The notes under the pieces were generated by a model. That model searched no databases. It had not been told where the DNA came from and saw only the letters and a list, made by a program, of their open reading frames with translations. A DNA stretch of 64,000 nucleotides from assembly GCA_964419675.1 (NCBI GenBank), contig CAYQPN010000003.1, positions 75,985 through 139,984 of the forward strand, in the 5' to 3' direction. Positions 1 through 64,000 of this stretch are shown piece by piece. This DNA comes from an uncultured Candidatus Saccharibacteria bacterium. Its GTDB lineage: Bacteria > Patescibacteriota > Saccharimonadia > Saccharimonadales > SZUA-47. Within the stretch, counting starts at the first letter, position 1; each line of letters begins with the position of its first letter. A program made the translations under genes and the position numbers.

Positions 1-59
1 GCTTTATGTGCTTGTTTCTTTTTTGGGTCTAAATAGTCCATTTTTGTACTGCTAGACCA

Positions 60-1238
60 TTGTCTCATATACCGCGCAAAATTGTTATACAAAAACACTT
101 GCTAATGGAGAGCTTTTCAAGGTACGATGTTTGGTACAAGGTAACAACGAAACAGGAATATTTAGTGGGCAGTCAAAACTTTATAGAAATAAATGGACGA
201 CGATACGACGCGGGAAGCGGAAAGCTAATCCACGAGTCTACTCAAATGCCTCCTAAAACTAGCTCTGCGTCAAAACCAGTAGTCAATAACAAAGGAGTTA
301 TGGACGGAGTGGCTAAAAGGCCGACAAAAAACTCAAGCCATACCGCGGCATCTCATATCCACAAAAGTCCACAGAAATCCCAAACTTTAATGAGAAGCAG
401 TGTGCATAAACCTACTGAAGTAATTCATCGTCCGGTCACTAAGGTCTCTATGATACAAAAATCTCAACTAGGGGATTCTGCACGCCGTCAATCCCAAGCT
501 AGCACCATTGTAAAAAGTCCGCTAATTAAGAAGTTTGGGCCAAATGTTGCAAGATCATCTGTTGCTAGAAGCCATCAAGAAACCATTATTAAACCAGGGC
601 CGGGGCGGGCCGACAAACAAACTACTAACCCTAGTACACGAAATACACCAGTTGTAAGTGAAAGCAGGAAAGTTAGCGTAACTGAGAAACTTATAAATGC
701 AGCACTAGCATCGTCACGCTCTCACGAAGAACTACCGGTGCATTTTAAGAGACACAGCAAACTATCTAGGAAACTTGGTGTTAGCACGCGCGCCGCTGGG
801 GTAAGCATGGCTGTTCTGGCCGGCGTATTACTAGGTGGCTTTTTTGCAGTGCAGAGAGTACCAAACTTGGCTATGAAAGTTGCTGCCACTAGGGCCGGAT
901 TTAATGCGAGCATGCCAGGTTATAGCCCGTCAGGGTTTAGTTTTAGGGGACCAATAAATTACACGGCAGGCAGAGTAACTGTTAGCTACCGTTCAAACTC
1001 CGACGATCGTAATTACTCGGTCAGTCAAAGCTCGAGCAACTGGAATAGTGACGCACTATTATCAAACTTTGTAGTAGCCAATAACAAGACGTACCAGACA
1101 TATTTAGATCGGGGAAGAACTCTATACATGTATGACGGATCCAGCGCAACGTGGATAGACAACGGAGTATGGTACCAAATTGAAGGCGACTCTAGCCTAA
1201 CAACAGATCAGTTGATTCGTATTGCCAGCAGTCTGTAG
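60..1238 (+). CDS. membrane-anchored protein with C-terminal DUF4367-like domain (anti-sigma-factor-like architecture)
   Basis: 392-aa ORF (TTG at 60, first ATG at 105). Basic S/T/K-rich N-terminal half, one TM helix (GVSMAVLAGVLLGGFFAV), and an extracytoplasmic tail PGYSPSGFSF...VSYRS...WYQIEGDSSLTTDQLIRIASSL that resembles DUF4367. Confidence 0.5.
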   Translation: MSHIPRKIVIQKHLLMESFSRYDVWYKVTTKQEYLVGSQNFIEINGRRYDAGSGKLIHESTQMPPKTSSASKPVVNNKGVMDGVAKRPTKNSSHTAASHIHKSPQKSQTLMRSSVHKPTEVIHRPVTKVSMIQKSQLGDSARRQSQASTIVKSPLIKKFGPNVARSSVARSHQETIIKPGPGRADKQTTNPSTRNTPVVSESRKVSVTEKLINAALASSRSHEELPVHFKRHSKLSRKLGVSTRAAGVSMAVLAGVLLGGFFAVQRVPNLAMKVAATRAGFNASMPGYSPSGFSFRGPINYTAGRVTVSYRSNSDDRNYSVSQSSSNWNSDALLSNFVVANNKTYQTYLDRGRTLYMYDGSSATWIDNGVWYQIEGDSSLTTDQLIRIASSL

Positions 1239-1270
1239 GTACTAGTACGGGATGTACCCAACCCCAAAGC

Positions 1271-1693
1271 CTAACTCTCTAACTCGATGCCTTCTGATTG
1301 GTCTTTAGGGGTAAGTATTTTGTCTACTAGCTTATCAATATCGTCATCTGACAGATTCGCCTTAACTGCGTAGCCCTCAATACCAAGCTCTCTTAGTCCT
1401 GCAGGAGCATCCGCCTCGTTCAGGTTAGATATAATAAACACTCTAATGTTTTTGCCCCAATCAGCCGCACGCATTTGCTTTAATACCTCATCACCTGCAA
1501 TTACGGGAATCATCATGTCAAGTAATACTAAATCAGGTTTTTCTCTTTCAATAATTTCAAGTGCTTGACCGCCATCTCGAGCTACAAAACACTGATATCC
1601 AATTATCTCTAATCTTGTTTTATATATATCTGACAGTGCTACATTATCTTCAACAATAACAATTTTGAGTGGGTGTATTTCGTAGTCATCCAT
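1271..1693 (-). CDS. single-domain response regulator (CheY-like receiver only)
   Basis: 140 aa. IVIVEDN acidic pocket, DLVLLDMMIP phospho-acceptor Asp, and conserved Lys in GYAVKAN. No output domain. Confidence 0.85.
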   Translation of the reverse strand: MDDYEIHPLKIVIVEDNVALSDIYKTRLEIIGYQCFVARDGGQALEIIEREKPDLVLLDMMIPVIAGDEVLKQMRAADWGKNIRVFIISNLNEADAPAGLRELGIEGYAVKANLSDDDIDKLVDKILTPKDQSEGIELES

Positions 1694-1761
1694 ATATTAA
1701 TAATAACTTAAGCACGGCTTTATCACCATAGGAATATCTATAATCAACCAGATAACCTATT

Positions 1762-2040
1762 ATGCTTGTAGGCTTACAAATGAAAGCAATCAATATTTTT
1801 CAAAATTCCAAGGGCAAAACCGTAATTTTTCAGAAACCTAATACCCCCCTAATTATCTGGCTGGTTTGTACCATTACGCAAAGACTTACCTCAGGTAACC
1901 TGACAAATTTAATTAGCTTAATTGGTTTTATAGCTCTTTTTTATTGGGCTAATCTAGAAGTACTTTACGGAGCCAGCTATTTCAGAAAAATACTGGGATT
2001 TGTGGTTATAGTTTTTAGCTTATACTCAAGATTAAAGTAG
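1762..2040 (+). CDS. small hypothetical membrane protein
   Basis: 92-aa ORF with 2-3 hydrophobic segments. No recognisable motif. Confidence 0.35.
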   Translation: MLVGLQMKAINIFQNSKGKTVIFQKPNTPLIIWLVCTITQRLTSGNLTNLISLIGFIALFYWANLEVLYGASYFRKILGFVVIVFSLYSRLK

Positions 2041-2100
2041 TGTCTCTAGGTTATTTTTTAGCTTTTGCATTTTAAAAGTAGTAGTTCATACTTAAGCGTA

Positions 2101-3270
2101 ATGGACATGATAAGAAAATTTACTATTTATCTTTGCCTGTTGCTTTACCGAACTCTGCTTGTTTTCTTAGTAACTTTAGGCGCGAGTGTACTGCTTGCAA
2201 GAGACAGCAACTATATTAAGGATGTATTGGTGGGTCAAGATGTATATAGCAAATTTGTGCCGGCACTAATAGAAGCAAACATCGCCCAACAAAACCAAAC
2301 GGTTAGTTCAATCCCACTTGAGGACCCTAAGGTCCAAGAAATATTCACTAAAGCCTTTCCAGCAGAAGACCTTCAATTAGCAAGTGAAACTATTATTAAT
2401 AGTGCCTATTCTTGGCTTGAAGGGGATAGTTCTACTTTTGATTTTAGAGTTGACTTCACAAAGAATAAAGAAGCTCTAGCCAGTGGTTTGGCAAATTACG
2501 CCTTTAACCGGTTGGAGTACTTACCAACCTGCAATATAATCCCTGAGTCTATCGACCCCTTCACAACTAACTGTCTACCAGAAAATATTGACCTAGTCAG
2601 CGAAAAACAAAGTTTCAAAGATTTAATCACTAACACCGACGGGTTCTTAGAGAACCCAATAATAACTCAAGAATCCTTGCCCAAAGACGGCAGGGGGCGA
2701 ATATTCTCAAATCAATACCCTGAAATGCCAGTTTATTACTCGTTAATGTTTGTATCTATACCAATTCTTGCTGGAGTGATTTTACTACTGGCAATTTTAG
2801 TAGTCTTTTTAAGCCGTTCTCTAAGACGGGGTATACGTAAAATTGGTCTAAGCACCGCTACGGTATGTTTCAGCTTAATCCTTTTTACAGTCATTTTTGT
2901 TTTTGTTTTACCTCTGTTCACTAACTCACTACCTATACTGCAAACCTCTGATCAGGGAATTGATGGGCTGTTGAATAGTGTCAGTAAAGCCATAGGTAGA
3001 GATTATTCTATTGCAATGATTAAAATTGGCGTACCAATTCTTCTTGGTGGTCTGCTAATTTTTGGCATAGAAAAACTTACCAGGCCTAAAGTAAACTACA
3101 AAACTGCTTCAAAGAAATCCGGTCTTTCCAGCAGTAATGAGCCTAAAATTAAAGGTCCTACTAAATCAAAAATCGTAAAAAAGCGTCCTCCCGTACAGTC
3201 CAGCGAATCTAGTGACACCAAACCTGCAAAAAGACTAAAGAACAAAAAGTATCGTACAATACCTAAATAG
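2101..3270 (+). CDS. hypothetical multi-pass membrane protein with Lys-rich C-terminal tail
   Basis: ORF 2065-3270 (TTG); first ATG at 2101 (MDMIRKF...). N-terminal TM, a large loop, three C-terminal TM helices, then a basic tail (KKRPPVQSS...KRLKNKKYR). Confidence 0.5.
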   Translation: MDMIRKFTIYLCLLLYRTLLVFLVTLGASVLLARDSNYIKDVLVGQDVYSKFVPALIEANIAQQNQTVSSIPLEDPKVQEIFTKAFPAEDLQLASETIINSAYSWLEGDSSTFDFRVDFTKNKEALASGLANYAFNRLEYLPTCNIIPESIDPFTTNCLPENIDLVSEKQSFKDLITNTDGFLENPIITQESLPKDGRGRIFSNQYPEMPVYYSLMFVSIPILAGVILLLAILVVFLSRSLRRGIRKIGLSTATVCFSLILFTVIFVFVLPLFTNSLPILQTSDQGIDGLLNSVSKAIGRDYSIAMIKIGVPILLGGLLIFGIEKLTRPKVNYKTASKKSGLSSSNEPKIKGPTKSKIVKKRPPVQSSESSDTKPAKRLKNKKYRTIPK

Positions 3271-3390
3271 AAACATCTTTGGTAATGAATCCCGTTAGAG
3301 CCTTTACTGGCTTATAAAAAACACGGAAAACTGATATTGTAAGTTAGATGTTAATGATATGTAGTAAGGCGTAAGGGAGGCTCTAACGGG

Positions 3391-4035
3391 ATGAAGATAG
3401 GGATTGTTGGGTCAGGGGATGTAGCTAGAAGCCTAGGGGATGGGTTGGCTGAACTTGGCCACGATGTAATGATTGGTACGCGAGACGTAAAAAAAAGCGA
3501 ACTAAAAGAGTGGCATAAAAAGAATGACAAGCATAAATCACTAGGTAGTACCACGGAAGCTGCCAGCTACGGTGATATAGCCATCCTGGCGACTGCCTGG
3601 CATGCCACTGAAGACGTTTTAGCTCAGATAAGGCCAGAGCTAGCGGGTAAGGTAGTGTTGGACGTAACAAACCCCTTGAAATTTAATGACGACGAAGCAC
3701 CAGAGCTTTCTGTGGGTCATACTATTTCTGGTGGTGAGATTGTTCAGCAAAGTCTACCAGATAGCCACGTGGTTAAAACCCTTAATATCATTAGCCACAC
3801 TAACATGGTCCAACCAAAATATCCGTCAGGTACACCAACTATGTTTATGTGTGGTAACAATCAATCTGCCAAAGACCACGCCCGTGAATTATTAGCTCAA
3901 ATGGGATGGTCGGATGTTGTAGACATCGGTGGAATTGAGAAAAGTAGGTTGCTAGAACCGATGTGCCTACTTTGGATTGAATACGGGGTAGCCCGCGACA
4001 CCTGGGAACACGCAATTTCAATTTTAAAGAAATAG
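3391..4035 (+). CDS. NADPH-dependent F420 reductase-like / NAD(P)-binding oxidoreductase
   Basis: 214 aa. N-terminal Rossmann motif MKIGIVGSGDVARSLG, with overall resemblance to the NpdG/F420_oxidored family. GGAGG-like RBS upstream. Confidence 0.65.
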   Translation: MKIGIVGSGDVARSLGDGLAELGHDVMIGTRDVKKSELKEWHKKNDKHKSLGSTTEAASYGDIAILATAWHATEDVLAQIRPELAGKVVLDVTNPLKFNDDEAPELSVGHTISGGEIVQQSLPDSHVVKTLNIISHTNMVQPKYPSGTPTMFMCGNNQSAKDHARELLAQMGWSDVVDIGGIEKSRLLEPMCLLWIEYGVARDTWEHAISILKK

Positions 4036-4091
4036 TAGAAAATTTGATTAAGTTCTTTACTTCTTACTCTTTTTATGATATAGTAAATTAA

Positions 4092-4655
4092 ATGAAACAT
4101 TTTCCTACACGGGAAGAATTAAAAAATGCCGGGCTAACACTGCACCGGCTTAACTTAGCCGACGGGGTACAAGCACTTGGACCCGACACTTCGATAAGGA
4201 TATTAAACAAAAGAGTAAAGGGTAATTTACCGGAACATTTGAGGAGCGTGTACTCTAATAGGGTCGATTTAAGCCTCGGTCCGATTGCTCTACTAGATTT
4301 TATAAGAGTTACACCCCATAAAGAATTACCAAGTATCTTTCCGCTTGGAGTTGTTCTATCATTAGAATTTTTTCTCGATTATAAAAATGTTGCTTTTGGA
4401 TTAAAGGGGCTTGGCGTAGAAGACGGAGATACAATTACAGCTCATGCAGGTAGCCAAGACGTTGCGTTAGGTAAAGATGCTGATATTTATTCATCTAGTG
4501 GCACCTATGGTACAAGACCGGCTTCTGAACTTGTGGGGGAACTGGCGGTACCGGATTTTATTAAACCTGCTTCCGGATATATTGTAACCATTACTCAAGA
4601 TGGGCTAAACTCTGGTTTATTACATCGAAGTGAAACCGCTGTCAGTTTAGTATAA
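4092..4655 (+). CDS. hypothetical protein
   Basis: 187-aa ORF with protein-like composition and no recognised motif. Confidence 0.4.
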   Translation: MKHFPTREELKNAGLTLHRLNLADGVQALGPDTSIRILNKRVKGNLPEHLRSVYSNRVDLSLGPIALLDFIRVTPHKELPSIFPLGVVLSLEFFLDYKNVAFGLKGLGVEDGDTITAHAGSQDVALGKDADIYSSSGTYGTRPASELVGELAVPDFIKPASGYIVTITQDGLNSGLLHRSETAVSLV

Positions 4656-4656
4656 A

Positions 4657-6315
4657 TTAGGCTAATCGTTTTCTAGATCTGTCCTCGCCCATAATTTGCA
4701 TTATTATCCAGAGGTCGGGGGTATGGGTTTTTCCAGTTAATTTGACCCTGATAATTGTGGCAAAGTCGGCAATCCCACCTCTAAACTTTTCCGGGTTAGC
4801 TTTTAGCTCTTTTCTATCAAGTGTGTAACCGGCGGATTCTGCAGCCTTTTTCATGTTTTCAAACCAAGTTTCTTTATCTGCAGAATGGTCATATGTTTTT
4901 AAAAATTCTTGTGTAGCAATATTCAAATCTTCTGGGCTAACTTCAAGTTTATCTCTATCTGAGTTTTTAAATATTTCGTCATAAAAATAGCCGAATTGCT
5001 CAGGCACGTCAGACCATTTAGCAACGTCTTTTCTGGGGTTATCACCACCGCGCTCAATTGCCAAAACAGCTTTTGTATATTCAGGGTCGCTCATCATAGC
5101 ACCAAACAATTTTTCATCATGGATTTCGACCCAAGTCAGTACCTGCTTATTAAAATGTTCCTGCGACATTCGGCCAATTTCATCTTTAGCGTAATCTTCA
5201 ACCTTTTTCATATCTAGCAGAGGGGAACGGGAGCTTTTAAGTTTATCTATGCTAAATACATATTCACTTAAGTCTACATCCGGGTTTTCTCTGTACCAAT
5301 CTTCAAAGTTTGAATTTGCTAGCCCAAGAATGTATGCCTTAACAGCATTGATGGGGTAGGCGGCCTTCTGCCAAAATGCAACATCCGCCTCTGGGTCTTT
5401 TCGCTTAGACAGTTTTCGCTTTCCGCCGCCAGTTGGGTCTACAATTGATATAACTGGGGTATGAGCATACCTAAACGGCGTAATCCCAAGAGCTTGCGCA
5501 ATTTCAATATGCAGTGGGGTAGAAGGCAACCATTCTTCACCGCGAAAAATAATTGTTGACTTCATTAAATGATCATCGACAACGTGGGCCAGGTGATATG
5601 TTGGCAACCGATATTCGTCAGATTTTATTAACGGTACATCCAGGTCATTTTCCGGTACTTCCATATGACCTTTAAGTACGTCGTCAAATTCTACCCGCTT
5701 GTCATGACTGCCATTAGATTTAAAACGCAGAACAAAGGGTTTCCCGGCATCGAGTGCCTCTATAATGTCCGAGTCAGACCTATCGCGCCACAACGCCCAT
5801 TCACCGTAATAGCCTGGACGCATTTTCTTAGCCTGTTGGTCTTTAACGGCATTCTGAAGTTCTTCAGGCGTTGCAAAACACGGATAGGCACGACCTTTGT
5901 CTAGAAGCTCCAGCGCAAAACTAAAATATATATCCTGGCGTTCACTTTGAACATAAGGCCCGTATTCGCCCTTGACGCTTCCGTCAGCCTGCAGACCTTC
6001 GTCAGGACTCAACCCAAAGGACTCAAGTTGGGTTGCTATAAGTTGTTTAGAACCTTCAACTTCACGCTTTTTATCGGTATCTTCTAAGCGCAACATGTAT
6101 ACACCGTCAGATTGTCGTGCAACATACTGGCAAATTAGAGCCGTAAAGATACCACCAATATGCATAAAACCGGTTGGGGAAGGGCAAAAGCGTGTAACTT
6201 CGGCGCCTGCTGGCAAATTGCGTGGTGGGTACTTTTGCTCAATTTCAGCACGGCTCAACACCTTCAATTCTCCCAAAAGTAACTCTCGTATTCGTTGTTT
6301 TGTTTCTTCGCTCAT
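4657..6315 (-). CDS. gltX: glutamate--tRNA ligase
   Basis: 552 aa. Class I signature PSPTGFMHIGG (HIGH) and KLSKRK (KMSKS). Confidence 0.9.
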   Translation of the reverse strand: MSEETKQRIRELLLGELKVLSRAEIEQKYPPRNLPAGAEVTRFCPSPTGFMHIGGIFTALICQYVARQSDGVYMLRLEDTDKKREVEGSKQLIATQLESFGLSPDEGLQADGSVKGEYGPYVQSERQDIYFSFALELLDKGRAYPCFATPEELQNAVKDQQAKKMRPGYYGEWALWRDRSDSDIIEALDAGKPFVLRFKSNGSHDKRVEFDDVLKGHMEVPENDLDVPLIKSDEYRLPTYHLAHVVDDHLMKSTIIFRGEEWLPSTPLHIEIAQALGITPFRYAHTPVISIVDPTGGGKRKLSKRKDPEADVAFWQKAAYPINAVKAYILGLANSNFEDWYRENPDVDLSEYVFSIDKLKSSRSPLLDMKKVEDYAKDEIGRMSQEHFNKQVLTWVEIHDEKLFGAMMSDPEYTKAVLAIERGGDNPRKDVAKWSDVPEQFGYFYDEIFKNSDRDKLEVSPEDLNIATQEFLKTYDHSADKETWFENMKKAAESAGYTLDRKELKANPEKFRGGIADFATIIRVKLTGKTHTPDLWIIMQIMGEDRSRKRLA

Positions 6316-6393
6316 TAATTACTAGTTTACATCAAAGCAAAAGAGAGTGCACGACAGTATAACTAATAATAAATACTGCAAAAAGTGTAAACT

Positions 6394-6837
6394 ATGACTA
6401 TGGTTATACGCGCCACAGGTATATGCATAAAAGACGATGCTGTCTTACTAGTTGATCAATCTTTTAAAGACATGCCTAGGTTCTGGTCTTTACCTGGTGG
6501 GAAAGTTGAGGAGGGTGAGGAGCTCCACGAAGCCATAATTCGTGAGATTAAAGAAGAAACAGGTATTGATGTTGTCGTGGAACGCCTGCTGTATGTTACT
6601 CAACGGTTTATAGAACAGAAGCATATAGTCCAAGTGATTTTTGAAGTAAAATACCTTAAGGGTGTTCCAGGTAAAAACTTGAAACTAACAAACAGTGAGC
6701 AAGTTCATAAAGTTGAGTTTATTAAATACAAAGTTCTTGAATCGTATGGCATTAGTAAAAAATTTGCAGATAAAATCAGGAGCGGTTTTACAGACGCTGG
6801 TAAATACTATGACCGGATTTCGGACCTTGGCTTATAA
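6394..6837 (+). CDS. NUDIX hydrolase
   Basis: 147 aa with a Nudix box GGKVEEGEELHEAIIREIKEETGI. Confidence 0.85.
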   Translation: MTMVIRATGICIKDDAVLLVDQSFKDMPRFWSLPGGKVEEGEELHEAIIREIKEETGIDVVVERLLYVTQRFIEQKHIVQVIFEVKYLKGVPGKNLKLTNSEQVHKVEFIKYKVLESYGISKKFADKIRSGFTDAGKYYDRISDLGL

Positions 6838-7413
6838 CAAAACAACACCTAACAATCGCTGGGTATTGATATGTGGTGGGCCAAATAGTGGCAAAACAAC
6901 GATTGTTAACAGACTTGAAGACCTTGGATACAAAGTTAAGCATGAAGAAGCTAGGCCCATACTAGACAGATACATTGAAGAAAAAGTCCCATTAGAGAAG
7001 ATTGTGGAAGATAAAATTGTTGGATCTTCTTTTCAGGACGAAATTGCACTAGCAGAATACGCAGCTGAACAAAAACAACCAAAGGAAGAGCTAGTATTTT
7101 TCGACAGAGTAGCAATAGAGTATTTTGCATTGCTAAACTACGTAATCTAAAAATAGATAAAAATATTGCGAAAAAGCTGAGGGAGTGTAGCTATGCATAT
7201 GCATTTTTCCTGGACGCAGTACCTGTCAACTTTTCTTCAGACAGGATAGAGACCATATATGGAGACCCCCTGAAGGCCTCTATTGAACAAGAGAAAGCTA
7301 TGCTGGAAATAATTGAGCAATTCGATATCCCTATTAGTCGAGTAGCCTACGATTCTGTCGATGCGCGTATTAAATACATTCTAAGCAAATTAACTAAAAT
7401 TGGCATAATTTAA
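6809..7413 (+). pseudogene. AAA_28/NadR-type P-loop ATPase, interrupted by a frameshift near 7130
   Basis: ATG at 6809 gives ...WVLICGGPNSGKTT (Walker A)...VFFDRVAIEYFAL, then a stop at 7148-7150. The reading continues in the -1 frame from ~7132 as AKLRNLKIDKNIAKKLRECSYAYAFFLDAVP...DARIKYILSKLTKIGII to a stop at 7411-7413. The 6695-6808 part of the track ORF is only an out-of-frame overlap of the NUDIX gene. Confidence 0.6.
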
Positions 7414-7543
7414 CATAAGTATTCTGTTGCTACAGTTGTCTCATATTATAGTGTGAATTTTAGCCCGAACTAAATCAGGCCTATTTATATTTATAATGTT
7501 TTGGCTAAAATTCTAAAGGTCATGCCTTTTTTATGACGATTAC

Positions 7544-8416
7544 ATGCACTTATGCTTGCCTATACTAACAATTAATGGTTTTATACTATCAATGAAATTA
7601 CCAGAAGTACTGTGTGAGGCTGCCATTCGTTTTGGCGAATTTAGGGGTGCTCCTTCGATACAATTACGTAATATTGAATCCGTTGCAAAGCGATATGGGA
7701 ATCACCGGCCTAAACCTAGAGTTGTAGCTGCCGGGCAAATGCTAGGTAAGTTATTGTATGCCCCACGTATTGAAATGACACCAAAAGCAGAAGATATGCT
7801 GGGGCGACACGTAGATAATGATGGTGTGATTATTCTAACCTCAAATCACGTTAGGTGGATGGACCCACTAATTCTTACCACCTGCCTCAAAAAAACTCCG
7901 ACACTACAGAGAGTAAACAAAGATATGATAATTCCCACTAAGCCGTCGTTGTTCAAGATACCGGGGCTTAGGTGGGCAGTTGAAGGAATGGGCTCGTTTG
8001 TGACTTTTAGAGAAAAGGACGCTATGGAAGAAGATGGCGACATCAGTTCTGAGGATAGGGCTTATTTAGCAAAGTCCGGAGCATATACGGTAGCAACTAT
8101 TGTTGACAATTTGGTAGCGGGAGGCAATGCAGCGGCATTTGTTGAAGGAACTCGAAACAAAGGTGACCCACTAATTGTGCAGGAAATTCTTGGCGGAGTT
8201 GCACTGATGCACAAAAGGGCCGTCAAGTTGGGCGCAAATGTAGCTGAACTTCCTGTCGGAATTTACTATGACCAGAGTAACCGAGGTGCAACTGTGTATT
8301 TTGGAGAAGTATATACACCTCCTCAAGATATGAAACTTCGACAACACACCGATTTCATCCAAGAGCAAGTTCAGGGATGTGTCACGACAGCCTTTGAGCT
8401 GGCTAAGGTTGCTTAG
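7544..8416 (+). CDS. lysophospholipid (1-acyl-sn-glycerol-3-phosphate) acyltransferase, PlsC family
   Basis: HX4D motif NHVRWMDP and the FVEGTRNKG (EGTR) motif. Alternative start at Met17 (7592). Confidence 0.75.
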   Translation: MHLCLPILTINGFILSMKLPEVLCEAAIRFGEFRGAPSIQLRNIESVAKRYGNHRPKPRVVAAGQMLGKLLYAPRIEMTPKAEDMLGRHVDNDGVIILTSNHVRWMDPLILTTCLKKTPTLQRVNKDMIIPTKPSLFKIPGLRWAVEGMGSFVTFREKDAMEEDGDISSEDRAYLAKSGAYTVATIVDNLVAGGNAAAFVEGTRNKGDPLIVQEILGGVALMHKRAVKLGANVAELPVGIYYDQSNRGATVYFGEVYTPPQDMKLRQHTDFIQEQVQGCVTTAFELAKVA

Positions 8417-8536
8417 ACATACACCGCTACGCTAAACCACTACCCATGCAAGCCTCACCAGCACTCGACTCTCTTCAGTCATAAAACCTAAATACACTCT
8501 TGACTTCTTTTTATCTACTGGTAGAACTAAAGGAGT

Positions 8537-9148
8537 TTAATTGATTACGGCTATGACTCTGGCTGGAGCACCATCAATATCTAGATTTAGGGGAAGCGCG
8601 TAAACCATGAACTCGTTGCCAGCAAGTTCATCAAGATTAGTTAGGTTTTCTATTATTAGTACTCCACTTCCCAGAAGTGCTTTGTGGATAGGGAACCCGT
8701 CTTTGCTATCAGCGCTTCCCGTATCCAACCCTACCATTTTGACTTTCTTTTTTATCAAATACTCAGCTACTTCAATTGTCATAGCAGGGAAATCCTCAAA
8801 ATAGCTTGAGCCATAATATTGGTCGCTCATGCCAGTGTGAAAAAGCACTATGTCACCTTCATCTACACCTGCGGACTCTACGGAATCGATTGTAAATTCG
8901 CCGTCGACTTTAACGTACTTGCCACGTCCTACAAATTTATCTATTGATATTTTATCTAAAGCCTTGCCATCCTTAACCATGTGCAATGGAGCATCAATAT
9001 GTGTGCCTATATGTGTTCCTATTGATAGCAAATGGTCATTATAGCCATCATTATCAAATACGCCTGCAGGTTGGATTTTTACCTTAGGGTCACCTGGATA
9101 TACAGGTGTTTGTTCGTTGACGAGCACAGACAAGTCGATTATCTTCAT
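8537..9148 (-). CDS. cyclase-family protein (kynurenine formamidase-like)
   Basis: 203 aa with the metal-binding signature HIGTHIDAPLH. Confidence 0.8.
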   Translation of the reverse strand: MKIIDLSVLVNEQTPVYPGDPKVKIQPAGVFDNDGYNDHLLSIGTHIGTHIDAPLHMVKDGKALDKISIDKFVGRGKYVKVDGEFTIDSVESAGVDEGDIVLFHTGMSDQYYGSSYFEDFPAMTIEVAEYLIKKKVKMVGLDTGSADSKDGFPIHKALLGSGVLIIENLTNLDELAGNEFMVYALPLNLDIDGAPARVIAVIN

Positions 9149-9315
9149 GTATTGATAATACCAAACTCATCCTGACGTTTCGTCTTTGTACAGGTTGGGC
9201 TAAACTGTATTTATAAATAATTATTCTGCACTAAAGGTATTAATTACAAAGGCATAACAAATTTCAGAAACACTTATGATTGCAAAAATATACACGAGGC
9301 TATACTGTTGGCTTA

Positions 9316-9552
9316 ATGGCTCACGAAATTGAAATTAAATTATTTAATTGTACAAAAAATCCTGATACTTGCCCAATTGTTGTACAGATGTTTGAGCTTG
9401 ATGCTTTTGAAGAGCAAATTAGTGATCTTGATAATGATGCTGCCTCTAGAAGAAAAATTTTTGGTGATTTTGTGACAGCCTGCGTAAATGGTAACTGCCC
9501 GGGACAGGATCCGCGCTTAGCGATGCAGATTCTTGATGATAAAAAAGAATAA
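9316..9552 (+). CDS. small hypothetical Cys-containing protein
   Basis: ORF 9280-9552 (TTG); first ATG at 9316 (MAHEIEIKLFNCTKNPDTCP...). No known motif. Confidence 0.3.
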   Translation: MAHEIEIKLFNCTKNPDTCPIVVQMFELDAFEEQISDLDNDAASRRKIFGDFVTACVNGNCPGQDPRLAMQILDDKKE

Positions 9553-9717
9553 TATTTTTGTGGGCGACTGCGGGATGTTTTTTTAAGGCTAGAGTCAATT
9601 TGCTTACACCATCACAACCAGATTAGGGTGGAATTAATCAATAAACAGGAATAAAATTATAGTGTAGGTAGTGTTGAGCTACAGCTAAATTAATAAAGTG
9701 GGAAAAGGAGTCTAGCA

Positions 9718-10557
9718 ATGTCTGAAGATACCAAAGAACCCAAAACTATTGAGGATAGCGTAGAGAGCGAAGAGACTAGTAAAAAAGTATCCGATAAACA
9801 CCTTACCAAACAAGCAAAGAAACATAAGAAATTAAAGATATTTAGCATTATATTGGCTGTCGTATTAATTGTGCCCATATTAGTTGCGGGATGGTATGGT
9901 TTTGTACCTGGCCTATCAAACATCCTGGGAGCACGCACGCCACGTGATCTTGGTGTGCGCTGGACAGAAGCCGACTTTGACAGCTACAAAGCAAAGACCA
10001 ATACGAACTTTATAGATTTTTCAAATGCTCCCGATAATCCAAACAAACCTGGTAAGAAAACGGTTTTTGACGACCCAAAAACCGTCGATAACCTACAGTT
10101 AACACAAGAAGAGATAACAGCAGCTATAAATTCTCTAGGGTGGTCGTGGTTACCAGCCACCAACGTCCAGGTACGCCTAAAAAACGGCGTCATGGAAGTT
10201 TCCGGCAATATTAAGCTTGACCATATTGAACAATTCGTCAATTTCATTGGAGGAGTCGGTTATAGTAATGAGGACGTATCTAAAGCAGCAGATTGGGGCA
10301 GGAAGCTGGTCAACGGTGGTGCATTCTACGCTCAAGGAGCGGCCTCTGTTAGCAATGACACTCTTGTTTTGGATTTACAACGAATATCGATTGGTCGATT
10401 TAACGCACCCATGGATATTGCCCAAAAAGTCATTCATACCGGTGGGTCAAATGGCATCGACCGGACAGATCATCTTTCTGTAGCTTCAGCCACAATCGGC
10501 GACGGGAGTCTAACCTTTACCGGCACTTACCCAACCACAATTTATGTAATGCATTAA
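9718..10557 (+). CDS. hypothetical membrane-anchored extracytoplasmic protein
   Basis: 279 aa. AAAGGAG RBS, charged N-terminus, and a single TM (IFSIILAVVLIVPILVAGWYGF). Confidence 0.5.
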   Translation: MSEDTKEPKTIEDSVESEETSKKVSDKHLTKQAKKHKKLKIFSIILAVVLIVPILVAGWYGFVPGLSNILGARTPRDLGVRWTEADFDSYKAKTNTNFIDFSNAPDNPNKPGKKTVFDDPKTVDNLQLTQEEITAAINSLGWSWLPATNVQVRLKNGVMEVSGNIKLDHIEQFVNFIGGVGYSNEDVSKAADWGRKLVNGGAFYAQGAASVSNDTLVLDLQRISIGRFNAPMDIAQKVIHTGGSNGIDRTDHLSVASATIGDGSLTFTGTYPTTIYVMH

Positions 10558-10577
10558 ACTTATGAAAGAGGGATGAT

Positions 10578-10823
10578 ATGACAAAAAGAACAGAAGAATT
10601 CAAAGTGAACGGGGAAGACCTGTTGAAAACAGTTAAGAAAATTATTAAAGAGGGAAACGTACGGCGCATCACTATACGAAATAAGGAAGGGAAAAGCATT
10701 GTAGAGATTCCGTTGACCATTGGTGTTGTAGGCGCCGTACTTGCTCCACCGCTCGCCGCAATCGGGGCCCTGGCTGCACTTCTAACTGAGTGCACAATAG
10801 TTGTTGAACGAGAAGAAAAATAG
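10578..10823 (+). CDS. DUF4342 domain protein
   Basis: 81 aa. VRRITIRNKEGKSIVEIPLTIGVVGAVLAPPLAAIGALAAL is typical of DUF4342. Confidence 0.6.
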   Translation: MTKRTEEFKVNGEDLLKTVKKIIKEGNVRRITIRNKEGKSIVEIPLTIGVVGAVLAPPLAAIGALAALLTECTIVVEREEK

Positions 10824-10902
10824 CTAAACTCACCTATAAATTTGACTGTCATCCTGATATTTGTAAAATCTTATACATACCCCTATAATCTCTCTTAAGC
10901 TT

Positions 10903-12054
10903 ATGGAACAAAATAACAAGTCTAGTAACAGTGCGTTTAAACCTCCTGTTGATGTAACAATAAAACGCACGCGCAAGTTTGATTTTTCTGGCATGAAAGA
11001 AAAATTTTTGAAGAAGCCAACTAAAAAGCGCCTTTTAATTGTAGCCGGGGCAAGCCTTGGGTTGCTTGTTTTGGGTGTTGGTGCACTTTATTTGTTTGGG
11101 CCTAAACCTGCTGAGATTGGACCTGAGCCAACCGTAGAATCAACTTACGTTGCACCTGTTCCGACCACTATGGCATCACCGCTCACTGGAGTAATAGTAG
11201 AAAAGGCGCTTGCTGAGCGGCCCGTAACGGGAATAATGGTTGAGAACAGCGTGGATGCTAGGCCTCAATCTGGGTTAACAGACGCAGGTATCGTTTTTGA
11301 AGCCATCGCCGAGGGTGGGATTACCAGGTTTTTGACTCTATTCCAAGAAGCTCAGCCAACCAACGTCGGTCCTATACGGAGTGCTAGACCTTACTACGTT
11401 GAATGGGCTGCCGGCTTTGGTTCAAGATATTTGCATAGCGGTGGTAGCGGGGAAGCTTTGGCTCTAATCCGTAGTCTAGGAGTCAAGGACATAGATCACG
11501 GCGCCTATGGCGAGCGAATTGCCAGCCGTGTCTCCAGCCGCTACGCGCCACATAATGTCTACACCAGCATGGAAAGAATTGACGCACTAGGCACAGAACT
11601 TGGATTTACCAGCAGCGAGTTTACTCCTTTTGCACGCAAGGAAGATGTAAAAGCTGAACTACCGACGGCTTCAACAATAAATTTTGATATTTCAGGGCAA
11701 AATTACAATACCAAATACTCCTACGATGCAACATCAAACAGCTACTTAAGAAACATGGCTGGGTTGCCTCACACCGACGAAAATAACGGCAAGCAAATTC
11801 AACCAAAAGTAGTAATTGCATTAATCACTACCTACAGCATACATTCCGACAAAATCCACAGTGTTTATAAAACAACCGGTTCGGGTAGTGCAATTGTCTT
11901 CCAAGACGGTATTGCCACAACTGGAACTTGGAAAAAAGATTCACAAACTAGCTCACTGGGCTTTTTCAACGTAGACGGTACACCGTTACTACTCAACGCC
12001 GGTCAAACGTGGATAACGGCAATACCGGACGGAAGAACAAGTTATACACCTTAG
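10903..12054 (+). CDS. DUF3048 domain protein (YerB-like)
   Basis: 383 aa. TM anchor, then PLTG...RPVTGIMVENSVDARPQSGL...VFEAIAEGGITRFLTLF, which is characteristic of DUF3048. Confidence 0.65.
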   Translation: MEQNNKSSNSAFKPPVDVTIKRTRKFDFSGMKEKFLKKPTKKRLLIVAGASLGLLVLGVGALYLFGPKPAEIGPEPTVESTYVAPVPTTMASPLTGVIVEKALAERPVTGIMVENSVDARPQSGLTDAGIVFEAIAEGGITRFLTLFQEAQPTNVGPIRSARPYYVEWAAGFGSRYLHSGGSGEALALIRSLGVKDIDHGAYGERIASRVSSRYAPHNVYTSMERIDALGTELGFTSSEFTPFARKEDVKAELPTASTINFDISGQNYNTKYSYDATSNSYLRNMAGLPHTDENNGKQIQPKVVIALITTYSIHSDKIHSVYKTTGSGSAIVFQDGIATTGTWKKDSQTSSLGFFNVDGTPLLLNAGQTWITAIPDGRTSYTP

Positions 12055-12077
12055 TGTTATCTAAAAAAGGGTAGGCA

Positions 12078-13607
12078 ATGGATTACTTCAGTAAATACAA
12101 GCGTCAATTAGTCAACCGCTCTTTTTTGGCCATTTTTGTACCTGTTATTTTAACAGTGGCTGCTGGGTTTCTAGGAAGTTTACTGGGGCTAGATACAATT
12201 TATGTTACTGCCATTATGCTTGTCGCGGGTCTATGCGGGGCTATTGTAATGACAATTATCATAAGTACGCAGACAAGTAAACCGATTGAGGTTATAGGCC
12301 AAGTTCTAACATATGCTTCACACTCTAACAGAGACAGTTCTGCCCCAAGTGCTGAGTCTTTAATTATTGCTCGTGAATTAGTAGAATCGATTAGCTCACA
12401 GATTTACGAACTAGCTAGTAGCTCGAATACGACGGACTCGACTAACCCGAGTGTGGCTACAACTCCCACGAATTCAAATTTATTTGACCATCTAAGCTTG
12501 CCGGTTTTCGGTATAGATAGGTCTCAAAAGGTAACAATTGTTAATCGTTCCGCAGCTGAATTTTTAGGTAAGACTGTCGCAGATATAGCCGGAAAGCCAC
12601 TTTACGATTCGTTGCAACTGACTTTCCAAGACAATGAGACATTTGATACTTGGTTGGGAAAAATCACTGCTACCGCCGTTACTGGATCTCATAGTTGGAC
12701 AAAAGTTAGACATATACCCCTGGAGGGTGAGCCCAAACAGTTCGACTTGACTGCAAGTTTTAGCAGTGGGAACGAAAGCGGCACTGAAACAATGCTGGTT
12801 TTGTTTGATAAAACAGCTGCGTATGACGATGAAGACCAGCAGGTTGATTTTGTTGCATTGGCTGTCCACGAGCTTAGGACACCCTTAACTATTATGCGTG
12901 GCTACATCGAAGTTTTTGAAGACGAGCTAGGACCAACACTCTCTCCCGAATTAACACAGTTTATGTATAAGATGCATGCTAGTGCACAACAGCTTACAGC
13001 ATTTGTAGGTAATATTTTAAATGTTGCCAGAGTTGAAGAGAATCAACTTTCACTCAAACTACGTTCAGAGTCTTGGCCCGATATCTTAAAGATGGCTATA
13101 GAGGACTTGCAGATGAGGGCTCATGTACATGGCATAACCATTGAGCTACAAATTGCTCAAGATTTACCTGCTGTCGCGGTTGATAGAATAAGCATACACG
13201 AAGTGTTGAACAACCTGGTTGACAACGCAATTAAGTACAGCGAGCAGTCGAATAAAATAATTATTACATCACAGATTAACGCAGACGGACTTGTAGAAAC
13301 AAGTGTCCAAGATTTTGGAATTGGCATGCCGCCGAATGTTGTTAATGAACTATTCCAAAAATTTTATAGAAGTCATAAAAGCAACGTGCGAACTGGTGGT
13401 ACGGGGCTTGGACTATACATTAGTAAAGCACTGGTCAACGCCCACGGTGGCAATATTTGGGTTCGTTCAAAAGAAGGCGAGGGGAGTATATTTAGTTTTA
13501 CAATACTACCGTATGATAAATTATCATCTGAAAAGAAAGCCGGAGAGGATGATATCATTAGAGGAGCCCATGGATGGATAAAAAACCATTCGTTATATAG
13601 GCAATAA
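12078..13607 (+). CDS. sensor histidine kinase
   Basis: 509 aa. Two N-terminal TM helices, H-box HELRTPLT, N-box NLVDNAIKY, DFGIGM and GGTGLGL. Confidence 0.88.
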   Translation: MDYFSKYKRQLVNRSFLAIFVPVILTVAAGFLGSLLGLDTIYVTAIMLVAGLCGAIVMTIIISTQTSKPIEVIGQVLTYASHSNRDSSAPSAESLIIARELVESISSQIYELASSSNTTDSTNPSVATTPTNSNLFDHLSLPVFGIDRSQKVTIVNRSAAEFLGKTVADIAGKPLYDSLQLTFQDNETFDTWLGKITATAVTGSHSWTKVRHIPLEGEPKQFDLTASFSSGNESGTETMLVLFDKTAAYDDEDQQVDFVALAVHELRTPLTIMRGYIEVFEDELGPTLSPELTQFMYKMHASAQQLTAFVGNILNVARVEENQLSLKLRSESWPDILKMAIEDLQMRAHVHGITIELQIAQDLPAVAVDRISIHEVLNNLVDNAIKYSEQSNKIIITSQINADGLVETSVQDFGIGMPPNVVNELFQKFYRSHKSNVRTGGTGLGLYISKALVNAHGGNIWVRSKEGEGSIFSFTILPYDKLSSEKKAGEDDIIRGAHGWIKNHSLYRQ

Positions 13608-13610
13608 AAC

Positions 13611-13985
13611 ATGAAACCAAGAATACTATGTATTGAAGACGAACTATTTATAAGCGAGCTATACACCCGCGCGCTTGAAAATGCCGGATATGATGTTCGT
13701 GTTATTGCAGACGGTCAGGAAGGCTTGCAGGAAGCCCTAGCGGGTAACTACGACATAATCCTACTTGATATCATGCTTCCGACAATGAATGGCGTAGACA
13801 TGCTTAAACTTATGCGTAGCCCAACCGTTAATCCACCGCTCGTAAGCAAAATTATCATTACTACAAATCTTGATCAAAAAGAAGAAATACGCAAACAGGT
13901 TGAACAGATGGCCGACGGCTACTTAATAAAAGCTGAGATTACTCCCCGTGAACTAGTAACATACATCCAGCAAGTTACACAGTAA
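13611..13985 (+). CDS. single-domain response regulator
   Basis: 124 aa starting 4 nt after the kinase stop. ILCIEDE, DIILLDIMLP, GYLIKA. No output domain. Confidence 0.85.
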   Translation: MKPRILCIEDELFISELYTRALENAGYDVRVIADGQEGLQEALAGNYDIILLDIMLPTMNGVDMLKLMRSPTVNPPLVSKIIITTNLDQKEEIRKQVEQMADGYLIKAEITPRELVTYIQQVTQ

Positions 13986-13987
13986 GT

Positions 13988-14016
13988 TTCGATCATTGTT
14001 GATTATCAGATATAAT
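13988..14016 (+). promoter_or_regulatory. candidate sigma70-type promoter (copy 1 of the TTATCAGATATAATA element)
   Basis: TATAAT at 14011-14016, preceded 17 nt upstream by TTCGAT. The 15-mer TTATCAGATATAATA recurs at 14306-14320 in front of tRNA-Glu. Confidence 0.35.
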
Positions 14017-14024
14017 AAACCAAG

Positions 14025-14255
14025 CTGTAGCCATTCCAAATTCAAGAGAGGATTCTTGAATTTGAGAGGAATGGCTTGTGTGACCAAGTCATTGTTTAAC
14101 AAAAAGTAACGTCTTTGTTAAACTTGACAGGGCATCAAGTCATGACGAGGTCCCATCGTCTAAAGTGAAGACCGCCAGTGGCGGTATGCAAGACCGGAAG
14201 CGCGACGGCGCTGAGGTGGGGTCGACCAATTCGCTACCGAGCGAATATGGGTGAC
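14025..14255 (+). ncRNA. candidate structured RNA: two long hairpins followed by a tRNA-Glu-derived, tRNA-like element
   Basis: Hairpins at 14029-14076 (AGCCATTCC.AAATTCAAGA/TCTTGAATTT.GGAATGGCT) and 14088-14128 (GTTTAACAAA/TTTGTTAAAC). From 14149, 15 nt are identical to the tRNA-Glu 5' end. Acceptor-like pairing GGTCCCA (14149-14155) / TGGGGTC (14217-14223) is followed by GACCA. There is a D-arm-like GTCT/AGAC, and internal hairpins at 14171-14185, 14200-14211 and 14229-14246. Confidence 0.35.
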
Positions 14256-14290
14256 TAGGACATCTTAACCGTTAGTCAACAATTTATCAC

Positions 14291-14319
14291 TAAACTTACA
14301 CTTTATTATCAGATATAAT
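14291..14319 (+). promoter_or_regulatory. candidate promoter of tRNA-Glu (copy 2 of the TTATCAGATATAATA element)
   Basis: TATAAT at 14314-14319, 15 nt upstream of the mature tRNA 5' end. Confidence 0.4.
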
Positions 14320-14334
14320 ATACAAGCCTAATAC

Positions 14335-14409
14335 GGTCCCATCGTCTAACGGTTAGGACACTAGATTCTCAATCTAGCAATACGAGTTCGATTCTCGTTG
14401 GGATCACCA
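14335..14409 (+). tRNA. tRNA-Glu (anticodon CTC), CCA encoded
   Basis: Manual cloverleaf. Acceptor GGTCCCA/TGGGATC, D-arm GTCT-AACGGTTA-GGAC, anticodon arm CTAGA-TTCTCAA-TCTAG, T-arm ACGAG-TTCGATT-CTCGT, then discriminator A plus CCA. Confidence 0.93.
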
Positions 14410-14414
14410 AATAA

Positions 14415-14446
14415 AATTGCTCACTGTTAAGTGAGCAATTTTATTT
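14415..14446 (+). terminator. rho-independent terminator after tRNA-Glu
   Basis: Perfect stem AATTGCTCAC / GTGAGCAATT with loop TGTTAA, followed by TTATTT. A-rich on the 5' side, so potentially bidirectional. Confidence 0.7.
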
Positions 14447-14454
14447 GATAATTA

Positions 14455-14596
14455 CCCAAACGAGAAGCGAACTCGACAAGCGAGTCCAACGAGCGGAGTT
14501 CGAAGACAAGTGCAGTGAAGAGAAAGCGCGAAGCATTTTCTTTGAACAAGCGCAGGCGCATCCGCCCAAGGCGGATATTCTCGCTTTGGATCACCA
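14455..14596 (+). other. structured leader-like element ending in a degenerate copy of the tRNA-Glu 3' end
   Basis: ATTCTCGCTTTGGATCACCA (14577-14596) matches the tRNA 3' end ATTCTCGTTGGGATCACCA (14391-14409) with one indel and one substitution. CCAAACGAGAA (14456-14466) can pair with TTCTCGCTTTGG. Internal helices are CGAACTC/GAGTTCG and ATCCGCC/GGCGGAT. The element ends 18 nt before the ATG at 14615. Confidence 0.3.
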
Positions 14597-14614
14597 TTTT
14601 GATATTATTGTCAT

Positions 14615-15187
14615 ATGACCGTGATTCATAAGTTCAGCCCCTTAGTATTACTAACTTTATCTCAAATACTCTGGTGGGGCTCTCTTGCTGTCTGTTATTT
14701 AGTGAATCCGTCTGTATTGAATAGTGGTGAAGTTATAAGTCTCTACGGAACATTTCCGGAGACTATGTGGATATTTGGGTTTGGACTCGTGAGTAGCGGG
14801 ATCCTCACTCTTGTGCTGGCAAGTCATCTTAAGCACCAAAAGTATCTTAAAATTACTTTAATTATTGTTGGTTTGTGCTCAATATTATTGCCGTTTTTTA
14901 GACTAAACTCTGGGAATGTTAATTTTCTGTTTCACGCGGTATTCTCGGGTGCTATATTCTTCTGCGAAGCGTTAGGGCTCTTATTTGTTAACTTAAAACT
15001 TAGAAAGAGTTACTATAAATATTTTTCTGCTTTCATGACAATCTGTATTCTCGTACTATTTTTAAGTCTTGGTGAAATTGGGATACTTAATCTATTACTG
15101 GCTAGCGAGTTTGCAGTACCGATTATCTTTGGTGCATGGTTGCAAGTGATAGCTAGACGGGAAGATGTTTTTTCTGTATTAGCCTAA
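14615..15187 (+). CDS. hypothetical multi-pass membrane protein
   Basis: 190 aa with about six hydrophobic helices. No motif recognised. Confidence 0.5.
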   Translation: MTVIHKFSPLVLLTLSQILWWGSLAVCYLVNPSVLNSGEVISLYGTFPETMWIFGFGLVSSGILTLVLASHLKHQKYLKITLIIVGLCSILLPFFRLNSGNVNFLFHAVFSGAIFFCEALGLLFVNLKLRKSYYKYFSAFMTICILVLFLSLGEIGILNLLLASEFAVPIIFGAWLQVIARREDVFSVLA

Positions 15188-15206
15188 CAATTTCTATTTA
15201 AACTTT

Positions 15207-16052
15207 CTATGCAACTAACAGCTTTTGAATGTGTAGTCCGTCAAGACGATCGACATTCTGATGAATATTTGACAGCATAAGAGGTTTATAAATATTCAAC
15301 CGATTATAGTGTGCCACTAGTGGTGCGGTACCAATCACAAATAACGGAATTTTTGACTGGCCCAAAGCTCTATCCACACCCTTAGCAACATTTCTGATAA
15401 AAGTATCTTCAAGCATTTTACTTCGATCTTTATAGCCACCGTGACCATGAAAGGCCTCAGAATTCTTGATGCCTCCAAGTCCAACCATATGAGTTTGCAA
15501 ATCCTCGCCAGGTTCGTCTAGGTGCAAAGACTTTTTCAAATCTTCCGGAATCTTTTTTTCGGCAATACGAGTAACAGATGCATCGTTCCTAACTCTAAAG
15601 AGACGAGTATTTTTTTTACTAAGCGCTAGAATAAAATGATTATGAAGAGTTTCTGGTTCCAAGATGCTCAAAGGTTCAACCACAAAACGAACACCAACAA
15701 AAATTCGCTGTTCAAAGCTATGATTAATTCTAAATTTATAAATTGCTTCATCATTTATGAATATAGCCAGACCTTTTGACTGAGATTCCCAGAAAAGAAG
15801 TTCGTCTATCATTTTTCTTGCTAGCTCAACCCATTTTGTATCTTTTTTTACCTCTAACGGCATAAAGTTGCCTAAGGCCATTTGTTTGGCAGACCTAAGA
15901 GCATTTTTAAAGACAATTCTATTTGATTCTGTACCAGAAAAACCCGGCTTCATAGGCAAATAAATCGATATGCTTGGCGTTGATTCTTGTCTGGCTAATT
16001 TGTTTATTGTATAAGGCGTAATCGTATTAATCATAATCACCACCACACTCAA
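15207..16052 (-). CDS. eRF1-like (baeRF-family-like) protein, hypothetical
   Basis: 281 aa. The N-terminal pattern PSISIYLPMKPG...ESNRIVFKNALRSA and overall layout match my recollection of bacterial eRF1-like baeRF families. No GGQ motif seen. Assignment from memory only. Confidence 0.4.
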   Translation of the reverse strand: MSVVVIMINTITPYTINKLARQESTPSISIYLPMKPGFSGTESNRIVFKNALRSAKQMALGNFMPLEVKKDTKWVELARKMIDELLFWESQSKGLAIFINDEAIYKFRINHSFEQRIFVGVRFVVEPLSILEPETLHNHFILALSKKNTRLFRVRNDASVTRIAEKKIPEDLKKSLHLDEPGEDLQTHMVGLGGIKNSEAFHGHGGYKDRSKMLEDTFIRNVAKGVDRALGQSKIPLFVIGTAPLVAHYNRLNIYKPLMLSNIHQNVDRLDGLHIQKLLVA

Positions 16053-16078
16053 TTTAAGCAGATTTAGTCTGTTACTTC

Positions 16079-16094
16079 TGTGACCGATGCCACA
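16079..16094. promoter_or_regulatory. CRP/FNR-type palindromic operator candidate
   Basis: TGTGACCGATGCCACA is one mismatch from the palindrome TGTGAC-N4-GTCACA. It lies 27-42 nt upstream of the eRF1-like gene start. Confidence 0.35.
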
Positions 16095-16105
16095 CTGTAG
16101 TCAAA

Positions 16106-16771
16106 CTAAAGATTTGATCCAAGCATCATTTGGAGCCTAGCAAGATCCTTAACCGAAATTGTTCCATGATTCACCGTAACTAAACCTTGTGACTTTAGTT
16201 TATTTAATTTTCGGCTAACTGTTTCCCTAGATAGTCCCGATCTGCTGGCTAGTTCATCTTCTGTTAGCTGTAACGCATATACACCACTTTTGTCCTTAAC
16301 CCCAAATCGTCCACACTCAACAGCCAACTCAAACAATAAACGGCTTTGTGAGGTGCCTCCCATCAGATGCGCCATCCGCCGCTGCAAACCCTCTGTTCCA
16401 GAGTAGACGCGGCTCAGTAAATCGTAGGTAACATCGCTATTTGCTTTTAAAAATTCAATTACTTCATTGGTTGGGGCTTTTCTGGTGCTAGACTCCGCTG
16501 ACACCTCGTAAAAATATTGATTCGGCGTATTGTTAATAGCCCACATCATTGGGAAGAACGCTGATTCCTTAAAGACATTAACAACAACTTCTAGCCCCTT
16601 ATCAGTAATGTCATACTGTCGCACCTGACCTGTTTCTAAATAATAAATACCATCTGGGGTGGTGTCGGCATAAATGAGTATTGAACCCTTATCATGATGG
16701 TACAGGGGGTACTTCGAGAAAAAACCTTCGACTTTTTTCTGAATCGATTTTTTCATAATAGTCCTCTTCAA
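16106..16771 (-). CDS. Crp/Fnr-family transcriptional regulator
   Basis: 221 aa. N-terminal cNMP-binding-like beta-roll and a C-terminal HTH (LASRSGLSRETVSRKLNKLKSQGLV). Confidence 0.85.
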   Translation of the reverse strand: MKRTIMKKSIQKKVEGFFSKYPLYHHDKGSILIYADTTPDGIYYLETGQVRQYDITDKGLEVVVNVFKESAFFPMMWAINNTPNQYFYEVSAESSTRKAPTNEVIEFLKANSDVTYDLLSRVYSGTEGLQRRMAHLMGGTSQSRLLFELAVECGRFGVKDKSGVYALQLTEDELASRSGLSRETVSRKLNKLKSQGLVTVNHGTISVKDLARLQMMLGSNL

Positions 16772-16811
16772 TTTGTATTATAGGCTGTTTTTGTACATAT
16801 ACCACTAAGCG

Positions 16812-16827
16812 TGTGACTTGGGTCATA
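16812..16827. promoter_or_regulatory. CRP/FNR-type palindromic operator candidate in the divergent crp / hsp20-operon intergenic region
   Basis: TGTGACTTGGGTCATA has the same TGTGAC half-site and spacing as the site at 16079, with one mismatch to the palindrome. Confidence 0.4.
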
Positions 16828-16886
16828 GATATGCTGACTTCTTGAGTTTTAAACTAGTGTTGTAAGTAGGGCATGAAGGAGGAGAT

Positions 16887-17108
16887 ATGAGCGTAGCGTC
16901 AGATTTAGGTATAGACGAGAAGTTCTATGCCGAAATCAGTAATCATTGGGAACGTCGAGCACGTAAGCTTCAAGAAAGACGCAGGGGGGCTATTAATTAC
17001 TATGAGGAGGCAAGAAAGCCAAGTCTAGAGATGATTCACCCAGGGTATTTTAGTAAGTTTAATAATTATACAAAGGAGATGGAGAACTATGAAAGTCGTA
17101 AAATATAA
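16887..17108 (+). CDS. small hypothetical protein (first gene of the Hsp20 operon)
   Basis: 73 aa with a strong RBS GAAGGAGGAG 5 nt upstream. Overlaps the hsp20 start by 20 nt. Confidence 0.5.
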   Translation: MSVASDLGIDEKFYAEISNHWERRARKLQERRRGAINYYEEARKPSLEMIHPGYFSKFNNYTKEMENYESRKI

Positions 17109-17508
17109 TCCATTTGATGCTTTTCAATTATTGGATCAAGACATGGATAAATTGATGCCGAGCTGGGATTGGATACCCTCGGTTACTGATAACAGCCCCC
17201 TAGATATGTATGAAGAAGACGGTAAGGTTGTAGCTGAAGTTCGTTTGCCGAATTTCAAAAAAGAAGAGATTCACATCAGCACAGATAATAACGTACTAGA
17301 AATCAGGGCTAAACACGATGAAAAAGAGGAAAAAAAGGGCAAGCGTCGCTACTACTTGAGAGAGGGGAGTAGCCAGTTTATGCGCAGAGTGAGGTTGCCA
17401 GACGGTGTTGAGACCACAAAAGCCAACGCAATATACAAGGATGGCGTTTTAAAAGTGGTATTGCCAAAGGGACAGACAAGAAAAGTTAAAGAGATTTCGG
17501 TCAAATAG
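17089..17508 (+). CDS. Hsp20/alpha-crystallin family small heat-shock protein
   Basis: 139 aa. Alpha-crystallin domain pattern LDMYEEDGKVVAEVRLPNFKKEEIHIS...LEIRAKH...F.RRVRLPDGV...A.YKDGVLKVVLPK. Confidence 0.9.
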   Translation: MKVVKYNPFDAFQLLDQDMDKLMPSWDWIPSVTDNSPLDMYEEDGKVVAEVRLPNFKKEEIHISTDNNVLEIRAKHDEKEEKKGKRRYYLREGSSQFMRRVRLPDGVETTKANAIYKDGVLKVVLPKGQTRKVKEISVK

Positions 17509-17526
17509 CTAAAGAGGGAGGAGATT

Positions 17527-18036
17527 ATGTACGCAGTAAATCATTTGCCGATGACTGATAGCAGTACTTCAACAACAAGTTGTTGCTCTCTGATAGACCC
17601 CAAAGAATGGGACAACCAGACTTTTGAATTCAGAGATAAAAAATTTGCAAAAGTAACTACACATAGCTTTCTGTACTTTCCTCTCGATATGAATTCTAAG
17701 ATGCACAGATCCCAATCACTCATTGAGCAGGTTGGCGGAGACGAAAATGAGCCTCTGATGCTAAGTGAGGACGTATCTAAATGGCACAGCGACCACTATA
17801 TTGCCGTCTCGAAAGATATTCCTGGACTAGAAATGTCACGACTAAGTGGTACTTTCATGACAAAGGTTTTTGAAGGACCATACAAAAATGCAGGTAGGTG
17901 GTATGAGCAGTTATGTAAATACGTCAAACAATTGGGAAAAACTCCTATAAAAACGTACTTCTACTACACAACTTGCCCGAAGTGCGCTAAGGTCTACAAA
18001 AAGAATTACGTAGTGGGGTTCGCACAAGTAAACTAA
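17527..18036 (+). CDS. hypothetical protein with C-terminal CPKC motif
   Basis: 169 aa with RBS GAGGGAGGAG. C-terminal YFYYTTCPKCAKVYKKNYVV. Family not identified. Confidence 0.5.
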   Translation: MYAVNHLPMTDSSTSTTSCCSLIDPKEWDNQTFEFRDKKFAKVTTHSFLYFPLDMNSKMHRSQSLIEQVGGDENEPLMLSEDVSKWHSDHYIAVSKDIPGLEMSRLSGTFMTKVFEGPYKNAGRWYEQLCKYVKQLGKTPIKTYFYYTTCPKCAKVYKKNYVVGFAQVN

Positions 18037-18054
18037 TTTCGAGGACACCGAACT

Positions 18055-18420
18055 ATGATTAAACTACTAAAACAAGGAAAATATAGGTTGATAGAAACCA
18101 AGGCTCATAAAAAGATTCTGACCCTCGGAGCCAATGATTATGCTTGGGTTAATGCTATTGAGATTGGTGAAATTTTGGTAGCGAGTCATAATCCGCATAT
18201 TGTTGATGCTATTCTGTCTGTAGGGAACTATTGGCTCTACGACGTCAAGGACGACCCCGAATTAACGGATCTGCAGCACCTGGAGCTTGAGGTGGGGCCA
18301 AATACTATACAGGGCTTCTTGCTTCTGACCGGTTTGCCAACCAGCAAAAAGAAGCGAAGCAGAATTATCCCAACAAATCAATTGGTAGGGAATAAAAGCA
18401 AGCAGGGGAAAACAACATGA
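18055..18420 (+). CDS. hypothetical protein
   Basis: 121-aa ORF in operon context. Its stop overlaps the next start (ATGA). Confidence 0.45.
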   Translation: MIKLLKQGKYRLIETKAHKKILTLGANDYAWVNAIEIGEILVASHNPHIVDAILSVGNYWLYDVKDDPELTDLQHLELEVGPNTIQGFLLLTGLPTSKKKRSRIIPTNQLVGNKSKQGKTT

Positions 18421-18707
18421 CGCACATAAAAATTTTTACACTTGAGGAAGCTAAAGCAATTGGAGATGTAATTGGTATTGATTTTAACAAGATAAATATC
18501 GAGGAATTCCGTGCTGGACTTGGAGTTGAGCTAGAACACGGCAGTCATGATCCAGAAACCGACGTTATTGGAGATGACGAAAATCTAGCAGGGAAAATCG
18601 CCTGGGCGCATCTAAAAGAATTTCCGGACTATTATACTCGACTTAAAAAAATGGAAGCCGAAGGTGAAGTATTCTGGTCCCAGAAAGTATCCGACCAAAC
18701 TCGGTAG
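18417..18707 (+). CDS. DUF5661-like protein
   Basis: 96 aa. FRAGLGVELEHGSHDPETDV...KIAWAHLKEFPDYYTRLKKME matches my recollection of the DUF5661 pattern. Confidence 0.5.
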   Translation: MTHIKIFTLEEAKAIGDVIGIDFNKINIEEFRAGLGVELEHGSHDPETDVIGDDENLAGKIAWAHLKEFPDYYTRLKKMEAEGEVFWSQKVSDQTR

Positions 18708-18754
18708 ATTATCATAGATATAGCATATAGATCCAGCCTTAAACACCCCTATGA

Positions 18755-19720
18755 TTATTCGTCGCTTTCATCTTCTAGTTCGTGGCCGATAATCTCTTCT
18801 ACTAAATCTTCCACTGTAACAATACCAACAATTTTTTCGTCTTTTTCAATTACAAAAAGATGAGATTTTGCAGATATAAATTTTCTAAATAGAGTATCGA
18901 GCGCTGTCATAGAACCAACAGTCTTTGTCTTGTGTGTTTTTAATTCGTCTAGCGTATAGCTACGTTCATCAAAATCTATATCTACAAGGTCTTTGAGTAC
19001 CAAAAACCGTTTGCATTCAGTAAAGGCTGAATTAAATATCGGGACTCTTGACCAGTTTTCAGCTTTTAGCTCGTCAATCTTAGCGGCATCAACAACATCA
19101 GACTCAAGCAAATAATATACATCCTTAAGTGGAATCATAATCTCTCTAACTCTCTTTTCGCTTAGCTGGAGAGCTCCTTTTACGATCTCTACTTCATCGT
19201 CATCAAGCTCACTTGCGTCATCCCCAAGATGGTCGTCGATCATAAGGCCTAGTTCATGCCGAGTATGTAGCCTTTCGCCTTCAGGCCCAATTATTTTATC
19301 TAATAAAATTTGCAATGGCTTAGAAATGGAATATGAAAGCAATATTATGAAACGCAAAAAAGGTGCGAACCGAGAAACTGCTTTAAGCGCATGTTTTGCA
19401 GCAAATGCCTGTGGCAAAATCTCACCAAATATGACAAGTATTATAGTGCTGATTGCACCAGCAACGAAACCGTTCATAAATTGAGCTAGTACCAATGATG
19501 TAGCGGAAATAACTGCCACATTTGTAAAAAGAATACTAGCCAGGTTAAGATGTGTTTTTTTTCTAATTGATAATGCTATTTTCGCATCTTTGTTTCCAAG
19601 CTTTGAACGGCGTTTTAAGTCTGTGATATCCAGTGATAACAAAGCCACATTTAAACCAGAGCAAATTGCTGAAACTATAACCAAACCAACGGCAAGTATA
19701 GCCAGTATTATATTATCCAT
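18755..19720 (-). CDS. CNNM/DUF21 transmembrane domain plus CBS-pair protein (HlyC/CorC-type transporter, no CorC C-terminal domain)
   Basis: 321 aa. Four N-terminal TM helices followed by two CBS-like repeats (VREIMIPLKDV..., IVGIVTVEDLVEEIIG). Confidence 0.78.
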   Translation of the reverse strand: MDNIILAILAVGLVIVSAICSGLNVALLSLDITDLKRRSKLGNKDAKIALSIRKKTHLNLASILFTNVAVISATSLVLAQFMNGFVAGAISTIILVIFGEILPQAFAAKHALKAVSRFAPFLRFIILLSYSISKPLQILLDKIIGPEGERLHTRHELGLMIDDHLGDDASELDDDEVEIVKGALQLSEKRVREIMIPLKDVYYLLESDVVDAAKIDELKAENWSRVPIFNSAFTECKRFLVLKDLVDIDFDERSYTLDELKTHKTKTVGSMTALDTLFRKFISAKSHLFVIEKDEKIVGIVTVEDLVEEIIGHELEDESDE

Positions 19721-19863
19721 TTTTCAACATTATACATATTGAGGACACTTGATGCTAATATTATAAGAGGTGTCAGCAGGAAAGCGGTCCTAATGCTAAT
19801 GCCTTTTACATTACGTCTGTAGAGGAATACAATGATACATAAGATAAGGATAGAAAAACTAGT

Positions 19864-20358
19864 ATGAAAGAATTATTTCACAGATTATCCGCCAGAGTTA
19901 GCATAGCAGCAGGTAACCCTTTTGCGTTTTTCCTTGCATTTGGCATAGTTGCTGTTTGGGCTATTACGGGGCCCGTATTTAATTTCTCTAACACCTGGCA
20001 ACTATTTATAAATACCGGTACAACTATTGTGACTTTTCTGATGATTTTCCTTGTTCAGAACACTCAAAACAGAGACGGAAAAGCTATGCAGTTAAAATTA
20101 GATGAACTAATTAGGTCTTCAAAAAGTGCACGCGACTCATTTGTTGGACTTGAGGACATAAGCGATGAAGAGCTTGCAGCACTTGATATGGATTTTAGAA
20201 AATTACACGAAGCAAAAGTTACAAGCCCAGAAATGCACAAATTGCACACTAAGGTGTTGGCTGAGCATGCTCGTAGAACAGGGCGTGAAATGGGCCGGGA
20301 CTTTGCGATACATACCAAAGAAAGAGTAGTCAAAACCTTCTTAGGAAAGAAATCGTAA
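19864..20358 (+). CDS. low-affinity iron permease family protein
   Basis: 164 aa. WAITGPVFNFSNTWQLFINTGTTIVTFLMIFLVQNTQNRD...LKLDELIR is typical of PF04120-like proteins. Confidence 0.7.
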   Translation: MKELFHRLSARVSIAAGNPFAFFLAFGIVAVWAITGPVFNFSNTWQLFINTGTTIVTFLMIFLVQNTQNRDGKAMQLKLDELIRSSKSARDSFVGLEDISDEELAALDMDFRKLHEAKVTSPEMHKLHTKVLAEHARRTGREMGRDFAIHTKERVVKTFLGKKS

Positions 20359-20439
20359 CTTAAATTTAACGGTTGCACTTCCACCGTAAAGCCTACATAA
20401 TTAGATTTAAGCAAAAGCACTTTGCTTAGATATTTTTAT

Positions 20440-21657
20440 ATGTTCGGATTTTCTAAAAATAGTAAAGGTTCAAAATCAGGTGGGGGTAATGACCCTTCAC
20501 ATTTTTTGCATGATGAGAAACAAACAGCAGGAGTAATCTTAAATGGTATAGATGACGCTGTTATTCTTATAGACTCACAAAACACTGTGCAAATATTTAA
20601 TCCTGCAGCAGCAAAATTAACGGGTTGGTTACAGAACGAGGCTACTGGCATTGACTATCGGTCAATTCTAAAAGTTGGCGATGAAACCGGAGCATTATAT
20701 GCGGACGCCCAACACCCTTTTTATAAAGTATTTCAGCAGAAACAAACTATCCGAGACACAAGCGCCACAATTACAAAAAAGGATAATACTCTCATATCAG
20801 TCGATATTAATGTATCACCACTACTAGACGAGAAGGGACTAGTTAGTGGTGCGGTGGGTGTCTTCCGTGATGTTTCTGAACAAAGGCAAGAAGAGAAACA
20901 ACGTGCAGACTTTATCTCAACAGCAAGCCACGAAATGCGTACACCGGTTGCAGCGATAGAGGGTTACCTAGCACTTGCACTAAACGACAAAGTTAGTGCA
21001 ATTGACGAGAAAGCCAGGGGGTTTTTAGAAAAAGCCCATGCTTCAACTCAGCACTTGGGCAAGCTATTTTCCGATCTATTGACCAGCGCCAAGGCAGAAG
21101 ACGGTAGACTAACAAGTCACCCCATTCCGGTAGAAATCAATGACTTTACAGAGAAATTGGTAGAGGACCTTAGGTTCCCAGCAGAGAAAAAGGGCCTAAA
21201 ACTCGAGCTTGTTTCCTCTCTGAATGCAACCGTCAAACCGCTTTTGTACGCAACTGTTGACCCAGATAGGCTAAGAGAAGTTATTACGAATCTTTTTGAC
21301 AATGCCGTTAAATATACAGAAGCAGGAACAATAAGCATAGGTGTTACGGGAGATGCGCACGTTGTTCAATTCCACATATCAGATACCGGACCCGGAATTC
21401 CAAAGTCAGATGTTCCACACTTATTCCAGAAATTTTATAGAGTAGACAATTCAGCTACTCGTACAATTGGTGGAACTGGTTTAGGTTTGTTTATATGTAA
21501 AAAAATAATTGAGCTATACTCTGGAAAAATATGGGTTGAAAGCGAAGAAGGCAAGGGGAGTACTTTTTACATAAACTTACCACGGTTAGACTCTGTCAGC
21601 GCAGAGAAACAGACCAGTATTATCACTCCTACTGTAGATTTGACAAGTAATGTATAG
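20440..21657 (+). CDS. PAS-domain sensor histidine kinase (cytoplasmic)
   Basis: ORF from TTG 20422; ATG at 20440. PAS-like region, H-box SHEMRTPV, N-box NLFDNAVKYT, DTGPGI and GGTGLGL. Confidence 0.88.
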   Translation: MFGFSKNSKGSKSGGGNDPSHFLHDEKQTAGVILNGIDDAVILIDSQNTVQIFNPAAAKLTGWLQNEATGIDYRSILKVGDETGALYADAQHPFYKVFQQKQTIRDTSATITKKDNTLISVDINVSPLLDEKGLVSGAVGVFRDVSEQRQEEKQRADFISTASHEMRTPVAAIEGYLALALNDKVSAIDEKARGFLEKAHASTQHLGKLFSDLLTSAKAEDGRLTSHPIPVEINDFTEKLVEDLRFPAEKKGLKLELVSSLNATVKPLLYATVDPDRLREVITNLFDNAVKYTEAGTISIGVTGDAHVVQFHISDTGPGIPKSDVPHLFQKFYRVDNSATRTIGGTGLGLFICKKIIELYSGKIWVESEEGKGSTFYINLPRLDSVSAEKQTSIITPTVDLTSNV

Positions 21658-21735
21658 ATTTAGTATGAACGATGTTACAATAAAACTTATAATGCTTATA
21701 AAGCCAAAAAGATAATCGGGGGATAAAAAGGCACC

Positions 21736-22944
21736 ATGGCAAAAATACTACTAGTAGAAGACGACAATAACTTACGTGAAATATACGAGGCGCGACTTCA
21801 GGCTGAAGGTTATGAAATAGTATCGGCCCGAGACGGAGAAGAAGCACTTACTGTGGCCATGAAAGAGCGCCCTGACTTGATTATTTCTGACGTTATGATG
21901 CCGAAAATCAGCGGTTTTGACATGCTCGACATAATTCGTTCCACTGAAGAGACTAAGAATGTAAAAGTTATCATGATGACTGCACTTAGCCAGGCTGAAG
22001 ATAAGGCAAGAGCAGAAAAGCTCGGCGCAGACCGATATTTAGTTAAATCACAAGTAACATTAGAAGATGTTGCAAAAGTTGCACGAGAGGTTTTAAGTGG
22101 CGAATCTCCAGCGCCAACACCTGCTGTACCAACAATAGCATCGCCGGCACCGGCTCCAGTAGTAAGCACCGTGGCGCCAGAATCAACTGTTGTTACTCCA
22201 CCTCCAACCGCTACAGTCCCAGTAGTCACGCCAATGCCTGCTGTGACACCAACACCCGTGGAGCCTACGGCACTGTCGGCTATAAGCCCAGTTGCACAAA
22301 ATGATAGTTCAATTCCTGCGCCAATCACACCACCTACAACAGATGACAAAGGCAGTAGTGACGATGATGAACAAAGCGCTATTGCAAAACAAATTGAAAG
22401 CTTTATAGATTCCAAAAAAGAAGACTCAACGCCTCAGGCTACATCTACTCTTAATCAAGCAAGCCCAATGGTGGCCCCAACAAATCCGCAAACCTCGCCA
22501 ACTATGCCACCGATTACACCTGCGCCGGTTAGCCCACTGCCACCTGTAGTACAATCTACTCCGGAAATGCCAGATGTAGGAAATAATTCATCCGAAAAAA
22601 AAGTTATCGAACCGATAGTAAATGATGCCGTAGCCTTACCTGATCTTAACGATTTGCTTAAAAAAGAAGAAGAAAAAGAGAAGATGGCAGAAGTTGCGCG
22701 GCAGATTGTAGAAGAAAACAATACACCACCGCCAGCAATTGCCATTGACGCAGCTAACCCTCAAGGAAACTCTGAACCTGTTCACCCAGAACCCGCCGCC
22801 GAGGAAAACTCAAACCCAGAGCCAGTAGCGATCTCAAGCCCAACAAATACTGGCACAAACATTGACGGAGTTATACCCCAACCCCCAGCTTCTCCACCTC
22901 AAAACGATCTACCAGCAGACGACCCAAACAACATCACTTTATAG
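21736..22944 (+). CDS. response regulator receiver fused to a ~280-aa Pro/Thr/Ala/Val-rich low-complexity tail
   Basis: 402 aa. A canonical receiver (LLVEDDNN, DLIISDVMMP, RYLVKS) covers residues 1-120. The remainder is low-complexity PAPTPAVPT... with an acidic/Lys island. Confidence 0.85.
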   Translation: MAKILLVEDDNNLREIYEARLQAEGYEIVSARDGEEALTVAMKERPDLIISDVMMPKISGFDMLDIIRSTEETKNVKVIMMTALSQAEDKARAEKLGADRYLVKSQVTLEDVAKVAREVLSGESPAPTPAVPTIASPAPAPVVSTVAPESTVVTPPPTATVPVVTPMPAVTPTPVEPTALSAISPVAQNDSSIPAPITPPTTDDKGSSDDDEQSAIAKQIESFIDSKKEDSTPQATSTLNQASPMVAPTNPQTSPTMPPITPAPVSPLPPVVQSTPEMPDVGNNSSEKKVIEPIVNDAVALPDLNDLLKKEEEKEKMAEVARQIVEENNTPPPAIAIDAANPQGNSEPVHPEPAAEENSNPEPVAISSPTNTGTNIDGVIPQPPASPPQNDLPADDPNNITL

Positions 22945-22978
22945 GTAACCGCCCCAAACCACGTATAATACCTTTGAC

Positions 22979-23644
22979 ATGCGTTTAAATAAGTTTTTGG
23001 CTAGCTATACCCACCTTTCAAGACGAAAGGCCGATGAGGCTATTTTAGAGGATAGGATACTGTTGAATGGAACAGTAGCGACAATTGGACAAGTCGTCAG
23101 CGAAGATGATGTTGTCAGTCTAGATGGAAAAATTGTTAAAACCGAGACAAGTAAGGTCACAGTACTTTTAAACAAGCCCGAGGGGTATGTTTGTAGTCGC
23201 AAAGGTCAGGGAAGCCCAACCATATATGACTTACTGCCTGAAAAATTTCAACCACTAAATATTGCCGGCAGACTAGATAAAGACAGCTCCGGGCTGGTAA
23301 TTTTAACTAATGACGGCGATTTACTCTTCAAGCTAACTCATCCTAGCCAAAACAAACAGAAAATATACCTTGTGACCCTTGACAAACCCTTGTCTTCAGC
23401 GGAATTCAAACAGTTGAAAAAAGGCGTTGATATTGGTGACGACAGACCAAGCTCATTTGAAGTGACAAAACTGGACCAAGCTCTAACTTATCAAGTCAGA
23501 TTATCCGAAGGTCGTAACCGACAAATCCGCCGCTCTTTCGAAGCTATTGGGTATGACGTCATTGAGCTACATCGAATTCAGATAGCGGGATTTAAACTTG
23601 GAGCAGTTAAAAGTAAGTCATTTACGCTTATTAAGCCTGAGTAA
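22979..23644 (+). CDS. RsuA/RluB-family pseudouridine synthase
   Basis: 221 aa. N-terminal S4 domain (MRLNKFLA...SRRKADEAI) and catalytic motif GRLDKDSSGLVILTNDG. Confidence 0.85.
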   Translation: MRLNKFLASYTHLSRRKADEAILEDRILLNGTVATIGQVVSEDDVVSLDGKIVKTETSKVTVLLNKPEGYVCSRKGQGSPTIYDLLPEKFQPLNIAGRLDKDSSGLVILTNDGDLLFKLTHPSQNKQKIYLVTLDKPLSSAEFKQLKKGVDIGDDRPSSFEVTKLDQALTYQVRLSEGRNRQIRRSFEAIGYDVIELHRIQIAGFKLGAVKSKSFTLIKPE

Positions 23645-23736
23645 CCTGTAGAAGAGCTTGAGCACTTAGCAAGATTATTATTCAATAATAATTTAAATTT
23701 TACAATATTCCTCACCTCTGTTATAATGATTAGTAA

Positions 23737-25131
23737 ATGAGTAAGACTAAAGTACCAATTGTGGCTATTGTAGGCCGAGCTAATGTAGGCAAAAGTAGCC
23801 TATTTAATGCTCTAATTGGCAGGCGTGAGGCGATTGTTGCCGATGAGCCAGGTACAACTCGAGATAGCATTACCGCCAAGGCTACGCTTGAATCTGGCAA
23901 AGATTTTTGGCTAGTGGACACAGCAGGGTTAAAATCTGCCGAGGATGACTTTGAACTTACAATTCAAGAACAGATACTCCAAGCCACCGATGCTGCAGAT
24001 GTTATATTAGTAACCGTTGACGCTAGCAGTATTATTACTGAAGAAGATAGACGAGTTACAAAACTAGCTCATAAAAGTAAAAAACCGCTAATACTACTTG
24101 TGAACAAGGCCGACAAAGCTAAGTCGTCACAAATTGAAGAGTTTAAAAAACTTGGTGTTAAACCTCTTATAGCAACATCCGCCACCCAGAAAAAGGGCTT
24201 TGCTGAGCTAGAAGAGGCACTAGAGCTAGCTTTGCCAGCTGCTAAAATTGATGAAGACGACGATAGAATCCGTATAGCACTTTTAGGGAGGCCAAACGTT
24301 GGTAAATCCTCGCTTTATAACTCTCTTGCTAAAAAACAACAGGCAATCGTGGCCGACAGGGCAGGAACAACACGGGACGTAAACCGCACCATCATCCGTT
24401 ATATGGACCGCGAGATAGAATTAATGGACACAGCTGGTATTCGGCGCCCCGGGCGCATAGACCGCGGTGTAGAGCACTTTAGCGTGCTACGGTCATTACA
24501 CGCCATCGAGGAAGCTGATGTATGCTTCCTGCTAATCGATGCTAACGAACTTAGCGTTGCGCTAGACCAAAAAATTGCTGGACTAGTCAAAGAAGCAGGT
24601 AAGGGACTTGTTTTAGTTGTCAGCAAATGGGACTTAAAAGAAAAAGACGCCTATACCCGTGACAAGCTAGCACCCCAGATTGTTGCAGATTTTATCTTTG
24701 TGCCTTGGGCTCCTTTAATTTTTACGAGTAGTGAAACAGGCAAAAACGTTCAAAAACTATTTGATTTAACTCTTGAAATTATGAATCGCCGGGTTCAGAA
24801 GATTTCGACTCGTGAGCTTAACAGCTGGATGAAAAAGGTAACAGACCGCCACCCGCCAGCAGGGCTTAAGAATCGCCAGCCAAAATTACGCTATATGGTA
24901 CAAGAAATTGATAACCCAATCCCAGCATTCAAAGTATTTGGTTCTCAAACTAAGTTTTTGCACTGGAGCTACCGACGTCACATGGAACGCATGATGCGTG
25001 AATCGTGGGATTACGCTGGTACACCTATCCAGATTTGGTATATAGACCGCGATGATACGAAAGATAAAGATTCTAAGTTTAAGAACAACGGCAATCGGGG
25101 CAAGACTTTCAAGAAAAAAGAATTGAACTAA
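23737..25131 (+). CDS. der: ribosome-biogenesis GTPase Der (EngA)
   Basis: 464 aa with two G domains (GRANVGKSSLFN/DTAG/NKAD and GRPNVGKSSLYN/DTAG/SKWD) and a KH-like C-terminus. Confidence 0.92.
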   Translation: MSKTKVPIVAIVGRANVGKSSLFNALIGRREAIVADEPGTTRDSITAKATLESGKDFWLVDTAGLKSAEDDFELTIQEQILQATDAADVILVTVDASSIITEEDRRVTKLAHKSKKPLILLVNKADKAKSSQIEEFKKLGVKPLIATSATQKKGFAELEEALELALPAAKIDEDDDRIRIALLGRPNVGKSSLYNSLAKKQQAIVADRAGTTRDVNRTIIRYMDREIELMDTAGIRRPGRIDRGVEHFSVLRSLHAIEEADVCFLLIDANELSVALDQKIAGLVKEAGKGLVLVVSKWDLKEKDAYTRDKLAPQIVADFIFVPWAPLIFTSSETGKNVQKLFDLTLEIMNRRVQKISTRELNSWMKKVTDRHPPAGLKNRQPKLRYMVQEIDNPIPAFKVFGSQTKFLHWSYRRHMERMMRESWDYAGTPIQIWYIDRDDTKDKDSKFKNNGNRGKTFKKKELN

Positions 25132-25138
25132 AATTGGC

Positions 25139-25735
25139 TCAATATTCGTCAGGTTGTTGGGCGTCGTCAAAGTCTTCTAGCGCTTGTGCCATGTCTGACT
25201 CCGGGATTGCTTCAGGATATGCGCTTGTATCAAAATGATCACTATTTAGATCTCCTAGCGCCGCCAAAGTAAAGCCACATGTTATCAGAGCTTCATGTAA
25301 TTCTTGTAACGTTTGGATTGGCACTATTGCCCCTGCAAAATCCATAATGCGCGGACTAATATCTATTTTTGGGTCCCAAACCGCAAACCCAATTTGCGTT
25401 GCTTCATCGCTATTAGTCCTCTCTACCGAGTGAAGACCTTTACGTATATCACACCGTCCATACAACGGTGGTACTTGTTGGATTATCAACTCACCGCCAT
25501 CGTCCAGAGAAAACGGGTCAATCCCTAGCGTATAGTAATAACCGTTGGCTTCAGCTTCAGGAACTACTGGGTCTGAGTTGTCGGCATCGACCAACTCTAC
25601 AAATGCATAATCTGCGAGCAGTGTTGAAACTTGTAGTGCAATGATTAATTCAAGTTCCGCTCGTCCTCGCTCATCATAAAGTTCTGCCCCGGTGGGACGT
25701 TCCACGCCCATTGGGAAAAGTTTCCATTCAGCCAT
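25139..25735 (-). CDS. hypothetical acidic cytoplasmic protein (orphan)
   Basis: 198 aa, strongly acidic, no TM and no motif recognised. Its stop lies 7 nt from the convergent der stop. Confidence 0.5.
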   Translation of the reverse strand: MAEWKLFPMGVERPTGAELYDERGRAELELIIALQVSTLLADYAFVELVDADNSDPVVPEAEANGYYYTLGIDPFSLDDGGELIIQQVPPLYGRCDIRKGLHSVERTNSDEATQIGFAVWDPKIDISPRIMDFAGAIVPIQTLQELHEALITCGFTLAALGDLNSDHFDTSAYPEAIPESDMAQALEDFDDAQQPDEY

Positions 25736-25923
25736 TCATACTATTATCCTGTGATAACTAAATTAAGCAAGCAGTAGCGCGATTAATTATATTTAAAGAC
25801 TGTACCGTCACAACACCACCTAAGCCTGAGACTTAGGAGATAGTTCTTACTATGTTAGTAGTAGGCCTATAACAGAAGGGGTTGTGCAGGCTATTTTTTA
25901 GTTTAGGTGTCTTTTCTCGCCCA

Positions 25924-25956
25924 ACTGTAAACTGTCAACTTAATACTGTAAACTGT
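25924..25956. repeat. direct repeat ACTGTAAACTGT x2 (21-nt period) immediately upstream of pth
   Basis: Identical 12-mers at 25924-25935 and 25945-25956. The second ends 5 nt before the pth ATG. Confidence 0.6.
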
Positions 25957-25960
25957 TCGT

Positions 25961-26596
25961 ATGGGTTTGTTTGAACGAAAAAGGTCTACTTTTGATTCTG
26001 TGGCGCCGTTATATACTATTGGCGATTCGCAGACTTTGCTTGTAATTGGGCTCGGTAACATCGGTAAGGATTATGTCGGCAACCGTCATAACGTAGGCTT
26101 CATGGTCCTTAATAAATATCAGACTAGCCACGACTTCTCAGGTTGGGTTACCAAAAAAGATTTAGCTTGTGAGATTTCTATCGGGCAAGTTGGATCAACG
26201 AGGGTTATCTTGGCAAAACCTACTACACTTATGAATAACAGCGGGGAAGCTGCTCAGAAATTGCAAAGTTTTTACCACGCATACAGCCCAGACACAGTGG
26301 TAGTTCATGATGAACTTGACATAGATTTTGGAACTATCCGTACCAGAGTTGGCGGAGGCAGTGCAGGGCATAACGGTATAAAATCTTTGCTTACCCACAT
26401 TGATGAAGATTTTGCTAGAATTCGCATTGGAATTGGACCAAAACAGCCACCTCAAATCAACAGTGCTGACTTTGTATTGCAAGATTTTGACGTAAAAGAA
26501 CAGAAAATATTAACAAAAATTATAAACGAATCCTGCACGATTCTAGACGAAAGAACCACCGGCCAATTAGACGAACGAACAATTACTATTACCTAG
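25961..26596 (+). CDS. pth: peptidyl-tRNA hydrolase
   Basis: 211 aa. LVIGLGNIGKDYVGNRHNVGF and VVVHDELDIDFG motifs, with a ~25-aa N-terminal extension. Confidence 0.9.
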   Translation: MGLFERKRSTFDSVAPLYTIGDSQTLLVIGLGNIGKDYVGNRHNVGFMVLNKYQTSHDFSGWVTKKDLACEISIGQVGSTRVILAKPTTLMNNSGEAAQKLQSFYHAYSPDTVVVHDELDIDFGTIRTRVGGGSAGHNGIKSLLTHIDEDFARIRIGIGPKQPPQINSADFVLQDFDVKEQKILTKIINESCTILDERTTGQLDERTITIT

Positions 26597-27155
26597 CACT
26601 TGGGGGCATCGCCGCATCATAGGCTCTGGCAATTCTTTCTTGTACTGATACTGGCCTTTCTGGTTGAGGGTTAGAAGAAACTGGCATCCAAAGTTGAATT
26701 TCCAACTCATCTATTCCTGAGCGTCTTGCTTGCTCAACTGCATTACCCCTATCGCCAATTAATACTGTAGGTAGACCATTCCTTCTCTGTGGGGATACAA
26801 ACTGAAGCCAAGTCGGGTCGGTAACAACTTCAATACCAGCAATTCTAAGAATTGGATAACGATGTTCATCAACGGTCCATCCAGCTCTGTTGTTTACTTC
26901 GGGATCAAGCCCCCGATCTCGCAGAGCATCAAGCATGCTTGTGGTAACTTGTCTACATCTTCTGGAAAACGGTATCTCCGATACTTCTATACCACTTGAT
27001 CTTGATTCAGCCCTATACGCCTCTTCAGCCGATTCAGTTATTAGTCTCGTCATCTCCTCATCTAACCCGCCAGAGACACCAACAAGTTGTTGGTTCTTAG
27101 GATTAAGTGGTGACTCCGCCCACGGTGGTGAAAATAGATTATTCGCCATATTCAT
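26589..27155 (-). CDS. hypothetical protein with transglutaminase-like (papain-fold Cys-His-Asp) core
   Basis: 188 aa. RRCRQVTTSMLDALRDRGLDPEV...DEHRYPILRIAGIEVVTDPTW fits the C...R..G(I/L)...H...DPT spacing of transglutaminase-like cysteine peptidases. By-eye call only. Confidence 0.4.
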   Translation of the reverse strand: MNMANNLFSPPWAESPLNPKNQQLVGVSGGLDEEMTRLITESAEEAYRAESRSSGIEVSEIPFSRRCRQVTTSMLDALRDRGLDPEVNNRAGWTVDEHRYPILRIAGIEVVTDPTWLQFVSPQRRNGLPTVLIGDRGNAVEQARRSGIDELEIQLWMPVSSNPQPERPVSVQERIARAYDAAMPPSAR

Positions 27156-27204
27156 ATTGTATCACACTAATGCTTAACTGTCAATGAGACTCCTAGCAAT
27201 GTTA

Positions 27205-27800
27205 GGCCTATAGAGGGTGAGGACTGCCAGTGGCAGTACGCAAGAGAATCTAACTGATTTTGAACTTGTTCAATAGTCAAGTTAATTCTGTGGTCACGCT
27301 AGCGTGACTGGGCACCGCTTGGGATGTCCTCCAAATAAATAAGAGTCTACAGAGGTGAGATATGCCTGTGGCATATCGGAACCCACAGACTGATTACAAG
27401 CTTGCTTGAAGTCATGTCGAGGGCGGGTCGAGACTCGGCTGACTTTAGTCACCGAGATCGTGACGAGGGCACCGCCGGCTGTCTACCCCCAATAAAAAGA
27501 GCCTCTAGAGGGGGTGGGCACCGCTAGAGGCTCATTACACCCTTCAACCCACCTTGAAGGCTCCTTAATGCTATCTCGCAATAAGCACTAAGCCCACTCA
27601 ATGGTATTTCCGCTATTAAACTCACAGCTCAAATAAAACGAGGGAGTAATACGGGGTTAAAGGGGATTTACTACTCATCAGCAAATCAAATGATTAACTG
27701 GTGACCAGTAAAACTGTCTTAGAGCTTCCACCGCAAAACGGTGAAAAGCTTGAAGGCGTGGAGGGTAACAACGACTTGCAGGCCAGACTCTAAAACATAA
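27205..27800. ncRNA. candidate large structured non-coding RNA region (class unknown, strand undetermined)
   Basis: The 776-bp gap has no ORF of 60 aa or more. Many perfect 5-10 bp helices are present, including nested domains and a pseudoknot-compatible arrangement (coordinates in findings). GGGCACCGC occurs three times. Confidence 0.4.
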
Positions 27801-27952
27801 ATTCTTTTCAGTCAACCGAGGTTGGTGTTAGAATTTAGGGGTAAAAGGTACGTAATGTCCTATAAATAGGACTTACAAGTTGCTATTCTAGCAAAAAAGT
27901 GTCGTTATGTCAATACTAAAATACTTTTTCGTTGTATAAGCAAAACTATATT

Positions 27953-28804
27953 ATGAATACGCTTACCCTTAGACCACCTCTGAGAAAAAAACTTAACCGA
28001 TTAAAAGTTAAAGTTAGCACTTTAACTTACCTAGGTATTGATATTAATGAACTAATAGATAGACCAATAGTTGCAATTGTGGGAACTCGAAAGCCGACTC
28101 CGTATGGAAAACAAATAACAGAGAAGATTGCCGCTGAGCTGGCAAGGGCAGGGACAATAATAGTTAGCGGGCTAGCCTTCGGAATAGATACAATTGCCCA
28201 CGAGGCTTGCTTGAAGGCTGGCGGGACCACGATTGGAGTTCTACCAAGCGGTATCAACAACATATATCCTGCGTCACACCGAAACATCGCAAAACGAATC
28301 GTAAAAGAGGGTGGGGCGCTTTTAAGTGAGTATGAGGCTGACCGGCAACCCCTAAAAATAGAGTTTCTTGAGAGGAATAGAATAATTGCAGCATTGAGCG
28401 ACGCAGTAATAGTCACAGAGGCCGCAGAACGCTCAGGAAGCTTAAACACCGCTGGACATGCAGAGTCTATGAATATCCCCGTTTTTGCCGTTCCTGGACC
28501 CGTAACTAGCTCGCTGAGCGGAGGCACAAACCATTTGCTAAAAACGGGATGTAGAATGATCACCGAAGCCAGAGATGTGTTGGAGTTTCTAAATGTTAAA
28601 GGTATCAAAAACAAAGTCCCGATAAAAGGTAACACCCCTGAGGAAACGCTAGTAATGATTAAAATATCTGAAGGGATGCATGATTCAGCCTTACTTCAAG
28701 TACAATCTGGTCTGGAAACGAGAAAGTTTCAGATGGCGATAACTATGCTGGAACTTGACGGTAAGATAAAAGCCGACGCAGTGGGAAATTGGCATATTAT
28801 TTAG
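27953..28804 (+). CDS. dprA: DNA-processing protein DprA
   Basis: ORF from TTG 27932; ATG at 27953. Rossmann-like DprA core IVGTRKPTPYG...IVSGLAFGIDTIAHEACL...AVIVTEA..SGSL.TA. Confidence 0.88.
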   Translation: MNTLTLRPPLRKKLNRLKVKVSTLTYLGIDINELIDRPIVAIVGTRKPTPYGKQITEKIAAELARAGTIIVSGLAFGIDTIAHEACLKAGGTTIGVLPSGINNIYPASHRNIAKRIVKEGGALLSEYEADRQPLKIEFLERNRIIAALSDAVIVTEAAERSGSLNTAGHAESMNIPVFAVPGPVTSSLSGGTNHLLKTGCRMITEARDVLEFLNVKGIKNKVPIKGNTPEETLVMIKISEGMHDSALLQVQSGLETRKFQMAITMLELDGKIKADAVGNWHII

Positions 28805-28924
28805 AGTTAGTTTAGATTTATGTTTGCAATGCCGCGTAAGTTTAGGTTATTCTAGGCAACTGTCAGCCCATGACGCACTGTAATGGGGTATACTAAACGC
28901 TAATGACTAATATAAGGACAACCC

Positions 28925-31216
28925 TTGAGTAAAAATCTTGTTATAGTTGAGAGTCCAGCTAAAGCAAAGACTATTGAGAAATTTCTTGGAGCAGATTACA
29001 CAGTAAAGAGTAGCTTCGGGCATATCCGTGATTTACCTAAAAAGGGCATGAGCATTGACAAAGAGAACAACTTTGAACCGACCTATGAAGTGAGCATTGA
29101 CAAGAAAAAGGTCGTGTCAGAACTCAAAAAATTCGCAAAAACGGCCGATACGGTCTGGCTTGCAAGTGATGAAGACCGCGAAGGAGAAGCCATTGCTTGG
29201 CATCTATGTAAAGCACTGGGTTTAAGCGTTGAAGACACCAAACGCATCGTCTTTCATGAAATTACCAAAAGTGCCATCGAGGCCGCCATTAAAGCTCCTA
29301 GAACCGTAGATAAGCACCTGGTAGATGCCCAGCAGGCTAGAAGAGTATTAGACCGCCTGGTTGGTTATGAACTTAGCCCAGTACTGTGGAAGAAGATTCG
29401 GCCTGGTTTAAGCGCCGGTAGAGTTCAGTCTGTTGCGGTCCGAATTATCACTGAGCGCGAACGAGAAATAACAGCATTTAACGCCGAAAAATCTTTAAAG
29501 GTAACTGCCAACTTGGTTGTATCGGGTAAAGACGTCTTGGAAACAGAGTTGTCTAAGAAGTTAAAAGACGCAGTCGAAGCTCGAAAATTATTAGAACATG
29601 TCAAAACCGCAACTCTAAAAGTAGTGAACAGCGAGAAAAAGCCAGGAGTAAAAAGCCCATCGGCACCTTTTACGACCAGTACTTTGCAACAAGAGGCTGC
29701 CATACGCCTAAGCTACGGAGTAAAGCAAACCATGTTACTAGCGCAAAGGTTGTATGAAAATGGGCACATCACCTACATGCGTACCGACAGCCCGGTTCTT
29801 TCGGGGCTAGCAACTAGCATGATAGGCAATTTTATAGAGCAAAAATACGGTAGTAAGTACCATCAGTATCGTCAATTTGCTTCTAAAAATAGCTCCGCTC
29901 AAGAGGCTCACGAAGCTATTCGCCCAACTGATGTTTCTAAGCTGGTCGCAGGCGATGATGAGCAACAGCGTAAAATTTATGATTTGATTTGGAAAAGAGC
30001 CGTTAGCTCTCAAATGGCTCAAGCTAAGGTAGAAAAAACCGAAGTAACGGTATCAATTGAGGGCAGGGAAGAAACTTTGCACGGCAAAGGCGAGGTACTG
30101 ATATTTGACGGTTATTTGAGCATTTACGGCGGTGGAAAAGAAGACAAGATTATCCCGCCTCTATCTGTTGGGGACGAGCTAACTCTACAAAAAATGGTTG
30201 CAAAAGAGACTTTTGGCAGATCTCCTGCTCGGTACAGTGAAGCGAGCTTAGTTCGCAAGCTTGAGGAGATGGGTATAGGACGACCGAGTACTTATGCGCC
30301 AACTATTGGCACAATCCAAGACCGCGGATACATTGAGAAGAAAGATCTTGACGGGGAAGAGCGGGCAGTAGCAGAGCTTACCCTTGAAAATGGCCAGATT
30401 AATGAAGCGGAAATAATTGAAAGGTTTGGTGCTGACCGGCAGAAACTTATTCCAACTCACCTGGCGGAAGTTACCACTGATTTTTTGGTTAAACACTTTT
30501 TACCAATTGTTGACTACGACTTTACCGCTAAAGTAGAAGCAGAGTTTGACGATATAGCAGATGGCAAAAAACAGTGGAATGCTATGATTTCTGATTTTTA
30601 TAAAGATAAATTTCACCCCTTAGTTGAGGCTTCTGATAGTATTTCTAGAAGTGAAAGTTCGCAAGCAAAAAAATTAGGTGTTGACCCAAAAAGCGGTAAA
30701 CCACTAATAGCCAGGTACGGTAAATTTGGCCCGATGCTACAGATTGGTGAAGCCGAAGACGAAGATAAGCCTAAATTTGCACCACTTCCTGAAGGCGCAA
30801 CACTGGACAGTGTTACGTTTGAGCAAGCACTAGAAATGTTTAAGTTGCCAAGAGTTGTTGGCAAGACCACTGATGGCTTAGAAATTACTGCAAACCTAGG
30901 GCGTTTTGGCCCCTACGTTCAAGTTGAGAAAAACTACTTTTCAATTAAAGGCTTTGACCCATTGACTATATCTGAGGAAGATTCGATTAAAATCATCGAT
31001 GAAGTTAGTGAAAAACGTAAGCCTATAAAAGAATTTTCTAACGGTATTATAGTATTAAATGGTCCGTACGGCCCCTACATTAAAAAAGACAAAGTTAATG
31101 CTCGTATACCAAAAGGTGTCGACCCAGAATCTTTAACAGAAGAACAGTGCATAGAGCTTATTGAAAAAGCTCCTAAAAAGAAGCGTCGTTTTACCAAGAG
31201 AAAAACCAAAAAGTAA
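28925..31216 (+). CDS. topA: DNA topoisomerase I (zinc-finger-less, repeat-type C-terminal domain)
   Basis: 763 aa with a TTG start after an AAGGA RBS. Toprim LVIVESPAKAKTIEKFLG, active-site ITYMRTDS. The C-terminus has G(R/K)FGP(Y/M) repeats and a Lys-rich tail rather than Cys4 fingers. Confidence 0.95.
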   Translation: MSKNLVIVESPAKAKTIEKFLGADYTVKSSFGHIRDLPKKGMSIDKENNFEPTYEVSIDKKKVVSELKKFAKTADTVWLASDEDREGEAIAWHLCKALGLSVEDTKRIVFHEITKSAIEAAIKAPRTVDKHLVDAQQARRVLDRLVGYELSPVLWKKIRPGLSAGRVQSVAVRIITEREREITAFNAEKSLKVTANLVVSGKDVLETELSKKLKDAVEARKLLEHVKTATLKVVNSEKKPGVKSPSAPFTTSTLQQEAAIRLSYGVKQTMLLAQRLYENGHITYMRTDSPVLSGLATSMIGNFIEQKYGSKYHQYRQFASKNSSAQEAHEAIRPTDVSKLVAGDDEQQRKIYDLIWKRAVSSQMAQAKVEKTEVTVSIEGREETLHGKGEVLIFDGYLSIYGGGKEDKIIPPLSVGDELTLQKMVAKETFGRSPARYSEASLVRKLEEMGIGRPSTYAPTIGTIQDRGYIEKKDLDGEERAVAELTLENGQINEAEIIERFGADRQKLIPTHLAEVTTDFLVKHFLPIVDYDFTAKVEAEFDDIADGKKQWNAMISDFYKDKFHPLVEASDSISRSESSQAKKLGVDPKSGKPLIARYGKFGPMLQIGEAEDEDKPKFAPLPEGATLDSVTFEQALEMFKLPRVVGKTTDGLEITANLGRFGPYVQVEKNYFSIKGFDPLTISEEDSIKIIDEVSEKRKPIKEFSNGIIVLNGPYGPYIKKDKVNARIPKGVDPESLTEEQCIELIEKAPKKKRRFTKRKTKK

Positions 31217-31359
31217 CCATAAGCAGTTTTCGTATCACATAATTTGGCGTTTTCCACAACTTGTGCTCTGTTAGTAGTTGTTTTGTCGTAATATTCACAT
31301 ACATTTTATGTGTAATTACGGCGAATTGCTGGTAAAATAAATATATAAGAGAATAATTG

Positions 31360-31388
31360 TTGACTTATTAAAAATATTGTTATACAAT
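31360..31388 (+). promoter_or_regulatory. candidate sigma70-type promoter
   Basis: -35 TTGACT (31360-31365), 17-nt spacer, -10 TACAAT (31383-31388), 22 nt upstream of the ATG at 31411. Confidence 0.45.
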
Positions 31389-31410
31389 AGACTAAACGGA
31401 AGCGAGATAT

Positions 31411-32445
31411 ATGGCAGAAACAACTAATCACAAGTTACAGGTGGAAACAGTTATAAACGATATTCTTGGCTCAATTGAGCGTGAGAGAGAACGCGAAATT
31501 ATATCTAGAAGATACGGGCTTTTTGATAGAAAAGAAACACTTGAACAGATTGGCGAACTACTTGGAATTACTCGTGAGCGAGTAAGACAACTTGAAAAAG
31601 CTGTAGTCACAAAATTGCGAACTCAAGCTGATAAAGATTTACCACATATTACAGAGGTAGAGCAGGTGTTAACATCACTTCTATCAGAGATGGGAAATGT
31701 TGCTAGAATAAGTAATTTATCTGAGAAGCTTACTAAAGAGAATAGCAAAATCGACCAATCCAGAATTGCATTTCTAGCTCGACTTTGCCCAAATATCACA
31801 TTCTTAAACGAAAACGATCATTTCCAAAACTCTGCAGCTATTTCTAAAGAATACAAGACAGAGAAGGGGATTAAGGACAAAGTTGGTAATGTTATTGAAG
31901 CAATCAAGAAGATTGCAAAGCCTGTAAACATCAAGGAAATTGCCGGTGCTATGGGCCACCCTAATGCACAGCAAGTTGAAGCGTTGGCTTCAGTATCAAA
32001 AGACCTTGCAACCCTAAACGGTCGCTGGGGACTTATCAAATGGCCGATGGTTAATCCAAAGAATATCAGAGACAAAATATACGTTATTCTTTATGAAAAC
32101 GAAAAACAAATGCACTTTAACGAGATTTCTAAAGCTATAGCAAAATCTGATTTTAAACGTAAGGACGTGACAACTCAGGCTATTCATAACGAACTTATCA
32201 AAGACAAGAGATTCATTTTAGTAGGACGCGGTATTTACGCACTGAAAGAATGGGGCTTCAAGCAGGGAACTGTGGCCGATGTTATTTCAGAGGTGCTTAA
32301 AAGTGCTGGAGAGCCACTTCACAGAGACGAAATTGTTAAAAGAGTGCTAAAAAAGCGCTTTGTTAAAGAAACAACCATTCTTTTGAACTTACAAGGCAAG
32401 CCACAGTTCAAGAGAACCGCCAAAGCCACATATACTTTAGCTTAA
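31411..32445 (+). CDS. sigma-70 region-4-like HTH protein with C-terminal HARE-HTH-like domain
   Basis: 344 aa. N-terminal RRYGLFDRKETLEQIGELLGITRERVRQLEKAVVTKLR (region 4.2-like). C-terminal MHFNEISKAI...IHNELIKDKRFILVGRGIYALKEWG (HARE-HTH-like). Confidence 0.6.
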   Translation: MAETTNHKLQVETVINDILGSIEREREREIISRRYGLFDRKETLEQIGELLGITRERVRQLEKAVVTKLRTQADKDLPHITEVEQVLTSLLSEMGNVARISNLSEKLTKENSKIDQSRIAFLARLCPNITFLNENDHFQNSAAISKEYKTEKGIKDKVGNVIEAIKKIAKPVNIKEIAGAMGHPNAQQVEALASVSKDLATLNGRWGLIKWPMVNPKNIRDKIYVILYENEKQMHFNEISKAIAKSDFKRKDVTTQAIHNELIKDKRFILVGRGIYALKEWGFKQGTVADVISEVLKSAGEPLHRDEIVKRVLKKRFVKETTILLNLQGKPQFKRTAKATYTLA

Positions 32446-32451
32446 GTTATT

Positions 32452-33051
32452 ATGAACCTGTTACGTCATCATGGGCTTGAATTAGCAGTTTTTGAGCCTG
32501 AAGATGTTTTACAGTCAAAAGATGAGTTCAAAGAACAGGCGACCAAGCAAGGAGCAGAGTCGTTTCGACGACTTGTAAGGGTTAGTGGCCCTTTTGATAA
32601 TTTAAGAACACATCTAAGTACTTTCGAAGGTGAATTGAGAACCCTAGCAGAATCATGCAGGGCTAAAATTATACCGTTTAGATGGGGAATTTGCCGCGAA
32701 AGCAGACGTTTTACCAACCAGTGGCAGTATACCCAGCCTAGTCTACCTGCGGGCTATCTTATGGCTGCAGAAGTAACTGTTGTCTTAGAAGGAGCAGAGC
32801 TATCTGGGATAGATTATGAGTTGAAAAAAAGAGAATTTGAACAAGGAGTAGAAATCTATCGGTCAGATGCCGCAAGACGTCCACATAGAATAAAAGATAT
32901 TGACATCAATCAGACAATGTACGGTCACTTAGCCACACATATTGATCAGGAAGATGGTTTGTGGTACGTAGACATAGAGCCTAGAATCGGTCGCAAGACA
33001 GGGCCTACAATAGATACTCCCAGTTTTAAAGGCGCACAAGTTATAGAATGA
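32452..33051 (+). CDS. hypothetical protein (orphan)
   Basis: 199 aa with no TM or recognised motif. It is the last plus-strand gene before the orientation switch. Confidence 0.45.
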   Translation: MNLLRHHGLELAVFEPEDVLQSKDEFKEQATKQGAESFRRLVRVSGPFDNLRTHLSTFEGELRTLAESCRAKIIPFRWGICRESRRFTNQWQYTQPSLPAGYLMAAEVTVVLEGAELSGIDYELKKREFEQGVEIYRSDAARRPHRIKDIDINQTMYGHLATHIDQEDGLWYVDIEPRIGRKTGPTIDTPSFKGAQVIE

Positions 33052-33243
33052 TGAACGTTTTACGAACAACTTAGAATACGCCTAAACTCTAACAAAGATC
33101 AAACAGTGACTTAAAAAAACAATAACCGTGGCTTGAGACGGGGGAATTAAATTCGAAAAACAATTAATTATAAAAACAGCAAAAGCTTACAAAAAAATTA
33201 ATGTGTAAATCGCAGTAGAGGACATAGTCCGAACACAGGCATG

Positions 33244-33271
33244 ACGTCGCACAATGTATATTTTGCGACTC
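33244..33271. other. dif-like Xer recombination site candidate
   Basis: ACGTCGCACAA-TGTATA-TTTTGCGACTC. The central hexamer is identical to E. coli dif (GGTGCGCATAA-TGTATA-TTATGTTAAAT). The left arm resembles GCGCATAA, and the arms form an inverted repeat (GTCGCAcAA / TTtTGCGAC). It sits in the convergent gap where gene orientation flips. Confidence 0.45.
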
Positions 33272-33666
33272 GCTATATAGTTTACTGACTTGATTCTGTA
33301 TACCCCCTAAACAGGGGAGTTTTCATTAGTTATCCTAATTAAGCCAGTATTACTCTACGCACGACTCATTACACGGCTCTAATTAACCTAATTCCAGCAT
33401 CCTATGCTTGGGTTGGATGTAGTGCGATATACATTACATATAGTTATCCACACTTACGCTGTGAAATGCACGCTTTTTCACGATTTCTAGCGTTTAACTT
33501 CTTAAAGCCCCCCGTTGTCCCCCGATAGAGGATGCATGTATTTGCTTTTTTGTTAATCCCCTAGCATAATATGTTTTTTTTATTTTATAGAACATTTTGC
33601 GAACACTACTAAAAGCAGAGGAGGGTACTACGAGAGACCCTAATCTAATTACTAATTAGCTTCTGA

Positions 33667-34569
33667 CTACTGAACAAAGACACGTCCAGGAACTCTGACA
33701 TCAATATACTTCTGTGGCAACTGGCCTTCCCTACTTAGTTGAACTAGGGTTGCTTTCATGGCACCCACCTGCTCTTTTGCATCTGAGTAAGTACTTAATT
33801 TAATGTAGTAGCCCACATCCTTTAAGCGCACCTCAAATTGGCCATCTGCTACATTGAAGAGTATTTCCTGAGGTTTAAGCTGTAGGGTATTAACCTCTGT
33901 TGATAGAGAGTTTAGCTCATAAACTAGTAGATTAATAAGCGAAACTTCGTCTAAAGTAAGCACCGATGAGCCTAGCTGGAAGTTTTGTTGCTGACTTGCA
34001 AAACGAAGACCTAAAATTTCAGTATCTGACTCGGGAATAGTCTGTGACACGTAGACTCCTTTATCATCTATAATGCCAATCTCCGAGCCATTTTGTACCT
34101 TTAGTAGGGGTAATGACGTTGTAATAGAGACCACCAAGTCCCTACCACCAAGCGGTATTATTGCATCTATACTTGATATTTCAGGAAAATGATTCTTCAT
34201 CTCTTGTTCAAAATTTCCGGCCCGAAAAAATACTTTACTACGATTAACTATTGAACTATTGAATAACTCACTAGCCACTGATTGATACTCCGATATACCA
34301 TGGTATGCTACGCTAGATTTTCTTAACTTTATCTGCGGTGACGTCGACATCGTAGTTGCAAAAAACAACAACGCAAAAACCACTAGTAGTATTATGTAAT
34401 TTAGAAAGCTCGAGATAGAAAACCTACCCTTTGCAGACTCTTTGAACTCCTGGTCTCTTTTTTTAGTACTAACTGGTTGATTTACCGGTCTATAATAACG
34501 AGTGACCGGAGCACTACTAGTGTGACTATTAGATAATTTTGGCTGTCTTTTATGCTTTTTTAAACGCAC
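33667..34569 (-). CDS. ftsQ: cell-division protein FtsQ/DivIB-like
   Basis: 300 aa. Basic N-terminus, single TM, POTRA-like segment (FPEISSIDAIIPLGGRDLVVSITTSLPLL). Position directly after murG in the dcw cluster. Confidence 0.55.
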   Translation of the reverse strand: MRLKKHKRQPKLSNSHTSSAPVTRYYRPVNQPVSTKKRDQEFKESAKGRFSISSFLNYIILLVVFALLFFATTMSTSPQIKLRKSSVAYHGISEYQSVASELFNSSIVNRSKVFFRAGNFEQEMKNHFPEISSIDAIIPLGGRDLVVSITTSLPLLKVQNGSEIGIIDDKGVYVSQTIPESDTEILGLRFASQQQNFQLGSSVLTLDEVSLINLLVYELNSLSTEVNTLQLKPQEILFNVADGQFEVRLKDVGYYIKLSTYSDAKEQVGAMKATLVQLSREGQLPQKYIDVRVPGRVFVQ

Positions 34570-34575
34570 AATAGT

Positions 34576-35742
34576 TTACTTCCTGGCAATTTCCATTAAT
34601 ATCCGTGCAATTCTTATCCCGGCGTCACTTACAAATAAATCATGAAGGGCCCAGCCTAACTTTATTCGCATTGATTCATCACTCAGAAGTAAATTTGAGG
34701 CCCTTAGTAGTGACTGTTGATCGTTCTCGTCTACTATCACTGCGGCATCCTTATCTTTTAATATGTTTGCATTTTTAGTTTGCTGACCTCCTGTAAGTAA
34801 AGGGTTTGGAACGACAATACACGCCTTTGCTTGCGTAGAAAACTCTGCAATGTTTGTAGCACCACCCCTACAAATAATCAGTTCAGCTGCTGCGCTGTAG
34901 TTGAACATCTCATTTGTAAATCCAATAAGTTTTATGTGAGACATTTCGTCATCCGATATTTTTTGCTTGTAGCTAGCTTCTGTTTGTTCGTATAATTTCT
35001 TGCCGCAAACATGAACTATTAATAGGTTACTTTTGATTTTTATTAGATCTCTAGCTATCTCGATTACCATATTATTTAGATTAGATGCTCCGTTGCCACC
35101 ACCGGTAACAAGAATTACGCAGGTATCCTTGCTAATCCCAAGCTTTGATTTTGCGAGATTCTGAGCTTTTAAATCTACAACTGAAAATTCGTCTCTAATT
35201 GGTATTCCTACTTGAATAGTTTTCATTTTATCGTACGGGTACAAACCTATCGGCATGGCCGTAGTATTCTTGCTAGCGTGTTTTGCAGTTATGCGGTTGG
35301 CTAGGCCGGGTATCGCGTCAGAATCGTGCGTTATATATGGGATTTTTCTATATCTTGCTGCTATCCCAATTGGAACCGATACAAAGCCACCCTTTAGAAA
35401 TATCACGGACGGCTTCAGTCTGCCTAGAAGAAACCAGGCTTGAATTGTGCCTAAGGTAAAATAAAACAGGTCCCGGACATTCAGCAGTTGTGTTTTAACA
35501 TCAAGAACGTGACTGATAAACCCTGCCCCATGATAGCGCCGAAATTTTCCGGCAAAAATCTGATAAGTTTCATTAATAGAGTCGTGATCCATTACTTCTC
35601 TCAGAGTCTCTCCACGTTGTCCAACATAGCCAACATTAATTGAGCTATCTAACTTTTTAAGTGCTTTTGATACTGCAAGTAGAGGTGTTAGATGGCCACC
35701 TGAGCCCCCGCCTACTAATAATACTTTTACTACGTTACTCAT
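34576..35742 (-). CDS. murG: UDP-GlcNAc:lipid I N-acetylglucosaminyltransferase MurG
   Basis: 388 aa. N-terminal GGGSGGHLTPLLAV and C-terminal ICRGGATNIAE. Its start overlaps the ftsW stop by 4 nt. Confidence 0.9.
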   Translation of the reverse strand: MSNVVKVLLVGGGSGGHLTPLLAVSKALKKLDSSINVGYVGQRGETLREVMDHDSINETYQIFAGKFRRYHGAGFISHVLDVKTQLLNVRDLFYFTLGTIQAWFLLGRLKPSVIFLKGGFVSVPIGIAARYRKIPYITHDSDAIPGLANRITAKHASKNTTAMPIGLYPYDKMKTIQVGIPIRDEFSVVDLKAQNLAKSKLGISKDTCVILVTGGGNGASNLNNMVIEIARDLIKIKSNLLIVHVCGKKLYEQTEASYKQKISDDEMSHIKLIGFTNEMFNYSAAAELIICRGGATNIAEFSTQAKACIVVPNPLLTGGQQTKNANILKDKDAAVIVDENDQQSLLRASNLLLSDESMRIKLGWALHDLFVSDAGIRIARILMEIARK

Positions 35743-36956
35743 CCCCTACCCCAGCGTACTGGTCTTAGGTGCGTGGACTCAGTAGCACGTGATTTTCCGT
35801 ATATTCGTTTAACAACTCGTCTTTGTGATAAATCGGTATACCTTGAAACCTGAAAAACTATCCCAACTGCTGCCATAACAAAAATTATACTGGTTCCTCC
35901 GTAGCTAACAAAAGGTAGAGTTATGCCTTTTAGTGGGAGTAGCCCAATCATGGCCCCCACATTTATCATCATCTGAACGCTCAACCATACCAGAATTCCA
36001 CTTACCAGCAATCTTGTGTAGTCGTTAGGGGAAGTCTCTGCGATGGACTTTATTCTTCTAAATAACAGAAAAAATACCGCAATTATAAGTGCTGAACCAA
36101 CGAAACCAAACTTCTCCGAGACTATTGCAAAAATAGAATCATTTGCTGCTTCTGGAAGGTAGCCATACGCCTGTACGCTTCGCCCAAGCCCTTTTCCGAA
36201 TATACCGCCTGAACCAACCGTTATAAGCGCTTGACAGGCTTGATAGCCCTCATTTTGACAATCTGCCGTGGGATTCAAGAATGTCGTAACCCTATCTCTT
36301 CTATATTGACTAGACATCACCGCCATTACAGTCACAGCAAGTACCACAAAACTGACTACTACCAACTTTTTCATAGGCAGACCCGCAACATATGCCATGA
36401 AGCCTACTATTGCCATCATGACAGCAGCAGAGCCTAAATCACTTTGGAGCCCTGCGACTACTAAAACTATTACCCCTACGGTAATTCCTATCATTTTTAG
36501 CGTATCTCTATGCGCAATGGATTGTTCTCGCTTCTGTTTTACGAGATAGCCCGCTAACCAGATGATTAGAGTGAATTTTATGAGTTCAGCTGCCTGAAAA
36601 GAAAACCCCCCAATCTGTAACCATCGATATGCACCATTTATTTCTTCCCCATAAAATCTAACTGAAACCGCCACTGCGGAAGATAAAACTATAAATGGTA
36701 TTGCTAGCTTCTTCCATATTGAAACTTTTATGACAGATGCTACTACAAACGCAATAATTCCAAGAGCAATTGCAGTCAGTTGTTTAACGGTATAAAAATT
36801 TTCTGGTAATCCTTTAATACTTGTTATGCCAGGCCCGATAGCAAAAACAGTTACTGCACCGAAGCCTAGAAGGATTGTCATTAGCAGAACAAGAATGTAG
36901 TCTGGACGGTGCTTCCTAACATCTTGGCCTGCGGAAACTGCCGATTGTCTTGGCAT
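35739..36956 (-). CDS. ftsW: SEDS-family peptidoglycan glycosyltransferase FtsW/RodA
   Basis: Ten-TM SEDS pattern (...LQSDLGSA...LPEAANDSIFA...GLLPLKGITLPFVSYGGTS). The track ORF begins at a TTG (37064) that overlaps mraY by 67 nt, so ATG at 36956 (Met37) is preferred. Confidence 0.85.
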   Translation of the reverse strand: MPRQSAVSAGQDVRKHRPDYILVLLMTILLGFGAVTVFAIGPGITSIKGLPENFYTVKQLTAIALGIIAFVVASVIKVSIWKKLAIPFIVLSSAVAVSVRFYGEEINGAYRWLQIGGFSFQAAELIKFTLIIWLAGYLVKQKREQSIAHRDTLKMIGITVGVIVLVVAGLQSDLGSAAVMMAIVGFMAYVAGLPMKKLVVVSFVVLAVTVMAVMSSQYRRDRVTTFLNPTADCQNEGYQACQALITVGSGGIFGKGLGRSVQAYGYLPEAANDSIFAIVSEKFGFVGSALIIAVFFLLFRRIKSIAETSPNDYTRLLVSGILVWLSVQMMINVGAMIGLLPLKGITLPFVSYGGTSIIFVMAAVGIVFQVSRYTDLSQRRVVKRIYGKSRATESTHLRPVRWGRG

Positions 36957-36997
36957 GACTCGCCTGCCCCGAGAAGCAGCCCCGAGTCGGCTTGAAT

Positions 36998-38038
36998 TCA
37001 CGCCACAAACTCCCTCAAGTAAATTATCAAACCAACTATGGATGAAATTATTCCTATAATCCAAAATCGCATTGTCACTTTTGTCTCCGGCCAGCCACTT
37101 GCTTCAAAATGGTGATGAATCGGAGCAATCTTAAACACTTTTTTGCCATTACGAAGTTTTTTGGAACTAATTTGTATTAAGCTTGATCCAGCTTCTACTA
37201 CAAAAACAAAACCTATTATTGGTAGTAACACTAGCGTGTCAGTTAACATTGCTACCACTCCGAGGGCTGTTCCTAAAGCAAAAGAACCGGAATCACCCAT
37301 GAAAAACCTTGCGGGATAAAGATTAAACCATGTATAGCTCAACAATGCCCCCACTAACGTTATACAGAATGCGGCAATGCCAGCCTCATTCTGCATTAAA
37401 GCTATAATAGCGTATGCACTAAAAGCGATAACTGCTAGTCCACCAGCCAAACCGTCTAAACCGTCACTGATATTTACTGCGTTTGCTGTTGATACAACTA
37501 CTAAAATAAACAGAGGTATAATTAACCATCCAAGTGTAAGATGTCCGATAAACGGTACAGTTATTGATGTAACGTCGAGTTTTGCAAAGAACCACCAACC
37601 GCCGACCAAAGATACAAGAAAAATTAAAATAGATTTAGACCTAGCGCGCATTCCCGCTATGCCTCCAGAAACACTTTTAATGTTCAAAAAGTCATCAACT
37701 AACCCTACTAGTCCTGCCCCAACCATCGCGGCAAGAGGAAGCCATGTTTGGGCACGGTCAAGGTTGCCCAATAATGTTATTAAGGCTGTCGTTAGAACAA
37801 AGATAATCCCTGCCATTGTTGGTATATTTGACCTATGCTTGGCTGCATGAAGTTTTTGATACACCGTTGCAGCTTCGCCTGTCACTGCGACAGTTCGGGC
37901 TTGTTTCCACCATTTATACTTGTAGGCAAGCGTTGTATATATAGGGGTAAGTAGCATTGATAACACGAAACCAAAGACTCCAAACATAAGTACTGATAAA
38001 ATTGATTCGTTCGTTAGGATTATGTTGATTTCTGTCAT
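36998..38038 (-). CDS. mraY: phospho-N-acetylmuramoyl-pentapeptide transferase MraY
   Basis: 346 aa. NAVNISDGLDGLA, GDSGSFALG and PIHHHFE motifs. Confidence 0.93.
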   Translation of the reverse strand: MTEINIILTNESILSVLMFGVFGFVLSMLLTPIYTTLAYKYKWWKQARTVAVTGEAATVYQKLHAAKHRSNIPTMAGIIFVLTTALITLLGNLDRAQTWLPLAAMVGAGLVGLVDDFLNIKSVSGGIAGMRARSKSILIFLVSLVGGWWFFAKLDVTSITVPFIGHLTLGWLIIPLFILVVVSTANAVNISDGLDGLAGGLAVIAFSAYAIIALMQNEAGIAAFCITLVGALLSYTWFNLYPARFFMGDSGSFALGTALGVVAMLTDTLVLLPIIGFVFVVEAGSSLIQISSKKLRNGKKVFKIAPIHHHFEASGWPETKVTMRFWIIGIISSIVGLIIYLREFVA

Positions 38039-38068
38039 ATTTATTTCCGTTTCTTGACTCTTATTATA

Positions 38069-39832
38069 TCACTGATTGGTCTTTGCCTTAACCGAGAAGT
38101 TGTCTATTAACATATTCGATAGAGAGGCAAAAATAGGTCCAGCAGCCCGAGACCCGGCGTAACCGCCAATTTTAGGTTCATTAACCCTGACAAAAATTAC
38201 ATATTCTGGCTTGTCACCTCCGACAAACCCCATATACGTACCATTAAATCTGTCATCATAATACCCTCCGGCAGGATTTGCAATTTCTGCAGTACCAGTT
38301 TTACCCCCAACGCTATAACCAGCCCGAATAGCCGGTCTATTTACGTTATTCACTACGTTATTCATGAAGCCTATGACGGTGTTAGACACTTCCGGCGAAA
38401 TAACGTTTTGTTTTACGATTTCTGGTTTCTTTTCTGTTTCTACACCACTCGAATCAATAGTCGAAGCAACCAGATGAGGCTTATAGTAAGTCCCGCCGTT
38501 AACGATAGACGCTAGTGCAGTTATCATCTGCAGTGGAGTAGCGGTCATACCCTGCCCGAAACTGGTGTTTACGTATTTAATGTTAAGCCCAAACCCCTCA
38601 GTAGGGCTAGGAACAATACCTTCAGATTCATATCCCTGTTCAATTCCCGTTATCTTACCCAATTGAAAATGATTGGTCATGTAATCGTTCCAGAGTAGTC
38701 TTCCCTTTTCATTAAATTCTCCATTGCCCATTTGTAGTAATAGCCAAGATGCACCAGTGTTTAGTGAGTATCTTAAAATATCGGAGACTGTTCGCTGTGC
38801 AGCTCCTCCGTCTTCTTCAATGTTTTTTACGGTGTAACCATCTACTTTATAAAAACTAGGGTCATAGTACGACTGGTCAGGTGTTACAGAACCGCTGTCT
38901 AGGGCCGCTGAGGTAGTTAAGACCTTCATAATTGAGCCTGGCTCTAACGGAGAGCTAACAGAAGCATTAGTAAACAGCGAAGCATCTTCTACTTCCCCGA
39001 ACTTGGCCGGATCGTAACTTGGATAGTTTGAAATAGCCTTTATCGCTCCAGTGTATGGATCCATTATTATTGCACTACCTGAATTACTGATTGCGTTTTT
39101 TAAACCTTCGGCTAATATTTTTTCAAGCTGTTGTTGCATTGCAACGTCAATTGTCAGCACTACGTCGCTACCATCTACCGGATCTTCTTGAATATTTTCA
39201 CCGCTAGCAAGCAGAGGTATACCATTCTGGTCTGTTAGAGCTCTTATTTTTCCCGCCTTACCGGCCAAATCGGTATTTAGATATTGTTCAATACCATAGT
39301 TGCCTTCTCCTTCATCATTAACAAAGCCTAATGTTTGAGCGGCCAATGGGCCCTGAGGGTACACCCGTTGAATGACTTTCTCGGTAAATATACCTTTTAG
39401 TTTTTTTGAAGTTATTTCTGATTCTATTGCTTGTTTTACTTCTTTAGTTTGCTTCTTTGCCAATATCTCATAACGTGAATTCTTAACTTGAAGAGCCTGC
39501 TCAATGGTTGTTCTCTCTACCTTTAATATATCTGCCAGAAGTAGAGCTTCTGATTCAACATCGGACACAAATTCTGGGTCAGCAACGATGTTATAGCGTA
39601 TTTCGTTTAATACTAGCGGGACTTTTTGCCCACCGTCTTCCGCAAATATAGTCCCTCTGGTAGCCGGAATTTCATAACGTTTAAGCTGGTTACCCTCTGC
39701 TTGAGCTTGATAATAGTCATAACGAATAACCTGTAAATAAAAAAGTCGCCCTATGAATATTATAAATACAACAATTAACAACGCATAGAGTGAGCGTATC
39801 CGTCTGTTTGAATTAACCTGAATGTCTTCCAT
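38069..39832 (-). CDS. ftsI: class B penicillin-binding protein (FtsI/PBP2-type transpeptidase)
   Basis: 587 aa. N-terminal TM, SxxK (GSIMK), SxN (YSLN) and KTGT (GGKTGTAE). Confidence 0.88.
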   Translation of the reverse strand: MEDIQVNSNRRIRSLYALLIVVFIIFIGRLFYLQVIRYDYYQAQAEGNQLKRYEIPATRGTIFAEDGGQKVPLVLNEIRYNIVADPEFVSDVESEALLLADILKVERTTIEQALQVKNSRYEILAKKQTKEVKQAIESEITSKKLKGIFTEKVIQRVYPQGPLAAQTLGFVNDEGEGNYGIEQYLNTDLAGKAGKIRALTDQNGIPLLASGENIQEDPVDGSDVVLTIDVAMQQQLEKILAEGLKNAISNSGSAIIMDPYTGAIKAISNYPSYDPAKFGEVEDASLFTNASVSSPLEPGSIMKVLTTSAALDSGSVTPDQSYYDPSFYKVDGYTVKNIEEDGGAAQRTVSDILRYSLNTGASWLLLQMGNGEFNEKGRLLWNDYMTNHFQLGKITGIEQGYESEGIVPSPTEGFGLNIKYVNTSFGQGMTATPLQMITALASIVNGGTYYKPHLVASTIDSSGVETEKKPEIVKQNVISPEVSNTVIGFMNNVVNNVNRPAIRAGYSVGGKTGTAEIANPAGGYYDDRFNGTYMGFVGGDKPEYVIFVRVNEPKIGGYAGSRAAGPIFASLSNMLIDNFSVKAKTNQ

Positions 39833-39887
39833 ACTATTATTATACTTGTTGAGGTACTAGTCTTTTTTCTAGACTGTACTAAACAAC

Positions 39888-40235
39888 TTAGTTTTGAATA
39901 GTTCCCGATGGAGCAACTGATACTAGGCCTGCTGCAGCCTGAGCAACTTTTTCGGAATCAAGTGAACGCAAGCGAGCTGCGGTTAGCTCTAGGTCCTTTT
40001 GGTCTTCTTTAAGCTGTGATTGCTTACTTTCTAAGCTATTAATCTTATAGCTAAAAGAGTTAGTCTTTGTGACCTGCGTCAAATAAACTAAACCTATTAA
40101 ACAAACCATGACGAGAATCGTTATGGCGTTGGTTATAGGTCCTAACCTTTTTGTTTCTTGTTTGTAGCTTACAGCGTTTTGACCACGCGTTGAAAAGCGT
40201 TGTCTGCTGATGCTGGATGCTGATGAATATGTCAT
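39888..40235 (-). CDS. ftsL: FtsL-like bitopic cell-division protein
   Basis: 115 aa. One TM plus a coiled-coil segment (SLESKQSQLKEDQKDLELTAARLRSL). Position between rsmH and the PBP gene. Confidence 0.55.
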   Translation of the reverse strand: MTYSSASSISRQRFSTRGQNAVSYKQETKRLGPITNAITILVMVCLIGLVYLTQVTKTNSFSYKINSLESKQSQLKEDQKDLELTAARLRSLDSEKVAQAAAGLVSVAPSGTIQN

Positions 40236-40408
40236 ACTTTTGTTTTTGTTTCTTTACTCAGTCACCTTAGGAGAGAAAAAACGGGCGCGTTATTTCTTCT
40301 CCTTTGAGGTGACCAAGATTTTTTTGTTTGCCCACACTCTTTTTAGTGTGTATATAGGGTGCTAGTCAAAGCGTCTTCTCTTGAATTTCAAGATCAAACA
40401 ACTCTAAC

Positions 40409-40457
40409 TTTTACCTTATAGGAGCGTGAGCTTGATTTTACCTGTATAGGCATGAGC
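40409..40457. repeat. tandem ~24-nt direct repeat abutting the rsmH stop codon
   Basis: TTTTACCTTATAGGAGCGTGAGCT (40409-40432) versus TTTTACCTGTATAGGCATGAGCT (40436-40457). Confidence 0.6.
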
Positions 40458-40458
40458 T

Positions 40459-41355
40459 CTACCCGCCCTTTCTTTTTGTTGTTTTTATTTTCACTGCGAC
40501 TCGTAGCTTCGCACTACGGGCACGCGGATTAAGGACTAATTCATCTGACGCAGCCGTGATGGGTTTCTTTGTTAAAACTCTCAGGTCAGCATCATATCTA
40601 TTCCCGCCATATTCGTTGAAAAATTGTTTTACTAACAAATCCTCAAGACTATGGAACGAAATAACTGCAAGGCGTCCGCCTGGTGCTAGAAGTTTGAGCC
40701 AAATAGGCAATGATTGGCGCAATTGCTCTAACTCGTCATTCACAGCTATTCTAATAGCCTGAAATGTTCTTGTGGCAGGATGTACCCGACTATATCCGGG
40801 CCAAGCCTTGCTAACTATGTTTGCAAGTTCGTGTGTCGATTTAAACGGCCGGTGTTCCACTATAAGCGAGGCTATATGCCTGGCTTTAGGTTCCTGCGCA
40901 TATTCTTTTAAAATACGCGTAAGCTCCTTTTCAGAATACGTATTTACCAAAACTCCAGCACTAAGGGCTTGGTTCTGGTCCATACGCATATCTAGTGGTC
41001 CATCGCTGTTTATAGAAAACCCACGACTCGCTATGTCAAGGTGCGGTGACGACACGCCTAAATCTGCAATAATAATGTCAAATCGTTCTTCTTTATTCAC
41101 TAGCTCTTGGCTAGCTGATAAGAAATCTAACTGACGTATTGAAATATCTGATTTTCCCACAAAACGCTTTTTTAGTGCTTCAACCGCATTATTATCGCGG
41201 TCTACTAACACTGCTGTTGCATTTGTAGCCTTCAGTATTTCGTTTGCGTGTCCACCGTACCCTGCCGTTAAGTCTAAATATGATTCACCCTTTTTGGGGC
41301 TTATCGTCTCTAGTACTTCGCGCAAGAGTACAGGTATGTGATTTTGTTTTGGCAT
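40459..41355 (-). CDS. rsmH: 16S rRNA (cytosine1402-N4)-methyltransferase RsmH
   Basis: 298 aa. HIPVLLREVLE, DLTAGYGGHA, DLGVSSPHLD and SFHSLEDL motifs. Confidence 0.93.
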   Translation of the reverse strand: MPKQNHIPVLLREVLETISPKKGESYLDLTAGYGGHANEILKATNATAVLVDRDNNAVEALKKRFVGKSDISIRQLDFLSASQELVNKEERFDIIIADLGVSSPHLDIASRGFSINSDGPLDMRMDQNQALSAGVLVNTYSEKELTRILKEYAQEPKARHIASLIVEHRPFKSTHELANIVSKAWPGYSRVHPATRTFQAIRIAVNDELEQLRQSLPIWLKLLAPGGRLAVISFHSLEDLLVKQFFNEYGGNRYDADLRVLTKKPITAASDELVLNPRARSAKLRVAVKIKTTKRKGG

Positions 41356-41410
41356 GACTTTTTCTTGTTTATTTTTAGAGGACTATGAGATGGGACAAGC
41401 CCCCTCTCAT

Positions 41411-41463
41411 CGCGCGGTGTGCGGAACAAATCCGACACTCCGGCTGCTCTCCCCAGAAACATC
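41411..41463. repeat. GC-rich motif copy A in the mraZ-rsmH spacer
   Basis: CGCGCGG-[hairpin CGGTGTGCGGA/TCCGACACTCCG]-CCGGCTGCTCTCCCC-AGAAACATC. Confidence 0.55.
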
Positions 41464-41779
41464 TTTCTATTTGTTTTTATTTTTGCAAGGTCACCTAATC
41501 AGCAGCCAACTTTTTGTTTTGAAAAGTTTTTGTTTTTGTTTATCTAAAACGATGCGAATTTCGGAAGTTATGTGTAAGAGATTTAAAAAATCCCTAAATA
41601 ATCTTCTTTCTCATCTGGTTTTAGAAGTTGAGAGACTTATGTGTGAGGTGGAGTTTTGGGAGGTGTTTTTTATGGAATGTACGAAGGTTTTTAATGTGGT
41701 TACCTTAAATCCACATGTTGGTTGCCGATTAGCTAACCTCGAGGCGTGGTATCAAGACACCCCTTCGGGGTTTCTTGGG

Positions 41780-41831
41780 CGCGCGGGGAACGAAATAAAT
41801 TCGTTCATCCGGCTGCTCTTCCCGATGCATC
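41780..41831. repeat. GC-rich motif copy B in the mraZ-rsmH spacer
   Basis: CGCGCGG-[hairpin GAACGAA/TTCGTTC]-CCGGCTGCTCTTCCC-GATGCATC. The flanks match copy A; the hairpin has a different sequence at the same position. Confidence 0.55.
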
Positions 41832-41906
41832 GCTACATCAGAAAAAACTCTTTGGTTTTCTAATCTTTTTTCTTGCTAAATTTTTAATGTACTTAAACTA
41901 TGGATA

Positions 41907-42266
41907 CTACTTAGCGATTATCCGCCAGTAACGTCCTACACTAACGACAGAAATGTCTCGGTCTATTCCGGCATAAGAGAGGAGATGCTGTTCAAGCGTT
42001 ATCCTTCCCTGCTTACCATCTAGTTGAGCCTGGATCTTGCCTGTTCTAAATTGAACGTTCAGATCTGCTACGCGCTCATCTAAGATGTCGCCGTCTAGTT
42101 TTGGTTCCACTAGCTCTTCCCATACCTTTTTAGGATATAGGTGTAAGTAGTGTCCAAACCCGCGGGTGATGACCACTCCATCTGCAAGGCTATCCCGTAG
42201 TTCTGTTGGGATAGTTAGCCGACGTTTCTCGTCTAGCTTGCGTTCGAAGTAATCTACCTTACCCAT
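41907..42266 (-). CDS. mraZ: transcriptional regulator MraZ
   Basis: 119 aa with two SpoVT/AbrB-like half-domains (LDEKRRLTIPTELR and LDGKQGRITLEQHLLSYAGIDRDISVVSVGRYWRI). First gene of the dcw cluster. Confidence 0.85.
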   Translation of the reverse strand: MGKVDYFERKLDEKRRLTIPTELRDSLADGVVITRGFGHYLHLYPKKVWEELVEPKLDGDILDERVADLNVQFRTGKIQAQLDGKQGRITLEQHLLSYAGIDRDISVVSVGRYWRIIAK

Positions 42267-42327
42267 TTAGTGAATGTTTAATCCTTTTAGTGGTTTTTGT
42301 TTTTTAATTTGTTGTAACTGTTTTGGT

Positions 42328-42374
42328 TACCACATTTACCCACTAACAAGAGCATACTACCCACTCGAACCCAC
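42328..42374 (-). promoter_or_regulatory. candidate MraZ operator: phased GTGGGT direct repeats upstream of mraZ
   Basis: On the plus strand, ACCCAC occurs at 42338-42343, 42359-42364 and 42369-42374, with a degenerate TACCAC at 42328-42333. Spacing is 10/21/10 nt. Read on the mraZ strand, these are GTGGGT repeats 70-110 nt upstream of the start. Confidence 0.55.
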
Positions 42375-42494
42375 ATGCAAGTCTTTTTTCTCTGTTTATT
42401 AGAGTTTTTCCACAGTATAAAATTTGTCTACACCACTATCCACAACATATGGTGTTATAAGTGTGTTTAACTACGCTATTGGTTAATTTCCCGA

Positions 42495-42782
42495 CTAAGG
42501 TTGATCTGGAGGGAAACAAACTTTTACATGGTCTCCAGGTTGTAAATTCCCGAAATTTATTCCCGGGTTCATTGACTCAGTTTGACTAACACGTTCATCA
42601 CTCCCACCTGTAAGGTCCCACACTCTATCGCCAGGTTGAATTATTACATCTCTAGTATCGCAAGAAACAACTTCATCGCCACAAGCGGAGACACCGCCAG
42701 CGGTCAAGAGCAGTGCAGAGGCTGCTACCAATAGCCTTCTTTTTGGTGGTTTTGCAATATCGGGATTACTTGTTTGATCCAT
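42495..42782 (-). CDS. small lipoprotein, hypothetical
   Basis: 95 aa. Signal peptide with lipobox LLLTAGGVSAC. Possible LysM-like segment (weak). Confidence 0.5.
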   Translation of the reverse strand: MDQTSNPDIAKPPKRRLLVAASALLLTAGGVSACGDEVVSCDTRDVIIQPGDRVWDLTGGSDERVSQTESMNPGINFGNLQPGDHVKVCFPPDQP

Positions 42783-42826
42783 AACTTAATTATACCGTAT
42801 ATGGTTACAATTGTCAATGTTATTCT

Positions 42827-44116
42827 TTAGCTTGAAAGTTCTTTTATTCTTTCTGCATACCATTTTGCGCTAGGGCGAATTTTTCTTTCCATTGTTTTTC
42901 TGTCTACTTCTATTAAGCCAAATTTAGGCCACCAACCGTATGCCCATTCAAAATTATCAAACAGACTCCAGTGCAGATATCCAATCACCTTAATGTCTTC
43001 ACTAATTGCCCGCTCCATTGCCACAATTGTCTGTTCTAACCACCATTTGCGGTTTATGTCGTTCATATCTGCCAAGCCATTTTCTGTAATCATTATTGGT
43101 TTATGGTAGTGTGCCCACGCTCTAACTATTAGTGGATACAGCCCCTCTGGTTCCATGTACCAACCTAAATCGTTCTTAGGATAGTTTGGATTCTCTCTAT
43201 AAAAAACTTCGTGAGATTTTATTCCTTTGTAATCCCTAAACCGGTAGTAGTCTGTGAAATAATAATTGAAACCTACAAAGTCTTGGTACTTATCTACTCT
43301 GTTATAAAACCACCAATTCCAAAAATAGCGCATCCACCTTGTGGCTATATTATCCAAAATATTCTGAGGTCTTTTGGGCTCTACATTAGCAAATTGTGAC
43401 GCCAAGCCAATCTGCAATTTTGGGTTAGATTTCTTTAAAACTGGGTAGATAGCTTTGTGTGCCTTAGTGAGTAAGTAATACACTTTTATAAAAGTTATGT
43501 AATTCTTCTTATTTGGAGGCCACTCAGAGGTAGCATAGCCAAAACTGGAGTACACATTAGGCTCATTAATCGTCAACACGTATTTTAATTTGTGCATTGG
43601 CAGTTCAGCAGTCATCTTCTCGACGAATTTTACAAAATGCTTAATGTTTTTTCTTTTTTCAAAGCCCCCCATGTCTGTAAACCAAGTCGGCATGGTCCAA
43701 TGCCAGATATTTAAAATTGGTTCTATGCCTTGCTTAAGCAGTTCTTCAATGTAATCTCTATAGTGTTGCCATTCAGCTTCAACCCACTTACCTTGTTCTG
43801 GCTCTACTCTCGACCATTCGATCCCAAACCTAAACGAATTTAAATTTAAAGATTTTGCTAGTTTAAAATCTTCTTTGTATCGTTTGTAATGCTCAATACC
43901 AGACCCGGATATATAGTTTTCTGGGTCAGTTGCTAAGGCGCTAATTTGGTCCCAAGCAGGCATCCAAGACAACCTCTTCTTAGCAGTTTTTGCTAACCTG
44001 GACGCGTTCTCTAGCTCCCAAACAGTCCATTGGTTAAAATTATCGCCCTCAACCTGATGGCTGGCTGTACTTGCCCCCCACAAGAAGTCTTTAGGAAATA
44101 GTTTATTTTCTTTCAT
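42827..44116 (-). CDS. glycoside hydrolase family 1 beta-glucosidase
   Basis: 429 aa. FLWGASTASHQVEG, acid/base TINEPNVY and nucleophile ITENGLAD. Confidence 0.92.
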   Translation of the reverse strand: MKENKLFPKDFLWGASTASHQVEGDNFNQWTVWELENASRLAKTAKKRLSWMPAWDQISALATDPENYISGSGIEHYKRYKEDFKLAKSLNLNSFRFGIEWSRVEPEQGKWVEAEWQHYRDYIEELLKQGIEPILNIWHWTMPTWFTDMGGFEKRKNIKHFVKFVEKMTAELPMHKLKYVLTINEPNVYSSFGYATSEWPPNKKNYITFIKVYYLLTKAHKAIYPVLKKSNPKLQIGLASQFANVEPKRPQNILDNIATRWMRYFWNWWFYNRVDKYQDFVGFNYYFTDYYRFRDYKGIKSHEVFYRENPNYPKNDLGWYMEPEGLYPLIVRAWAHYHKPIMITENGLADMNDINRKWWLEQTIVAMERAISEDIKVIGYLHWSLFDNFEWAYGWWPKFGLIEVDRKTMERKIRPSAKWYAERIKELSS

Positions 44117-44142
44117 AACTTTAAGGATATTGTATCAGTTTT

Positions 44143-44760
44143 TTAAAATAACATCTCAGTGGCTTGCTCTAACGAATTAACCTCAATGTGCCTGCTATTT
44201 TGCGGCGCCACTATAAAATTTCTATTCAGCCAATAATGCTCCCAGCTAGGTGGTAAGTTTAGTGGAGCCTTATCATCAACTAATACCCCATTAATGTTTG
44301 GTCCGACGAAGTTTTTCAGTAGATACTTGGCTTTATGAACGTCAACAACCCGAATTGGTAGCGCCGATACAAGGTTGCATAAACCAATCTTGAACAATTG
44401 GTACTCTTTGTTGCCGTAAGTTAGAATTCCTACTTTTTCAAAGTTTTGCAAATCTACTGATTGCAAAAAGTGATGAGAATCATCATAGCAAAAATGCACA
44501 TTATCTTTTTTGATGCGAGCTTTAATCTTATCTACAATCAGACCCCACTCCACACCCGTGACAGCCCGGATATGATCTTCATGCCTATATAGTCTTAGTA
44601 ACCCCTGCTTGTCTTGGGCGTCATGATACTGTTCGAATGTATCCAATAATTCCCCTTTTTTGCATAGCCTTAATTTCACAAAATAATTATCCAGCCACTC
44701 TGCAAATTTTTTATGGTCAAACAGAGTTTCATCAAAATCAATAAATACATGGTTTATCAT
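44143..44760 (-). CDS. HAD-superfamily hydrolase-like protein
   Basis: 205 aa with N-terminal motif I FIDFDETLFD (DxDxT). Confidence 0.55.
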   Translation of the reverse strand: MINHVFIDFDETLFDHKKFAEWLDNYFVKLRLCKKGELLDTFEQYHDAQDKQGLLRLYRHEDHIRAVTGVEWGLIVDKIKARIKKDNVHFCYDDSHHFLQSVDLQNFEKVGILTYGNKEYQLFKIGLCNLVSALPIRVVDVHKAKYLLKNFVGPNINGVLVDDKAPLNLPPSWEHYWLNRNFIVAPQNSRHIEVNSLEQATEMLF

Positions 44761-44799
44761 TATTTACTCCTAGCAGACTTAACTTACTTATTTTTTTCT

Positions 44800-45798
44800 T
44801 TATGAAAAGTATATTTTCATTATTTCCCTAGCAATTACGTCACTGTCATGCCTAATTAACGAACGGATATGATTTATCTTGTCATTTGCGTCTATTTTTA
44901 CTGGTGACTTATCAATCAACGGCAATCCCACAGGACGGTAGTGAGAATCTGCTAAAACTTGAAGGTCAAATTCCAACATATACTCACCATCTCTGACGTA
45001 CATTGTGCGCATTTGTTTGGTTGGCTCGTCAGTGTTGAATATTACGTAATCTAGGATGTCTCCGCCGGCAAACCGTTCAATTTCTTGTGCGTGATCGGCC
45101 ACGGTAAAATCATCCGTTTGTCCCGGTTTTGTAACTAAGTTTGCTACGCACACGACTTTGGCTTTGGTAGACTTTAATGCCTGCCCTACTCCGCCCACTA
45201 AAAGCGCTGGCGCCAATGTTCCATATAAATTTCCTGGGGCAATTACTATAACGTCAGCTTCTTTTATTGCTTCCTGTGCCTTAGGATTAATAAGGCTACC
45301 TGGTCGCAGGCTAAGATTCGGGTTCTTGGCCTCCATTTTTGCGTTACCTATTTTATGTTCGCCGAAAATTTCTTTTCCCTTACCTAAATCTAGTACTAGA
45401 TCAACCTTATCTAGAGTGATTGGCAATACTTTACCAGTAATTCTCAGTACTTCGCTAGCTACTTCGATTGCATCTTCAAAACTATTTGTCATTTTTTCTA
45501 CGGCACTAATAAACAAATTTCCAAAACTATGCCCCTTTAGGGTGCCTTCATCGAATCGATAAGTAAACAAATCTCTTACCCTCTTAGTCTCGCTTAAAGC
45601 TACCAAGCACTGTCGAACGTCACCCGGAGGCAAAACCCCTAACTCATCTCGCAGTACTCCAGTTGAGCCACCATCGTCTGACATATTTACAAGCGCTGTG
45701 ATATTGCTGGTGTAGCGTTTTAGACCACTCAGCATAGTGAAGCTTCCTGTTCCTCCACCTATTACTACGATATTCGGTTGATTGTTTAATCGAATCAT
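44800..45798 (-). CDS. YvcK/CofD-family (UPF0052) gluconeogenesis-factor-like protein
   Basis: 332 aa. VVIGGGTGSFTMLSGLK...ALVNMSDDGGSTGVLRDELGVLPPGDVRQCLVAL. Confidence 0.85.
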   Translation of the reverse strand: MIRLNNQPNIVVIGGGTGSFTMLSGLKRYTSNITALVNMSDDGGSTGVLRDELGVLPPGDVRQCLVALSETKRVRDLFTYRFDEGTLKGHSFGNLFISAVEKMTNSFEDAIEVASEVLRITGKVLPITLDKVDLVLDLGKGKEIFGEHKIGNAKMEAKNPNLSLRPGSLINPKAQEAIKEADVIVIAPGNLYGTLAPALLVGGVGQALKSTKAKVVCVANLVTKPGQTDDFTVADHAQEIERFAGGDILDYVIFNTDEPTKQMRTMYVRDGEYMLEFDLQVLADSHYRPVGLPLIDKSPVKIDANDKINHIRSLIRHDSDVIAREIMKIYFS

Positions 45799-46004
45799 AA
45801 TTGCTTCTCTTATTTAACTCTACATTACTCGGCCGAGCATTGTTAGTTAATAGCAATACAATGAAATTGTCGATGTATTATTTACAGCTATATGGTATCT
45901 GTTAACACGAGTGTAGCCTATTTTATCGTTTTTCAATTAAAAAGCGAACAAGTTTATTTGCACGCCTTCTAATCTGTTAGAATGTTGTAAATTTAGTTTC
46001 TTGT

Positions 46005-46427
46005 CTAAAGACCAACCCAGCCGATTACAGCACCCATTGCGAGCAAAGTTGCTAGCTGGTTCCCTGCTGTTAGCATTGTCAATTTCAAAGGTCGTTGCTC
46101 AAAAGCATCGTGAGTAAGTGCCATACTAAGCTGAAATCCAGCCCACATCCAAAATGCTGTGCTCATGGAGGCACCCATCCAGGAATAGCCAAAGAAGCTA
46201 GCAGAAAGGTACGTAACGTGCGCCAACACGTATGCTTGCAGTGCTGCAGCTAGTACAGTTAGGACCCAAGCCGAACTCTTTGGTCCCTTCTTCATTGTTT
46301 TCTCGTCCATCTTAATTAGCTTGCGCCACATTTCGCCAAATACCGGTTTTGAGTACCAAACCATCCCTACTACAAAACTAGAAACTACTGCCAAAACTAC
46401 TGCCCAAACATTTATTTGAACTTCCAT
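46005..46427 (-). CDS. DUF1761 family membrane protein
   Basis: 140 aa with four TM helices. YSKPVFGEMWRKL motif. Confidence 0.6.
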   Translation of the reverse strand: MEVQINVWAVVLAVVSSFVVGMVWYSKPVFGEMWRKLIKMDEKTMKKGPKSSAWVLTVLAAALQAYVLAHVTYLSASFFGYSWMGASMSTAFWMWAGFQLSMALTHDAFEQRPLKLTMLTAGNQLATLLAMGAVIGWVGL

Positions 46428-46447
46428 TTAATTGCTCCCTCTTTAAA

Positions 46448-47035
46448 TTATTTAGTAGATACGCTGTAAGTTATTGTCGTCTTATCGTTGTTGTAACCTT
46501 CTCCGGCTGGTGTAATGATTAATGTTACACTCAAAGTACCCTTCTCATATGATTGAGATGCCGTTCCGTTATATGTTGATGTACTCTTATTATCCCAATC
46601 TGAGAATTTATCGCTGAAAAAATTCTTAACGTCTTCTACTGACTTATCAGTTTGCGCCGAGACATACCAGGCCGTACTACCATCGCTGGTTGTTGAATAT
46701 GAAGAAACTATACTCTGATTATCATAAACTGGAACTTCGCTTGGAAAATTATCTGGAAGCTTTTCGCTTGTACTAGAAGAAAACTCCCCGTCGTTAGTTT
46801 TTACACTTACACTCCCATTGTCTGAGCTGTAGTCAACATCAGCTCCAGTTGTGCTCTTTATTATACTTTCAGTTAGATTTTCAGCATTATACCCGTCGGT
46901 TAAAGACTTGTCGTTATCACTTAATACAAATTTCCATAGTAAAAATAGCCCCACGATAACTGCCACCACAATTAGTATCATTTTATTATTGTCTGCTGAT
47001 TTTTTTGTTGGCTCAGTTTTTACTTCGTCTGCCAT
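46448..47035 (-). CDS. hypothetical membrane-anchored Ser/Thr/Asp-rich protein
   Basis: 195 aa with an N-terminal TM (MILIVVAVIVGLFLLWKFVL). No motif recognised. Confidence 0.5.
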   Translation of the reverse strand: MADEVKTEPTKKSADNNKMILIVVAVIVGLFLLWKFVLSDNDKSLTDGYNAENLTESIIKSTTGADVDYSSDNGSVSVKTNDGEFSSSTSEKLPDNFPSEVPVYDNQSIVSSYSTTSDGSTAWYVSAQTDKSVEDVKNFFSDKFSDWDNKSTSTYNGTASQSYEKGTLSVTLIITPAGEGYNNDKTTITYSVSTK

Positions 47036-47099
47036 ATAACACTCCTCGCTAGTAGTTAATATTAATTACTACTATGCTACTGTATTAAATCAATTGCAA

Positions 47100-47651
47100 C
47101 TATTTTCTAGGGCGGAATGTGGCATAGGCTAACTTACTCTTTTGAGTGCCAAGATTTATAACATACTTTTCAAATGGCCTGAATAATGATGAGTAGTGGT
47201 TGTTGGGCGCTAGTAAGTTTTGCAACTTCCCCTGCGTTTCGAGATATTCCACTATACAATGGAAATCACCATCACCTGATACAACGACAGCTTTATGATA
47301 ATTTGGAAGCTCTTTCATAGCGTGCAAAACTAATTCTGCATCAACATTACCTTTTGTAACATGTTTGTCGCTTTGAACTTCTTCTTCTGTCATATACATG
47401 TCTACGGTTGGCTTTAATACAACTAAATACCCGGCTTCTTGCATCTGTTTGTACATAGCCTCGTTATCAGGGATGTATCCAATAAACATGAAGGCTTTTT
47501 CAACTTTAAATTCGTCTTTTAGATACACCCTAAATTTTTTCCAGTCCATCTTCCAGCCTTCACGCTGAACACCAAGATTTAGGTTTTGACTGTCTATAAA
47601 AGCATAGTTTGGTTTATGTTGTTTTCTTCTTCTAAGCATTAATTTTCCCAT
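47100..47651 (-). CDS. NYN/LabA-like domain protein (predicted RNase fold)
   Basis: 183 aa. YAFIDSQNLNLGV... and VVVSGDGDFHCIVEYL, characteristic of NYN/LabA. Confidence 0.72.
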   Translation of the reverse strand: MGKLMLRRRKQHKPNYAFIDSQNLNLGVQREGWKMDWKKFRVYLKDEFKVEKAFMFIGYIPDNEAMYKQMQEAGYLVVLKPTVDMYMTEEEVQSDKHVTKGNVDAELVLHAMKELPNYHKAVVVSGDGDFHCIVEYLETQGKLQNLLAPNNHYSSLFRPFEKYVINLGTQKSKLAYATFRPRK

Positions 47652-47708
47652 TTATAGCTATATTGATAATAACAGAACACTCTCAAAAAACACTCTTGGA
47701 TCAAGTGA

Positions 47709-48161
47709 TCAAATCTGCGCTCCCATGACTTGTTGCATTTTTAGTAAAATATCCATAGCTCTATCTGCGTCTTTTACGTCAACCAATATATGATCGCTTC
47801 TATAAGCTCCGATAACGTACACGCCAACATTGGCTGGCGAAAGAGACTCAACAATCTTTAGCAAATAGCCAGTACATGTTGGCCAATCAGGATGGGTGTC
47901 GCAGTATATTGAACTTACGGTTTGTTTTTCTAAAATATACTTATCCAAATCTTCAGTTAACTCATCTTTAGAAATGATAAGAGTAATTTCCCATCGGTCA
48001 GTACTAAGCACTCTAAGTTCTTTTTTTGAATTATTGAATATTTCAGTTGCTAGCTTAAGTCCTTTTGGGTCAATCTTGGCGAACACATATTGAGCATCAT
48101 CTAATAAGAATGTGGTGTTTATTAGAGTTTTAGCAATAATTTCTTTGTCGTAAGTCCCCAT
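47709..48161 (-). CDS. hypothetical protein (possibly ACT-like)
   Basis: 150-aa ORF adjacent to the Ldh_2 gene. Only weak resemblance to ACT-type folds. Confidence 0.4.
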   Translation of the reverse strand: MGTYDKEIIAKTLINTTFLLDDAQYVFAKIDPKGLKLATEIFNNSKKELRVLSTDRWEITLIISKDELTEDLDKYILEKQTVSSIYCDTHPDWPTCTGYLLKIVESLSPANVGVYVIGAYRSDHILVDVKDADRAMDILLKMQQVMGAQI

Positions 48162-48163
48162 AT

Positions 48164-49162
48164 CTATCCTGCATGCCCACTTATTTTATCCCAAACTTCT
48201 TCATCGACTTCTATTTCACCTGTTTTTTGCAATGTCGTAGAATGCTCAAATGCTTTTTGACCTGGATATACCACCCTATCAAAGCCTTCTTGAGGCTCAG
48301 TGGAAACAATTTCTTCTTTTATCCTATCGACTTGTGCTATAAACGCTTTTTTGTCTCCAAAAACTCCTGGATCCATAATGTATAACCAGGTTCCTAACTC
48401 TGATTTATCCTTTTGTTCTCTTCCAGCTACACCACCTACTAAAGTACTTGTTAGTACTTCTAGCAAAAGATTAACTGCATATCCCTTATATCCACCAAAA
48501 GGCTCAATCTTAACGGCTTTTTCTGGGTCTGTAGTGTATTCTCCAGATGCATCAAAATATGTATCTTCTGGTAATTTAATGCCTGCTTTTTTTGCTTCAC
48601 CTATTAGACCCCATGCCCTTTTAGATGTAGCTCCATCAAAAACTATAGGGTCTGTTGAACTTGGTATACCGTAAGCTAGCGGGTTGGTGCCAAATATATC
48701 TGTTACACCACCGTAAGGGACAGTGCCTTGCGGGCCTCCATTAGAACTTAGGATTGCTAAATATCCTTTGTCCGCAAACTTTCTAACTGCATAGAATAGA
48801 GCCGACATGTATTCGCCCTTTATGCCCACTGTTAAGGTTCCGTTTTCTGATGCCAAACTACAATACTCATCAAAACGTTCAAGAATAATATGTAACGGAC
48901 TCTTTCCGTTGCCATCGTATACTTTCAAAGCTGACTTATTCACTTTTAGAATTTCCTTCTTTGTAGATGAATTTTTTAGACCATTTATCCATTCATCAAA
49001 CCCGTGTGTGCCTTTAAACCCCTTAAAAAAGTTGTCTTTTAACTCGTGCTCCAACACCGCCTCCACACAATCTTCAGCAAGTTTTTTCGAAACTTTTTGG
49101 GCTAGTACATACTTCATCAAAGCAACTTTATATTGATTAAGTGTAACTGTTATTTTTTTCAT
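48164..49162 (-). CDS. Ldh_2 family (malate/L-lactate dehydrogenase type 2) oxidoreductase
   Basis: 332 aa. IFGTNPLAYGIPS and GYKGYAVNLLLEVL motifs. Confidence 0.78.
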   Translation of the reverse strand: MKKITVTLNQYKVALMKYVLAQKVSKKLAEDCVEAVLEHELKDNFFKGFKGTHGFDEWINGLKNSSTKKEILKVNKSALKVYDGNGKSPLHIILERFDEYCSLASENGTLTVGIKGEYMSALFYAVRKFADKGYLAILSSNGGPQGTVPYGGVTDIFGTNPLAYGIPSSTDPIVFDGATSKRAWGLIGEAKKAGIKLPEDTYFDASGEYTTDPEKAVKIEPFGGYKGYAVNLLLEVLTSTLVGGVAGREQKDKSELGTWLYIMDPGVFGDKKAFIAQVDRIKEEIVSTEPQEGFDRVVYPGQKAFEHSTTLQKTGEIEVDEEVWDKISGHAG

Positions 49163-49407
49163 ACTTTCTCCTTAATGTTACGGATTTTTTTGAGAACAAG
49201 AGTCGATAGTATGTAGCCAACAGATGGGACTAACGCGTTTAAGAACGGCTTGTCATTGTTTATAACAAACAAGTATATAATGACTACCGCGTAAGTTAAG
49301 GTGCCTATAGTAACTCTACGCACCCAGCTTGTTTCCCAGGCTTTGTCTGCCTCTACTTTTATATTTCTATCCTCGATTGCTTTAACTCGATTTTCTAAAT
49401 TTTTCAT
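49159..49407 (-). CDS. small hypothetical membrane protein
   Basis: 82 aa with two TM segments. Start and stop overlap both neighbours by 4 nt. Confidence 0.45.
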   Translation of the reverse strand: MKNLENRVKAIEDRNIKVEADKAWETSWVRRVTIGTLTYAVVIIYLFVINNDKPFLNALVPSVGYILSTLVLKKIRNIKEKV

Positions 49408-49811
49408 TTCAAGTTCTCAAATCTGCCATATTTATATGGTGGGCTACAGATTTCGTAGAATGTCAGACCTGAATCTTTGTCTGCTGTCCATTGCATCAGA
49501 TCTCCGATTTTAACTTCAATTTCACCTGAATCCCCTGTTTTGAATAATGCCCGTTTAGTTTTGTCATTTGAAGTTAGTTCAAAATACCCTGATCCCCCTA
49601 GGAACCCTTCTGTGGTTTTTTCTCCTTTTAGAATTCGCTGCAAGGGTGTGCTAAATCCTGGTTTTACTCTGACAATTGCTAAATCTTTGGTAGTATCACC
49701 GTCAAACTCATATAAATCACACTCAACACCTTCTTTAACTTCTTGTGTTTCTAAATATATTACCCTAAGCTCTTTACCGTTTTGTTCTTTAAAAACTTTA
49801 ATTTTGCTCAT
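49404..49811 (-). CDS. hypothetical protein (beta-rich, cupin-like?)
   Basis: 135-aa ORF in operon context. No diagnostic motif. Confidence 0.4.
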   Translation of the reverse strand: MSKIKVFKEQNGKELRVIYLETQEVKEGVECDLYEFDGDTTKDLAIVRVKPGFSTPLQRILKGEKTTEGFLGGSGYFELTSNDKTKRALFKTGDSGEIEVKIGDLMQWTADKDSGLTFYEICSPPYKYGRFENLK

Positions 49812-49860
49812 GAATAATTATTTTTCATCAGGCTGACTTATTTTCTTTCAAATCTTTTCA

Positions 49861-50205
49861 TTATTTTGACTCCCAGAAATGCCTAAATTTTTTTACTTTG
49901 CCATTTTTATCTAAGCTGATTATATAACAGCCGGCGAGCTTCTCGACATTGCTATTTCTAGTAATGTCTGCAGTACAAAGAGTTATCTGCGAGGTACTAT
50001 TTTCTACTAGAATTTCAAATTCTAACTTAATTTTTGATTGTACTGACAGATGTTCTTCCCAAACTTTCAACAATACTTCAATATTTGTTATCGGCTCTTC
50101 AAAAGGAGATTCATACCACTCAAAATCGTCAGCAATGATTGTCCTTAGTAAATCTGGGTTCTTCTGCTCCCAGGCCCTACAGATGACCTCACTAGCTGTA
50201 TTCAT
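49861..50205 (-). CDS. NTF2/SnoaL-like fold protein
   Basis: 114 aa. The pattern W...L....DDFEWYESPFEEP...LL.VWEE is typical of SnoaL-like small proteins. Confidence 0.45.
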   Translation of the reverse strand: MNTASEVICRAWEQKNPDLLRTIIADDFEWYESPFEEPITNIEVLLKVWEEHLSVQSKIKLEFEILVENSTSQITLCTADITRNSNVEKLAGCYIISLDKNGKVKKFRHFWESK

Positions 50206-50223
50206 AATAACTATTCTAGCAGT

Positions 50224-50748
50224 TTATAAAATTATTTGAGTGGAAGATGGGAGATCCGCTTTAATACCATCTAGGTCTTGCGTTGCTGGGTTGTTGCCAC
50301 TTAGGTTAAATACTTCTAGATTTTTGAGTTTACCTAGCTCATTAGGCAGACCTGTAATTTGATTATCTGCATAATTTAGAATTCTGAGTTTTGATAGCTG
50401 GCCAATTTCTGCGGGGATGCCCGTCATCTGATTATCGCTAACATTCAATATCTCTAGTTTTGTAAGTTTACCAATTTCTGAAGGCAAAGAACCGGTTAAA
50501 TTGTTGCCTGACAGATTTATTTCTACTGCATTTGTATTATTTAATATATCTTTAGGGAACTCTGTTAAACCTTTGTTTGAATAGTCTAATACAAGCCCTT
50601 TTGTAGTTTTGCTTGCCTGACCATCCGTAGAACTAGAATTAGAGCCTGTATCGACGCTCTCATCGGTATTTTTGTCTCTAACTAAGAACAATGTAGCGCC
50701 AACACTTAGAATTATTACCAAAACAAGTACCAAAATATTTTTCTTCAT
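50224..50748 (-). CDS. secreted or membrane-anchored leucine-rich-repeat protein
   Basis: 174 aa. N-terminal hydrophobic signal/anchor, then five 23-residue LRRs (LxxLxLSxNxLTGxLPxEIGxLxxL). Confidence 0.8.
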   Translation of the reverse strand: MKKNILVLVLVIILSVGATLFLVRDKNTDESVDTGSNSSSTDGQASKTTKGLVLDYSNKGLTEFPKDILNNTNAVEINLSGNNLTGSLPSEIGKLTKLEILNVSDNQMTGIPAEIGQLSKLRILNYADNQITGLPNELGKLKNLEVFNLSGNNPATQDLDGIKADLPSSTQIIL

Positions 50749-50793
50749 ACTATCTATTATACTCCTCAGTGCAAACTGAATTAAACCTTGTAG

Positions 50794-51213
50794 CTATATG
50801 GTTTTACCCATTCGGGCCTTATTAGCCCACTCATCGGCTAGTTCGTTGCCGTCATGGCCAACGTGAGCCCTAACCCAAACAAGTTTTGCATTAGTGTTTT
50901 TATAGACAGAACAGGCTTCTTTTACTATGTCCAGGTTTTGAATTTCTCCCCTGGTAGATTTCTTCCACCCCTTAACCTCCCATCCTGGTGCCCATTTTGT
51001 AATAACATTTATCCAAAACTCACTATCGGTATGTATTTCACACTCTTCCCCGCCCGAGTGCTTCATAGCTGCAATCAAAGCCCTGCCTTCCATTCTGATA
51101 TTGGTAGATTCTTTTTCGCTTCCTAAATCAACTGGTTTACCGTTTTCAACAACCGCAAACCCACCTGGACCCGGGTTTGGGCTACAACTACCATCAGTAA
51201 AGTATATTTTCAT
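50794..51213 (-). CDS. rnhA: ribonuclease HI
   Basis: 139 aa. YFTDGSCSPNPGPGGFA, NIRMEGRA, IHTDSEF and GNELADEWA, giving the DEDD catalytic set. Confidence 0.9.
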   Translation of the reverse strand: MKIYFTDGSCSPNPGPGGFAVVENGKPVDLGSEKESTNIRMEGRALIAAMKHSGGEECEIHTDSEFWINVITKWAPGWEVKGWKKSTRGEIQNLDIVKEACSVYKNTNAKLVWVRAHVGHDGNELADEWANKARMGKTI

Positions 51214-51767
51214 TTTGCTTTGGCCTCTATTTGTTTCATCTTTTTATACTCTGAGTATGTCATATAGGTTGAGGTATCTTTAACTTTATCGACAAACAAG
51301 GTGCCGTTTAGGTGATCTACTTCGTGCTGAATGACATGGGCTGGTAAGCCTTCAAAAACTGCAGTGTGTTTTTTGGCCATTTCGTCGAAATACTCTAGCT
51401 CAATTTTCTTATACCTTGGCACTTTTGCAAATAAATCAGCCTTAACTGCTCCGGCGCTAATACAGCCTTCCCACATTTGAGATTTACTCCCAAATACTTT
51501 AATAATTTTTGGGTTAATAATTACTAAAGAAAATTCTTCTACATCTTTTCGCAAGGCAGTTTTTTGAATTTCAATAACCGCCAATCGTATACTCTCCCCT
51601 ACTTGCGTTGCTGCCAAACCAATACCTAGTTTTTTCGATATTAAAGTTTTTTGCATGTCTTTTATAAGCATCTGCATTTTTCTGCTTAGAATTTCGCTTC
51701 TTGATAACTCGACAGTTTGTTGCCTTAATACGTTGTTCCCGAACTGAGTTATTGGTAGTATCTTCAT
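51210..51767 (-). CDS. def: peptide deformylase
   Basis: 185 aa. GIGLAATQVG, EGCIS and HEVDHLNG. Confidence 0.92.
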   Translation of the reverse strand: MKILPITQFGNNVLRQQTVELSRSEILSRKMQMLIKDMQKTLISKKLGIGLAATQVGESIRLAVIEIQKTALRKDVEEFSLVIINPKIIKVFGSKSQMWEGCISAGAVKADLFAKVPRYKKIELEYFDEMAKKHTAVFEGLPAHVIQHEVDHLNGTLFVDKVKDTSTYMTYSEYKKMKQIEAKAK

Positions 51768-52237
51768 ATTTGTGTAACACGGTGTTTTTGAGTTAGAGCT
51801 CCAAGAATTTTAATTACGTCTTGTGGTTTCATGAAAACTGTTGCTGTATTTACTATCGGATGAAAACCCAACTCTTCTAACTCAAGCAAATCTTTATCAA
51901 ATATTATTTCAACGTGAGCACTATTTGGATTTAAGCAACAAAATATTGATACAGACCCGGGCTCTACCCCCATCATGTTCATTAACTTTTCAGGGCTACA
52001 AAACCTAACTTTTTTCTCCCCCAAATCTGTAGCCAAAACTTTCAAATCTAGTTTTTTAAGCCCTGGCATACAAACTAAATATTGCCTTTTGCCTTTATCG
52101 TCTTGGATAAACAAGTTTTTAATCTCTGTTCGTCCTGGCAACTCCACCATTGCCTCATCAATTGTATAAACTGCTTTGTGCTCTAACAATTCATAGTCTA
52201 TCCCGAGTTTTTCCAAAAAATCTATTGAGTCTTTCAT
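51764..52237 (-). CDS. YbaK/ProX-type aminoacyl-tRNA deacylase domain protein
   Basis: 157 aa. KNLFIQDDKGKRQYLV...LGEKKVRFCSPEKL....GVEPGSVSIF pattern. Confidence 0.72.
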   Translation of the reverse strand: MKDSIDFLEKLGIDYELLEHKAVYTIDEAMVELPGRTEIKNLFIQDDKGKRQYLVCMPGLKKLDLKVLATDLGEKKVRFCSPEKLMNMMGVEPGSVSIFCCLNPNSAHVEIIFDKDLLELEELGFHPIVNTATVFMKPQDVIKILGALTQKHRVTQI

Positions 52238-52240
52238 TGT

Positions 52241-52870
52241 TTAATTTATTTCAATCACTCTTCCGTTTTCATTAGGAAGAAGTTTTATGTCAGTGCCTTC
52301 GAAAGCAAATTTTAATAAGCCCTGGAGCCATTCTTTTGCTTCTGGAGTGTAGTGCCAATCGTGAACGGCTAAAACGTATTCAGGATTTAGCTCAAGTACT
52401 TTGTCTATGGAATCACCCGTTTTACCCCAAGGCCCAATAAATGGCATGGCAAGCACTTTTTTAGTTTCTAAGAAATGCTGAGAATCTCCTGGGTGAGTAA
52501 ATAAATCTTTAAAATGATAGCCATTCTCTGTTGGGGCTTTGGCATTTGGTATTGGTAGTGCTTCATGCGGAGAGGTGAATTTAACCGAACAACTAGATTC
52601 TTCTCTAATCACAACATCAATATTTGCATCTTCGATTAATTTTTTTATCTGATGATTGCAAATTACATGAACCGCAGGAAATTTTGCTACCAAGCTTTTC
52701 AATATGTCTAAATCAAAATGGTCGCCGTGTTCATGCGTATAGATAATTCTATCAACATGCTTAACTCTGTCTATTAATTCTCGCTCAGCCCAACCGCCCG
52801 GGTCAAAAAGCCCTACCCTATCAGGGGTTTCTACTAATACACATGAATGTCCCAGCTTTGTAATCTTCAT
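52241..52870 (-). CDS. MBL-fold metallo-hydrolase
   Basis: 209 aa with the THEHGDH metal-binding motif. Confidence 0.8.
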   Translation of the reverse strand: MKITKLGHSCVLVETPDRVGLFDPGGWAERELIDRVKHVDRIIYTHEHGDHFDLDILKSLVAKFPAVHVICNHQIKKLIEDANIDVVIREESSCSVKFTSPHEALPIPNAKAPTENGYHFKDLFTHPGDSQHFLETKKVLAMPFIGPWGKTGDSIDKVLELNPEYVLAVHDWHYTPEAKEWLQGLLKFAFEGTDIKLLPNENGRVIEIN

Positions 52871-53017
52871 GAATTAATTTTAGCAGAAAAAAGGTTGATA
52901 TATTTTTTATATTGCATGTGTTATTATTTACATATCAGTTAAAAGAAAGAAACAAAAATGGCACCTGCGAGAAGAATCAAACAAACAGTAAACTACGAAG
53001 CATTCCTGTCGTAGAGC

Positions 53018-54379
53018 TTAAACAATTAGTTCGCTTATTTTTATACGCTTTTGTTCAGTTGTGTCTCTGTCCCTAATCGTTACAGAATCATCTTCTAAAG
53101 TATCAAAATCTATAACTATGCAGTATGGGGTGCCGATTTCGTCCTGACGACGGTATCTTTTACCTATATTTCCGTTATCGTCAAACTCACATACATATTT
53201 CTTACTTAATGCCTTATATACTTCCCTTGCCTTTTCAACAAGCTCAGGTTTGTTCTTAAGTAACGGAAAAACCGCATACTGAACAGGTGCAAGCTCAGGT
53301 TTAAGTTTTAACACTGTTCTAGATTCTCCATTTTCTAAAACTTCAACTGAATATGCATCTGACAAAACTGCCATAAAAACTCTACCCATTCCCATTGAAG
53401 TTTCTAAAACCCACGGAATATACTTTTCTTGTGTCTGAGAATCTACATACGACAAATCAACACCTGAAAATTTAGAGTGTTGGGATAAATCATAATCGGT
53501 TCTGTCATGTATACCTTCAACCTCATCAAAACCAAGCGACGGGAAGTTATATTCAATATCCCAAGCATCTTTGGCGTAAAAGACTAGATTCTCATGCTGT
53601 TTCCAGCGTAAGTTTTTCTCATTTATTCCGATATCTAAATACCAGTTCCATCGATCTTGCTTAATTTGCTCGTAAGCTTCTACATTCTCATGTGGTTTAA
53701 TAAATAGCTGTGTATCGGCTTGTTCAAATTCTCTAGTTCTGAAAAGAAAGTTTCTAGGGCTAATTTCATTTCGGAATGCCTTATTTATTTGAGCAACCCC
53801 AAACGGAATTTTTACTCGTGTAGAGTCAACAATATTCTTAAAGTTTAGATATATTCCCTGACACGCTTCTCCCGGTAAATATACAGGCTCACTGCCGTCG
53901 TTTGTGAAATCTCCAAGATTTGATTTAACCAATAAATTAAATGCTTTGACTGAACCGAATTCTTTCTTTCCACATTTTGGGCATTTTATTTTATCCCGAT
54001 TCTCATCAAAAAGTTTATTTAACTCATCTTCAGACATTTTTTCGTCTGCTGTAACACCAATAGTTGCTAGTTCTTTATCTACTCTTATGCGGGTATTGCA
54101 TGATTTACACTCAGCCATTGGGTCAGAAAACCCACTCGTGTGCCCCGAAGCATCCCATACCTTCGGGTGTTTGAACATTGCAGAATCTAGGCCAACATAA
54201 TTTTCTTTTCTATGAACATTTACCGACCACCAAGATTTTTTTATATTATTCAGGAGTTCAACTCCGTAAGGACCAAAATCATAGATTCCCGCCATACCAC
54301 CATAAATTTCAGAACCCTGAAAAATAAACCCGCGTCTCTTGCAGAGACTCACAATATCATCAAGTTTTAAATCGTTCAT
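53018..54379 (-). CDS. glyQS: glycine--tRNA ligase (alpha2 type)
   Basis: 453 aa. N-terminal LCKRRGFIFQGSEIYGGMAGIYDFGPYGVELLNNIKKSWW and class II core motifs. Confidence 0.92.
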   Translation of the reverse strand: MNDLKLDDIVSLCKRRGFIFQGSEIYGGMAGIYDFGPYGVELLNNIKKSWWSVNVHRKENYVGLDSAMFKHPKVWDASGHTSGFSDPMAECKSCNTRIRVDKELATIGVTADEKMSEDELNKLFDENRDKIKCPKCGKKEFGSVKAFNLLVKSNLGDFTNDGSEPVYLPGEACQGIYLNFKNIVDSTRVKIPFGVAQINKAFRNEISPRNFLFRTREFEQADTQLFIKPHENVEAYEQIKQDRWNWYLDIGINEKNLRWKQHENLVFYAKDAWDIEYNFPSLGFDEVEGIHDRTDYDLSQHSKFSGVDLSYVDSQTQEKYIPWVLETSMGMGRVFMAVLSDAYSVEVLENGESRTVLKLKPELAPVQYAVFPLLKNKPELVEKAREVYKALSKKYVCEFDDNGNIGKRYRRQDEIGTPYCIVIDFDTLEDDSVTIRDRDTTEQKRIKISELIV

Positions 54380-54450
54380 TTAAATCTATTATACAGTAAA
54401 TGGGATTGTCAGGTAATGCTTTCAAGGCTCGGGCTTAGTAACGATTTAGG

Positions 54451-54918
54451 CTAAGAGTTCCACCTCTTAACTTCTCTTTCGGTCATTCTATAGCCTAAAG
54501 GTAACGCGCTTTGTCTATTGTTTGGTCTATACCCAAATATATGCTTAAGAACAAGTCTTCCGCGTCTAGTGTTTGGATCAATCAAATTAACTATTGGCTT
54601 GCGCTCGGGTTTATCGGTGCGAACCGAGCCAAATCTTGGTTTGACAGTGCGGTTATCAGCTTCGAATGCGTTAAATCTTTCTTGTAAGCTGAATTCGTCG
54701 TCGTCAAGCGTTTGCTGTGCTCTGTCTATTAACAACCATACATACGCTTCTGGGTCGTTCATCTCTAATTCTTTTGCTGCATCATCTCCTAGATCTTCCA
54801 TAAAAAGAGCTTGGATATTTTCTATTGAGCCGTCGTCACTCAGTGGACTAACGTGTGGCAAATCAAAGCCTAGTATTGGCGTATGATCAGGTTCAATGTG
54901 AATGGGTGTGTCTGACAT
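54451..54918 (-). CDS. hypothetical protein (orphan; acidic N-terminus, basic C-terminus)
   Basis: 155 aa with no motif recognised. Confidence 0.45.
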   Translation of the reverse strand: MSDTPIHIEPDHTPILGFDLPHVSPLSDDGSIENIQALFMEDLGDDAAKELEMNDPEAYVWLLIDRAQQTLDDDEFSLQERFNAFEADNRTVKPRFGSVRTDKPERKPIVNLIDPNTRRGRLVLKHIFGYRPNNRQSALPLGYRMTEREVKRWNS

Positions 54919-54957
54919 GTTAATATATTATAGCAAACATTAGCGCTTTAGTCAACA

Positions 54958-55647
54958 TTAGGCTCTGTGCATCATGATGACTTGTTTCAGCGTTTTGCTT
55001 GGCTCTTTGGATAGTTCCTTCAGATTAGTTACTTTTTGTAATAGTTCTGGTTTTGTAGCATATGACGCAATCTTGAGTAACTTTATTTGATTTGGACTAA
55101 ATTGTCCATTGTCTTTTTGATAAAATGCCATATCGTCATATGAAAATTCATAATGGCTCGATTCTGAGAATTTTTGTGAATTTAATGGTTTTTCAAGATT
55201 TATTCCGCTACCGGCAATATTCAAAATACGCATTGCATACCATAAGAATGTACTGTGAACGTCAACTTCCCCTTCATTCACTGCATATAGCGCTTTGTGT
55301 AGCACTTCAAAGTATTCAGCCTCGCTAGTGTGTTGAGTGTGATCGTCGGCTATTTTTAAAATATCGTAGGCCACCATAGTCGTGGCAACGTCCGAAACAA
55401 TGTTTTTATAGTGCTCTTTTATCCTGGTAGAAATGACTGTTTTTATCTCTCCCCTACCATCAATATAGGTTAGTTCATTAATAGAAAAAATCTCTAATCC
55501 ACCGGCCAACTTACTATTACTTTTGCGAACACCTTTGGCAAGCAAACTTAATTTTCCATTGTTTGGGGTTATAACGGTTACAATTCTGTCGGCTTCAGAA
55601 AAATTTATACGTTTAAGTATTATTGCTTCAGTAACGACACTTTTCAT
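54958..55647 (-). CDS. recO: DNA repair protein RecO
   Basis: 229 aa. The N-terminal OB-fold pattern EAIILKRINFSEADRIVTVITPNNGKLSLLAKGVRKSNSKL is typical of RecO. Confidence 0.85.
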   Translation of the reverse strand: MKSVVTEAIILKRINFSEADRIVTVITPNNGKLSLLAKGVRKSNSKLAGGLEIFSINELTYIDGRGEIKTVISTRIKEHYKNIVSDVATTMVAYDILKIADDHTQHTSEAEYFEVLHKALYAVNEGEVDVHSTFLWYAMRILNIAGSGINLEKPLNSQKFSESSHYEFSYDDMAFYQKDNGQFSPNQIKLLKIASYATKPELLQKVTNLKELSKEPSKTLKQVIMMHRA

Positions 55648-55651
55648 AAAC

Positions 55652-56038
55652 CTAAACTTCTAACAAGTTAAGTGACTCATCTATTAGTTTCTGCAAACTA
55701 GTGGTTGGTTTATACAGATATTTACTGATTTTTAGCAACTTCCAATCACTGCTGGATGAAATGCTATCCGCCACTTTAATAGAACTATGAATAATTAATG
55801 GAACGTCTGCCCAATCATCGTAGCTCCTGAATTCGTATAAAAATTCTGTTCCGCTATGCCCGGGCAATGATAGCTCCACAATAATTATGTCTGGCTTAGA
55901 CTCATCAGCAATTTTAATTGCTTGTTCAGGGGATGAAACAGTGTGCGTTTTAATATTTTGTTTTGCAAATTCGCGTCTCAAACAATCTGCCATTACTCTA
56001 TCTGGTTCAAGCACTAATGCGTTTTTCATCTTTGACAT
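55652..56038 (-). CDS. atypical receiver domain (phospho-acceptor Asp replaced by Glu)
   Basis: 128 aa. The receiver fold is retained (PLIIHSS, KYLYKP), but the DD pocket reads LEPD and the acceptor position reads IIIVELSLPG instead of LLD.MLPG. Confidence 0.75.
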   Translation of the reverse strand: MSKMKNALVLEPDRVMADCLRREFAKQNIKTHTVSSPEQAIKIADESKPDIIIVELSLPGHSGTEFLYEFRSYDDWADVPLIIHSSIKVADSISSSSDWKLLKISKYLYKPTTSLQKLIDESLNLLEV

Positions 56039-56734
56039 CTATATAAACGCAAGCTGGGGGCTAATGCGAAATGTTACTGCCAGCCCTTCTAACCCGTCCT
56101 TTTTGGTCTTTGAAAGTGAAGCATTAAGCAAATTAAACATGTTTCTGGCGGTCAAAAGGTCTGTTGCTGGCCCCGAAACACCACTGAATGGTTGCCTCGT
56201 CGTTCCAGCCACTTTTATTGCCTTAGCGAATGAAAGTTTAGATAAATCTACAGAGTTATTATAAACAGCAACCCTAATTCCACCTCTTGCCCTACTCACG
56301 TCCCAAGTGATAGGTGAAGGTTTTTGAGTAAGCCCTAACATCGCCTGCCACAAACACTCTATGCCAGATTTTAATACTTCCCTATCCGCATCCACTGTGG
56401 CAATACCCGACTGTATAAAGACTTCAGTTTCGCAGCCATGTTCGATAGATAATGGGCTTAAATCTGTAGCTACTTGCGACAATGAACTGCCGATATGGAC
56501 AGGTTCAAGAAGTAATTCTGTCTGGAACATACTCAAACGTTGGTATAAAAGGACGTTATCGATGGTTCTTAGAGCACGGCGAGCCTGCAACGAGATTGGG
56601 CTTCCAGCCTGATCGGCTTCCGCTAACATTTTAATAGACGTAAGCGGTTTTTTTAGTTCTTCTCCCAGCATGAAGACCAAATCGCCTTCACCTAATCCAC
56701 GTTTTAGCCCATTTTGGCTCGAGTGGTCTTGCAT
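56039..56734 (-). CDS. degenerate histidine-kinase-like protein (pseudokinase)
   Basis: 231 aa and colinear with the window's bona fide kinases. The H-box reads LGEELKKPLTSI (His to Glu), the N-box CLWQAM, the G1 box NNSVD and the G2 box GVSGPATDLL. Its stop abuts the receiver start with no gap. Confidence 0.6.
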   Translation of the reverse strand: MQDHSSQNGLKRGLGEGDLVFMLGEELKKPLTSIKMLAEADQAGSPISLQARRALRTIDNVLLYQRLSMFQTELLLEPVHIGSSLSQVATDLSPLSIEHGCETEVFIQSGIATVDADREVLKSGIECLWQAMLGLTQKPSPITWDVSRARGGIRVAVYNNSVDLSKLSFAKAIKVAGTTRQPFSGVSGPATDLLTARNMFNLLNASLSKTKKDGLEGLAVTFRISPQLAFI

Positions 56735-56802
56735 GAACGTTGTTACCCCTGTTTACATATAAGTATACAAGTAATCACTGCAATAAAATATTGCGCTTTT
56801 AA

Positions 56803-57456
56803 CTACGGAATAAAGGTTAGGCTTGGAATGATTATGTCATTGAAGTCACTAAAGGAATCTTGAGATTCAGTAAATAGCTTGATTGTCTTATCTCTTAGAG
56901 GCAATAGAATCATTATTCCCTGTGTCTTTGAAGATATCTCTCCCTCTACTCTCAACCCTAACGTATCTGGTAGCGCAGTTAGACGGAATGCTTGAGCTGT
57001 TAGTTTACCAGAAGCTATAGAGGAACTGAATTTCTTAACTTCTTGATCGTATGTATTACTGACTATCTCAACACGAAACGCATAAAGTTGGTTTGAGGCG
57101 ACTCCTGGAACAACTCTAGGATTTGCGTACACATCCAACACTGTACCAGAGTCTTTATCAACTTGATAAACGCTCCATGTTTTTGGGAAGCTAAATGACA
57201 AAGAGCCGTAGGTTGCTGGTCCAACGTAGGATTGATATGGCGCTTTTTCTCTCTCAACAAAGTCGGCTTCTTTAGCTGTTTCAGCCTTTTGTACAGCCAG
57301 CGTTGAAGCATCAGCTACTTTTTTTTCTACATTATTTTTGTAGTCTTGTCTCTCGGTAAAAGCCCAAAAGCCAAAAGCACTGGAGCCTACAAACAGAGTC
57401 ACAAAAACTGCTACTAAAACTATCGGGGTACTTATTCCTGATTCTCTATTTACCAT
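56803..57456 (-). CDS. hypothetical membrane-anchored extracytoplasmic protein
   Basis: 217 aa with an N-terminal TM (PIVLVAVFVTLFVGSSAFGFWAF). Confidence 0.5.
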   Translation of the reverse strand: MVNRESGISTPIVLVAVFVTLFVGSSAFGFWAFTERQDYKNNVEKKVADASTLAVQKAETAKEADFVEREKAPYQSYVGPATYGSLSFSFPKTWSVYQVDKDSGTVLDVYANPRVVPGVASNQLYAFRVEIVSNTYDQEVKKFSSSIASGKLTAQAFRLTALPDTLGLRVEGEISSKTQGIMILLPLRDKTIKLFTESQDSFSDFNDIIIPSLTFIP

Positions 57457-57501
57457 AAGCTTAATCTTAATCTAACTCCTAAGAACATGCAACACTTACT
57501 C

Positions 57502-57993
57502 TCAACTATACTCATACAAGAACATTCCATTTATTTCTTTAGTAGGCGTTCTACCTTCAATTTTAAACGCAAAACTAACTACTTTAAGTTTATCACCGCC
57601 TAAATACTGAATAACTTTTTTGTCCAATTTGCCCATATATGGTTTTAGTAAGAAAACATACATTCCGTCTGCTTTTGGCCACGGTTTTGTCCAATAATTT
57701 CCCCAGACTATTTTAATGAATTTTTTATAACGATAACTCCTTACTTGAGAATAAATACAGAGTAGAGGGTTCATCTCGTATCCAACAGAATAAATGCCTT
57801 TTTTTGCAGCAGCGATTAGTAGCCGACCATCTCCACTACCAAGTTCAAGCATTGTTTGACCGGGCCTAAGGTTTAGAAGATTAATGGCGTCTTCAACTCT
57901 TGAGCCTAAAGTAGGTAGATATGGTGCTCCAAACATTACTACTGCCGTAAACAAAACAAAAACAACTGCTAAGAATAGATAGAATATACTCAT
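57502..57993 (-). CDS. class I SAM-dependent methyltransferase with N-terminal TM
   Basis: 163 aa with motif I MLELGSGDGRLLIAAAKKG. Confidence 0.72.
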   Translation of the reverse strand: MSIFYLFLAVVFVLFTAVVMFGAPYLPTLGSRVEDAINLLNLRPGQTMLELGSGDGRLLIAAAKKGIYSVGYEMNPLLCIYSQVRSYRYKKFIKIVWGNYWTKPWPKADGMYVFLLKPYMGKLDKKVIQYLGGDKLKVVSFAFKIEGRTPTKEINGMFLYEYS

Positions 57994-57997
57994 CAGT

Positions 57998-58195
57998 TTA
58001 TTTTTCTTTAAGTTTTATTTTACTTATCTTGTTTTTTGCAGTCTCTAATTTTTTTTCTAATTGTTTAATTAACTTTATGCCCTGCTCATAGTCTGCTAGG
58101 AGTAACTCAAGCTCGTCATAATCAGCATTCTCTACCCTACTCAACAATTTTTGGAGTTCTGATTCTAGTTCTTTATACGATTTTTCTTTATTCAT
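57998..58195 (-). CDS. xseB: exodeoxyribonuclease VII small subunit
   Basis: 65-aa helical protein directly downstream of xseA. SYKELESELQKLLSRVE...LE..L..YE.G..L pattern. Confidence 0.8.
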   Translation of the reverse strand: MNKEKSYKELESELQKLLSRVENADYDELELLLADYEQGIKLIKQLEKKLETAKNKISKIKLKEK

Positions 58196-58204
58196 AATGT
58201 ATAC

Positions 58205-59326
58205 CTATACTATACCTTTTACTTCTGCGTTTGCCACACCATCTTTAAACGTAATGTTTATATTTGCACCCGCAGAAACCTGAGAAACTGATGAAATCAA
58301 TTTTCCACCGTCTTGAATTAAGGCATAGCCTCTTTTAAGCGTTGTGCTTGGGTGCATACTAGAAAGAAGCTTTCGGGCCGTTTGCAAATCATGAGCTTTT
58401 GATTCTAGCGCATTTACTAACGAATTTGAAAAAGAGGCTGAAGCTAACTTTAGATTGCTTATCTTAGCTGAAACTTGTTCTAAAACTGTGACAGCAAGAG
58501 AATTCGCCTCATATACAAGCTGTTTTTTAATCGATTTACGATCTGGGAACAGTAACTCTGCAGCATTGCTTGGGGTACTAGCCCGCATATCCGCTGCCAT
58601 CTCGCACAAGCTGACGTCTGTTTCGTGCCCGATTGCAACGAGGGTCGGTATCCTACTGCCGGCTACAGCACGTGTAACTTGTTCTGTGCTATATGCCCCA
58701 AGATCGTCTGCACTTCCACCACCTCTTATCACAACCAGAACATCAACTGTGTCTGCTTGCTGGTTAGCTTGTTCAATAGCGTTAGATATTAATTCTGGAG
58801 CTGAGACGCCTTGGACTTGTACGTCATATAAATGTATTTCAACACCTTGCCACCGTGCATTTAAAATCTTTATAAAATCCGCAAAACCAGCGGACTGTTC
58901 AGAGGTTATTAATCCAATCTTCTCCGGAGCATGCGGAACAAGTCGTTTACGCTCCTGGCTAAAAAGGCCCTCTTTTTCCAACTTTACCTGAAGCAAATTG
59001 GCAGCTTTTTTAATACTTCCTTCACCTACTGGGCGAATTGAACGAATATTCAAATTAAAGCCAAACTGTGGGTGTATTCTTGGCTCAGCAACAATTTCAA
59101 GCATCATTCCTTCTTCAAGTGGCCCAGGCAACATATACACCGTACCAAAACAGCGTAATTTGGACAATTCATCTTTTATGTCACAATAAACCCACTTATT
59201 CTTTGATATGTTGAAGTTTGCGAGTTCACCCACCACAGTGATTGTTGGGTATGCGTATTCGAGTGACTGGTTTAAAACTGCAACAGCATCTGAAACATTA
59301 AATACTGGGTCAGTTATCATGTTCAA
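58205..59326 (-). CDS. xseA: exodeoxyribonuclease VII large subunit
   Basis: 373 aa. N-terminal OB fold (ITVVGELANFNISKNKWVYCDIKDE), VIRGGGSADDL and GHETD motifs. Confidence 0.9.
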   Translation of the reverse strand: MNMITDPVFNVSDAVAVLNQSLEYAYPTITVVGELANFNISKNKWVYCDIKDELSKLRCFGTVYMLPGPLEEGMMLEIVAEPRIHPQFGFNLNIRSIRPVGEGSIKKAANLLQVKLEKEGLFSQERKRLVPHAPEKIGLITSEQSAGFADFIKILNARWQGVEIHLYDVQVQGVSAPELISNAIEQANQQADTVDVLVVIRGGGSADDLGAYSTEQVTRAVAGSRIPTLVAIGHETDVSLCEMAADMRASTPSNAAELLFPDRKSIKKQLVYEANSLAVTVLEQVSAKISNLKLASASFSNSLVNALESKAHDLQTARKLLSSMHPSTTLKRGYALIQDGGKLISSVSQVSAGANINITFKDGVANAEVKGIV

Positions 59327-60383
59327 TATCCTCAGAGGTGAATTCTTTTCCTATCAATTCTTCTTTACCATCTGATTTTAGCGCTCGTCTATAGAAGATA
59401 TAGCCGATGGGCAAGAAAATACCCATATTGACTACGCGGTACACAACTGTTGCTGATAGCGCTAACGCCTCTTGCACACCAGCGGTTGCCATTACACCGG
59501 TCATTAAACCCTCATATATACCAACGCCACCAGGCAGAACCGCAACTAAACCTGCAACGTTAGCGACTGCGTAGGCAATAATTATCGCTCCGGGGTTAAC
59601 AATGCTAGCGAAAGATAAATAGACTACATATATAGTCGTTAACTCTGTTAGATTCATCGTCATGGTCCATAAAAATGGCCACCGCAAATCTTTCCAGTTA
59701 GACCTAACGTGCCGATAATCTTGATGTAAATCACCAAATAGCGTCTCTATACTATTAATATTTATCAAATGTCCTTTTTTGAGGTGAAATGGTTTTGCTA
59801 TTGCATTAATAAGTTTTGGCAGAGCTACTGTAAACTGCTTAATCCGAGTTTCGTCGCTGATTATAAAGATTAGAACGAGTGTGAGAGAAATAATTAGCGT
59901 CGCCAAACTGCTTGCTATCATTATAATTACTCTGCTGGCTGAACCAAAGACAGATAGCAAAAAAATGGCTATCATTAAATAAATAATGAAAGACATGAAT
60001 GTTAATAAGTGTCGTGATGTCTGCAATAGCGTTGTTTTAGACCCTTTTATTCCAAGTTTTTTAAGCCTAATACCTAAGTATCCAAAACCACTAACTCCGC
60101 CAGATGGAAAAACATTATTAACAAAGTTCATTTCAAGCGACACTTTAAACAGCTCTTTAGTTCTCAGATGTTCGCCTAACGTTTTAAGATAACTCTGATA
60201 AAACTTTGCAACCGCTGTATGGTTAGCTATTTGAATTGGAATAATTAGTATTATCCAAAAGAAGTTAAGGCTACTAAAGGTGTTGAAAGCATCACCAATT
60301 TGTTTCCTTGCAAATATCACGAGAAGAGCAAGTGCTATAAACGTAACTGCGTTTATCCAAAATTTAAAAGATTTAAATTTCAT
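59310..60383 (-). CDS. flippase-like (UPF0104 / lysyl-PG synthase TM-region family) membrane protein
   Basis: 357 aa with about eight TM helices. GAIIIAYAVANVAGLVAVLPGGVGIYEG is typical of the family. Confidence 0.6.
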   Translation of the reverse strand: MKFKSFKFWINAVTFIALALLVIFARKQIGDAFNTFSSLNFFWIILIIPIQIANHTAVAKFYQSYLKTLGEHLRTKELFKVSLEMNFVNNVFPSGGVSGFGYLGIRLKKLGIKGSKTTLLQTSRHLLTFMSFIIYLMIAIFLLSVFGSASRVIIMIASSLATLIISLTLVLIFIISDETRIKQFTVALPKLINAIAKPFHLKKGHLININSIETLFGDLHQDYRHVRSNWKDLRWPFLWTMTMNLTELTTIYVVYLSFASIVNPGAIIIAYAVANVAGLVAVLPGGVGIYEGLMTGVMATAGVQEALALSATVVYRVVNMGIFLPIGYIFYRRALKSDGKEELIGKEFTSEDIEHDN

Positions 60384-60441
60384 ACTTTTTACTTTACCAA
60401 TAGATTTGTTATCTTACCCATTACACTACATAATACCAGGT

Positions 60442-61650
60442 ATGGAATTCAAACCACTAGCAATTGCAATACTCGGAAGACAGCCAAAGCTTGGAATTGC
60501 CGAACTAGAAAGTCTATACGGCGCGGAACATGTCAAGCCCTACAGCCCACAAGCCTGTTTTTTAGATATACCTACCGACAACATTGATTTTGAGAGACTT
60601 GGTGGTTCACTACGACTTGCCAGAGTGCTCAGCCCGCTACCCTCAACTAACTGGAAAGATATCGAAAGTTATTTGCTTAAAACAACTCCAGAACACTCCA
60701 CTTATATTGATGGCAAAATAACTTTCGGGATAAGTACTTTCGGCATAAAAACAAGTCCAAACAATGTTGCCAGAACAGCTCTTAGTGTAAAAAAAGCGCT
60801 GAAAGCTGTAGGAAAATCAGTAAGAATGGTTCCTCATAAAGATTTAAGTCTAGGCACGGCAGTAGTTCTGCATAATCACCTAACCTCTAAAAATGCTTGG
60901 GAACTGTTGGTAGTGTCAGATGGCAAGACAGTATATTTAGCACAAACGACCAGAGTTCAGAATATTGACTTATACTCTGCCCGAGATCAGGCTAGACCGC
61001 ATAGGGACGCCAAAGTGGGCATGTTACCACCTAAATTAGCCCAGACGATCATTAATTTGGCTGTTGGTGACAAGGCTAAAGAGCCAATTTGTGTATTAGA
61101 CCCTTTTTGTGGGACTGGAGTGCTTTTGCAAGAAGCAACTCTCATGAATTATGACGTAATTGGTACAGACCTTGAGCCAAGAATGGTTCAATATACTGTT
61201 GATAACCTATCGTGGCTAGATTCAAAATACCCAGATACTGGTGACTATAGAAGAATTGAAGTTGCCGATGCTACATCCCATAAATGGGACTTGTCAAAAG
61301 TCGAAAATCGAAAGTCAAAAGTTGTAGTAGCATCGGAGACCTTTTTAGGTCAACCACTGGGCGCGCTACCCAATAATGAACACCTGAGTAAAATAATTTA
61401 TGAGGCTAACCTTGTAAATCACAAATTCTTGTTAAATATTGCCACGCAAATTAAGTCAGGAACAAGATTATGTCTAGGCGTACCTACCTGGAAAGGCAAA
61501 CATGAGTTTTTGCACCTTCCCCTACTTGACCATTTAACAGAGATGGGTTATACTCGTGTAAGATTTAGGCATGTTTCCGACAATGACTTGATTTATCACC
61601 GTGAAGGTCAAGTAGTAGGACGAGAATTGCTAATAATTATTAAAAACTAG
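60442..61650 (+). CDS. putative SAM-dependent (RNA/DNA) methyltransferase
   Basis: The track ORF starts at 60280 inside the neighbouring gene; ATG at 60442 (MEFKPLAIAILG...) is preferred. Motif I is VLDPFCGTGVLLQEA followed by GTDLEP. The motif IV region reads ASETFLG rather than (D/N)PPY. Confidence 0.55.
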   Translation: MEFKPLAIAILGRQPKLGIAELESLYGAEHVKPYSPQACFLDIPTDNIDFERLGGSLRLARVLSPLPSTNWKDIESYLLKTTPEHSTYIDGKITFGISTFGIKTSPNNVARTALSVKKALKAVGKSVRMVPHKDLSLGTAVVLHNHLTSKNAWELLVVSDGKTVYLAQTTRVQNIDLYSARDQARPHRDAKVGMLPPKLAQTIINLAVGDKAKEPICVLDPFCGTGVLLQEATLMNYDVIGTDLEPRMVQYTVDNLSWLDSKYPDTGDYRRIEVADATSHKWDLSKVENRKSKVVVASETFLGQPLGALPNNEHLSKIIYEANLVNHKFLLNIATQIKSGTRLCLGVPTWKGKHEFLHLPLLDHLTEMGYTRVRFRHVSDNDLIYHREGQVVGRELLIIIKN

Positions 61651-61789
61651 CTAAACTAACTGATTCTGGCTTCTTTTTGGTCGAACGATACAACAAAGAT
61701 GCGAGAAGCGGAGTGATGTCGTACGTATGGTACGATGAGCGAGCATCGCAGATTCTGCGGCAGTAGCGTTCAGCAAAAAGGAGTCCAGA
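61651..61789 (+). promoter_or_regulatory. structured 5' leader candidate upstream of rpmA
   Basis: GATGC (61698-61702) / GCATC (61743-61747) encloses AGTGA plus the hairpin TCGTAC-GTATG-GTACGA (61719-61735). RBS AAAGGAG at 61777-61783. Confidence 0.3.
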
Positions 61790-62062
61790 ATGTCACATGT
61801 TAAAGCAGGTGGAACAAGCAAGAATATTCACGATAGTCCCGGCCAAAGACTTGGTATTAAGCGTTCAGGTGGTCAAACTGTTCGTAAAGGTGAAGTTTTA
61901 GTTCGCCAAGTTGGTCAGAATAAACTATCCGGCAAAGGCACTTACCTTAGCCGAAATTACACAATCCATGCCGAAAAAGATGGAGTTGTTAAATTCGTTT
62001 CACGTCGAAAAAAGAATCACACTGGCCGTACCGTTCCCCGCACTGAAGTCGTTGTAGAGTAA
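61790..62062 (+). CDS. rpmA: 50S ribosomal protein L27
   Basis: 90 aa. MSHVKAGGTSKNIHDSPGQRLGIKRSGGQ.V..G..LVRQ.G matches the L27 consensus. Confidence 0.93.
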   Translation: MSHVKAGGTSKNIHDSPGQRLGIKRSGGQTVRKGEVLVRQVGQNKLSGKGTYLSRNYTIHAEKDGVVKFVSRRKKNHTGRTVPRTEVVVE

Positions 62063-63313
62063 TCAGGCCGCTTGTCTAGGGACTTCCCTGGCCGCACGAT
62101 AGTCTTGAATTACAGGAAGATGATCTAGAAGAGGTGTTATGTCAACATAAGAGCCAACCATTGTAGGCTTGAAATCTTGTCCCTCGCGCAAACCTTCAAC
62201 TTGAGAAGCGTACTCTATTGGTTTGTTATCTAAAACTCCAGCAATGTACACCTCATCATCCGTACCATAGGTATTCGGTCTCTTTACATTTTTATTAACA
62301 ATACCAGAGACCCAGACACGACCTTCAAGATCTCTACTGAAATTCCAAACTAGCCTATCGTTAGCTGCTGGTATTTGTTCAGTAGTAACCTGCCCTAAAA
62401 TAGGATGACGAGAAATCCTTACTCCAATAACGGGCTGTGAGAAATCTGGTTTTAACATATCTGGTATTTCAACATCAGACATTACTTCCGCAGCTGTTTT
62501 ACCGCTTTGGTGTTTGAAACCTTGCCCAGGAATAAAATCAAAAACACCCATTCCCTTTGCGCCCCAACCCATTGTTACTTCGAATGCTTCGTCCTTATAT
62601 GAATTAGTGCCTCCTAAGGCCTGCTCAGAAAAATGAGAAGTAACCCATCGAAGTTGATCTCTGGATAGTTCAATTTTGTCAGTCAAGGCCTTCTGTTCTA
62701 ATGAAACACGTAAATCATCAACAAGTCTTGTTTCTCTAACATAGCCATATTCCATAGTATCGCCTTTAGAATAATACCCCCGTTCTCTCCCCTGCTGATC
62801 TTGCCAACTATCATAGTAAGGGGACACCCTCCAATCTCCATCACTATTGGAGCGATAAAATAGTCTAGGAGCGACTTGGCCTGTTTCAAGTCTAACGTAA
62901 CCAACACAGTGATCACGACCTTCGACTGTAGCAGTCTGGGACAACAAAAACTGCTGACCTTCTATATTGATTCCATGTACGGGAGGTAGTGCATTGAATA
63001 ACTCCGAAGTATTTTGGTCTTCTGGAAATTTGTTTTCAAACAAAGCGTCTCTAGTCGCATTAACTTCTAAATCTAGCTTGTTTTCATCATATACTTCTGT
63101 TTCATCTCCGAGTTGATCTATAGATGTAGAGGCCAGCACCTCTCCCATTTTTGTTGCTCTAATAACAGTAATCTCGCCGCTGTTCTGGGTTTCAATAGTA
63201 GGCGGCTGATCCCACCAGTTATCTCCAGAAAATATTGCACCAGGTAGAGTAGCGGTGTTTGCAACTGGCGCTTCAACAGAGACTATTACCGGCTGTATTT
63301 CAGGTGAACTCAT
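62063..63313 (-). CDS. hypothetical protein (416-aa orphan)
   Basis: Long ORF with protein-like composition, no TM and no motif recognised. Its stop abuts the rpmA stop with no gap. Confidence 0.5.
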   Translation of the reverse strand: MSSPEIQPVIVSVEAPVANTATLPGAIFSGDNWWDQPPTIETQNSGEITVIRATKMGEVLASTSIDQLGDETEVYDENKLDLEVNATRDALFENKFPEDQNTSELFNALPPVHGINIEGQQFLLSQTATVEGRDHCVGYVRLETGQVAPRLFYRSNSDGDWRVSPYYDSWQDQQGRERGYYSKGDTMEYGYVRETRLVDDLRVSLEQKALTDKIELSRDQLRWVTSHFSEQALGGTNSYKDEAFEVTMGWGAKGMGVFDFIPGQGFKHQSGKTAAEVMSDVEIPDMLKPDFSQPVIGVRISRHPILGQVTTEQIPAANDRLVWNFSRDLEGRVWVSGIVNKNVKRPNTYGTDDEVYIAGVLDNKPIEYASQVEGLREGQDFKPTMVGSYVDITPLLDHLPVIQDYRAAREVPRQAA

Positions 63314-63444
63314 AATTTATATTTTGCTTATTTACAGATATAAATATAGCATAAAATCTGTAAAAAGTCAATCTAAATGCTTAAAATGACCGGACTTTTT
63401 GCTCATGTCCTCATTCGTTATGCGAAATACGATCTACGACCGTG

Positions 63445-63837
63445 CTACATGCCTAAGTGTGATTTTACGCGCTCAACCACGTCTGCGATAACAACTTGAG
63501 ATTTAACCAAATAGTCATCTACACCAAGATCTTTTGCTCTTTGTTGGTCACTTTCTTGACTCAGTGCTGTCAGCATGACAATTTTTGTGTTTGCAGTTTC
63601 GGGAGTATTCCGCAAGATATCAAGTACGTCAAACCCGGAAACTTTTGGCATCATAACATCTAGCAATATCAGATCAGGCTTGAATTCTAGTGCAGCTGCT
63701 AGAGCATCTTCACCGTTGGGAGCTCGTTTTATTAAGAAACCTTCTGCCTCTAGACGCGTTTGATAGACAGATGCCAGCGCATCATCGTCTTCTACTAATA
63801 GTATTTTCTTCTGTTTTTGTTGATCATCCATGAACAT
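63445..63837 (-). CDS. single-domain response regulator (close paralog of the receiver at 21736)
   Basis: 130 aa. ILLVEDDD, DLILLDVMMPKVSGFDVLDILR, KIVMLTALSQ and DYLVKSQV are near-identical blocks to the receiver of 21736-22944. Confidence 0.85.
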   Translation of the reverse strand: MFMDDQQKQKKILLVEDDDALASVYQTRLEAEGFLIKRAPNGEDALAAALEFKPDLILLDVMMPKVSGFDVLDILRNTPETANTKIVMLTALSQESDQQRAKDLGVDDYLVKSQVVIADVVERVKSHLGM

Positions 63838-63895
63838 ATGTTAACACAACTGATACCATAAGCAATACTCAGAACGCTTGAATCGCTTTATTGTT

Positions 63896-64000
63896 TTACG
63901 CTTTTTTTATGAGAGTTTTGATGAAACCCATGAACATTGGGTGAGGCCTATTTGGCCTAGAAGCTAGTTCAGGATGAAATTGTGATGCGAGAAAATACGG
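63896..64000 (-). CDS. pyrG: CTP synthase, C-terminal 34 codons (partial, runs off the window)
   Basis: The reverse-strand translation [34 protein letters not shown] matches the conserved end of the PyrG glutamine amidotransferase domain. Not in the ORF track because it has no start codon in the window. Confidence 0.8.

Follow-up and report, generated by a model that had tools for sequence, protein, structure and literature searches.

The segment at positions 14149-14273 is, on balance, probably a type-B member of a conserved family of structured RNAs of ~125 nt. In some Saccharibacteria, these RNAs immediately precede tRNA-Glu(CUC) on its strand, and they are chimeras of a partial tRNA and a three-hairpin module. 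All coordinates are positions in the window, the whole 64,000-nt stretch of Saccharibacteria DNA that was analyzed, and L-numbers (L008, L014, and so on) are labels of related loci or lineages. Judged by comparison of sequences, this upstream element (U-element) is a new, undescribed RNA family and neither a decaying pseudogene nor a small cloverleaf. The sequence features reported in the initial annotation were all confirmed. It had offered a decaying paralog or a repurposed tRNA-like RNA as the two readings of this site. Homologues occur in 10 or more other lineages, and the part that is not tRNA-derived covaries strongly, which speaks against the former and favors the latter.

Parts and predicted fold of the U-element

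The features of the locus and of two further module copies are collected in Table 1. The sequence GGTCCCATCGTCTAA occurs exactly at 14149-14163 and again at 14335-14349, 186 nt apart, which verifies the 15/15 copy of the tRNA-Glu 5' end that had been reported. The derivation of the U-element from tRNA-Glu is supported. Three further tRNA-derived pieces were absent from the initial list: an inverted D-arm copy at 14263-14275 (12/13), an inverted T-arm copy at 14456-14475 (18/20), and a copy of the tRNA 3' end at 14585-14596 (11/12), 187 nt downstream. Within the U-element, likeness to a tRNA is restricted to positions 1-15 and GGAC. Because it has no anticodon arm, T arm, or conserved acceptor 3' strand, the element is not a tRNA mimic in the cloverleaf sense, and the earlier statement that it cannot decode holds. 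ARAGORN, a tRNA finder of the kind that had been proposed as a check, called only 14335-14409 at this locus and nothing at the U-element, and the Rfam tRNA model gave no match at 14149-14273 even at E-values up to 10. No tmRNA was found in the window by ARAGORN or by Rfam. A search of the window and eight related loci with Rfam 15 at gathering score returned only the tRNA and chance-level matches, as did a relaxed search (E up to 10) of 13900-14700, L020, and L028, which yielded no T-box leader, YrlA/Y RNA, small ribozyme, or riboswitch.

Table 1. Positions of features at the tRNA-Glu locus and of further module copies in the window
Feature	Position	Strand	Basis and remarks
P1, promoter-like repeat, TATAAT at 14011-14016	13999..14020	+	20/22 copy of sequence before real tRNA; consensus match only
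Leader hairpin 1: A-tract, stem, loop GAGGAU, U-tract	14029..14076	+	Inverted repeat I9
Leader hairpin 2, conserved apical sequence UUAACAAAAAGUAACGUCUUUGUUAA	14088..14128	+	Inverted repeat I11
Copy of tRNA-Glu positions 1-15: acceptor 5' strand GGUCCCA, UC, D-stem 5' strand GUCU, AA	14149..14163	+	15/15 identity
Three-hairpin module replacing the D-loop	14165..14256	+	Covariance model R1 matches 14165-14227, 29.8 bits, E about 1e-4 to 2e-5
Module parts GUGA; H1; GCAAG	14165-68; 14169-87; 14188-92	+	Family-consistent fold
H2	14193-14217	+	ACC/GGU closing GCGC-GACG-GCGC
H3	14220-27 with 14249-56, inserted hairpin at 14228-46	+	Family-consistent fold
D-stem 3' strand GGAC and near-invariant tail AUCUUAACCGUU	14258..14273	+	Tail is inverted tRNA D-arm copy (12/13), inverted repeat I8
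P2, promoter-like sequence of real tRNA-Glu, TATAAT at 14314-14319, 15 nt before tRNA	14302..14323	+	Repeat D1
Functional tRNA-Glu(CUC), encoded CCA	14335..14409	+	ARAGORN; Rfam RF00005, 64.3 bits
Terminator-like hairpin after tRNA	14403..14452	+	Inverted repeat I1, 23-nt arms, 91% complementary
D-element, minihelix-like	14456..14596	+	Repeats D4 and I2; fold z = -3.9, closing stem in MFE
Second-locus module copy	27217..27309	+	R1 58.4 bits, E about 1e-11
Third module copy, tandem with copy at 27217-27309	27355..27440	+	R1 44.1 bits, E about 1e-8

In the family-consistent fold, GUCU (14158-61) pairs with the distal, conserved GGAC (14258-61) to close a four-way junction of ~125 nt, a pairing that also appears in the RNAalifold consensus, and conserved junction nucleotides (GUGA, GCAAG, GG) join H1-H3. 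For the window sequence, this fold has a predicted energy of -46.3 kcal/mol, within 1.4 kcal/mol of the MFE (-47.7 kcal/mol), compared to -44.2 kcal/mol for a fold with the closure drawn in the initial annotation. The full element (14149-14275) folds with z = -2.8, a stability matched by 0 of 200 shuffles, and the 80-nt piece at 14149-14228 folds with z = -1.7 and is equaled by 12 of 200.

The U-element had been placed behind its own copy of a promoter-like 15-mer that contains TATAAT, and this was borne out: TTATCAGATATAATA is present in exact copies at 14003-14017 and 14306-14320, and the repeat around it extends to 20/22 over 13999-14020 vs. 14302-14323 (direct repeat D1). With up to two mismatches, TTATCAGATATAATA has three matches in the window, a number reached by 0 of 100 shuffles (mean 0.29). 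The promoter assignment is a consensus match only, and a promoter search of the window with a two-hexamer rule listed neither P1 nor P2. The P2 sequence TCAGATATAAT is found at -27 in the window, L008, L014, and L042 and also before the tRNA in L113, and its counterpart in L028 is TTAGATATAAT at -26. Duplication of the promoter-like sequence is peculiar to the window, since L014 has no 15-mer upstream of its leader and reads TTTACT..TAGTATACT there, and L008 has no second copy.

The two long hairpins that had been noted after the first promoter copy are present as inverted repeats, and the region 14020-14334 folds with z = -4.4. Leader hairpin 1 is kept in eight lineages, with compensatory changes in 7 of its 12 pairs. 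The apical sequence of leader hairpin 2 recurs in L008, L010, L012, and L014; L013, L025, and L031 carry a different second leader hairpin with the apex GAAACUUGUUUUG. The leader stands ahead of the U-element in six lineages and is fused directly to the real tRNA-Glu in L010 and L013, which argues against the earlier inclusion of these hairpins in the tRNA-like RNA. The leader pattern TTAACAAAAAGTWAYGTCTTTG had no matches in viral contigs or in metagenome contigs. A small ORF in the leader was considered and rejected, as it is not kept between lineages.

Conservation and covariation in related Saccharibacteria

In at least 10 other lineages of Saccharibacteria, comparison of the same locus, which had also been proposed as a check, located a U-element that precedes tRNA-Glu(CUC) by 153-204 nt. 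The parts follow the same order in L008/9, L014, L020, L025/47, L031/35, L039, L042, L113/114, and L131; the L028 sequence is cut off upstream, yet the tail is present. Family members were recognized by a copy of tRNA-Glu positions 1-15 that shares the strand of tRNA-Glu(CUC) and precedes it by 150-205 nt, by a GUGA-H1-GCAAG-H2-H3 module, and by a distal GGAC with AUCUUAACCGUU at about -75 from the tRNA. In the window, the 5' copy lies 186 nt upstream, model R1 scores 29.8 bits, and CATCTTAACCGTT is found with 0 mismatches at -75. This 13-nt core occurs at -65 to -75 with 0-1 mismatch in most U-element loci, the exceptions being L131, with two mismatches, and L031/L035, with an extra CA after GGA.

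The tRNA 5' copy is conserved with 0-1 mismatch in seven of nine lineages. Its position 3 (U or C) matches the resident tRNA in the six lineages with an intact acceptor strand, and five lineages have a 5' 14-mer without any difference from their resident tRNA, while column identity in the module averages only 74%. In an alignment of 10 sequences, 22 of 32 module base pairs have compensatory changes, and the three helices are kept through 56 double substitutions. Pairing was possible in 91.9% of module cells, compared to 72.3 ± 1.5% in shuffles (0 of 500 reached the observed value) and 30-44% when partners were slid. Conserved G.U pairs fit the plus strand only (column pair 78-88, for example, is G.U in 9 of 10 sequences). 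Pairing in H3 of the window is kept relative to type A by double changes from C-G to G-C and from C-G to U-A. The window shares the type-B form of H2 and H3 with L025/47 and L008, and since there are only three distinct type-B sequences, this variant rests on few comparisons. An alternative pairing of the acceptor 5' strand with GUGGG was rejected in favor of the local hairpin H3, which has compensatory changes in L020 and L131.

Distribution of the family is patchy. Of 29 metagenome loci whose upstream sequence was long enough, 7 had the U-element, as did 5 of 10 lineages reached through the response regulator. It is dispensable, since the close relatives L007, L010, L013, L015, and L115 do not have it. 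In L113/114, the element has lost its acceptor strand and leader and has GUAA in place of GUGA, a pattern that looks like decay. A histidine-kinase search of genome contigs returned only two unrelated loci, and an exact-match search with the flanking proteins returned only identical copies of the same strain. A link to the neighboring baeRF gene was dismissed because it is not kept in related loci. Among viral contigs, the tail motif had no matches; the tRNA 5' pattern matched 46 loci, all of them other tRNAs and none with the element; CCCATCGTCTARNGTGA gave 18 chance matches in coding DNA; and two module patterns gave 14 loci with scores of at most 17.7 bits, none a convincing model match.

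Competing explanations, probable origin, and predicted expression

The initial annotation had drawn a compact, cloverleaf-like RNA of ~80 nt (14149-14228) in this genome, with an acceptor-type stem of 7-9 bp, a D-like hairpin, and GACCA at its 3' end; RNase P and 3'-end enzymes would process this RNA like a tRNA. We consider this unlikely, as its fold features are not conserved and the 80-nt piece is unexceptional among shuffles. The closure GGUCCCAUC/GGUGGGGUC can pair: it appears with 9 bp in the MFE structures of 14149-14228 and 14149-14275, 6 of 8 pairs recur in the same register in L025 and L008, two L008 substitutions leave the pairing intact (C replaces U8 opposite G, and U replaces C4 opposite G), and type A retains a possible 5-bp GGYCC/GGGYC version. 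However, the 7-9 bp closure is perfect only in the window and has at most 5 bp in type A, and it uses 14220-14223, nucleotides that also belong to H3 with its compensatory changes. The GUCU/AGAC hairpin is likewise possible in the window sequence, but its AGAC partner is missing in L020, L025, L031, and L039. The MFE structure of 14149-14228 contains the closure and the GCGC-GACG-GCGC hairpin, the latter as annotated, and pairs GUCU with a second AGAC (14190-93). As for GACCA, it is present in the window but missing in relatives, where L025 and L008 have GCCGACGGCUGA. Helices H1 and H3 of the family overlap with the annotated D-hairpin, the closure of 7 bp, and the GACCA end; the best-conserved sequence after the 5' end (GGAC and the tail, 14258-73) falls outside the compact model; and neither ARAGORN nor the Rfam tRNA model recognizes it.

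The element could instead act in cis as part of the tRNA-Glu precursor. In transcripts from P1, the 5' copy and the anti-D tail would compete with the 5' strand and D arm of the tRNA itself, delaying or tuning its folding and processing, and the terminator-like leader hairpin would make this a switch or attenuator. An exact 15-nt copy of the tRNA 5' end combined with a 12/13 antisense copy of the D arm, both among the most conserved parts of the family, is what such competition would use; the interval between element and tRNA has no terminator, and leader hairpin 1 is conserved and has the A-tract/U-tract shape of a terminator. We nevertheless regard a cis-acting role as improbable. With the conserved promoter-like P2 between element and tRNA, the tRNA need not depend on P1, and the same tRNA is found, identical, in genomes that do not have the element. 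Covariation in H1-H3 would be left unexplained, as would the copies of the module that follow the tRNA or that lie at 27.2 kb, where there is no tRNA nearby. The tRNA-Glu locus is also a recombination hot spot in relatives, and for this reason part of its architecture may be a by-product of DNA rearrangement. L113 and L114 share 100% identity as far as the tRNA CCA and are unrelated beyond it; in L114, a large serine recombinase adjoins the tRNA 3' end; and L131 has the L114 downstream flank, which is also found in L016, L017, and L025, together with a Replic_Relax (relaxase-like) gene after the tRNA. That the whole locus is a rearrangement scar with no RNA function, made up of displaced tRNA fragments and ends of integrative elements left by repeated site-specific recombination at tRNA-Glu, would accord with these neighbors, with the strain-level breakpoint exactly at CCA, with stacked downstream elements that each close with a tRNA 3'-end copy and a terminator, with an upstream tRNA copy interrupted in the T-loop in L016, L017, and L021, and with the patchy distribution and the decay in L113, but we think it very improbable. 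Integration into tRNA genes is known to leave displaced 3' fragments on the downstream side, not 5' fragments on the upstream side, and the displaced piece here is a 5' fragment upstream. Scars would not be expected to keep three helices through 56 double substitutions or to have strand-specific G.U pairs; copies in the same genome have diverged yet are structurally conserved, against recent insertion; and no module was found in the viral contigs that were searched. In the window, only 175 nt, all non-coding, separate the tRNA from the downstream 3' copy, and no recombinase was found among the six ORFs examined between 14.6 and 18 kb, nor a recombinase gene near the locus among the ORFs examined over 10.9-18 kb. 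Relatives do carry a serine recombinase at this site, and the comparison with an attachment-site remnant bears on the downstream element, not on the U-element.

For the conserved RNA family that we favor, the most likely origin would be a partial duplication of a unit consisting of promoter, hairpin leader, and tRNA 5' end. Such a unit is still seen on the real tRNA-Glu in some genomes, and recombination between the two 15-nt repeats would restore exactly that leader-on-real-tRNA state. Transcription would start from the putative promoter P1. Since there is no terminator between the U-element and the tRNA, the element is probably read through into tRNA-Glu, and RNase P cleavage at the tRNA 5' end would then free its 3' side. 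The tRNA-derived 5' end and D-stem may serve as a scaffold and processing context, and the three-hairpin module, which is also found in other scaffolds of the same genome, would be the working part.

Module copies elsewhere and relation to known RNAs

The downstream element (D-element) is closed by its 5' CCCAAACGAGAA pairing with its own 3' UUCUCG-C-UUUGG, has a large insertion at the T-loop position, and ends in AUCACCA. Homologues are present in L008, L028, and L115, and versions that carry the module at the T-loop position were found in L014, L020, L113, and L115. The module copies around 27.2 kb lie between pth and dprA, in the intergenic region at 27.16-27.93 kb, away from any tRNA, and copies within one genome have diverged in sequence and kept their structure. 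We considered whether the upstream and downstream elements form a split tRNA-like RNA by pairing of their acceptor strands. This was rejected in the window, where UUUGG is compensated by the D-element's own CCAAA, and the two elements are independent, with the upstream one alone in L025, L031, L039, and L042 and the downstream one alone in L115. Repeats of a diversity-generating retroelement were rejected since differences between copies are compensatory and not adenine-specific. A hammerhead-like core, a T-loop motif, and IS110 bridge RNA were also considered, but sequence signatures or neighboring genes do not fit.

A possible, though rather doubtful, extension is that Saccharibacteria have in this module a new functional RNA domain, which they display on parts of tRNA-Glu (the D-stem upstream and an acceptor/T minihelix downstream) and which also occurs in tandem at a second locus. 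The retained parts may bring to the module an RNA-processing enzyme or a protein that recognizes tRNA-Glu. The whole would be a naturally occurring, tRNA-scaffolded RNA system with ties to the metabolism of tRNA-Glu or to the mobile elements that exploit its gene. In E. coli, the acceptor strand and D-stem of tRNA-Glu carry major identity elements for GluRS.

The module is absent from Rfam 15, and a text search of a library of papers found no description of it. Whalefall-1 RNA (Rfam RF01762), a candidate non-coding RNA from one whale-fall metagenome only (PMC2864571), weakly matched the module copy at 27373-27424, where a CUUG-loop hairpin is followed by a GAGG-rich 3' tail (19.1 bits vs. a gathering score of 37, E = 0.036). 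It had no match to the U-element itself or to the L020 and L028 copies, and we take kinship with the module as a lead only.

Like the tRNA-like domain of tmRNA, YrlA, and the Bacillus cereus tRNA-Other, the U-element is partly derived from or mimics a tRNA, does not decode, and has extra domains in place of tRNA arms. The tmRNA domain, YrlA (a bacterial Y RNA), and tRNA-Other keep a closed acceptor stem and T arm, the portion read by RNase P, the CCA-adding enzyme, and EF-Tu or SmpB, whereas the U-element retains only the acceptor 5' strand and D-stem. As at the attachment sites of integrated elements, an intact tRNA-Glu gene stands between partial copies of itself at a locus that serves as an integration site in relatives, and the downstream elements resemble attachment-site repeats in ending with a tRNA 3'-end copy. 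In contrast to such fragments, the U-element has a 5' fragment upstream and a covarying RNA module and is conserved across lineages. Archaeal tRNA genes may have introns at non-canonical positions (D-loop or T-loop), and split tRNA genes occur in Nanoarchaeum; the likeness here is extra sequence exactly at the D-loop (upstream) or T-loop (downstream) and tRNA-Glu pieces that are encoded apart. Unlike in intron-bearing archaeal tRNAs, removal of the module restores no tRNA, as the anticodon arm is missing, and the hosts are bacteria, in which no splicing endonuclease is known. The D-element of the window, unlike a Nanoarchaeum split tRNA, closes on itself and forms no pairs with the upstream element.

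The genomes of Patescibacteria, Saccharibacteria included, are tiny and contain little non-coding DNA, and only a few non-coding RNAs are known from them. Genomes carry the module in several copies, and partial tRNA-Glu frames have repeatedly received it at the D-loop or T-loop position. If expressed, the module would constitute a new RNA family of unusual construction, with part of a tRNA as its chassis. The locus offers a handle on the evolution of the tRNA-Glu site, an integration hot spot in these bacteria, and a caution for annotation, as a seeming tRNA pseudogene beside a real tRNA can be a conserved RNA gene. The construction is reminiscent of the engineered tRNA scaffold, a complete tRNA body with a foreign RNA inserted in the anticodon arm, in that a structured RNA sits on a tRNA-derived stem that lends processing and stability, a stabilizing role that the stem may also have here. 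The frame here differs in being a partial tRNA with the insert at the D- or T-loop position.

The tRNA-Glu locus and its relatives

The region between the response-regulator and DUF998 genes (13985-14615; see the table) lacks any ORF (40 aa or longer) with conservation or a family assignment. Every repeat listed in the initial annotation was found in the sequence: the 15-mer TTATCAGATATAATA at 14003 and 14306, part of a 22-nt repeat with 20 matches that exceeds chance; the exact copy of tRNA positions 1-15; and, by repeat search, both leader hairpins. The same search found three copies that had not been listed, one of the tRNA 3' end and inverted ones of the T arm and D arm, so that tRNA-Glu-derived sequence lies on both flanks of the real tRNA. 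The baeRF family 7 (bacterial archaeo-eukaryotic release-factor-like) gene just past the locus is absent from the equivalent position in the related loci examined.

Features of the tRNA-Glu locus, of the module copies and of the related locus L114 (window positions unless a related locus is named)
Feature	Position	Strand	Remarks
Response-regulator gene, stand-alone	13611-13985		upstream border of region
Two-hairpin leader	14020-14148		L010, 2140-2267; L013, 3930-4072
Copy of tRNA positions 1-15	14149-14163		exact
H1	14169-14187		by homology
H2	14193-14217		by homology; ACC/GGU closes GCGC-GACG-GCGC hairpin
H3	14220-14227 with 14249-14256		by homology; around inserted hairpin 14228-14246
GGAC	14258-14261		by homology
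Tail	14262-14273		by homology
D arm, inverted copy	14263-14275
tRNA-Glu(CTC)	14335-14409		sole real tRNA of region; ARAGORN; Rfam, 64.3 bits
Downstream element	14456-14596		fold z = -3.9
T arm, inverted copy	14456-14475
tRNA 3'-end copy	14585-14596
DUF998 membrane-protein gene	14615-15187		downstream border of region
baeRF family 7 gene	15207-16052	-
Tandem module copy 1	27217-27309	+	R1, 58 bits
Tandem module copy 2	27355-27440	+	R1, 44 bits
L114 serine recombinase gene	2089-3846	-	right after tRNA-Glu 3' end
L114 Replic_Relax gene	4071-4922	+	follows recombinase gene

We obtained relatives' contigs via response-regulator homologues and searched metagenome contigs for a tRNA-Glu(CTC) pattern, finding 33 loci. 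Source records labelled the homologues Saccharibacteria or Saccharimonadales, and the closest were just 75-80% identical; contigs with identical proteins were uninformative because their intergenic region was identical too. In the relatives, genes for DUF3048, histidine kinase and response regulator come in this order ahead of the same tRNA-Glu, with zero to two variable genes in between. The locus occurred in four states: a plain promoter and tRNA (state a; L007, L015 and L115); a promoter and two-hairpin leader joined straight to the real tRNA (state b; L010/L012 and L013); the window-like arrangement, in which a promoter, alone or with the leader, is followed by a partial copy of the tRNA 5' end, structured sequence, another promoter-like sequence and the real tRNA (state c; L008/9, L014, L020, L025/47, L031/35, L039, L042, L113/114 and L131, with L028 truncated); and an upstream tRNA-Glu copy that is whole to the T-loop, has a hairpin insertion there and lacks the acceptor 3' strand (state d; L016, L017 and L021). 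State c was present in 7 of the 29 metagenome loci having enough upstream sequence and in 5 of the 10 lineages reached via the response regulator, and the upstream element is thus widespread but patchy.

The two tRNA-Glu genes of state d lie in tandem, 152 nt apart (L016, 5965-6190; L017, 2935-3160; also L021), and the insertion that breaks the T-loop of the first, CUAAUCCCCCGA...CGGGCGGAUUU, recurs in the L008 and L113 downstream elements. Five loci (L008, L013, L015, L113 and L115) begin with a minus-strand tRNA-synt_1c gene (class I Glu/Gln-tRNA synthetase) ~3.5-4.5 kb upstream of tRNA-Glu and share the order synthetase, DUF3048, kinase, regulator, tRNA-Glu. A tRNA that shares the D arm, on the IMG/VR viral contig L050 (~480-560), is cut after the anticodon-loop CTTTCAA by unrelated sequence and may be an intron-containing tRNA.

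The upstream element and its three-hairpin module

Sequence comparison identifies the upstream element as a predicted member of a conserved chimeric RNA family. In the alignment of state c elements, its parts are, in order, GGYCCCAUC-GUCU-AA (tRNA positions 1-15), (C/A)GUGA, hairpin H1, U(A/U)UGCAAG, a second structured segment (H2), a G run, hairpin H3 with the 3' strand CGUGGG, U-A-GGAC (the D-stem 3' strand) and the tail AUCUUAACCGUU. Because the anticodon arm, T arm and acceptor 3' strand have no counterpart in this alignment, the non-tRNA part, or module, takes the place of the D-loop; in the RNAalifold structure, GUCU and the distal GGAC close the three hairpins. In type A modules H2 is long, with a CUUG loop, and H3 is short (L014, L020, L031, L039, L042, L113 and L131); type B modules have a different H2 and an H3 with an extra hairpin (the window, L025/47 and L008).

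We aligned ten type A modules, six from upstream and four from downstream elements. RNAalifold recovered H1, H2 and H3, with compensatory changes in 22 of 32 pairs. Pairing was possible in 91.9% of cells, compared to 72.3 +/- 1.5% in column shuffles (none of 500 reached the observed value), and fell to 30-44% when partners were slid by 1-3 columns; double-change cells numbered 56, against 14 in shuffles. Conserved G.U pairs are compatible with the plus strand only, which is the tRNA's strand. L131, obtained later, added a further compensatory H3 pair (CCUGCG/CGUAGG vs. CCCGCG/CGUGGG). Together these comparisons strongly support a selected RNA structure, or at minimum a structure of the plus strand. 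The acceptor 5' strand is under constraint as well: 14 nt are identical to the resident tRNA in five lineages, while mean column identity in the module is 74%, and position 3 (U or C) tracks the resident tRNA.

R1, the covariance model of the module, scored 29.8 bits in the window (14165-14227), below type A since the window has the type B forms of H2 and H3. The window H3 keeps its pairing relative to type A via two double changes, and its inserted hairpin covaries (UUCGCU/AGCGAA in the window, UUGCU/AGCAA in L025, UCAC/GUGA in L008). Thermodynamics did not decide among the family-consistent fold (-46.3 kcal/mol), the MFE fold (-47.7) and the fold forced to the acceptor closure of the initial annotation (-44.2); comparison favours the family fold. 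That closure, GGUCCCAUC/GGUGGGGUC, is perfect in the window and nowhere else: in L025 and L008, 6 of 8 pairs are retained in this register, and type A has at most a 5-bp counterpart, GGYCC/GGGYC. Since it is imperfect in relatives and competes with outer H3 pairs, we regard it as a possible alternative conformer rather than the defining fold. The AGAC partner of the proposed D-hairpin is absent from L020, L025, L031 and L039, and the "GACCA" end reads GCCGACGGCUGA in L025 and L008. We do not regard the element as a small tRNA mimic of cloverleaf type. Derivation from tRNA-Glu and inability to decode both stand; of "decaying paralog or repurposed", module covariation and the recurrence of state c in relatives support only the latter.

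The family appears to be previously undescribed. Rfam 15 returned no family at gathering score or at E up to 10 for the upstream element and its relatives, a literature search found no such element described for Saccharibacteria or the Candidate Phyla Radiation, and neither element nor module was found in the viral contigs searched.

Leader, promoters and recombination at tRNA-Glu

Leader hairpin 1 is kept in eight lineages, with compensatory changes in 7 of 12 pairs. In L010 and L013 this hairpin stands before the real tRNA, and in six other lineages before the upstream element, so states b and c share a "leader plus tRNA positions 1-15" unit. A deletion with the two 15-nt repeats of state c as its end points would produce precisely state b, and the reverse event, a partial duplication, would lead from b to c. 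The leader is itself a conserved structured sequence; its hairpin 1 is shaped like an intrinsic terminator (A-tract, stem, U-tract), and an invariant GACG at the 3' end of the leader could base-pair with CGUC in the 5' strand of the tRNA D-stem.

The same promoter-like 15-mer precedes both units in the window only; in L014 the leader is preceded by other sequence, and L008 lacks a second copy. A second promoter-like sequence, TCAGATATAAT, is common to the window, L008, L014, L042 and L113, with a one-mismatch version in L028. Read-through from P1, the promoter-like repeat before the leader, into the tRNA is likely, as we found no G+C-rich hairpin followed by a U run between 14274 and 14334.

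L113 and L114 share 2129 nt at 100% identity as far as the tRNA CCA; beyond it they are unrelated, and L114 there encodes a large serine recombinase of 585 aa (Resolvase, Recombinase and Zn ribbon) and then a Replic_Relax protein. L131 (~3130-5652) carries L114's downstream flank and a Replic_Relax gene, and this flank also occurs in L016, L017 and L025. tRNA-Glu(CTC) thus serves as an integration site in these Saccharibacteria. Integration fits the downstream copies of the tRNA 3' end and the variable genes to either side of the locus; an upstream 5' fragment with a covarying module is not accounted for by integration alone.

Downstream elements and further module copies

The 3' end of the downstream element copies that of the tRNA, CCA included. 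In the predicted fold, its 5' CCCAAACGAGAA and its 3' UUCUCG-C-UUUGG pair with each other, leaving AUCACCA single-stranded, which models it as an acceptor/T "minihelix" where ~100 inserted nt take the place of the T-loop. Its UUUGG (UUGGG in the tRNA) is compensated by CCAAA of its own 5' strand, which argues against pairing with the upstream element. Homologues occur in L008, L028 and L115. Downstream elements of L014, L020, L113 and L115 have the three-hairpin module as the inserted part (R1, 83-99 bits), and L113 and L115 carry two stacked downstream elements with a terminator after each.

These versions and the tandem R1 matches near 27 kb make the module a multi-copy RNA domain that is not confined to the tRNA-Glu gene. 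The tandem copies sit in a 776-nt gene-free intergenic region (27160-27930) from a 188-aa ORF beside pth to dprA/topA. The copy at 27.4 kb gave the sole Rfam hint, a sub-threshold match (19 bits; gathering score, 37) to whalefall-1, a candidate RNA whose only source is a whale-fall metagenome (PMC2864571). The same intergenic region contains the motif GGGCACCGC three times, plus further hairpins, and the tail of its first module copy, GGGAUGUCCUCC, complements the AGGACAUC stretch in the tail of the upstream element.

Follow-up and report, generated by a model that had tools for sequence, protein, structure and literature searches.

A predicted structured RNA gene on the minus strand beside dprA in Saccharibacteria, with optional repeat modules past its terminator

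Which kind of element occupies the gap next to dprA in this genome of the Saccharibacteria (TM7)? The gap (27156-27952) of the analysed window, a stretch of 64 kb, lies between an ORF of 188 aa on the minus strand (26589-27155) and dprA, the ATG of which is located at 27953. A first-pass annotation had described the region as free of ORFs of at least 60 aa, enriched in G + C and densely base-paired, and all three features were found again. The longest ORF within 27156-27952 comprises 52 aa, the G + C fraction of 27300-27599 is 0.53 compared to 0.40 for the whole window, and the helices named in that annotation are all readable where it had placed them. Folding of the plus strand of 27190-27830 yielded -219 kcal/mol (z = -6.9) and folding of the minus strand of 27190-27880 yielded -234 kcal/mol (z = -7.0), i.e. 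z-scores of about -7, with no shuffled sequence being as stable in either case.

Based on the signals and comparisons presented here, the region very probably carries an independent structured ncRNA gene of the Saccharibacteria (TM7) clade, which is located on the minus strand and read away from dprA. Its predicted core (27491-27880, minus strand) is a highly conserved, previously unclassified RNA gene of ~390 nt, with two optional repeat modules past its terminator. A structured non-coding RNA outside the known families had been anticipated, and no Rfam family was indeed found at gathering score. The single RNA of about 600 nt spanning 27205-27800 was not recovered as a unit; the universal unit comprises ~390 nt (~27491-27878, minus strand). 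The earlier boundaries omit about 80 nt of the 5' end of the RNA and take in 290 nt (27205-27497) of two accessory modules, which are missing from about two thirds of the relatives.

Extent, strand and conservation of the predicted gene

A sigma-70 promoter with an extended -10 region was identified at 27885-27913 on the minus strand, both by a consensus scan and by comparison of 52 distinct homologous loci. It consists of the -35 hexamer TTGACA (27913-27908), a spacer of 17 nt, the extension TGc (27893-27891) and the -10 hexamer TAGAAT (27890-27885), and scores 11/12 in the consensus scan, with the TG extension. The -35 hexamer, which also served as extraction anchor, reads TTGACA or TTGACT across the 52 loci. 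TGn was observed in 52/52 and TAnnnT in 51/52 of them, while the inner -10 positions vary (TAAAAT 25, TAGAAT 11, TATAAT 6, TAATAT 4).

At the other end, an intrinsic terminator is predicted on the minus strand at 27491-27533 (M12, also termed H1). Its stem GAGCCUCUAG/CUAGAGGCUC (27533-24 / 27508-27499) is followed by a U-tract at 27498-27491. This 10-bp helix (27499-27533) had already been noticed and shows compensatory changes in the homologues: all ten pairs feature double changes and 99.8% of the cells are paired. A U-rich tail follows the stem on the minus strand in 39/52 loci, while a T-rich sequence is present on the plus strand in 2/52. From these signals we infer that transcription starts at 27876-27880 and that the 3' end of the core falls within the U-tract (27498-27491). 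Judged by its sequence, the structure is thus bracketed by a promoter and a terminator of its own, as is typical for an independent sRNA or ncRNA gene, and conservation ends at both signals.

The wobble pairs agree with this orientation. Among 1x1 mismatches inside core helices (given in plus-strand notation), 116 A.C were counted against 19 G.T, distributed over many distinct sites. We assigned the core to the minus strand on account of its promoter, its terminator and the wobble pairs, 116 of which are G.U when read on this strand against 19 on the other. Since it lies on the strand opposite to dprA and has its own promoter and terminator, it is regarded as a divergent, independent gene rather than as a leader of dprA.

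A plus-strand leader, riboswitch-like element or set of tandem aptamers controlling dprA in cis is very unlikely on this evidence. Such an arrangement would be compatible with the position directly upstream of dprA in 43/46 loci, with the resemblance of the tandem modules to tandem aptamers and with the richness in purines of the conserved single-stranded stretches when these are read as plus strand. However, the core is read away from dprA, its wobble pairs are overwhelmingly those of the minus strand, and promoter and terminator are both on that strand. No conserved plus-strand promoter was found upstream, the modules are missing in two thirds of the loci, and no riboswitch family matches. 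An extended -10 sequence on the plus strand, TGnTAGAAT (27826-34), was considered as promoter of dprA and ruled out, its TAGAAT (27829-27834) being one strand of the covarying helix M2.

The possibility that a protein-coding gene has decayed here, for which the unusually long gap and nothing else speaks, was refuted. Distances between anchors are even modulo 3 (17/17/17 and similar), as is the spacing of invariant blocks; none of the short ORFs matched a Pfam family, and conservation tracks helices with compensatory changes.

In nhmmer searches, E-values between 1e-46 and 1e-97 were obtained against the syntenic gaps of relatives in which DprA is only 49-61% identical. The core alignment features 84 invariant columns and 150 columns with a conservation of at least 90%; because the homologues were gathered by an exact 21-mer of the core, the apparent conservation at this 21-mer is inflated and the phylogenetic breadth is limited. 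The core adjoins dprA in 43/46 loci, where DprA itself is merely 36-62% identical; nucleotide conservation of the core far exceeds conservation of the DprA protein. A gap of this kind upstream of dprA is missing in two other Saccharibacteria (L010 and L025), and contigs scanned for DprA yielded distant relatives only and no homologue of the RNA.

Helices of the core

The minimum free energy of the core is -130.4 kcal/mol (z = -6.1). Read from 5' to 3' on the minus strand, to which all coordinates in this section refer, it begins with a 5' hairpin, continues with two enclosed domains of several helices each (M2-M5 and M7-M10) and ends in the terminator hairpin.

The 5'-terminal stem-loop M1 (27852-27876) has the sequence GUAAG-UCCUA-UUUA-UAGGA-C-AUUAC. 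Its stem sequence differs among homologues while the pairing is kept: in a half-swap test, native halves yielded -6.3 kcal/mol compared to -1.9 for chimeras (p = 1e-18). M1 is followed by a nearly invariant unpaired segment, GUACCUUUUACCCCU (27837-27851), and by M2 (27799-27836), a helix AAAUUCU/AGAAUUU around a variable hairpin. M2 covaries, with AAATTCT/AGAATTT in some loci and TCTAAC/GTTAGA in others (half-swap p = 3e-10). The long-range helix M3 (27716-27796) pairs GUUUUAGAG (27796-27788) with CUCUAAGAC (27724-27716) and encloses M4 and M5. Over its 11 pairs, 290 Watson-Crick combinations were counted next to 14 G.U (in minus-strand reading) and 1 A.C, and two or more Watson-Crick types were found at five of them. 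M4 has a short stem (27757-59 / 27771-73) with A-U/C-G covariation at a ratio of 20:16 and some U.G closures, capped by the invariant loop UGUUACCCUCC (27770-27760), and M5 is formed by CACCG (27729-33) and CGGTG (27739-43). A variable arm, M6 (27667-27712), is absent or different in many homologues and appears as an indel in the alignments.

The 3' domain (27540-27664) is closed by M7 and holds M8, M9 and M10. Overall, 96.5% of its cells are paired, and double changes were found at 17 pairs (155 cells); none of 500 shuffles reached 17 pairs, and slid controls yielded 5-9 pairs with 11-28 cells. M8 (27610-18 / 27647-54) has double changes at six of its eight pairs, and M9 (27628-30 / 27640-42) lies in the same domain. 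M10 (27564-27592) carries the loop UUGCGAGA and, in 39/43 sequences, has a much higher stability as minus-strand than as plus-strand RNA; in one locus (L065) it forms 11 Watson-Crick and 3 G.U pairs. Compensatory substitutions beyond controls, as expected for a structured RNA, were thus found in the 3' domain, in M3 and in the modules described below, and the half-swap test was significant for M1, M2, M8 together with M9, M10 and M12.

M7 itself is of a different nature. It pairs CCCUUUAACCC (27664-27654) with GGGUUGAAGGG (27550-27540), its central pair being U.G on the minus and C.A on the plus strand, and it is invariant in 49/49 sequences, this U.G pair included. The local hairpin M11 (27541-47 / 27554-60), an alternative to M7, would expose the loop GGUGGG. 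The local pairing CCTTCAA/TTGAAGG and the rival long-range helix with GGGTTAAAGGG are both invariant, the latter with U.G on the minus strand; since neither M7 nor M11 varies, we can only infer that the two may act as a switch.

Accessory modules and the terminator loop

Beyond the terminator, as read on the minus strand, two accessory modules are located. Module 1 (27205-27342) comprises GGCCTATAG-AGGGTGAG, the hairpins P_A (27223-27237), P_B (27245-27289) and P_C (27293-27308), TGGGCACCGC (27309-18) and TTGGGATGTCC. Module 2 (27343-27497) is of a long subtype with P_A (27359-27377), P_B with a CUUG loop (around 27393-27415), an extended P_C (27422-27476), GGGCACCGC at 27467-75 and the tail CGGCTGTCTACCCCC. 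It was recognised by the module HMM with E = 1e-43, and homologous modules were found in three other loci (L071, L096 and L105).

In total, 29-31 module copies are present in 21 of about 62 loci. The units are 135-155 nt long and occur in 0-3 copies per locus, always abutting H1 and in constant orientation. In 17 modules, 526 Watson-Crick cells with many pair types were counted. Compensatory changes in homologues back the hairpins 27223-27237, 27245-27289, 27293-27308, 27359-27377 and 27434-27456 of the first-pass annotation. Two further proposals were not conserved: the helix GAGGAC/GTCCTC, thought to close a domain, and an H-type pseudoknot between ACCCCC and GGGGGT. The latter is confined to loci in which the 10-bp helix follows one particular module subtype, and the sequence upstream of this helix is unrelated in most homologues.

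Each module copies the terminator hairpin in elaborated form: the loop halves GCGGUGCCCA and CACCCUC are split by three covarying hairpins. With the modules, the number of loop-motif copies rises from 1 to as many as 4. The homology of the modules to this hairpin accounts for the three occurrences of GGGCACCGC (27310, 27467 and 27516) that had been noticed before; no other copies are present in the window, and CGTGAC precedes two of the three.

It is possible, if improbable, that two RNA genes converge at this locus: a minus-strand core, and one or more separate plus-strand RNAs formed by the modules, which would run into the terminator hairpin of the core and overlap it in antisense. In this case the pair would interact through complementary 3' ends. 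Several features of the modules lean towards the plus strand, namely the wobble pairs of their helices (G.T 36 against A.C 10 in plus notation, including a series of A-U, G.U and G-C at one P_C position and a G.U pair at the closing helix GGUG/CACC), apical loops of the types CUYG and GAAN that look like plus-strand loops, and a lower mean module MFE on this strand. However, the sample of wobble pairs is small, and a single constant site accounts for 16 of the 36 G.T, leaving 20 without it. Fold z-scores of the modules are equal on both strands, no conserved plus-strand promoter was found upstream of the first module, to which the neighbouring gene comes as close as 10-20 nt in some loci, and a U-tract after H1 on the plus strand was seen in no more than 2/52 loci. 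In addition, phage hairpins use the shared loop motif in the minus orientation.

These hairpins concern the loop of M12, which together with the adjoining positions, GCGGUGCCCACCCCCUC, is invariant and has an apical sequence of 17 nt. Viral contigs contain at least 50 stand-alone hairpins that have this loop at their apex and unrelated stems. Wobble bias and the orientation of neighbouring genes agree with a minus-strand reading of the loop in these contigs, and most of the viral hairpins have no U-tract. Recurrence of the loop on unrelated stems, mostly in the absence of a U-tract, indicates that the hairpin does more than terminate transcription. The genes upstream of the phage hairpins belong to no single protein family; they encode several unrelated small proteins, none of which has a PHROG match.

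An origin from a mobile element or phage, be it as remnant or as cargo (for instance an attachment-site region or a MITE-like repeat), might account for the terminator loop common to many viral contigs, for the variable copy number of the modules and for the one locus (L216) in which the core adjoins FtsK/PD-(D/E)XK and DNA methylase genes. We regard this origin as extremely unlikely, since the window contains only one copy of the core, which keeps its synteny with dprA-topA over deep divergences and is equipped with a conserved promoter of its own. Viral contigs share the hairpin alone and not the core, and a copy of the 3' end of the RNA as phage att site was ruled out because viral and host stems are unrelated.

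Known families and possible function

At gathering score, Rfam 15 matched a single tRNA in the whole window (at 14335). A cmscan search of the region at E <= 10 listed only whalefall-1 (19 bits) and two chance matches to lncRNA and snoRNA families, fourteen homologous loci (E <= 1 to 10) gave nothing over the element, and 30 related or viral loci searched at permissive E-values gave no match over it either. The comparison with Rfam that had been recommended was therefore carried out and assigned the core to no family. A literature search on structured RNAs of Saccharibacteria and the CPR and on the loop sequence found no description.

The match to whalefall-1 (RF01762; 19.1 bits, E = 0.043, plus strand, 27373-27424) is well below the gathering score of 37. 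It covers the CUUG-loop hairpin of module 2, and the module start AGAGGGUGAGGAC is similar to GGGUGAGGAC, with which the family consensus ends. The match was not reproduced, being absent in five other module-bearing loci and in L062, and we attribute the resemblance to chance or at most to a very distant relation.

TIGR-Tas guide arrays of phages and CPR consist of alternating repeats of 8-12 nt with spacers of 9 nt in 5-15 units and adjoin a Tas gene with a Nop domain; their spacers A and B do not covary (PMC12045711). The units described here are 135-155 nt long, occur in 0-3 copies, have strictly complementary stems and lie near no gene with a Nop domain, for which reason this identity was rejected.

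A highly diverged housekeeping RNA missed by the Rfam models (RNase P RNA, tmRNA, 6S or SRP RNA) is likewise a highly unlikely identity. The length of ~390 nt and the very strong conservation would fit RNase P RNA or tmRNA, and diverged RNase P RNAs of the CPR are known to fall below Rfam thresholds; however, lowered thresholds sufficed to recover those with RF00010 (PMC8172020). None of the four families was listed by cmscan in the 1-kb region (E <= 10) or in the 14 homologous loci, and some Saccharibacteria do not have the element at their dprA locus. For RNase P RNA (RF00010/RF00011), no model match was obtained at E <= 10, motifs are misordered and P4 is absent, its strands (AGGAAAGUCC ... 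ACAGAA-N-CGGCUUA) being missing from both strands of the sequence. Size and short resemblances such as GGGGUAAAAGGUACG are reminiscent of RNase P RNA. For tmRNA, which is recognised by a tRNA-like domain together with a tag reading frame, ARAGORN found none in the window, there was no Rfam match and the tRNA-like end is absent on either strand.

Among large bacterial RNAs, OLE, the raiA motif RNA, ROOL, GOLLD and HEARO resemble the core most closely. They share a length of several hundred nt, many covarying helices between invariant unpaired blocks, own transcription signals, restriction to a single lineage and orphan status. In addition, raiA RNAs often adjoin competence genes. None of their Rfam models matches the core at E <= 10, and the core differs in its two enclosed domains, its invariant-loop terminator, its optional tandem modules and its host, the Saccharibacteria. 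The terminator hairpin itself (27499-27533) has the features of intrinsic terminators, a GC-rich 10-bp stem followed by a U-tract on the minus strand at the end of the conserved unit; it is distinguished from these by a loop of 15-17 nt that is invariant in all homologues and reused on unrelated viral stems. The sponge sRNAs CsrB and RsmZ are also trans-encoded with own promoter and terminator and present a short motif in variable number (1 to 4 here). In contrast to them, the core has no GGA/ANGGA motif, the repeat is a split loop motif of 17 nt, and about 350 nt of the core form a non-repetitive, highly conserved body. The resemblance concerns a possible mode of working; the core is not a member of that family.

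We tentatively propose that the RNA may serve as a stable, trans-acting scaffold or decoy, although the confidence in this mode of action is low. The RNA would present the invariant loop and invariant C-rich single strands (UACCCUCC and UACCCCU) to a protein or RNA partner, and the modules would multiply the loop-motif copies from 1 up to 4. As phage transcripts carry the loop just after gene ends, this partner may be a factor engaged by both host and phage RNAs. The invariant sequences GGUGGG (27553-48) and GUGGGC (27597-92) are both complementary to the loop; together with M7 and M11, two invariant helices that exclude each other, they could hide the loop or leave it accessible. Covariation speaks neither for nor against M7, M11, the loop and its complements, because none of them ever varies. 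With RNA gene and mechanism blended into one estimate, the explanation as a whole appears reasonably probable.

A more speculative and rather improbable extension would regard GCGGUGCCCACCCCCUC as a new, widespread hairpin motif at the 3' ends of phage genes, with the RNA of the Saccharibacteria as host-encoded partner or decoy. Its 1-4 loop copies could then serve as a decoy for a loop-binding factor, and the invariant GGUGGG and GUGGGC could form kissing contacts with this loop in transcripts of the phages. If true, an RNA-based interface between host and phage, either a defence or a hijacked host factor, would then lie next to dprA, a gene for DNA uptake.

The Saccharibacteria live as ultra-small epibionts and have reduced genomes; to our knowledge, their non-coding RNAs are almost entirely unexplored. 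As the RNA is conserved so strongly, its role in the clade is likely central. It would form a new class among the few large orphan RNAs described from bacteria, and the family can be converted to a covariance model for the annotation of CPR genomes. Both the variation in module number between relatives and the occurrence of its terminator loop on many phage hairpins make the RNA directly testable, and the latter points to a putative common binding partner.

A structured gene-free region beside dprA

The gap is flanked by a 188-aa ORF on the minus strand (26589-27155) and by dprA, which starts with ATG at 27953 and whose product matches Pfam family DNA_processg_A with E = 2e-65. Its longest ORF is 52 aa. 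The GC content is 0.53 at 27300-27599 compared to 0.40 in the whole window, and the gap folds about 7 standard deviations better than dinucleotide shuffles on either strand. All three copies of GGGCACCGC in the 64 kb fall inside the gap region. Since the helices listed in the first-pass annotation were also all found in place, the ORF-poor, GC-enriched and strongly folding region that it described is real. A coding gene was rejected, as the distances between invariant blocks are evenly distributed over the residues modulo 3 (e.g. 17/17/17) and none of the short ORFs of the gap matched Pfam.

The 188-aa ORF belongs to no Pfam family, with a weak match to Tox-PLDMTX (E = 0.095), and is missing at the same position in relatives. 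It is preceded by a near-consensus promoter (TTGACA-17-TACAAT, 27156-27184), the -10 box of which abuts the first ATG, so that its mRNA would be leaderless and start at the second ATG (27149).

The best named relatives of the DprA protein are from Candidatus Saccharibacteria. Two near-identical contigs aside, the nearest DprA is only 61% identical. Contigs encoding DprA relatives at 49-61% identity were fetched for comparison, and all show the order der ... pth ... gene-free gap of 700-900 nt, dprA, topA. At these protein identities the gaps matched that of the window with nhmmer E values of 1e-46 to 1e-97, indicating that the nucleotides of the gap are far better conserved than the flanking protein. 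A search of the metagenome collection with CCCTTCAACCCACCTTGAAGG, a 21-mer common to all fetched gaps, added 60 loci, resulting in a set of 52 distinct core sequences. Flanks of 1.2 kb or more were available for 46 loci, and in 43 of these the next gene on the right is dprA, on the plus strand (DprA identity 36-62%). The left neighbour differs among loci and is pth, Sua5, a KTI12-like gene, an acyltransferase or the 188-aa ORF. Two contigs of other Saccharibacteria (L010 and L025) have neither a gap upstream of dprA nor a match to the element, which indicates that it is clade-specific.

Extent, strand and secondary structure of the core RNA

A core of about 27491-27880 is present in every locus. 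In its alignment, 84 columns are invariant and 150 reach ≥ 90%, and the median identity to the window is 67%; the invariant blocks include GGTTAAAGG and GGAGGGTAAC, both found in nearly all loci. The core alone has a minimum free energy of -130.4 kcal/mol (z = -6.1). The first-pass annotation had proposed a candidate large RNA at 27205-27800, upstream of dprA. These boundaries have to be corrected to those of the core, the strand to minus, and the architecture to a core with optional modules, which occur in 21 of about 62 loci.

Three independent lines (promoter, terminator and wobble pairs) place the predicted core transcript on the minus strand. A sigma-70 promoter at 27913-27885 (minus strand) consists of TTGACA, 17 nt and TGc-TAGAAT and recurs at this position in each of the 52 loci (TGn in 52/52, TAnnnT in 51/52); as the -35 box served as extraction anchor, only the -10 box and the TG count as independent evidence. 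The -10 box varies between TAAAAT (25 loci), TAGAAT (11), TATAAT (6) and TAATAT (4), and such drift of the inner positions is promoter-like and unlike that of an RNA helix. The transcription start inferred at 27876-27880 falls where conservation ends and matches the position of a 5' stem-loop. At the other end, a U-rich tract follows the 10-bp helix on the minus strand in 39/52 loci, whereas a T-rich tract on the plus strand was found in 2/52. For the wobble pairs, all homologues were folded with G.U forbidden and 1x1 mismatches within helices were counted. In plus-strand notation this gave 116 A.C against 19 G.T over many sites; an A.C mismatch in this notation corresponds to a minus-strand G.U pair, again supporting the minus strand. 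Of 43 sequences, 39 give a more stable M10 hairpin when read on the minus strand (in L065 with 11 Watson-Crick and three G.U pairs), and G.U pairs outnumber A.C by 14 to 1 in M3 and by 5 to 1 in the terminator stem.

The plus-strand motif TGnTAGAAT at 27826-34 was rejected as dprA promoter, since it forms one side of the covarying helix M2. Only about 40-70 nt offer room for both divergent promoters, and the putative dprA promoter must overlap or abut that of the RNA gene. A TTGnnn-17-TATGAA arrangement overlaps the dprA start codon in relatives. No recognisable Shine-Dalgarno sequence was found for dprA (27914-27955 and homologues).

Read on the minus strand, the core starts with the 5' hairpin M1 (27876-27852), which is separated from the covarying M2 (27836-27799) by the conserved single strand GUACCUUUUACCCCU. 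M3 (27796-88 / 27724-16) encloses M4, with the invariant loop UGUUACCCUCC, and M5. The variable arm M6 leads to M7 (27664-54 / 27550-40), an invariant helix with a central U.G that encloses M8, M9 and M10. The last element is the terminator M12 (27499-27533). A local hairpin, M11 (27541-47 / 27554-60), competes with M7 and would expose the loop GGUGGG; as both are invariant, they are equally compatible with the comparative data.

Helices are kept by compensatory changes among homologues, in line with the RNA character proposed at first pass. For the 3' domain, an alignment of 49 sequences has 96.5% paired cells and two-sided changes at 17 pairs (155 cells); this number was reached in 0/500 shuffles, and slid partners gave 5-9 such pairs. 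For hairpins that MAFFT could not align, 5' and 3' halves were swapped among homologues. Native hairpins were much more stable than chimeras for M1 (-6.3 vs -1.9 kcal/mol, p = 1e-18) and M10 (-14.8 vs -5.8 kcal/mol, p = 1e-20), as well as for M2, M8+9 and M12 (p ≤ 1e-8).

An optional extra hairpin separates the terminator helix from the ACACCC block in about half of the homologues (equivalent to 27533 to 27537), for example GGGGACGTC-ACTCAATG-GACATCCC or GGGCTCGAA...TCGAGCCC (L062, L064, L058, L072, L111 and others). The module tail TTGGGATGTCC is perfectly complementary to the 3' arm of this hairpin, GGACATCCCAA, so that the two could pair around the terminator.

Accessory modules and the loop motif in viral contigs

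Directly left of the core, loci contain none or up to three tandem modules, each 135-155 nt long and in constant orientation; the window has two (27205-27342 and 27343-27497). In plus notation, their layout is GAGCCTnnAG-AGGGTGAG-P_A-CGCAAG-P_B-P_C-TGGGCACCGC, where P_A, P_B and P_C are hairpins, and that of the 10-bp helix at 27499-27533 is GAGCCTCTAG-AGGGGGT-GGGCACCG-CTAGAGGCTC. This shared layout identifies the modules as copies of the terminator hairpin with three hairpins inserted in the loop, which explains the triple occurrence of GGGCACCGC. Numerous compensatory changes preserve the three hairpins, as well as a GGUG/CACC closing helix, among 17 modules comparable in length; 526 cells are Watson-Crick, and most pairs occur in 2-5 pair types.

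The strand signals of the modules conflict, and we therefore retain the alternative, which we consider unlikely, that they form a separate convergent plus-strand RNA. Their wobbles lean towards the plus strand (36 G.T, 16 of them at one constant site, vs 10 A.C) and the apical loops CUYG and GAAN are plus-strand-like. However, fold z-scores are equal on both strands, no conserved plus-strand promoter was found upstream of the modules, and other occurrences of the shared loop motif are in minus orientation.

The 15-mer GGGGGTGGGCACCGC occurs at 108 loci in viral contigs, which is roughly the chance expectation. At 50 of these, a perfect hairpin carries it as the loop, in the arrangement stem, GA, 15-mer, stem' known from the window; the stems measure 6-25 bp and are all different. 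Such stand-alone hairpins with the loop GA-GGGGGTGGGCACCGC were found in at least 50 viral contigs among L125-L232 (e.g. L127 3879-3923, L134 1923-1959, L139 3155-3201). Their wobbles (plus-strand notation, A.C 64 vs G.T 29) point to an RNA strand reading GCGGUGCCCACCCCCUC, the same strand as the core RNA. Given these 50 hairpins with the same loop, the terminator hairpin belongs to a wider, apparently undescribed hairpin motif; no Rfam family covers the viral hairpins. They are mostly intergenic, typically 3-20 nt past the stop codon of a small gene in the same orientation, and the upstream genes are from several unrelated families without PHROG match.

In one viral group, a phage protein of about 83 aa (MKSTxxxLSxxERxALxxFYxTxxYKALxKLI..ERLELAKD...GQ..LK.L), also without PHROG match, is encoded directly upstream of the hairpin (L182 2767-3024, L188 967-1218, L151 5335-5580, L132 2611-2856, L186 4933-5175, L165 2673-2924). 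In L174 (11257-11409), the hairpin and a tRNA gene (11257-11343) share a strand and are 14 nt apart.

No viral match at all was found for the core 21-mer. The whole core was found in only one viral-labelled contig, L216 (contig 1-8444, core at 7937-8371), next to an FtsK/SpoIIIE-PD-(D/E)XK fusion and C5 and N6 DNA methylases; a second, stand-alone loop hairpin lies at 6856-6886. A mobile element may have integrated here beside the RNA gene, replacing the usual dprA neighbour.

Affiliation and possible role

Rfam 15 gave nothing over the element at gathering score in the window, nor in 14 homologous loci at E ≤ 1 to 10, so that no family is assigned, as in the first-pass annotation. At E ≤ 10, the only match in the region, two chance lncRNA/snoRNA hits aside, was whalefall-1 (RF01762; 27373-27424, plus strand, 19 bits, E = 0.043), a weak match inside module 2 that was rejected because it did not recur in other modules. 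No tmRNA was detected by ARAGORN. Diverged CPR RNase P RNAs are still recovered by RF00010 at low thresholds (PMC8172020); RF00010 is not among the matches and the P4 strands are absent, and RNase P RNA was rejected. Literature searches returned no description of the element.

Taken together, the comparative data show that the region holds an independent structured non-coding RNA gene, divergent from dprA, along with tandem, lineage-specific modules derived from the terminator hairpin of this gene. The RNA represents a new family of large structured bacterial RNA, outside Rfam 15 and undescribed in the literature searched. We infer that the RNA would act in trans. Tentatively, it might be a scaffold or decoy presenting the invariant loop and C-rich single strands to a partner, and phage transcripts might engage the partner of the loop as well. 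The copy number of the loop motif (1-4), the invariant complements GGUGGG and GUGGGC inside the RNA and the mutually exclusive helices M7 and M11 are consistent with this model, while falling short of demonstrating it. The adjacency to dprA may be mere inherited gene order; the constant divergent arrangement allows co-regulation with this competence gene.

Follow-up and report, generated by a model that had tools for sequence, protein, structure and literature searches.

Two intergenic regions lying 13 kb apart in the stretch of Saccharibacteria DNA analysed here (64,000 nucleotides from an uncultured bacterium, hereafter the window) carry the same short hairpin, and the question that they raise is what links them. 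An earlier note on this DNA described three ungapped 30-nt strings and read them as a recurring module whose RNA structure is under selection, possibly for docking a protein or another RNA. The strings are found on the + strand at 14164-14193, 27216-27245 and 27354-27383. The first two are identical at 25 of 30 positions, with four of the five differences making up pairs 6/24 and 10/20, and the third carries compensatory changes at 8/22 and 9/21, all as had been reported; in that copy the G.A juxtaposition at 7/23 becomes an A-U pair. The strings are not, however, a stand-alone docking module common to gene leaders: the 30-nt module is the 5' end (hairpin 1) of a larger, four-helix folded element, named E here, that sits in tRNA-derived sequence. 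What the two window loci have in common is an insertion element found throughout Saccharibacteria, and not a regulatory role.

Element E is about 87 nt long, and in one subtype it is longer, up to about 110 nt. Between the termini 5'-G(U)GAR and GUGAC-3' it has three hairpin arms, namely hairpin 1, P2 with P3 as its cap, and P4, which together make four helices. We aligned 63 Saccharibacteria copies with one copy from the window, B1, and this alignment of 64 sequences (A1) gives the consensus GGUGAGAAnUGCCAGUGGCAnUUCGCAAGGnAAUCUUCC..UG.AAACUUGUUUUCAA.G..GAAGUU.CGGGGUCGCGGAA.GUGACC, in which P3 is capped by a CUUG-type loop and P4 by a GAA-type triloop. Loop bases are invariant across A1, GCCWGUGGC being one invariant loop, and hairpin 1 and P4 differ in sequence. 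The 5' GUGA, which the three strings had suggested to be invariant, is not so in the family, where GAGA, GCGA and GGGA starts also occur. In a second subtype, which includes the window copies A and B2, hairpin 1 is followed by GCAAGGCCGGAA and P4 is longer; the ends of subtype-2 copies were read by eye.

The fold is conserved by covariation. RNAalifold placed 33 base pairs on A1, of which 27 show double compensatory changes. In this structure 95.1% of the cells are paired, compared with 71.3% after shuffling (none of 500 shuffles was as high), and 468 double-change cells were observed compared with 126 after shuffling; the seed was picked by a sequence pattern and its members are related, so these figures overstate independence, and the choice of seed and high-scoring hits for good matches inflates the apparent structural conservation. 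When the pairing partners were slid by one to three columns, only 28-43% of the cells paired. All five variable pairs of hairpin 1 covary over the 64 sequences, with 99% of cells paired, which upholds the proposed selection on secondary structure; additional copies, which might have broken the proposed pairs, keep 95% of cells paired. Pair 83/92 of P4 is a G.U wobble in 55 of the 64 sequences, and in our tally of the A1 pair table G.U cells are roughly four to five times as frequent as A.C cells. The excess of G.U over A.C together with the P4 wobble indicates that the fold forms on the + (tRNA-sense) strand, and this strand evidence is compatible with RNA and with single-stranded DNA alike. 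Together with the enclosing host stem, E is predicted to form a four-way junction.

The distribution of E was examined in two ways. An exact-pattern scan of one genome per species returned at least 120 stretches; the overwhelming majority of the matches listed are from Saccharibacteria (Saccharimonadales), often several per genome, and the further helices of E always follow the hairpin 1 module. A covariance model, R1, was built from A1; its E-values are rough, owing to a short calibration. With filters off, R1 gave exactly three significant hits in the 64-kb window: B1 (27216-27309, 64 bits), whose own sequence is in the seed, and two copies outside the seed, B2 (27354-27440, 48 bits, E-value 1e-9) and A (14164-14227, 34 bits, E-value 3e-6). 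The similarity of the three strings is therefore not a matter of chance, as the earlier note had argued. A looser fourth instance that it placed in the rpmA leader (61719-61735, + strand) is not recovered by R1 even at an E-value of up to 10 with filters off. The search for further copies in related genomes, which had been put forward as a check, yielded 134 hits at E-values below 0.01 in 100 Saccharibacteria loci (0.70 Mb), with a local density of up to five per 1.6 kb.

Outside this group, R1 found no convincing copy in 19 non-Saccharibacteria loci that match the pattern. Two hits labelled Calothrix and Rhodoglobus sit on short contigs of metagenome-assembled genomes and are probably the result of mis-binning. 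Four viral contigs match the pattern and none holds a genuine copy, and a phage origin was set aside on this account. Element E is thus found essentially only in Saccharibacteria. The assignment of the window itself to this group rests on its synteny and common elements with Saccharimonadales genomes. At the gathering thresholds of Rfam 15, tRNA is the sole family to score in the window or in 8 E-rich loci, low-threshold Rfam scans of E loci gave nothing relevant, and a full-text literature search found no description of E, which is apparently previously undescribed. The Rfam family Whalefall-1 (RF01762) was considered as a name for the family: its consensus, a CUUG-loop hairpin followed by GGGUGAGGAC, resembles P3 of one E copy plus the start of the next, and a hit at 27373-27424 overlaps B2. 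This hit scored 19.1 bits, below the gathering score of 37, and two Rfam scans of eleven other E-rich loci did not reproduce it. Whalefall-1 is at most a partial, distant view of the E family.

Copies of E accompany tRNA genes. Among the best 100 R1 hits, 82 share the strand of the nearest tRNA found by ARAGORN within 400 nt, 2 lie opposite to it, and 16 have no tRNA within that distance. Of 106 copies, 101 are intergenic and only 5 overlap an ORF (150 aa or longer), compared with 64% of random windows; the coding or random-strand distribution that might have spoken against the motif is absent. E lies within 300 nt of 81 of 122 tRNAs, a frequency that is biased by the fact that every locus was fetched for the presence of the motif. 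The associated tRNAs cover 27 different anticodons. The host of E is a partial, truncated duplicate of the neighbouring intact tRNA gene, and two layouts recur. In the upstream type, a promoter-like -10 box is followed by a tRNA copy that runs from +1 to the insertion point, then by E, typically about 10-13 further tRNA nucleotides (more in some copies), an AT-rich spacer and the intact tRNA. The downstream type opens with the intact tRNA and its CCA, a terminator hairpin, and a degenerate repeat of the tRNA 3' end in inverted orientation. The variable region and the T-stem 5' strand are then repeated in direct orientation up to E, after which come the remaining T arm, often the acceptor 3' strand with CCA, and another terminator. 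Of 44 downstream units, 38 have a significant inverted copy (median z 5.7), and the spacers of downstream units are uniform at 64-98 nt. The tRNA part is 15 nt long at its shortest and almost complete at its longest, and it is often decayed. Antisense placement is seen in locus B of the window and at tRNA-Phe in loci L031 and L084.

Both layouts are present at locus A (Table 1), the gap at 13986-14614 that separates a response-regulator gene from a DUF998 gene, where the part 5' of tRNA-Glu is an upstream-type unit and the part 3' of it a downstream-type unit. The last base of the 5' tRNA-Glu fragment is a C-to-A change relative to the gene. The layout around copy A is the same as that of tRNA-Glu copies in loci L110 and L073. 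A second, tentative E has the inverted copy on its 5' side and the direct 3' fragment on its 3' side.

Table 1. Features of the two window loci that carry element E (positions are those of the window)
Feature	Position	Strand	Basis
Locus A: 5' tRNA-Glu fragment GGTCCCATCGTCTAA, equal to the first 15 nt of the gene (14335-14349)	14150-14164	+	Direct comparison
Locus A: E copy A, subtype 2, long last helix; replaces D-loop GGT	14165-14255	+	R1 hit; ends by eye
Locus A: hairpin 1 of copy A	14169-14187	+	
Locus A: TAGGACA, D-arm continuation (equal to 14354-14360), after which the tRNA copy stops	14256-14262	+	Direct comparison
Locus A: second promoter-like box, before intact tRNA-Glu	14303		
Locus A: intact tRNA-Glu(CTC), parent of the flanking fragments and sole tRNA gene of the window	14335-14409	+	ARAGORN; Rfam 64 bits
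Locus A: terminator hairpin 3' of tRNA-Glu	14410-14445		
Locus A: tRNA-Glu 3' end repeated in inverted orientation, degenerate, TGATAATTACCCAAACGAGAAGCGAACTCG, just past the terminator hairpin	14446-14475	+	
Locus A: degenerate or miniature E (tentative), at the T-loop position of the 3' tRNA-Glu fragment	14515-14576	+	Weak R1 hit 14514-14576, E-value about 1
Locus A: direct copy of the tRNA-Glu 3' end, ATTCTCGCTTTGGATCACCA (cf. 14390-14409)	14577-14596	+	Sequence comparison
Locus B: E copy B1, subtype 1; hairpin 1, P2/P3 with CUUG loop, P4 GGUCACGCUAGCGUGAC	27217-27308	+	R1 64 bits; aligned with 63 homologues
Locus B: E copy B2, subtype 2, extended P4	27355-27464	+	R1 48 bits; ends by eye
Locus B: empty host hairpin GAGCCUCUAG-AGGGGGUGGGCACCG-CUAGAGGCUC, loop is the target	27499-27533	+	

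Locus B is the gap at 27156-27931 between a minus-strand hypothetical gene and dprA-topA, and it is without a tRNA. B1 and B2 each lie inside a partial duplicate of the empty host hairpin, whose conserved loop is AGGGGGUGGGCACCG; both are flanked by CTMTAGAG and GGGCACCGC, at 27209-27216 and 27309-27318 for B1 and at 27347-27354 and 27465-27475 for B2. The fold of B2 has a z of -4.75. The same arrangement upstream of dprA is found in loci L086 and L075, and a non-coding region of about 390 nt (27545-27880) is common to the window and these two loci. DprA of the window is only 38-43% identical to that of L086 and L075, and synteny of the locus despite about 40% DprA identity points to long retention of E. 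A minus-strand promoter (27913-27885) is conserved in the non-coding region, and the empty hairpin serves as the terminator of this minus-strand transcription unit, which places E antisense to its host in locus B. A minus-strand reading of E itself, suggested by this promoter and by T-runs after the hairpins, was rejected: both belong to the separate conserved RNA region, and the G.U pairs and the tRNA co-orientation put E on the + strand. RNase P, tmRNA and SRP were considered as the identity of the host and found no support from Rfam or ARAGORN; any similarity of the host to the P15 region of RNase P is tentative.

The junctions of E follow a precise rule. It was counted by mapping the flanks of E onto the neighbouring intact tRNA, the unmappable remainder having diverged flanks. 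Exactly three host nucleotides are replaced by E in all 64 cases counted, and in one further mappable case four are missing. The replaced triplet is GTT in 35 cases, GGT in 20 and another G-starting triplet in 9; the base 5' of it is G in 53 of 64, and the base 3' of it is C in 46 and T in 17. The target can be generalised as G-K-T with G before and C or T after. Since E itself begins with G(U), one or two bases at the start of the replaced triplet are effectively kept. Fifty of the 64 sites are in the T loop, where GTT is the commonest site of all, 7 are at positions 24-26, 3 in the variable loop, 2 in the anticodon loop and 2 in the D loop. The rule also applies elsewhere. In the non-tRNA hairpin loop of locus B the replaced triplet is GGG, between AGAGG and UGGGCACC, and in locus L117 a nested E replaces GGT in the 5' strand of P4 of another copy. 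Two copies in different loops of one pseudo-tRNA are found in L056 and L073. Terminal inverted repeats are absent from E, the ends 5'-GUGAR and GUGAC-3' being direct and not inverted, and no target-site duplication is seen at the junctions of the 64 cases counted. We know of no chemistry among the transposons, integrases, integrons and introns compared here that replaces three nucleotides without terminal repeats or target duplication.

The mean identity of E copies is about 66%, near the floor set by the conserved positions. Copies within a genome average 70% identity, a value as high being reached in 3 of 2000 permutations, and 11 of 55 copies have their nearest neighbour in their own genome, compared with 1.1 expected. 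A nearest-neighbour test found no clustering of copies by tRNA type. These identities suggest some local duplication or conversion and no recent burst, and the within-genome value, barely above the between-genome value (0.70 and 0.66), makes recent mobility weak. Diverged copies that remain about 95% paired, together with the retention of the dprA locus, point to ongoing selection on the fold of individual copies, to which the ascertainment caveat given above applies.

The explanation that we favour, with confidence a little better than even, is that E is an insertion-derived structured element, aimed at GGTTC-like sites, that is under structural selection. E would have started as, and perhaps still is, an insertion element for such sites; nesting, several insertions per pseudo-tRNA and the precise junctions all suggest an origin by insertion. 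Its survival would be confined to redundant tRNA copies, because disrupting a single-copy tRNA gene would be lethal. The E-bearing copies would later have been truncated, losing one acceptor strand and with it tRNA function. The combination of about 66% identity with about 95% pairing, a conserved G.U pair and invariant loop bases argues for continuing strand-specific selection on the fold, and E may be kept for a structure-dependent role, most simply as an RNA co-transcribed with tRNA precursors, in which it would most likely serve as a stable protein- or RNA-binding domain. The strand agreement of 82 to 2 fits co-transcription and also fits the GGTTC target preference, as GGTTC is found on the sense strand only. 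The antisense cases (locus B and the tRNA-Phe copies) fit a DNA-level target on E's own strand better than co-transcription. Several observations are counted against this explanation. Among transposase, integrase and reverse transcriptase genes, none was seen in association with E; terminal inverted repeats and target duplications are lacking, and the exact three-nucleotide replacement agrees with no insertion chemistry known to us. Recent mobility is weak, with no sign of orthology by tRNA type, and degenerate copies such as the tentative one at 14515-14576 exist.

Known repeats provide a partial precedent for such an element. Rickettsia palindromic elements, REP/BIME, Correia repeats and MITEs are, like E, short (about 100 nt), structured, multi-copy and non-coding, without an enzyme of their own; they also occupy permissive positions, and copies can nest. 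Unlike these repeats, E has neither terminal inverted repeats nor target duplication and replaces three nucleotides, and it is aimed at tRNA loops with GGTTC-like sequence in a strongly strand-specific manner. Its copies have kept their pairing by compensatory change at about 66% identity, a trait uncommon among dead repeats. The units also resemble the att duplications of integrases, in which an intact tRNA lies beside a direct 3' (or 5') partial copy with the break in the T loop. Unlike att sites, the "island" in E units is about 165-185 nt with no integrase and no ORF between tRNA and fragment, the partial copy is interrupted by E, an extra inverted tRNA copy lies between, and 27 anticodons are involved.

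A possible, though less probable, explanation is that E is no insertion relic and instead forms the functional cargo of tRNA-scaffolded small RNAs, perhaps as a protein sponge, a guide or a small ribozyme. A promoter, a stem to close the fold and ends of tRNA type, with RNase P site, CCA tail and terminator, would then come from the tRNA fragments. The uniformity of the units speaks for this, since downstream spacers span 64-98 nt and acceptor-3'-CCA with a terminator of its own closes many units, as do the promoter-like -10 box kept in upstream units, the predicted four-way junction closed by the host stem, the invariant loop bases and conserved G.U pair, and the syntenic locus that has kept E over deep divergence. 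It is weakened by the tRNA part, which varies from 15 nt to near full length and often decays, by nesting and multiple copies per pseudo-tRNA, which resemble insertions, and by the antisense cases. tRNA-derived SINEs and tRNA-scaffolded RNAs are comparable in that a tRNA part is fused to an unrelated structured part and its signals can be reused. Unlike SINEs, E units are not dispersed, each lying beside its parent tRNA, and they bear no sign of retroposition such as a reverse transcriptase or tails.

Somewhat more doubtful is a reading in which E would represent an element of a new class, able to insert itself into the exposed loops of tRNAs and of a few other stable hairpins, always with replacement of three nucleotides, and later domesticated in these ultra-small epibionts as a tRNA-scaffolded structured RNA with a cellular role. 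The insertion would proceed by a chemistry as yet undescribed, such as reversible insertion at the RNA level or the action of a dedicated enzyme that recognises GGTTC in a tRNA-like fold.

We consider it unlikely that E acts as a single-strand DNA fold for a recombinase or HUH-type enzyme, in the manner of integron attC sites, REP sequences or IS200/IS605 ends, with its stems kept for enzyme recognition or by quasi-palindrome correction during replication. Such a fold would explain why the target is set on E's own strand regardless of host transcription in locus B, L031 and L084, and it agrees with the precise junction rule. The C-GAA-G loop of the P4 type and the CTTG loop of the P3 type resemble very stable DNA mini-hairpins, and the inverted and direct partial duplications beside hairpins resemble products of snap-back synthesis. 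However, no associated enzyme gene is seen, the two end hairpins are unlike each other, terminal repeats and target duplications are missing, the wobble pair conserved in 55 of 64 sequences (G.T in DNA) is easier to explain in RNA, and transcription would account for the 82:2 strand agreement with tRNA as well.

It is highly improbable that E is a new tRNA intron, removed by itself or by a host enzyme from genes that still yield working tRNAs. Archaeal bulge-helix-bulge tRNA introns occur at non-canonical positions, and E likewise intervenes in tRNA loops (D, anticodon, variable and T). Group I introns are found in the tRNA anticodon loops of Patescibacteria, a lineage unusually rich in tRNA introns (PMC13011429). 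Group I tRNA introns are usually at least 200 nt and in the anticodon loop, whereas E is 87-110 nt with 50 of 64 sites in the T loop. The hosts of E also differ from intron-bearing genes, as they are mostly truncated pseudo-tRNAs with one acceptor strand missing. When E was excised in silico and the three nucleotides were restored, ARAGORN recovered a junction-spanning tRNA in only 7 of 106 copies, most of which adjoin an intact tRNA gene, and excision failed in 99; with three host nucleotides lost, simple excision would not restore the loop. The group I signature, a catalytic core of P3-P9, is absent: RF00028 has no hit on E, and the same model detects a true intron in locus L099. As regards a bulge-helix-bulge across both exon-intron junctions, inspection by eye showed the two ends to be GUGAG and GUGAC, which are not complementary. 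In favour of an intron, E interrupts a full-length tRNA-Ala(GGC) in locus L119 that has no intact counterpart in its vicinity; this tRNA is probably dispensable by the wobble rules.

The reading of the three copies as chance hairpins, or as a module of some common leader or riboswitch-like kind such as a T-box, a k-turn or a ribosomal-protein leader, for which a superficially T-box-like GGGCACCGC beside B1 and B2, a purine-rich internal loop and the weak 19-bit Whalefall-1 hit could be cited, is refuted by the R1 E-values of the two non-seed copies, by more than 100 homologues, by the lack of any T-box or other Rfam hit at an E-value of up to 10, by a downstream gene that is dprA and not an aminoacyl-tRNA synthetase, by the failure of R1 to detect the rpmA hairpin, and by the absence of Whalefall-1 from eight other E-rich loci. 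Candidates of this kind were examined individually. The T-box model RF00230 has no hit at an E-value of up to 10 in 27100-27950 or 13950-14650, dprA and topA, or a tRNA, lie downstream, and GGGCACCGC is part of the duplicated host hairpin loop. A kink-turn, which calls for a bulge of three nucleotides and then tandem sheared G.A/A.G pairs with GA on each strand, was rejected on inspection of A1, in which the 3' strand reads YGCAAG or YGGAAA, so that an A.G pair is possible but the second pair would be G-C or G.G. Judged by eye, the positions needed for the cores of a kink-turn, a hammerhead or a hairpin ribozyme are base-paired and covarying.

Saccharibacteria genomes are among the smallest and most streamlined in bacteria. 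That such genomes keep many folded copies of about 90 nt, together with partial tRNA duplicates, leaves two possibilities: an RNA function tied to tRNA genes that has gone unrecognised, or a selfish element of unusual success with a new and very precise insertion rule. According to a 2022 transcriptome preprint, there are as yet no validated small RNAs in the Saccharibacteria strain TM7x. For annotation, E units can mislead tRNA prediction by producing pseudo-tRNAs and interrupted genes. Element E also provides a clade-specific marker, and R1 is directly applicable to complete genomes. If either of the two possibilities is true, E would represent new biology for the candidate phyla radiation.

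The element E, a four-helix fold of ~87-110 nt, is also found in tRNA genes and partial tRNA copies of other Saccharibacteria. At locus L119 (872-958, plus flanks) it splits a full-length tRNA-Ala(GGC) gene at position 24-26 and no intact copy is found nearby, while at L106, from a related genome, E lies in an upstream partial tRNA copy and the gene itself is intact. Because the gene carries E in one case and stands intact downstream of E in the other, the sequences suggest that E has been passed between neighbouring tRNA copies through gene conversion. Additionally, lone hairpins (GUCGCGGAACGCGAC) that resemble P4, the last helix of E, occur without the remaining element near the E copies of L037 and L034, one of them in the anticodon loop of a tRNA-Pro, and these may be footprints of deleted E copies. 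The coordinates of further features are included in the table below.

Features located in the window and at locus L099
Feature	Location	Coordinates (strand)	Remarks
Two E copies, head to head	L099	15-103 (+); 111-199 (-)	7 nt apart
Group I intron	L099	7202-7409 (-)	74.5 bits; same locus as the E pair, away from it
Strongly structured leader	window	14027-14149	between promoter-like box and pseudo-tRNA-Glu
Conserved non-coding region, ~390 nt	window	27545-27880	promoter 27913-27885 (-); terminator hairpin 27499-27533
GC-rich hairpin element, two copies	window	41411-41454; 41780-41823	within the mraZ-rsmH/mraW gap

The promoter-like box at the pseudo-tRNA-Glu, ATTATCAGATATAAT, is duplicated in the window (14003 and 14303). 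The first hairpin of the leader, AAATTCAAGAGAGGATTCTTGAATTT, is found again upstream of a pseudo-tRNA-Pro unit at L041 (1223-1248, minus strand) with one compensatory change. A gene encoding a bacterial archaeo-eukaryotic release-factor-like (baeRF) family protein (15207-16052, minus strand) adjoins the tRNA-Glu locus of the window (locus A).

The cumulative GC skew of the window peaks near 33 kb. At this peak gene orientation switches from mostly plus to mostly minus, a pattern compatible with a replication terminus-like point there. Every E copy in the window falls within the plus-oriented half. In the other half, the minus-strand genes mraZ and rsmH/mraW are separated by an unusual gap of 550 nt (41356-41906). 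The two hairpins within it differ by compensatory changes in the stem, and their flanks are conserved (CGCGCGG ... CCGGCUGCUCUYCCC).

The non-coding region upstream of dprA shows 66% column identity with its counterparts at L086 and L075, where its synteny upstream of dprA is kept, although the identity of DprA itself to these homologs is just 38-43%. Its promoter is canonical and conserved, and the terminator hairpin has a conserved 15-nt loop whose sequence complements that of the preceding hairpin's loop. Rfam gave no hit for the region, which may be a hitherto undescribed large non-coding RNA.
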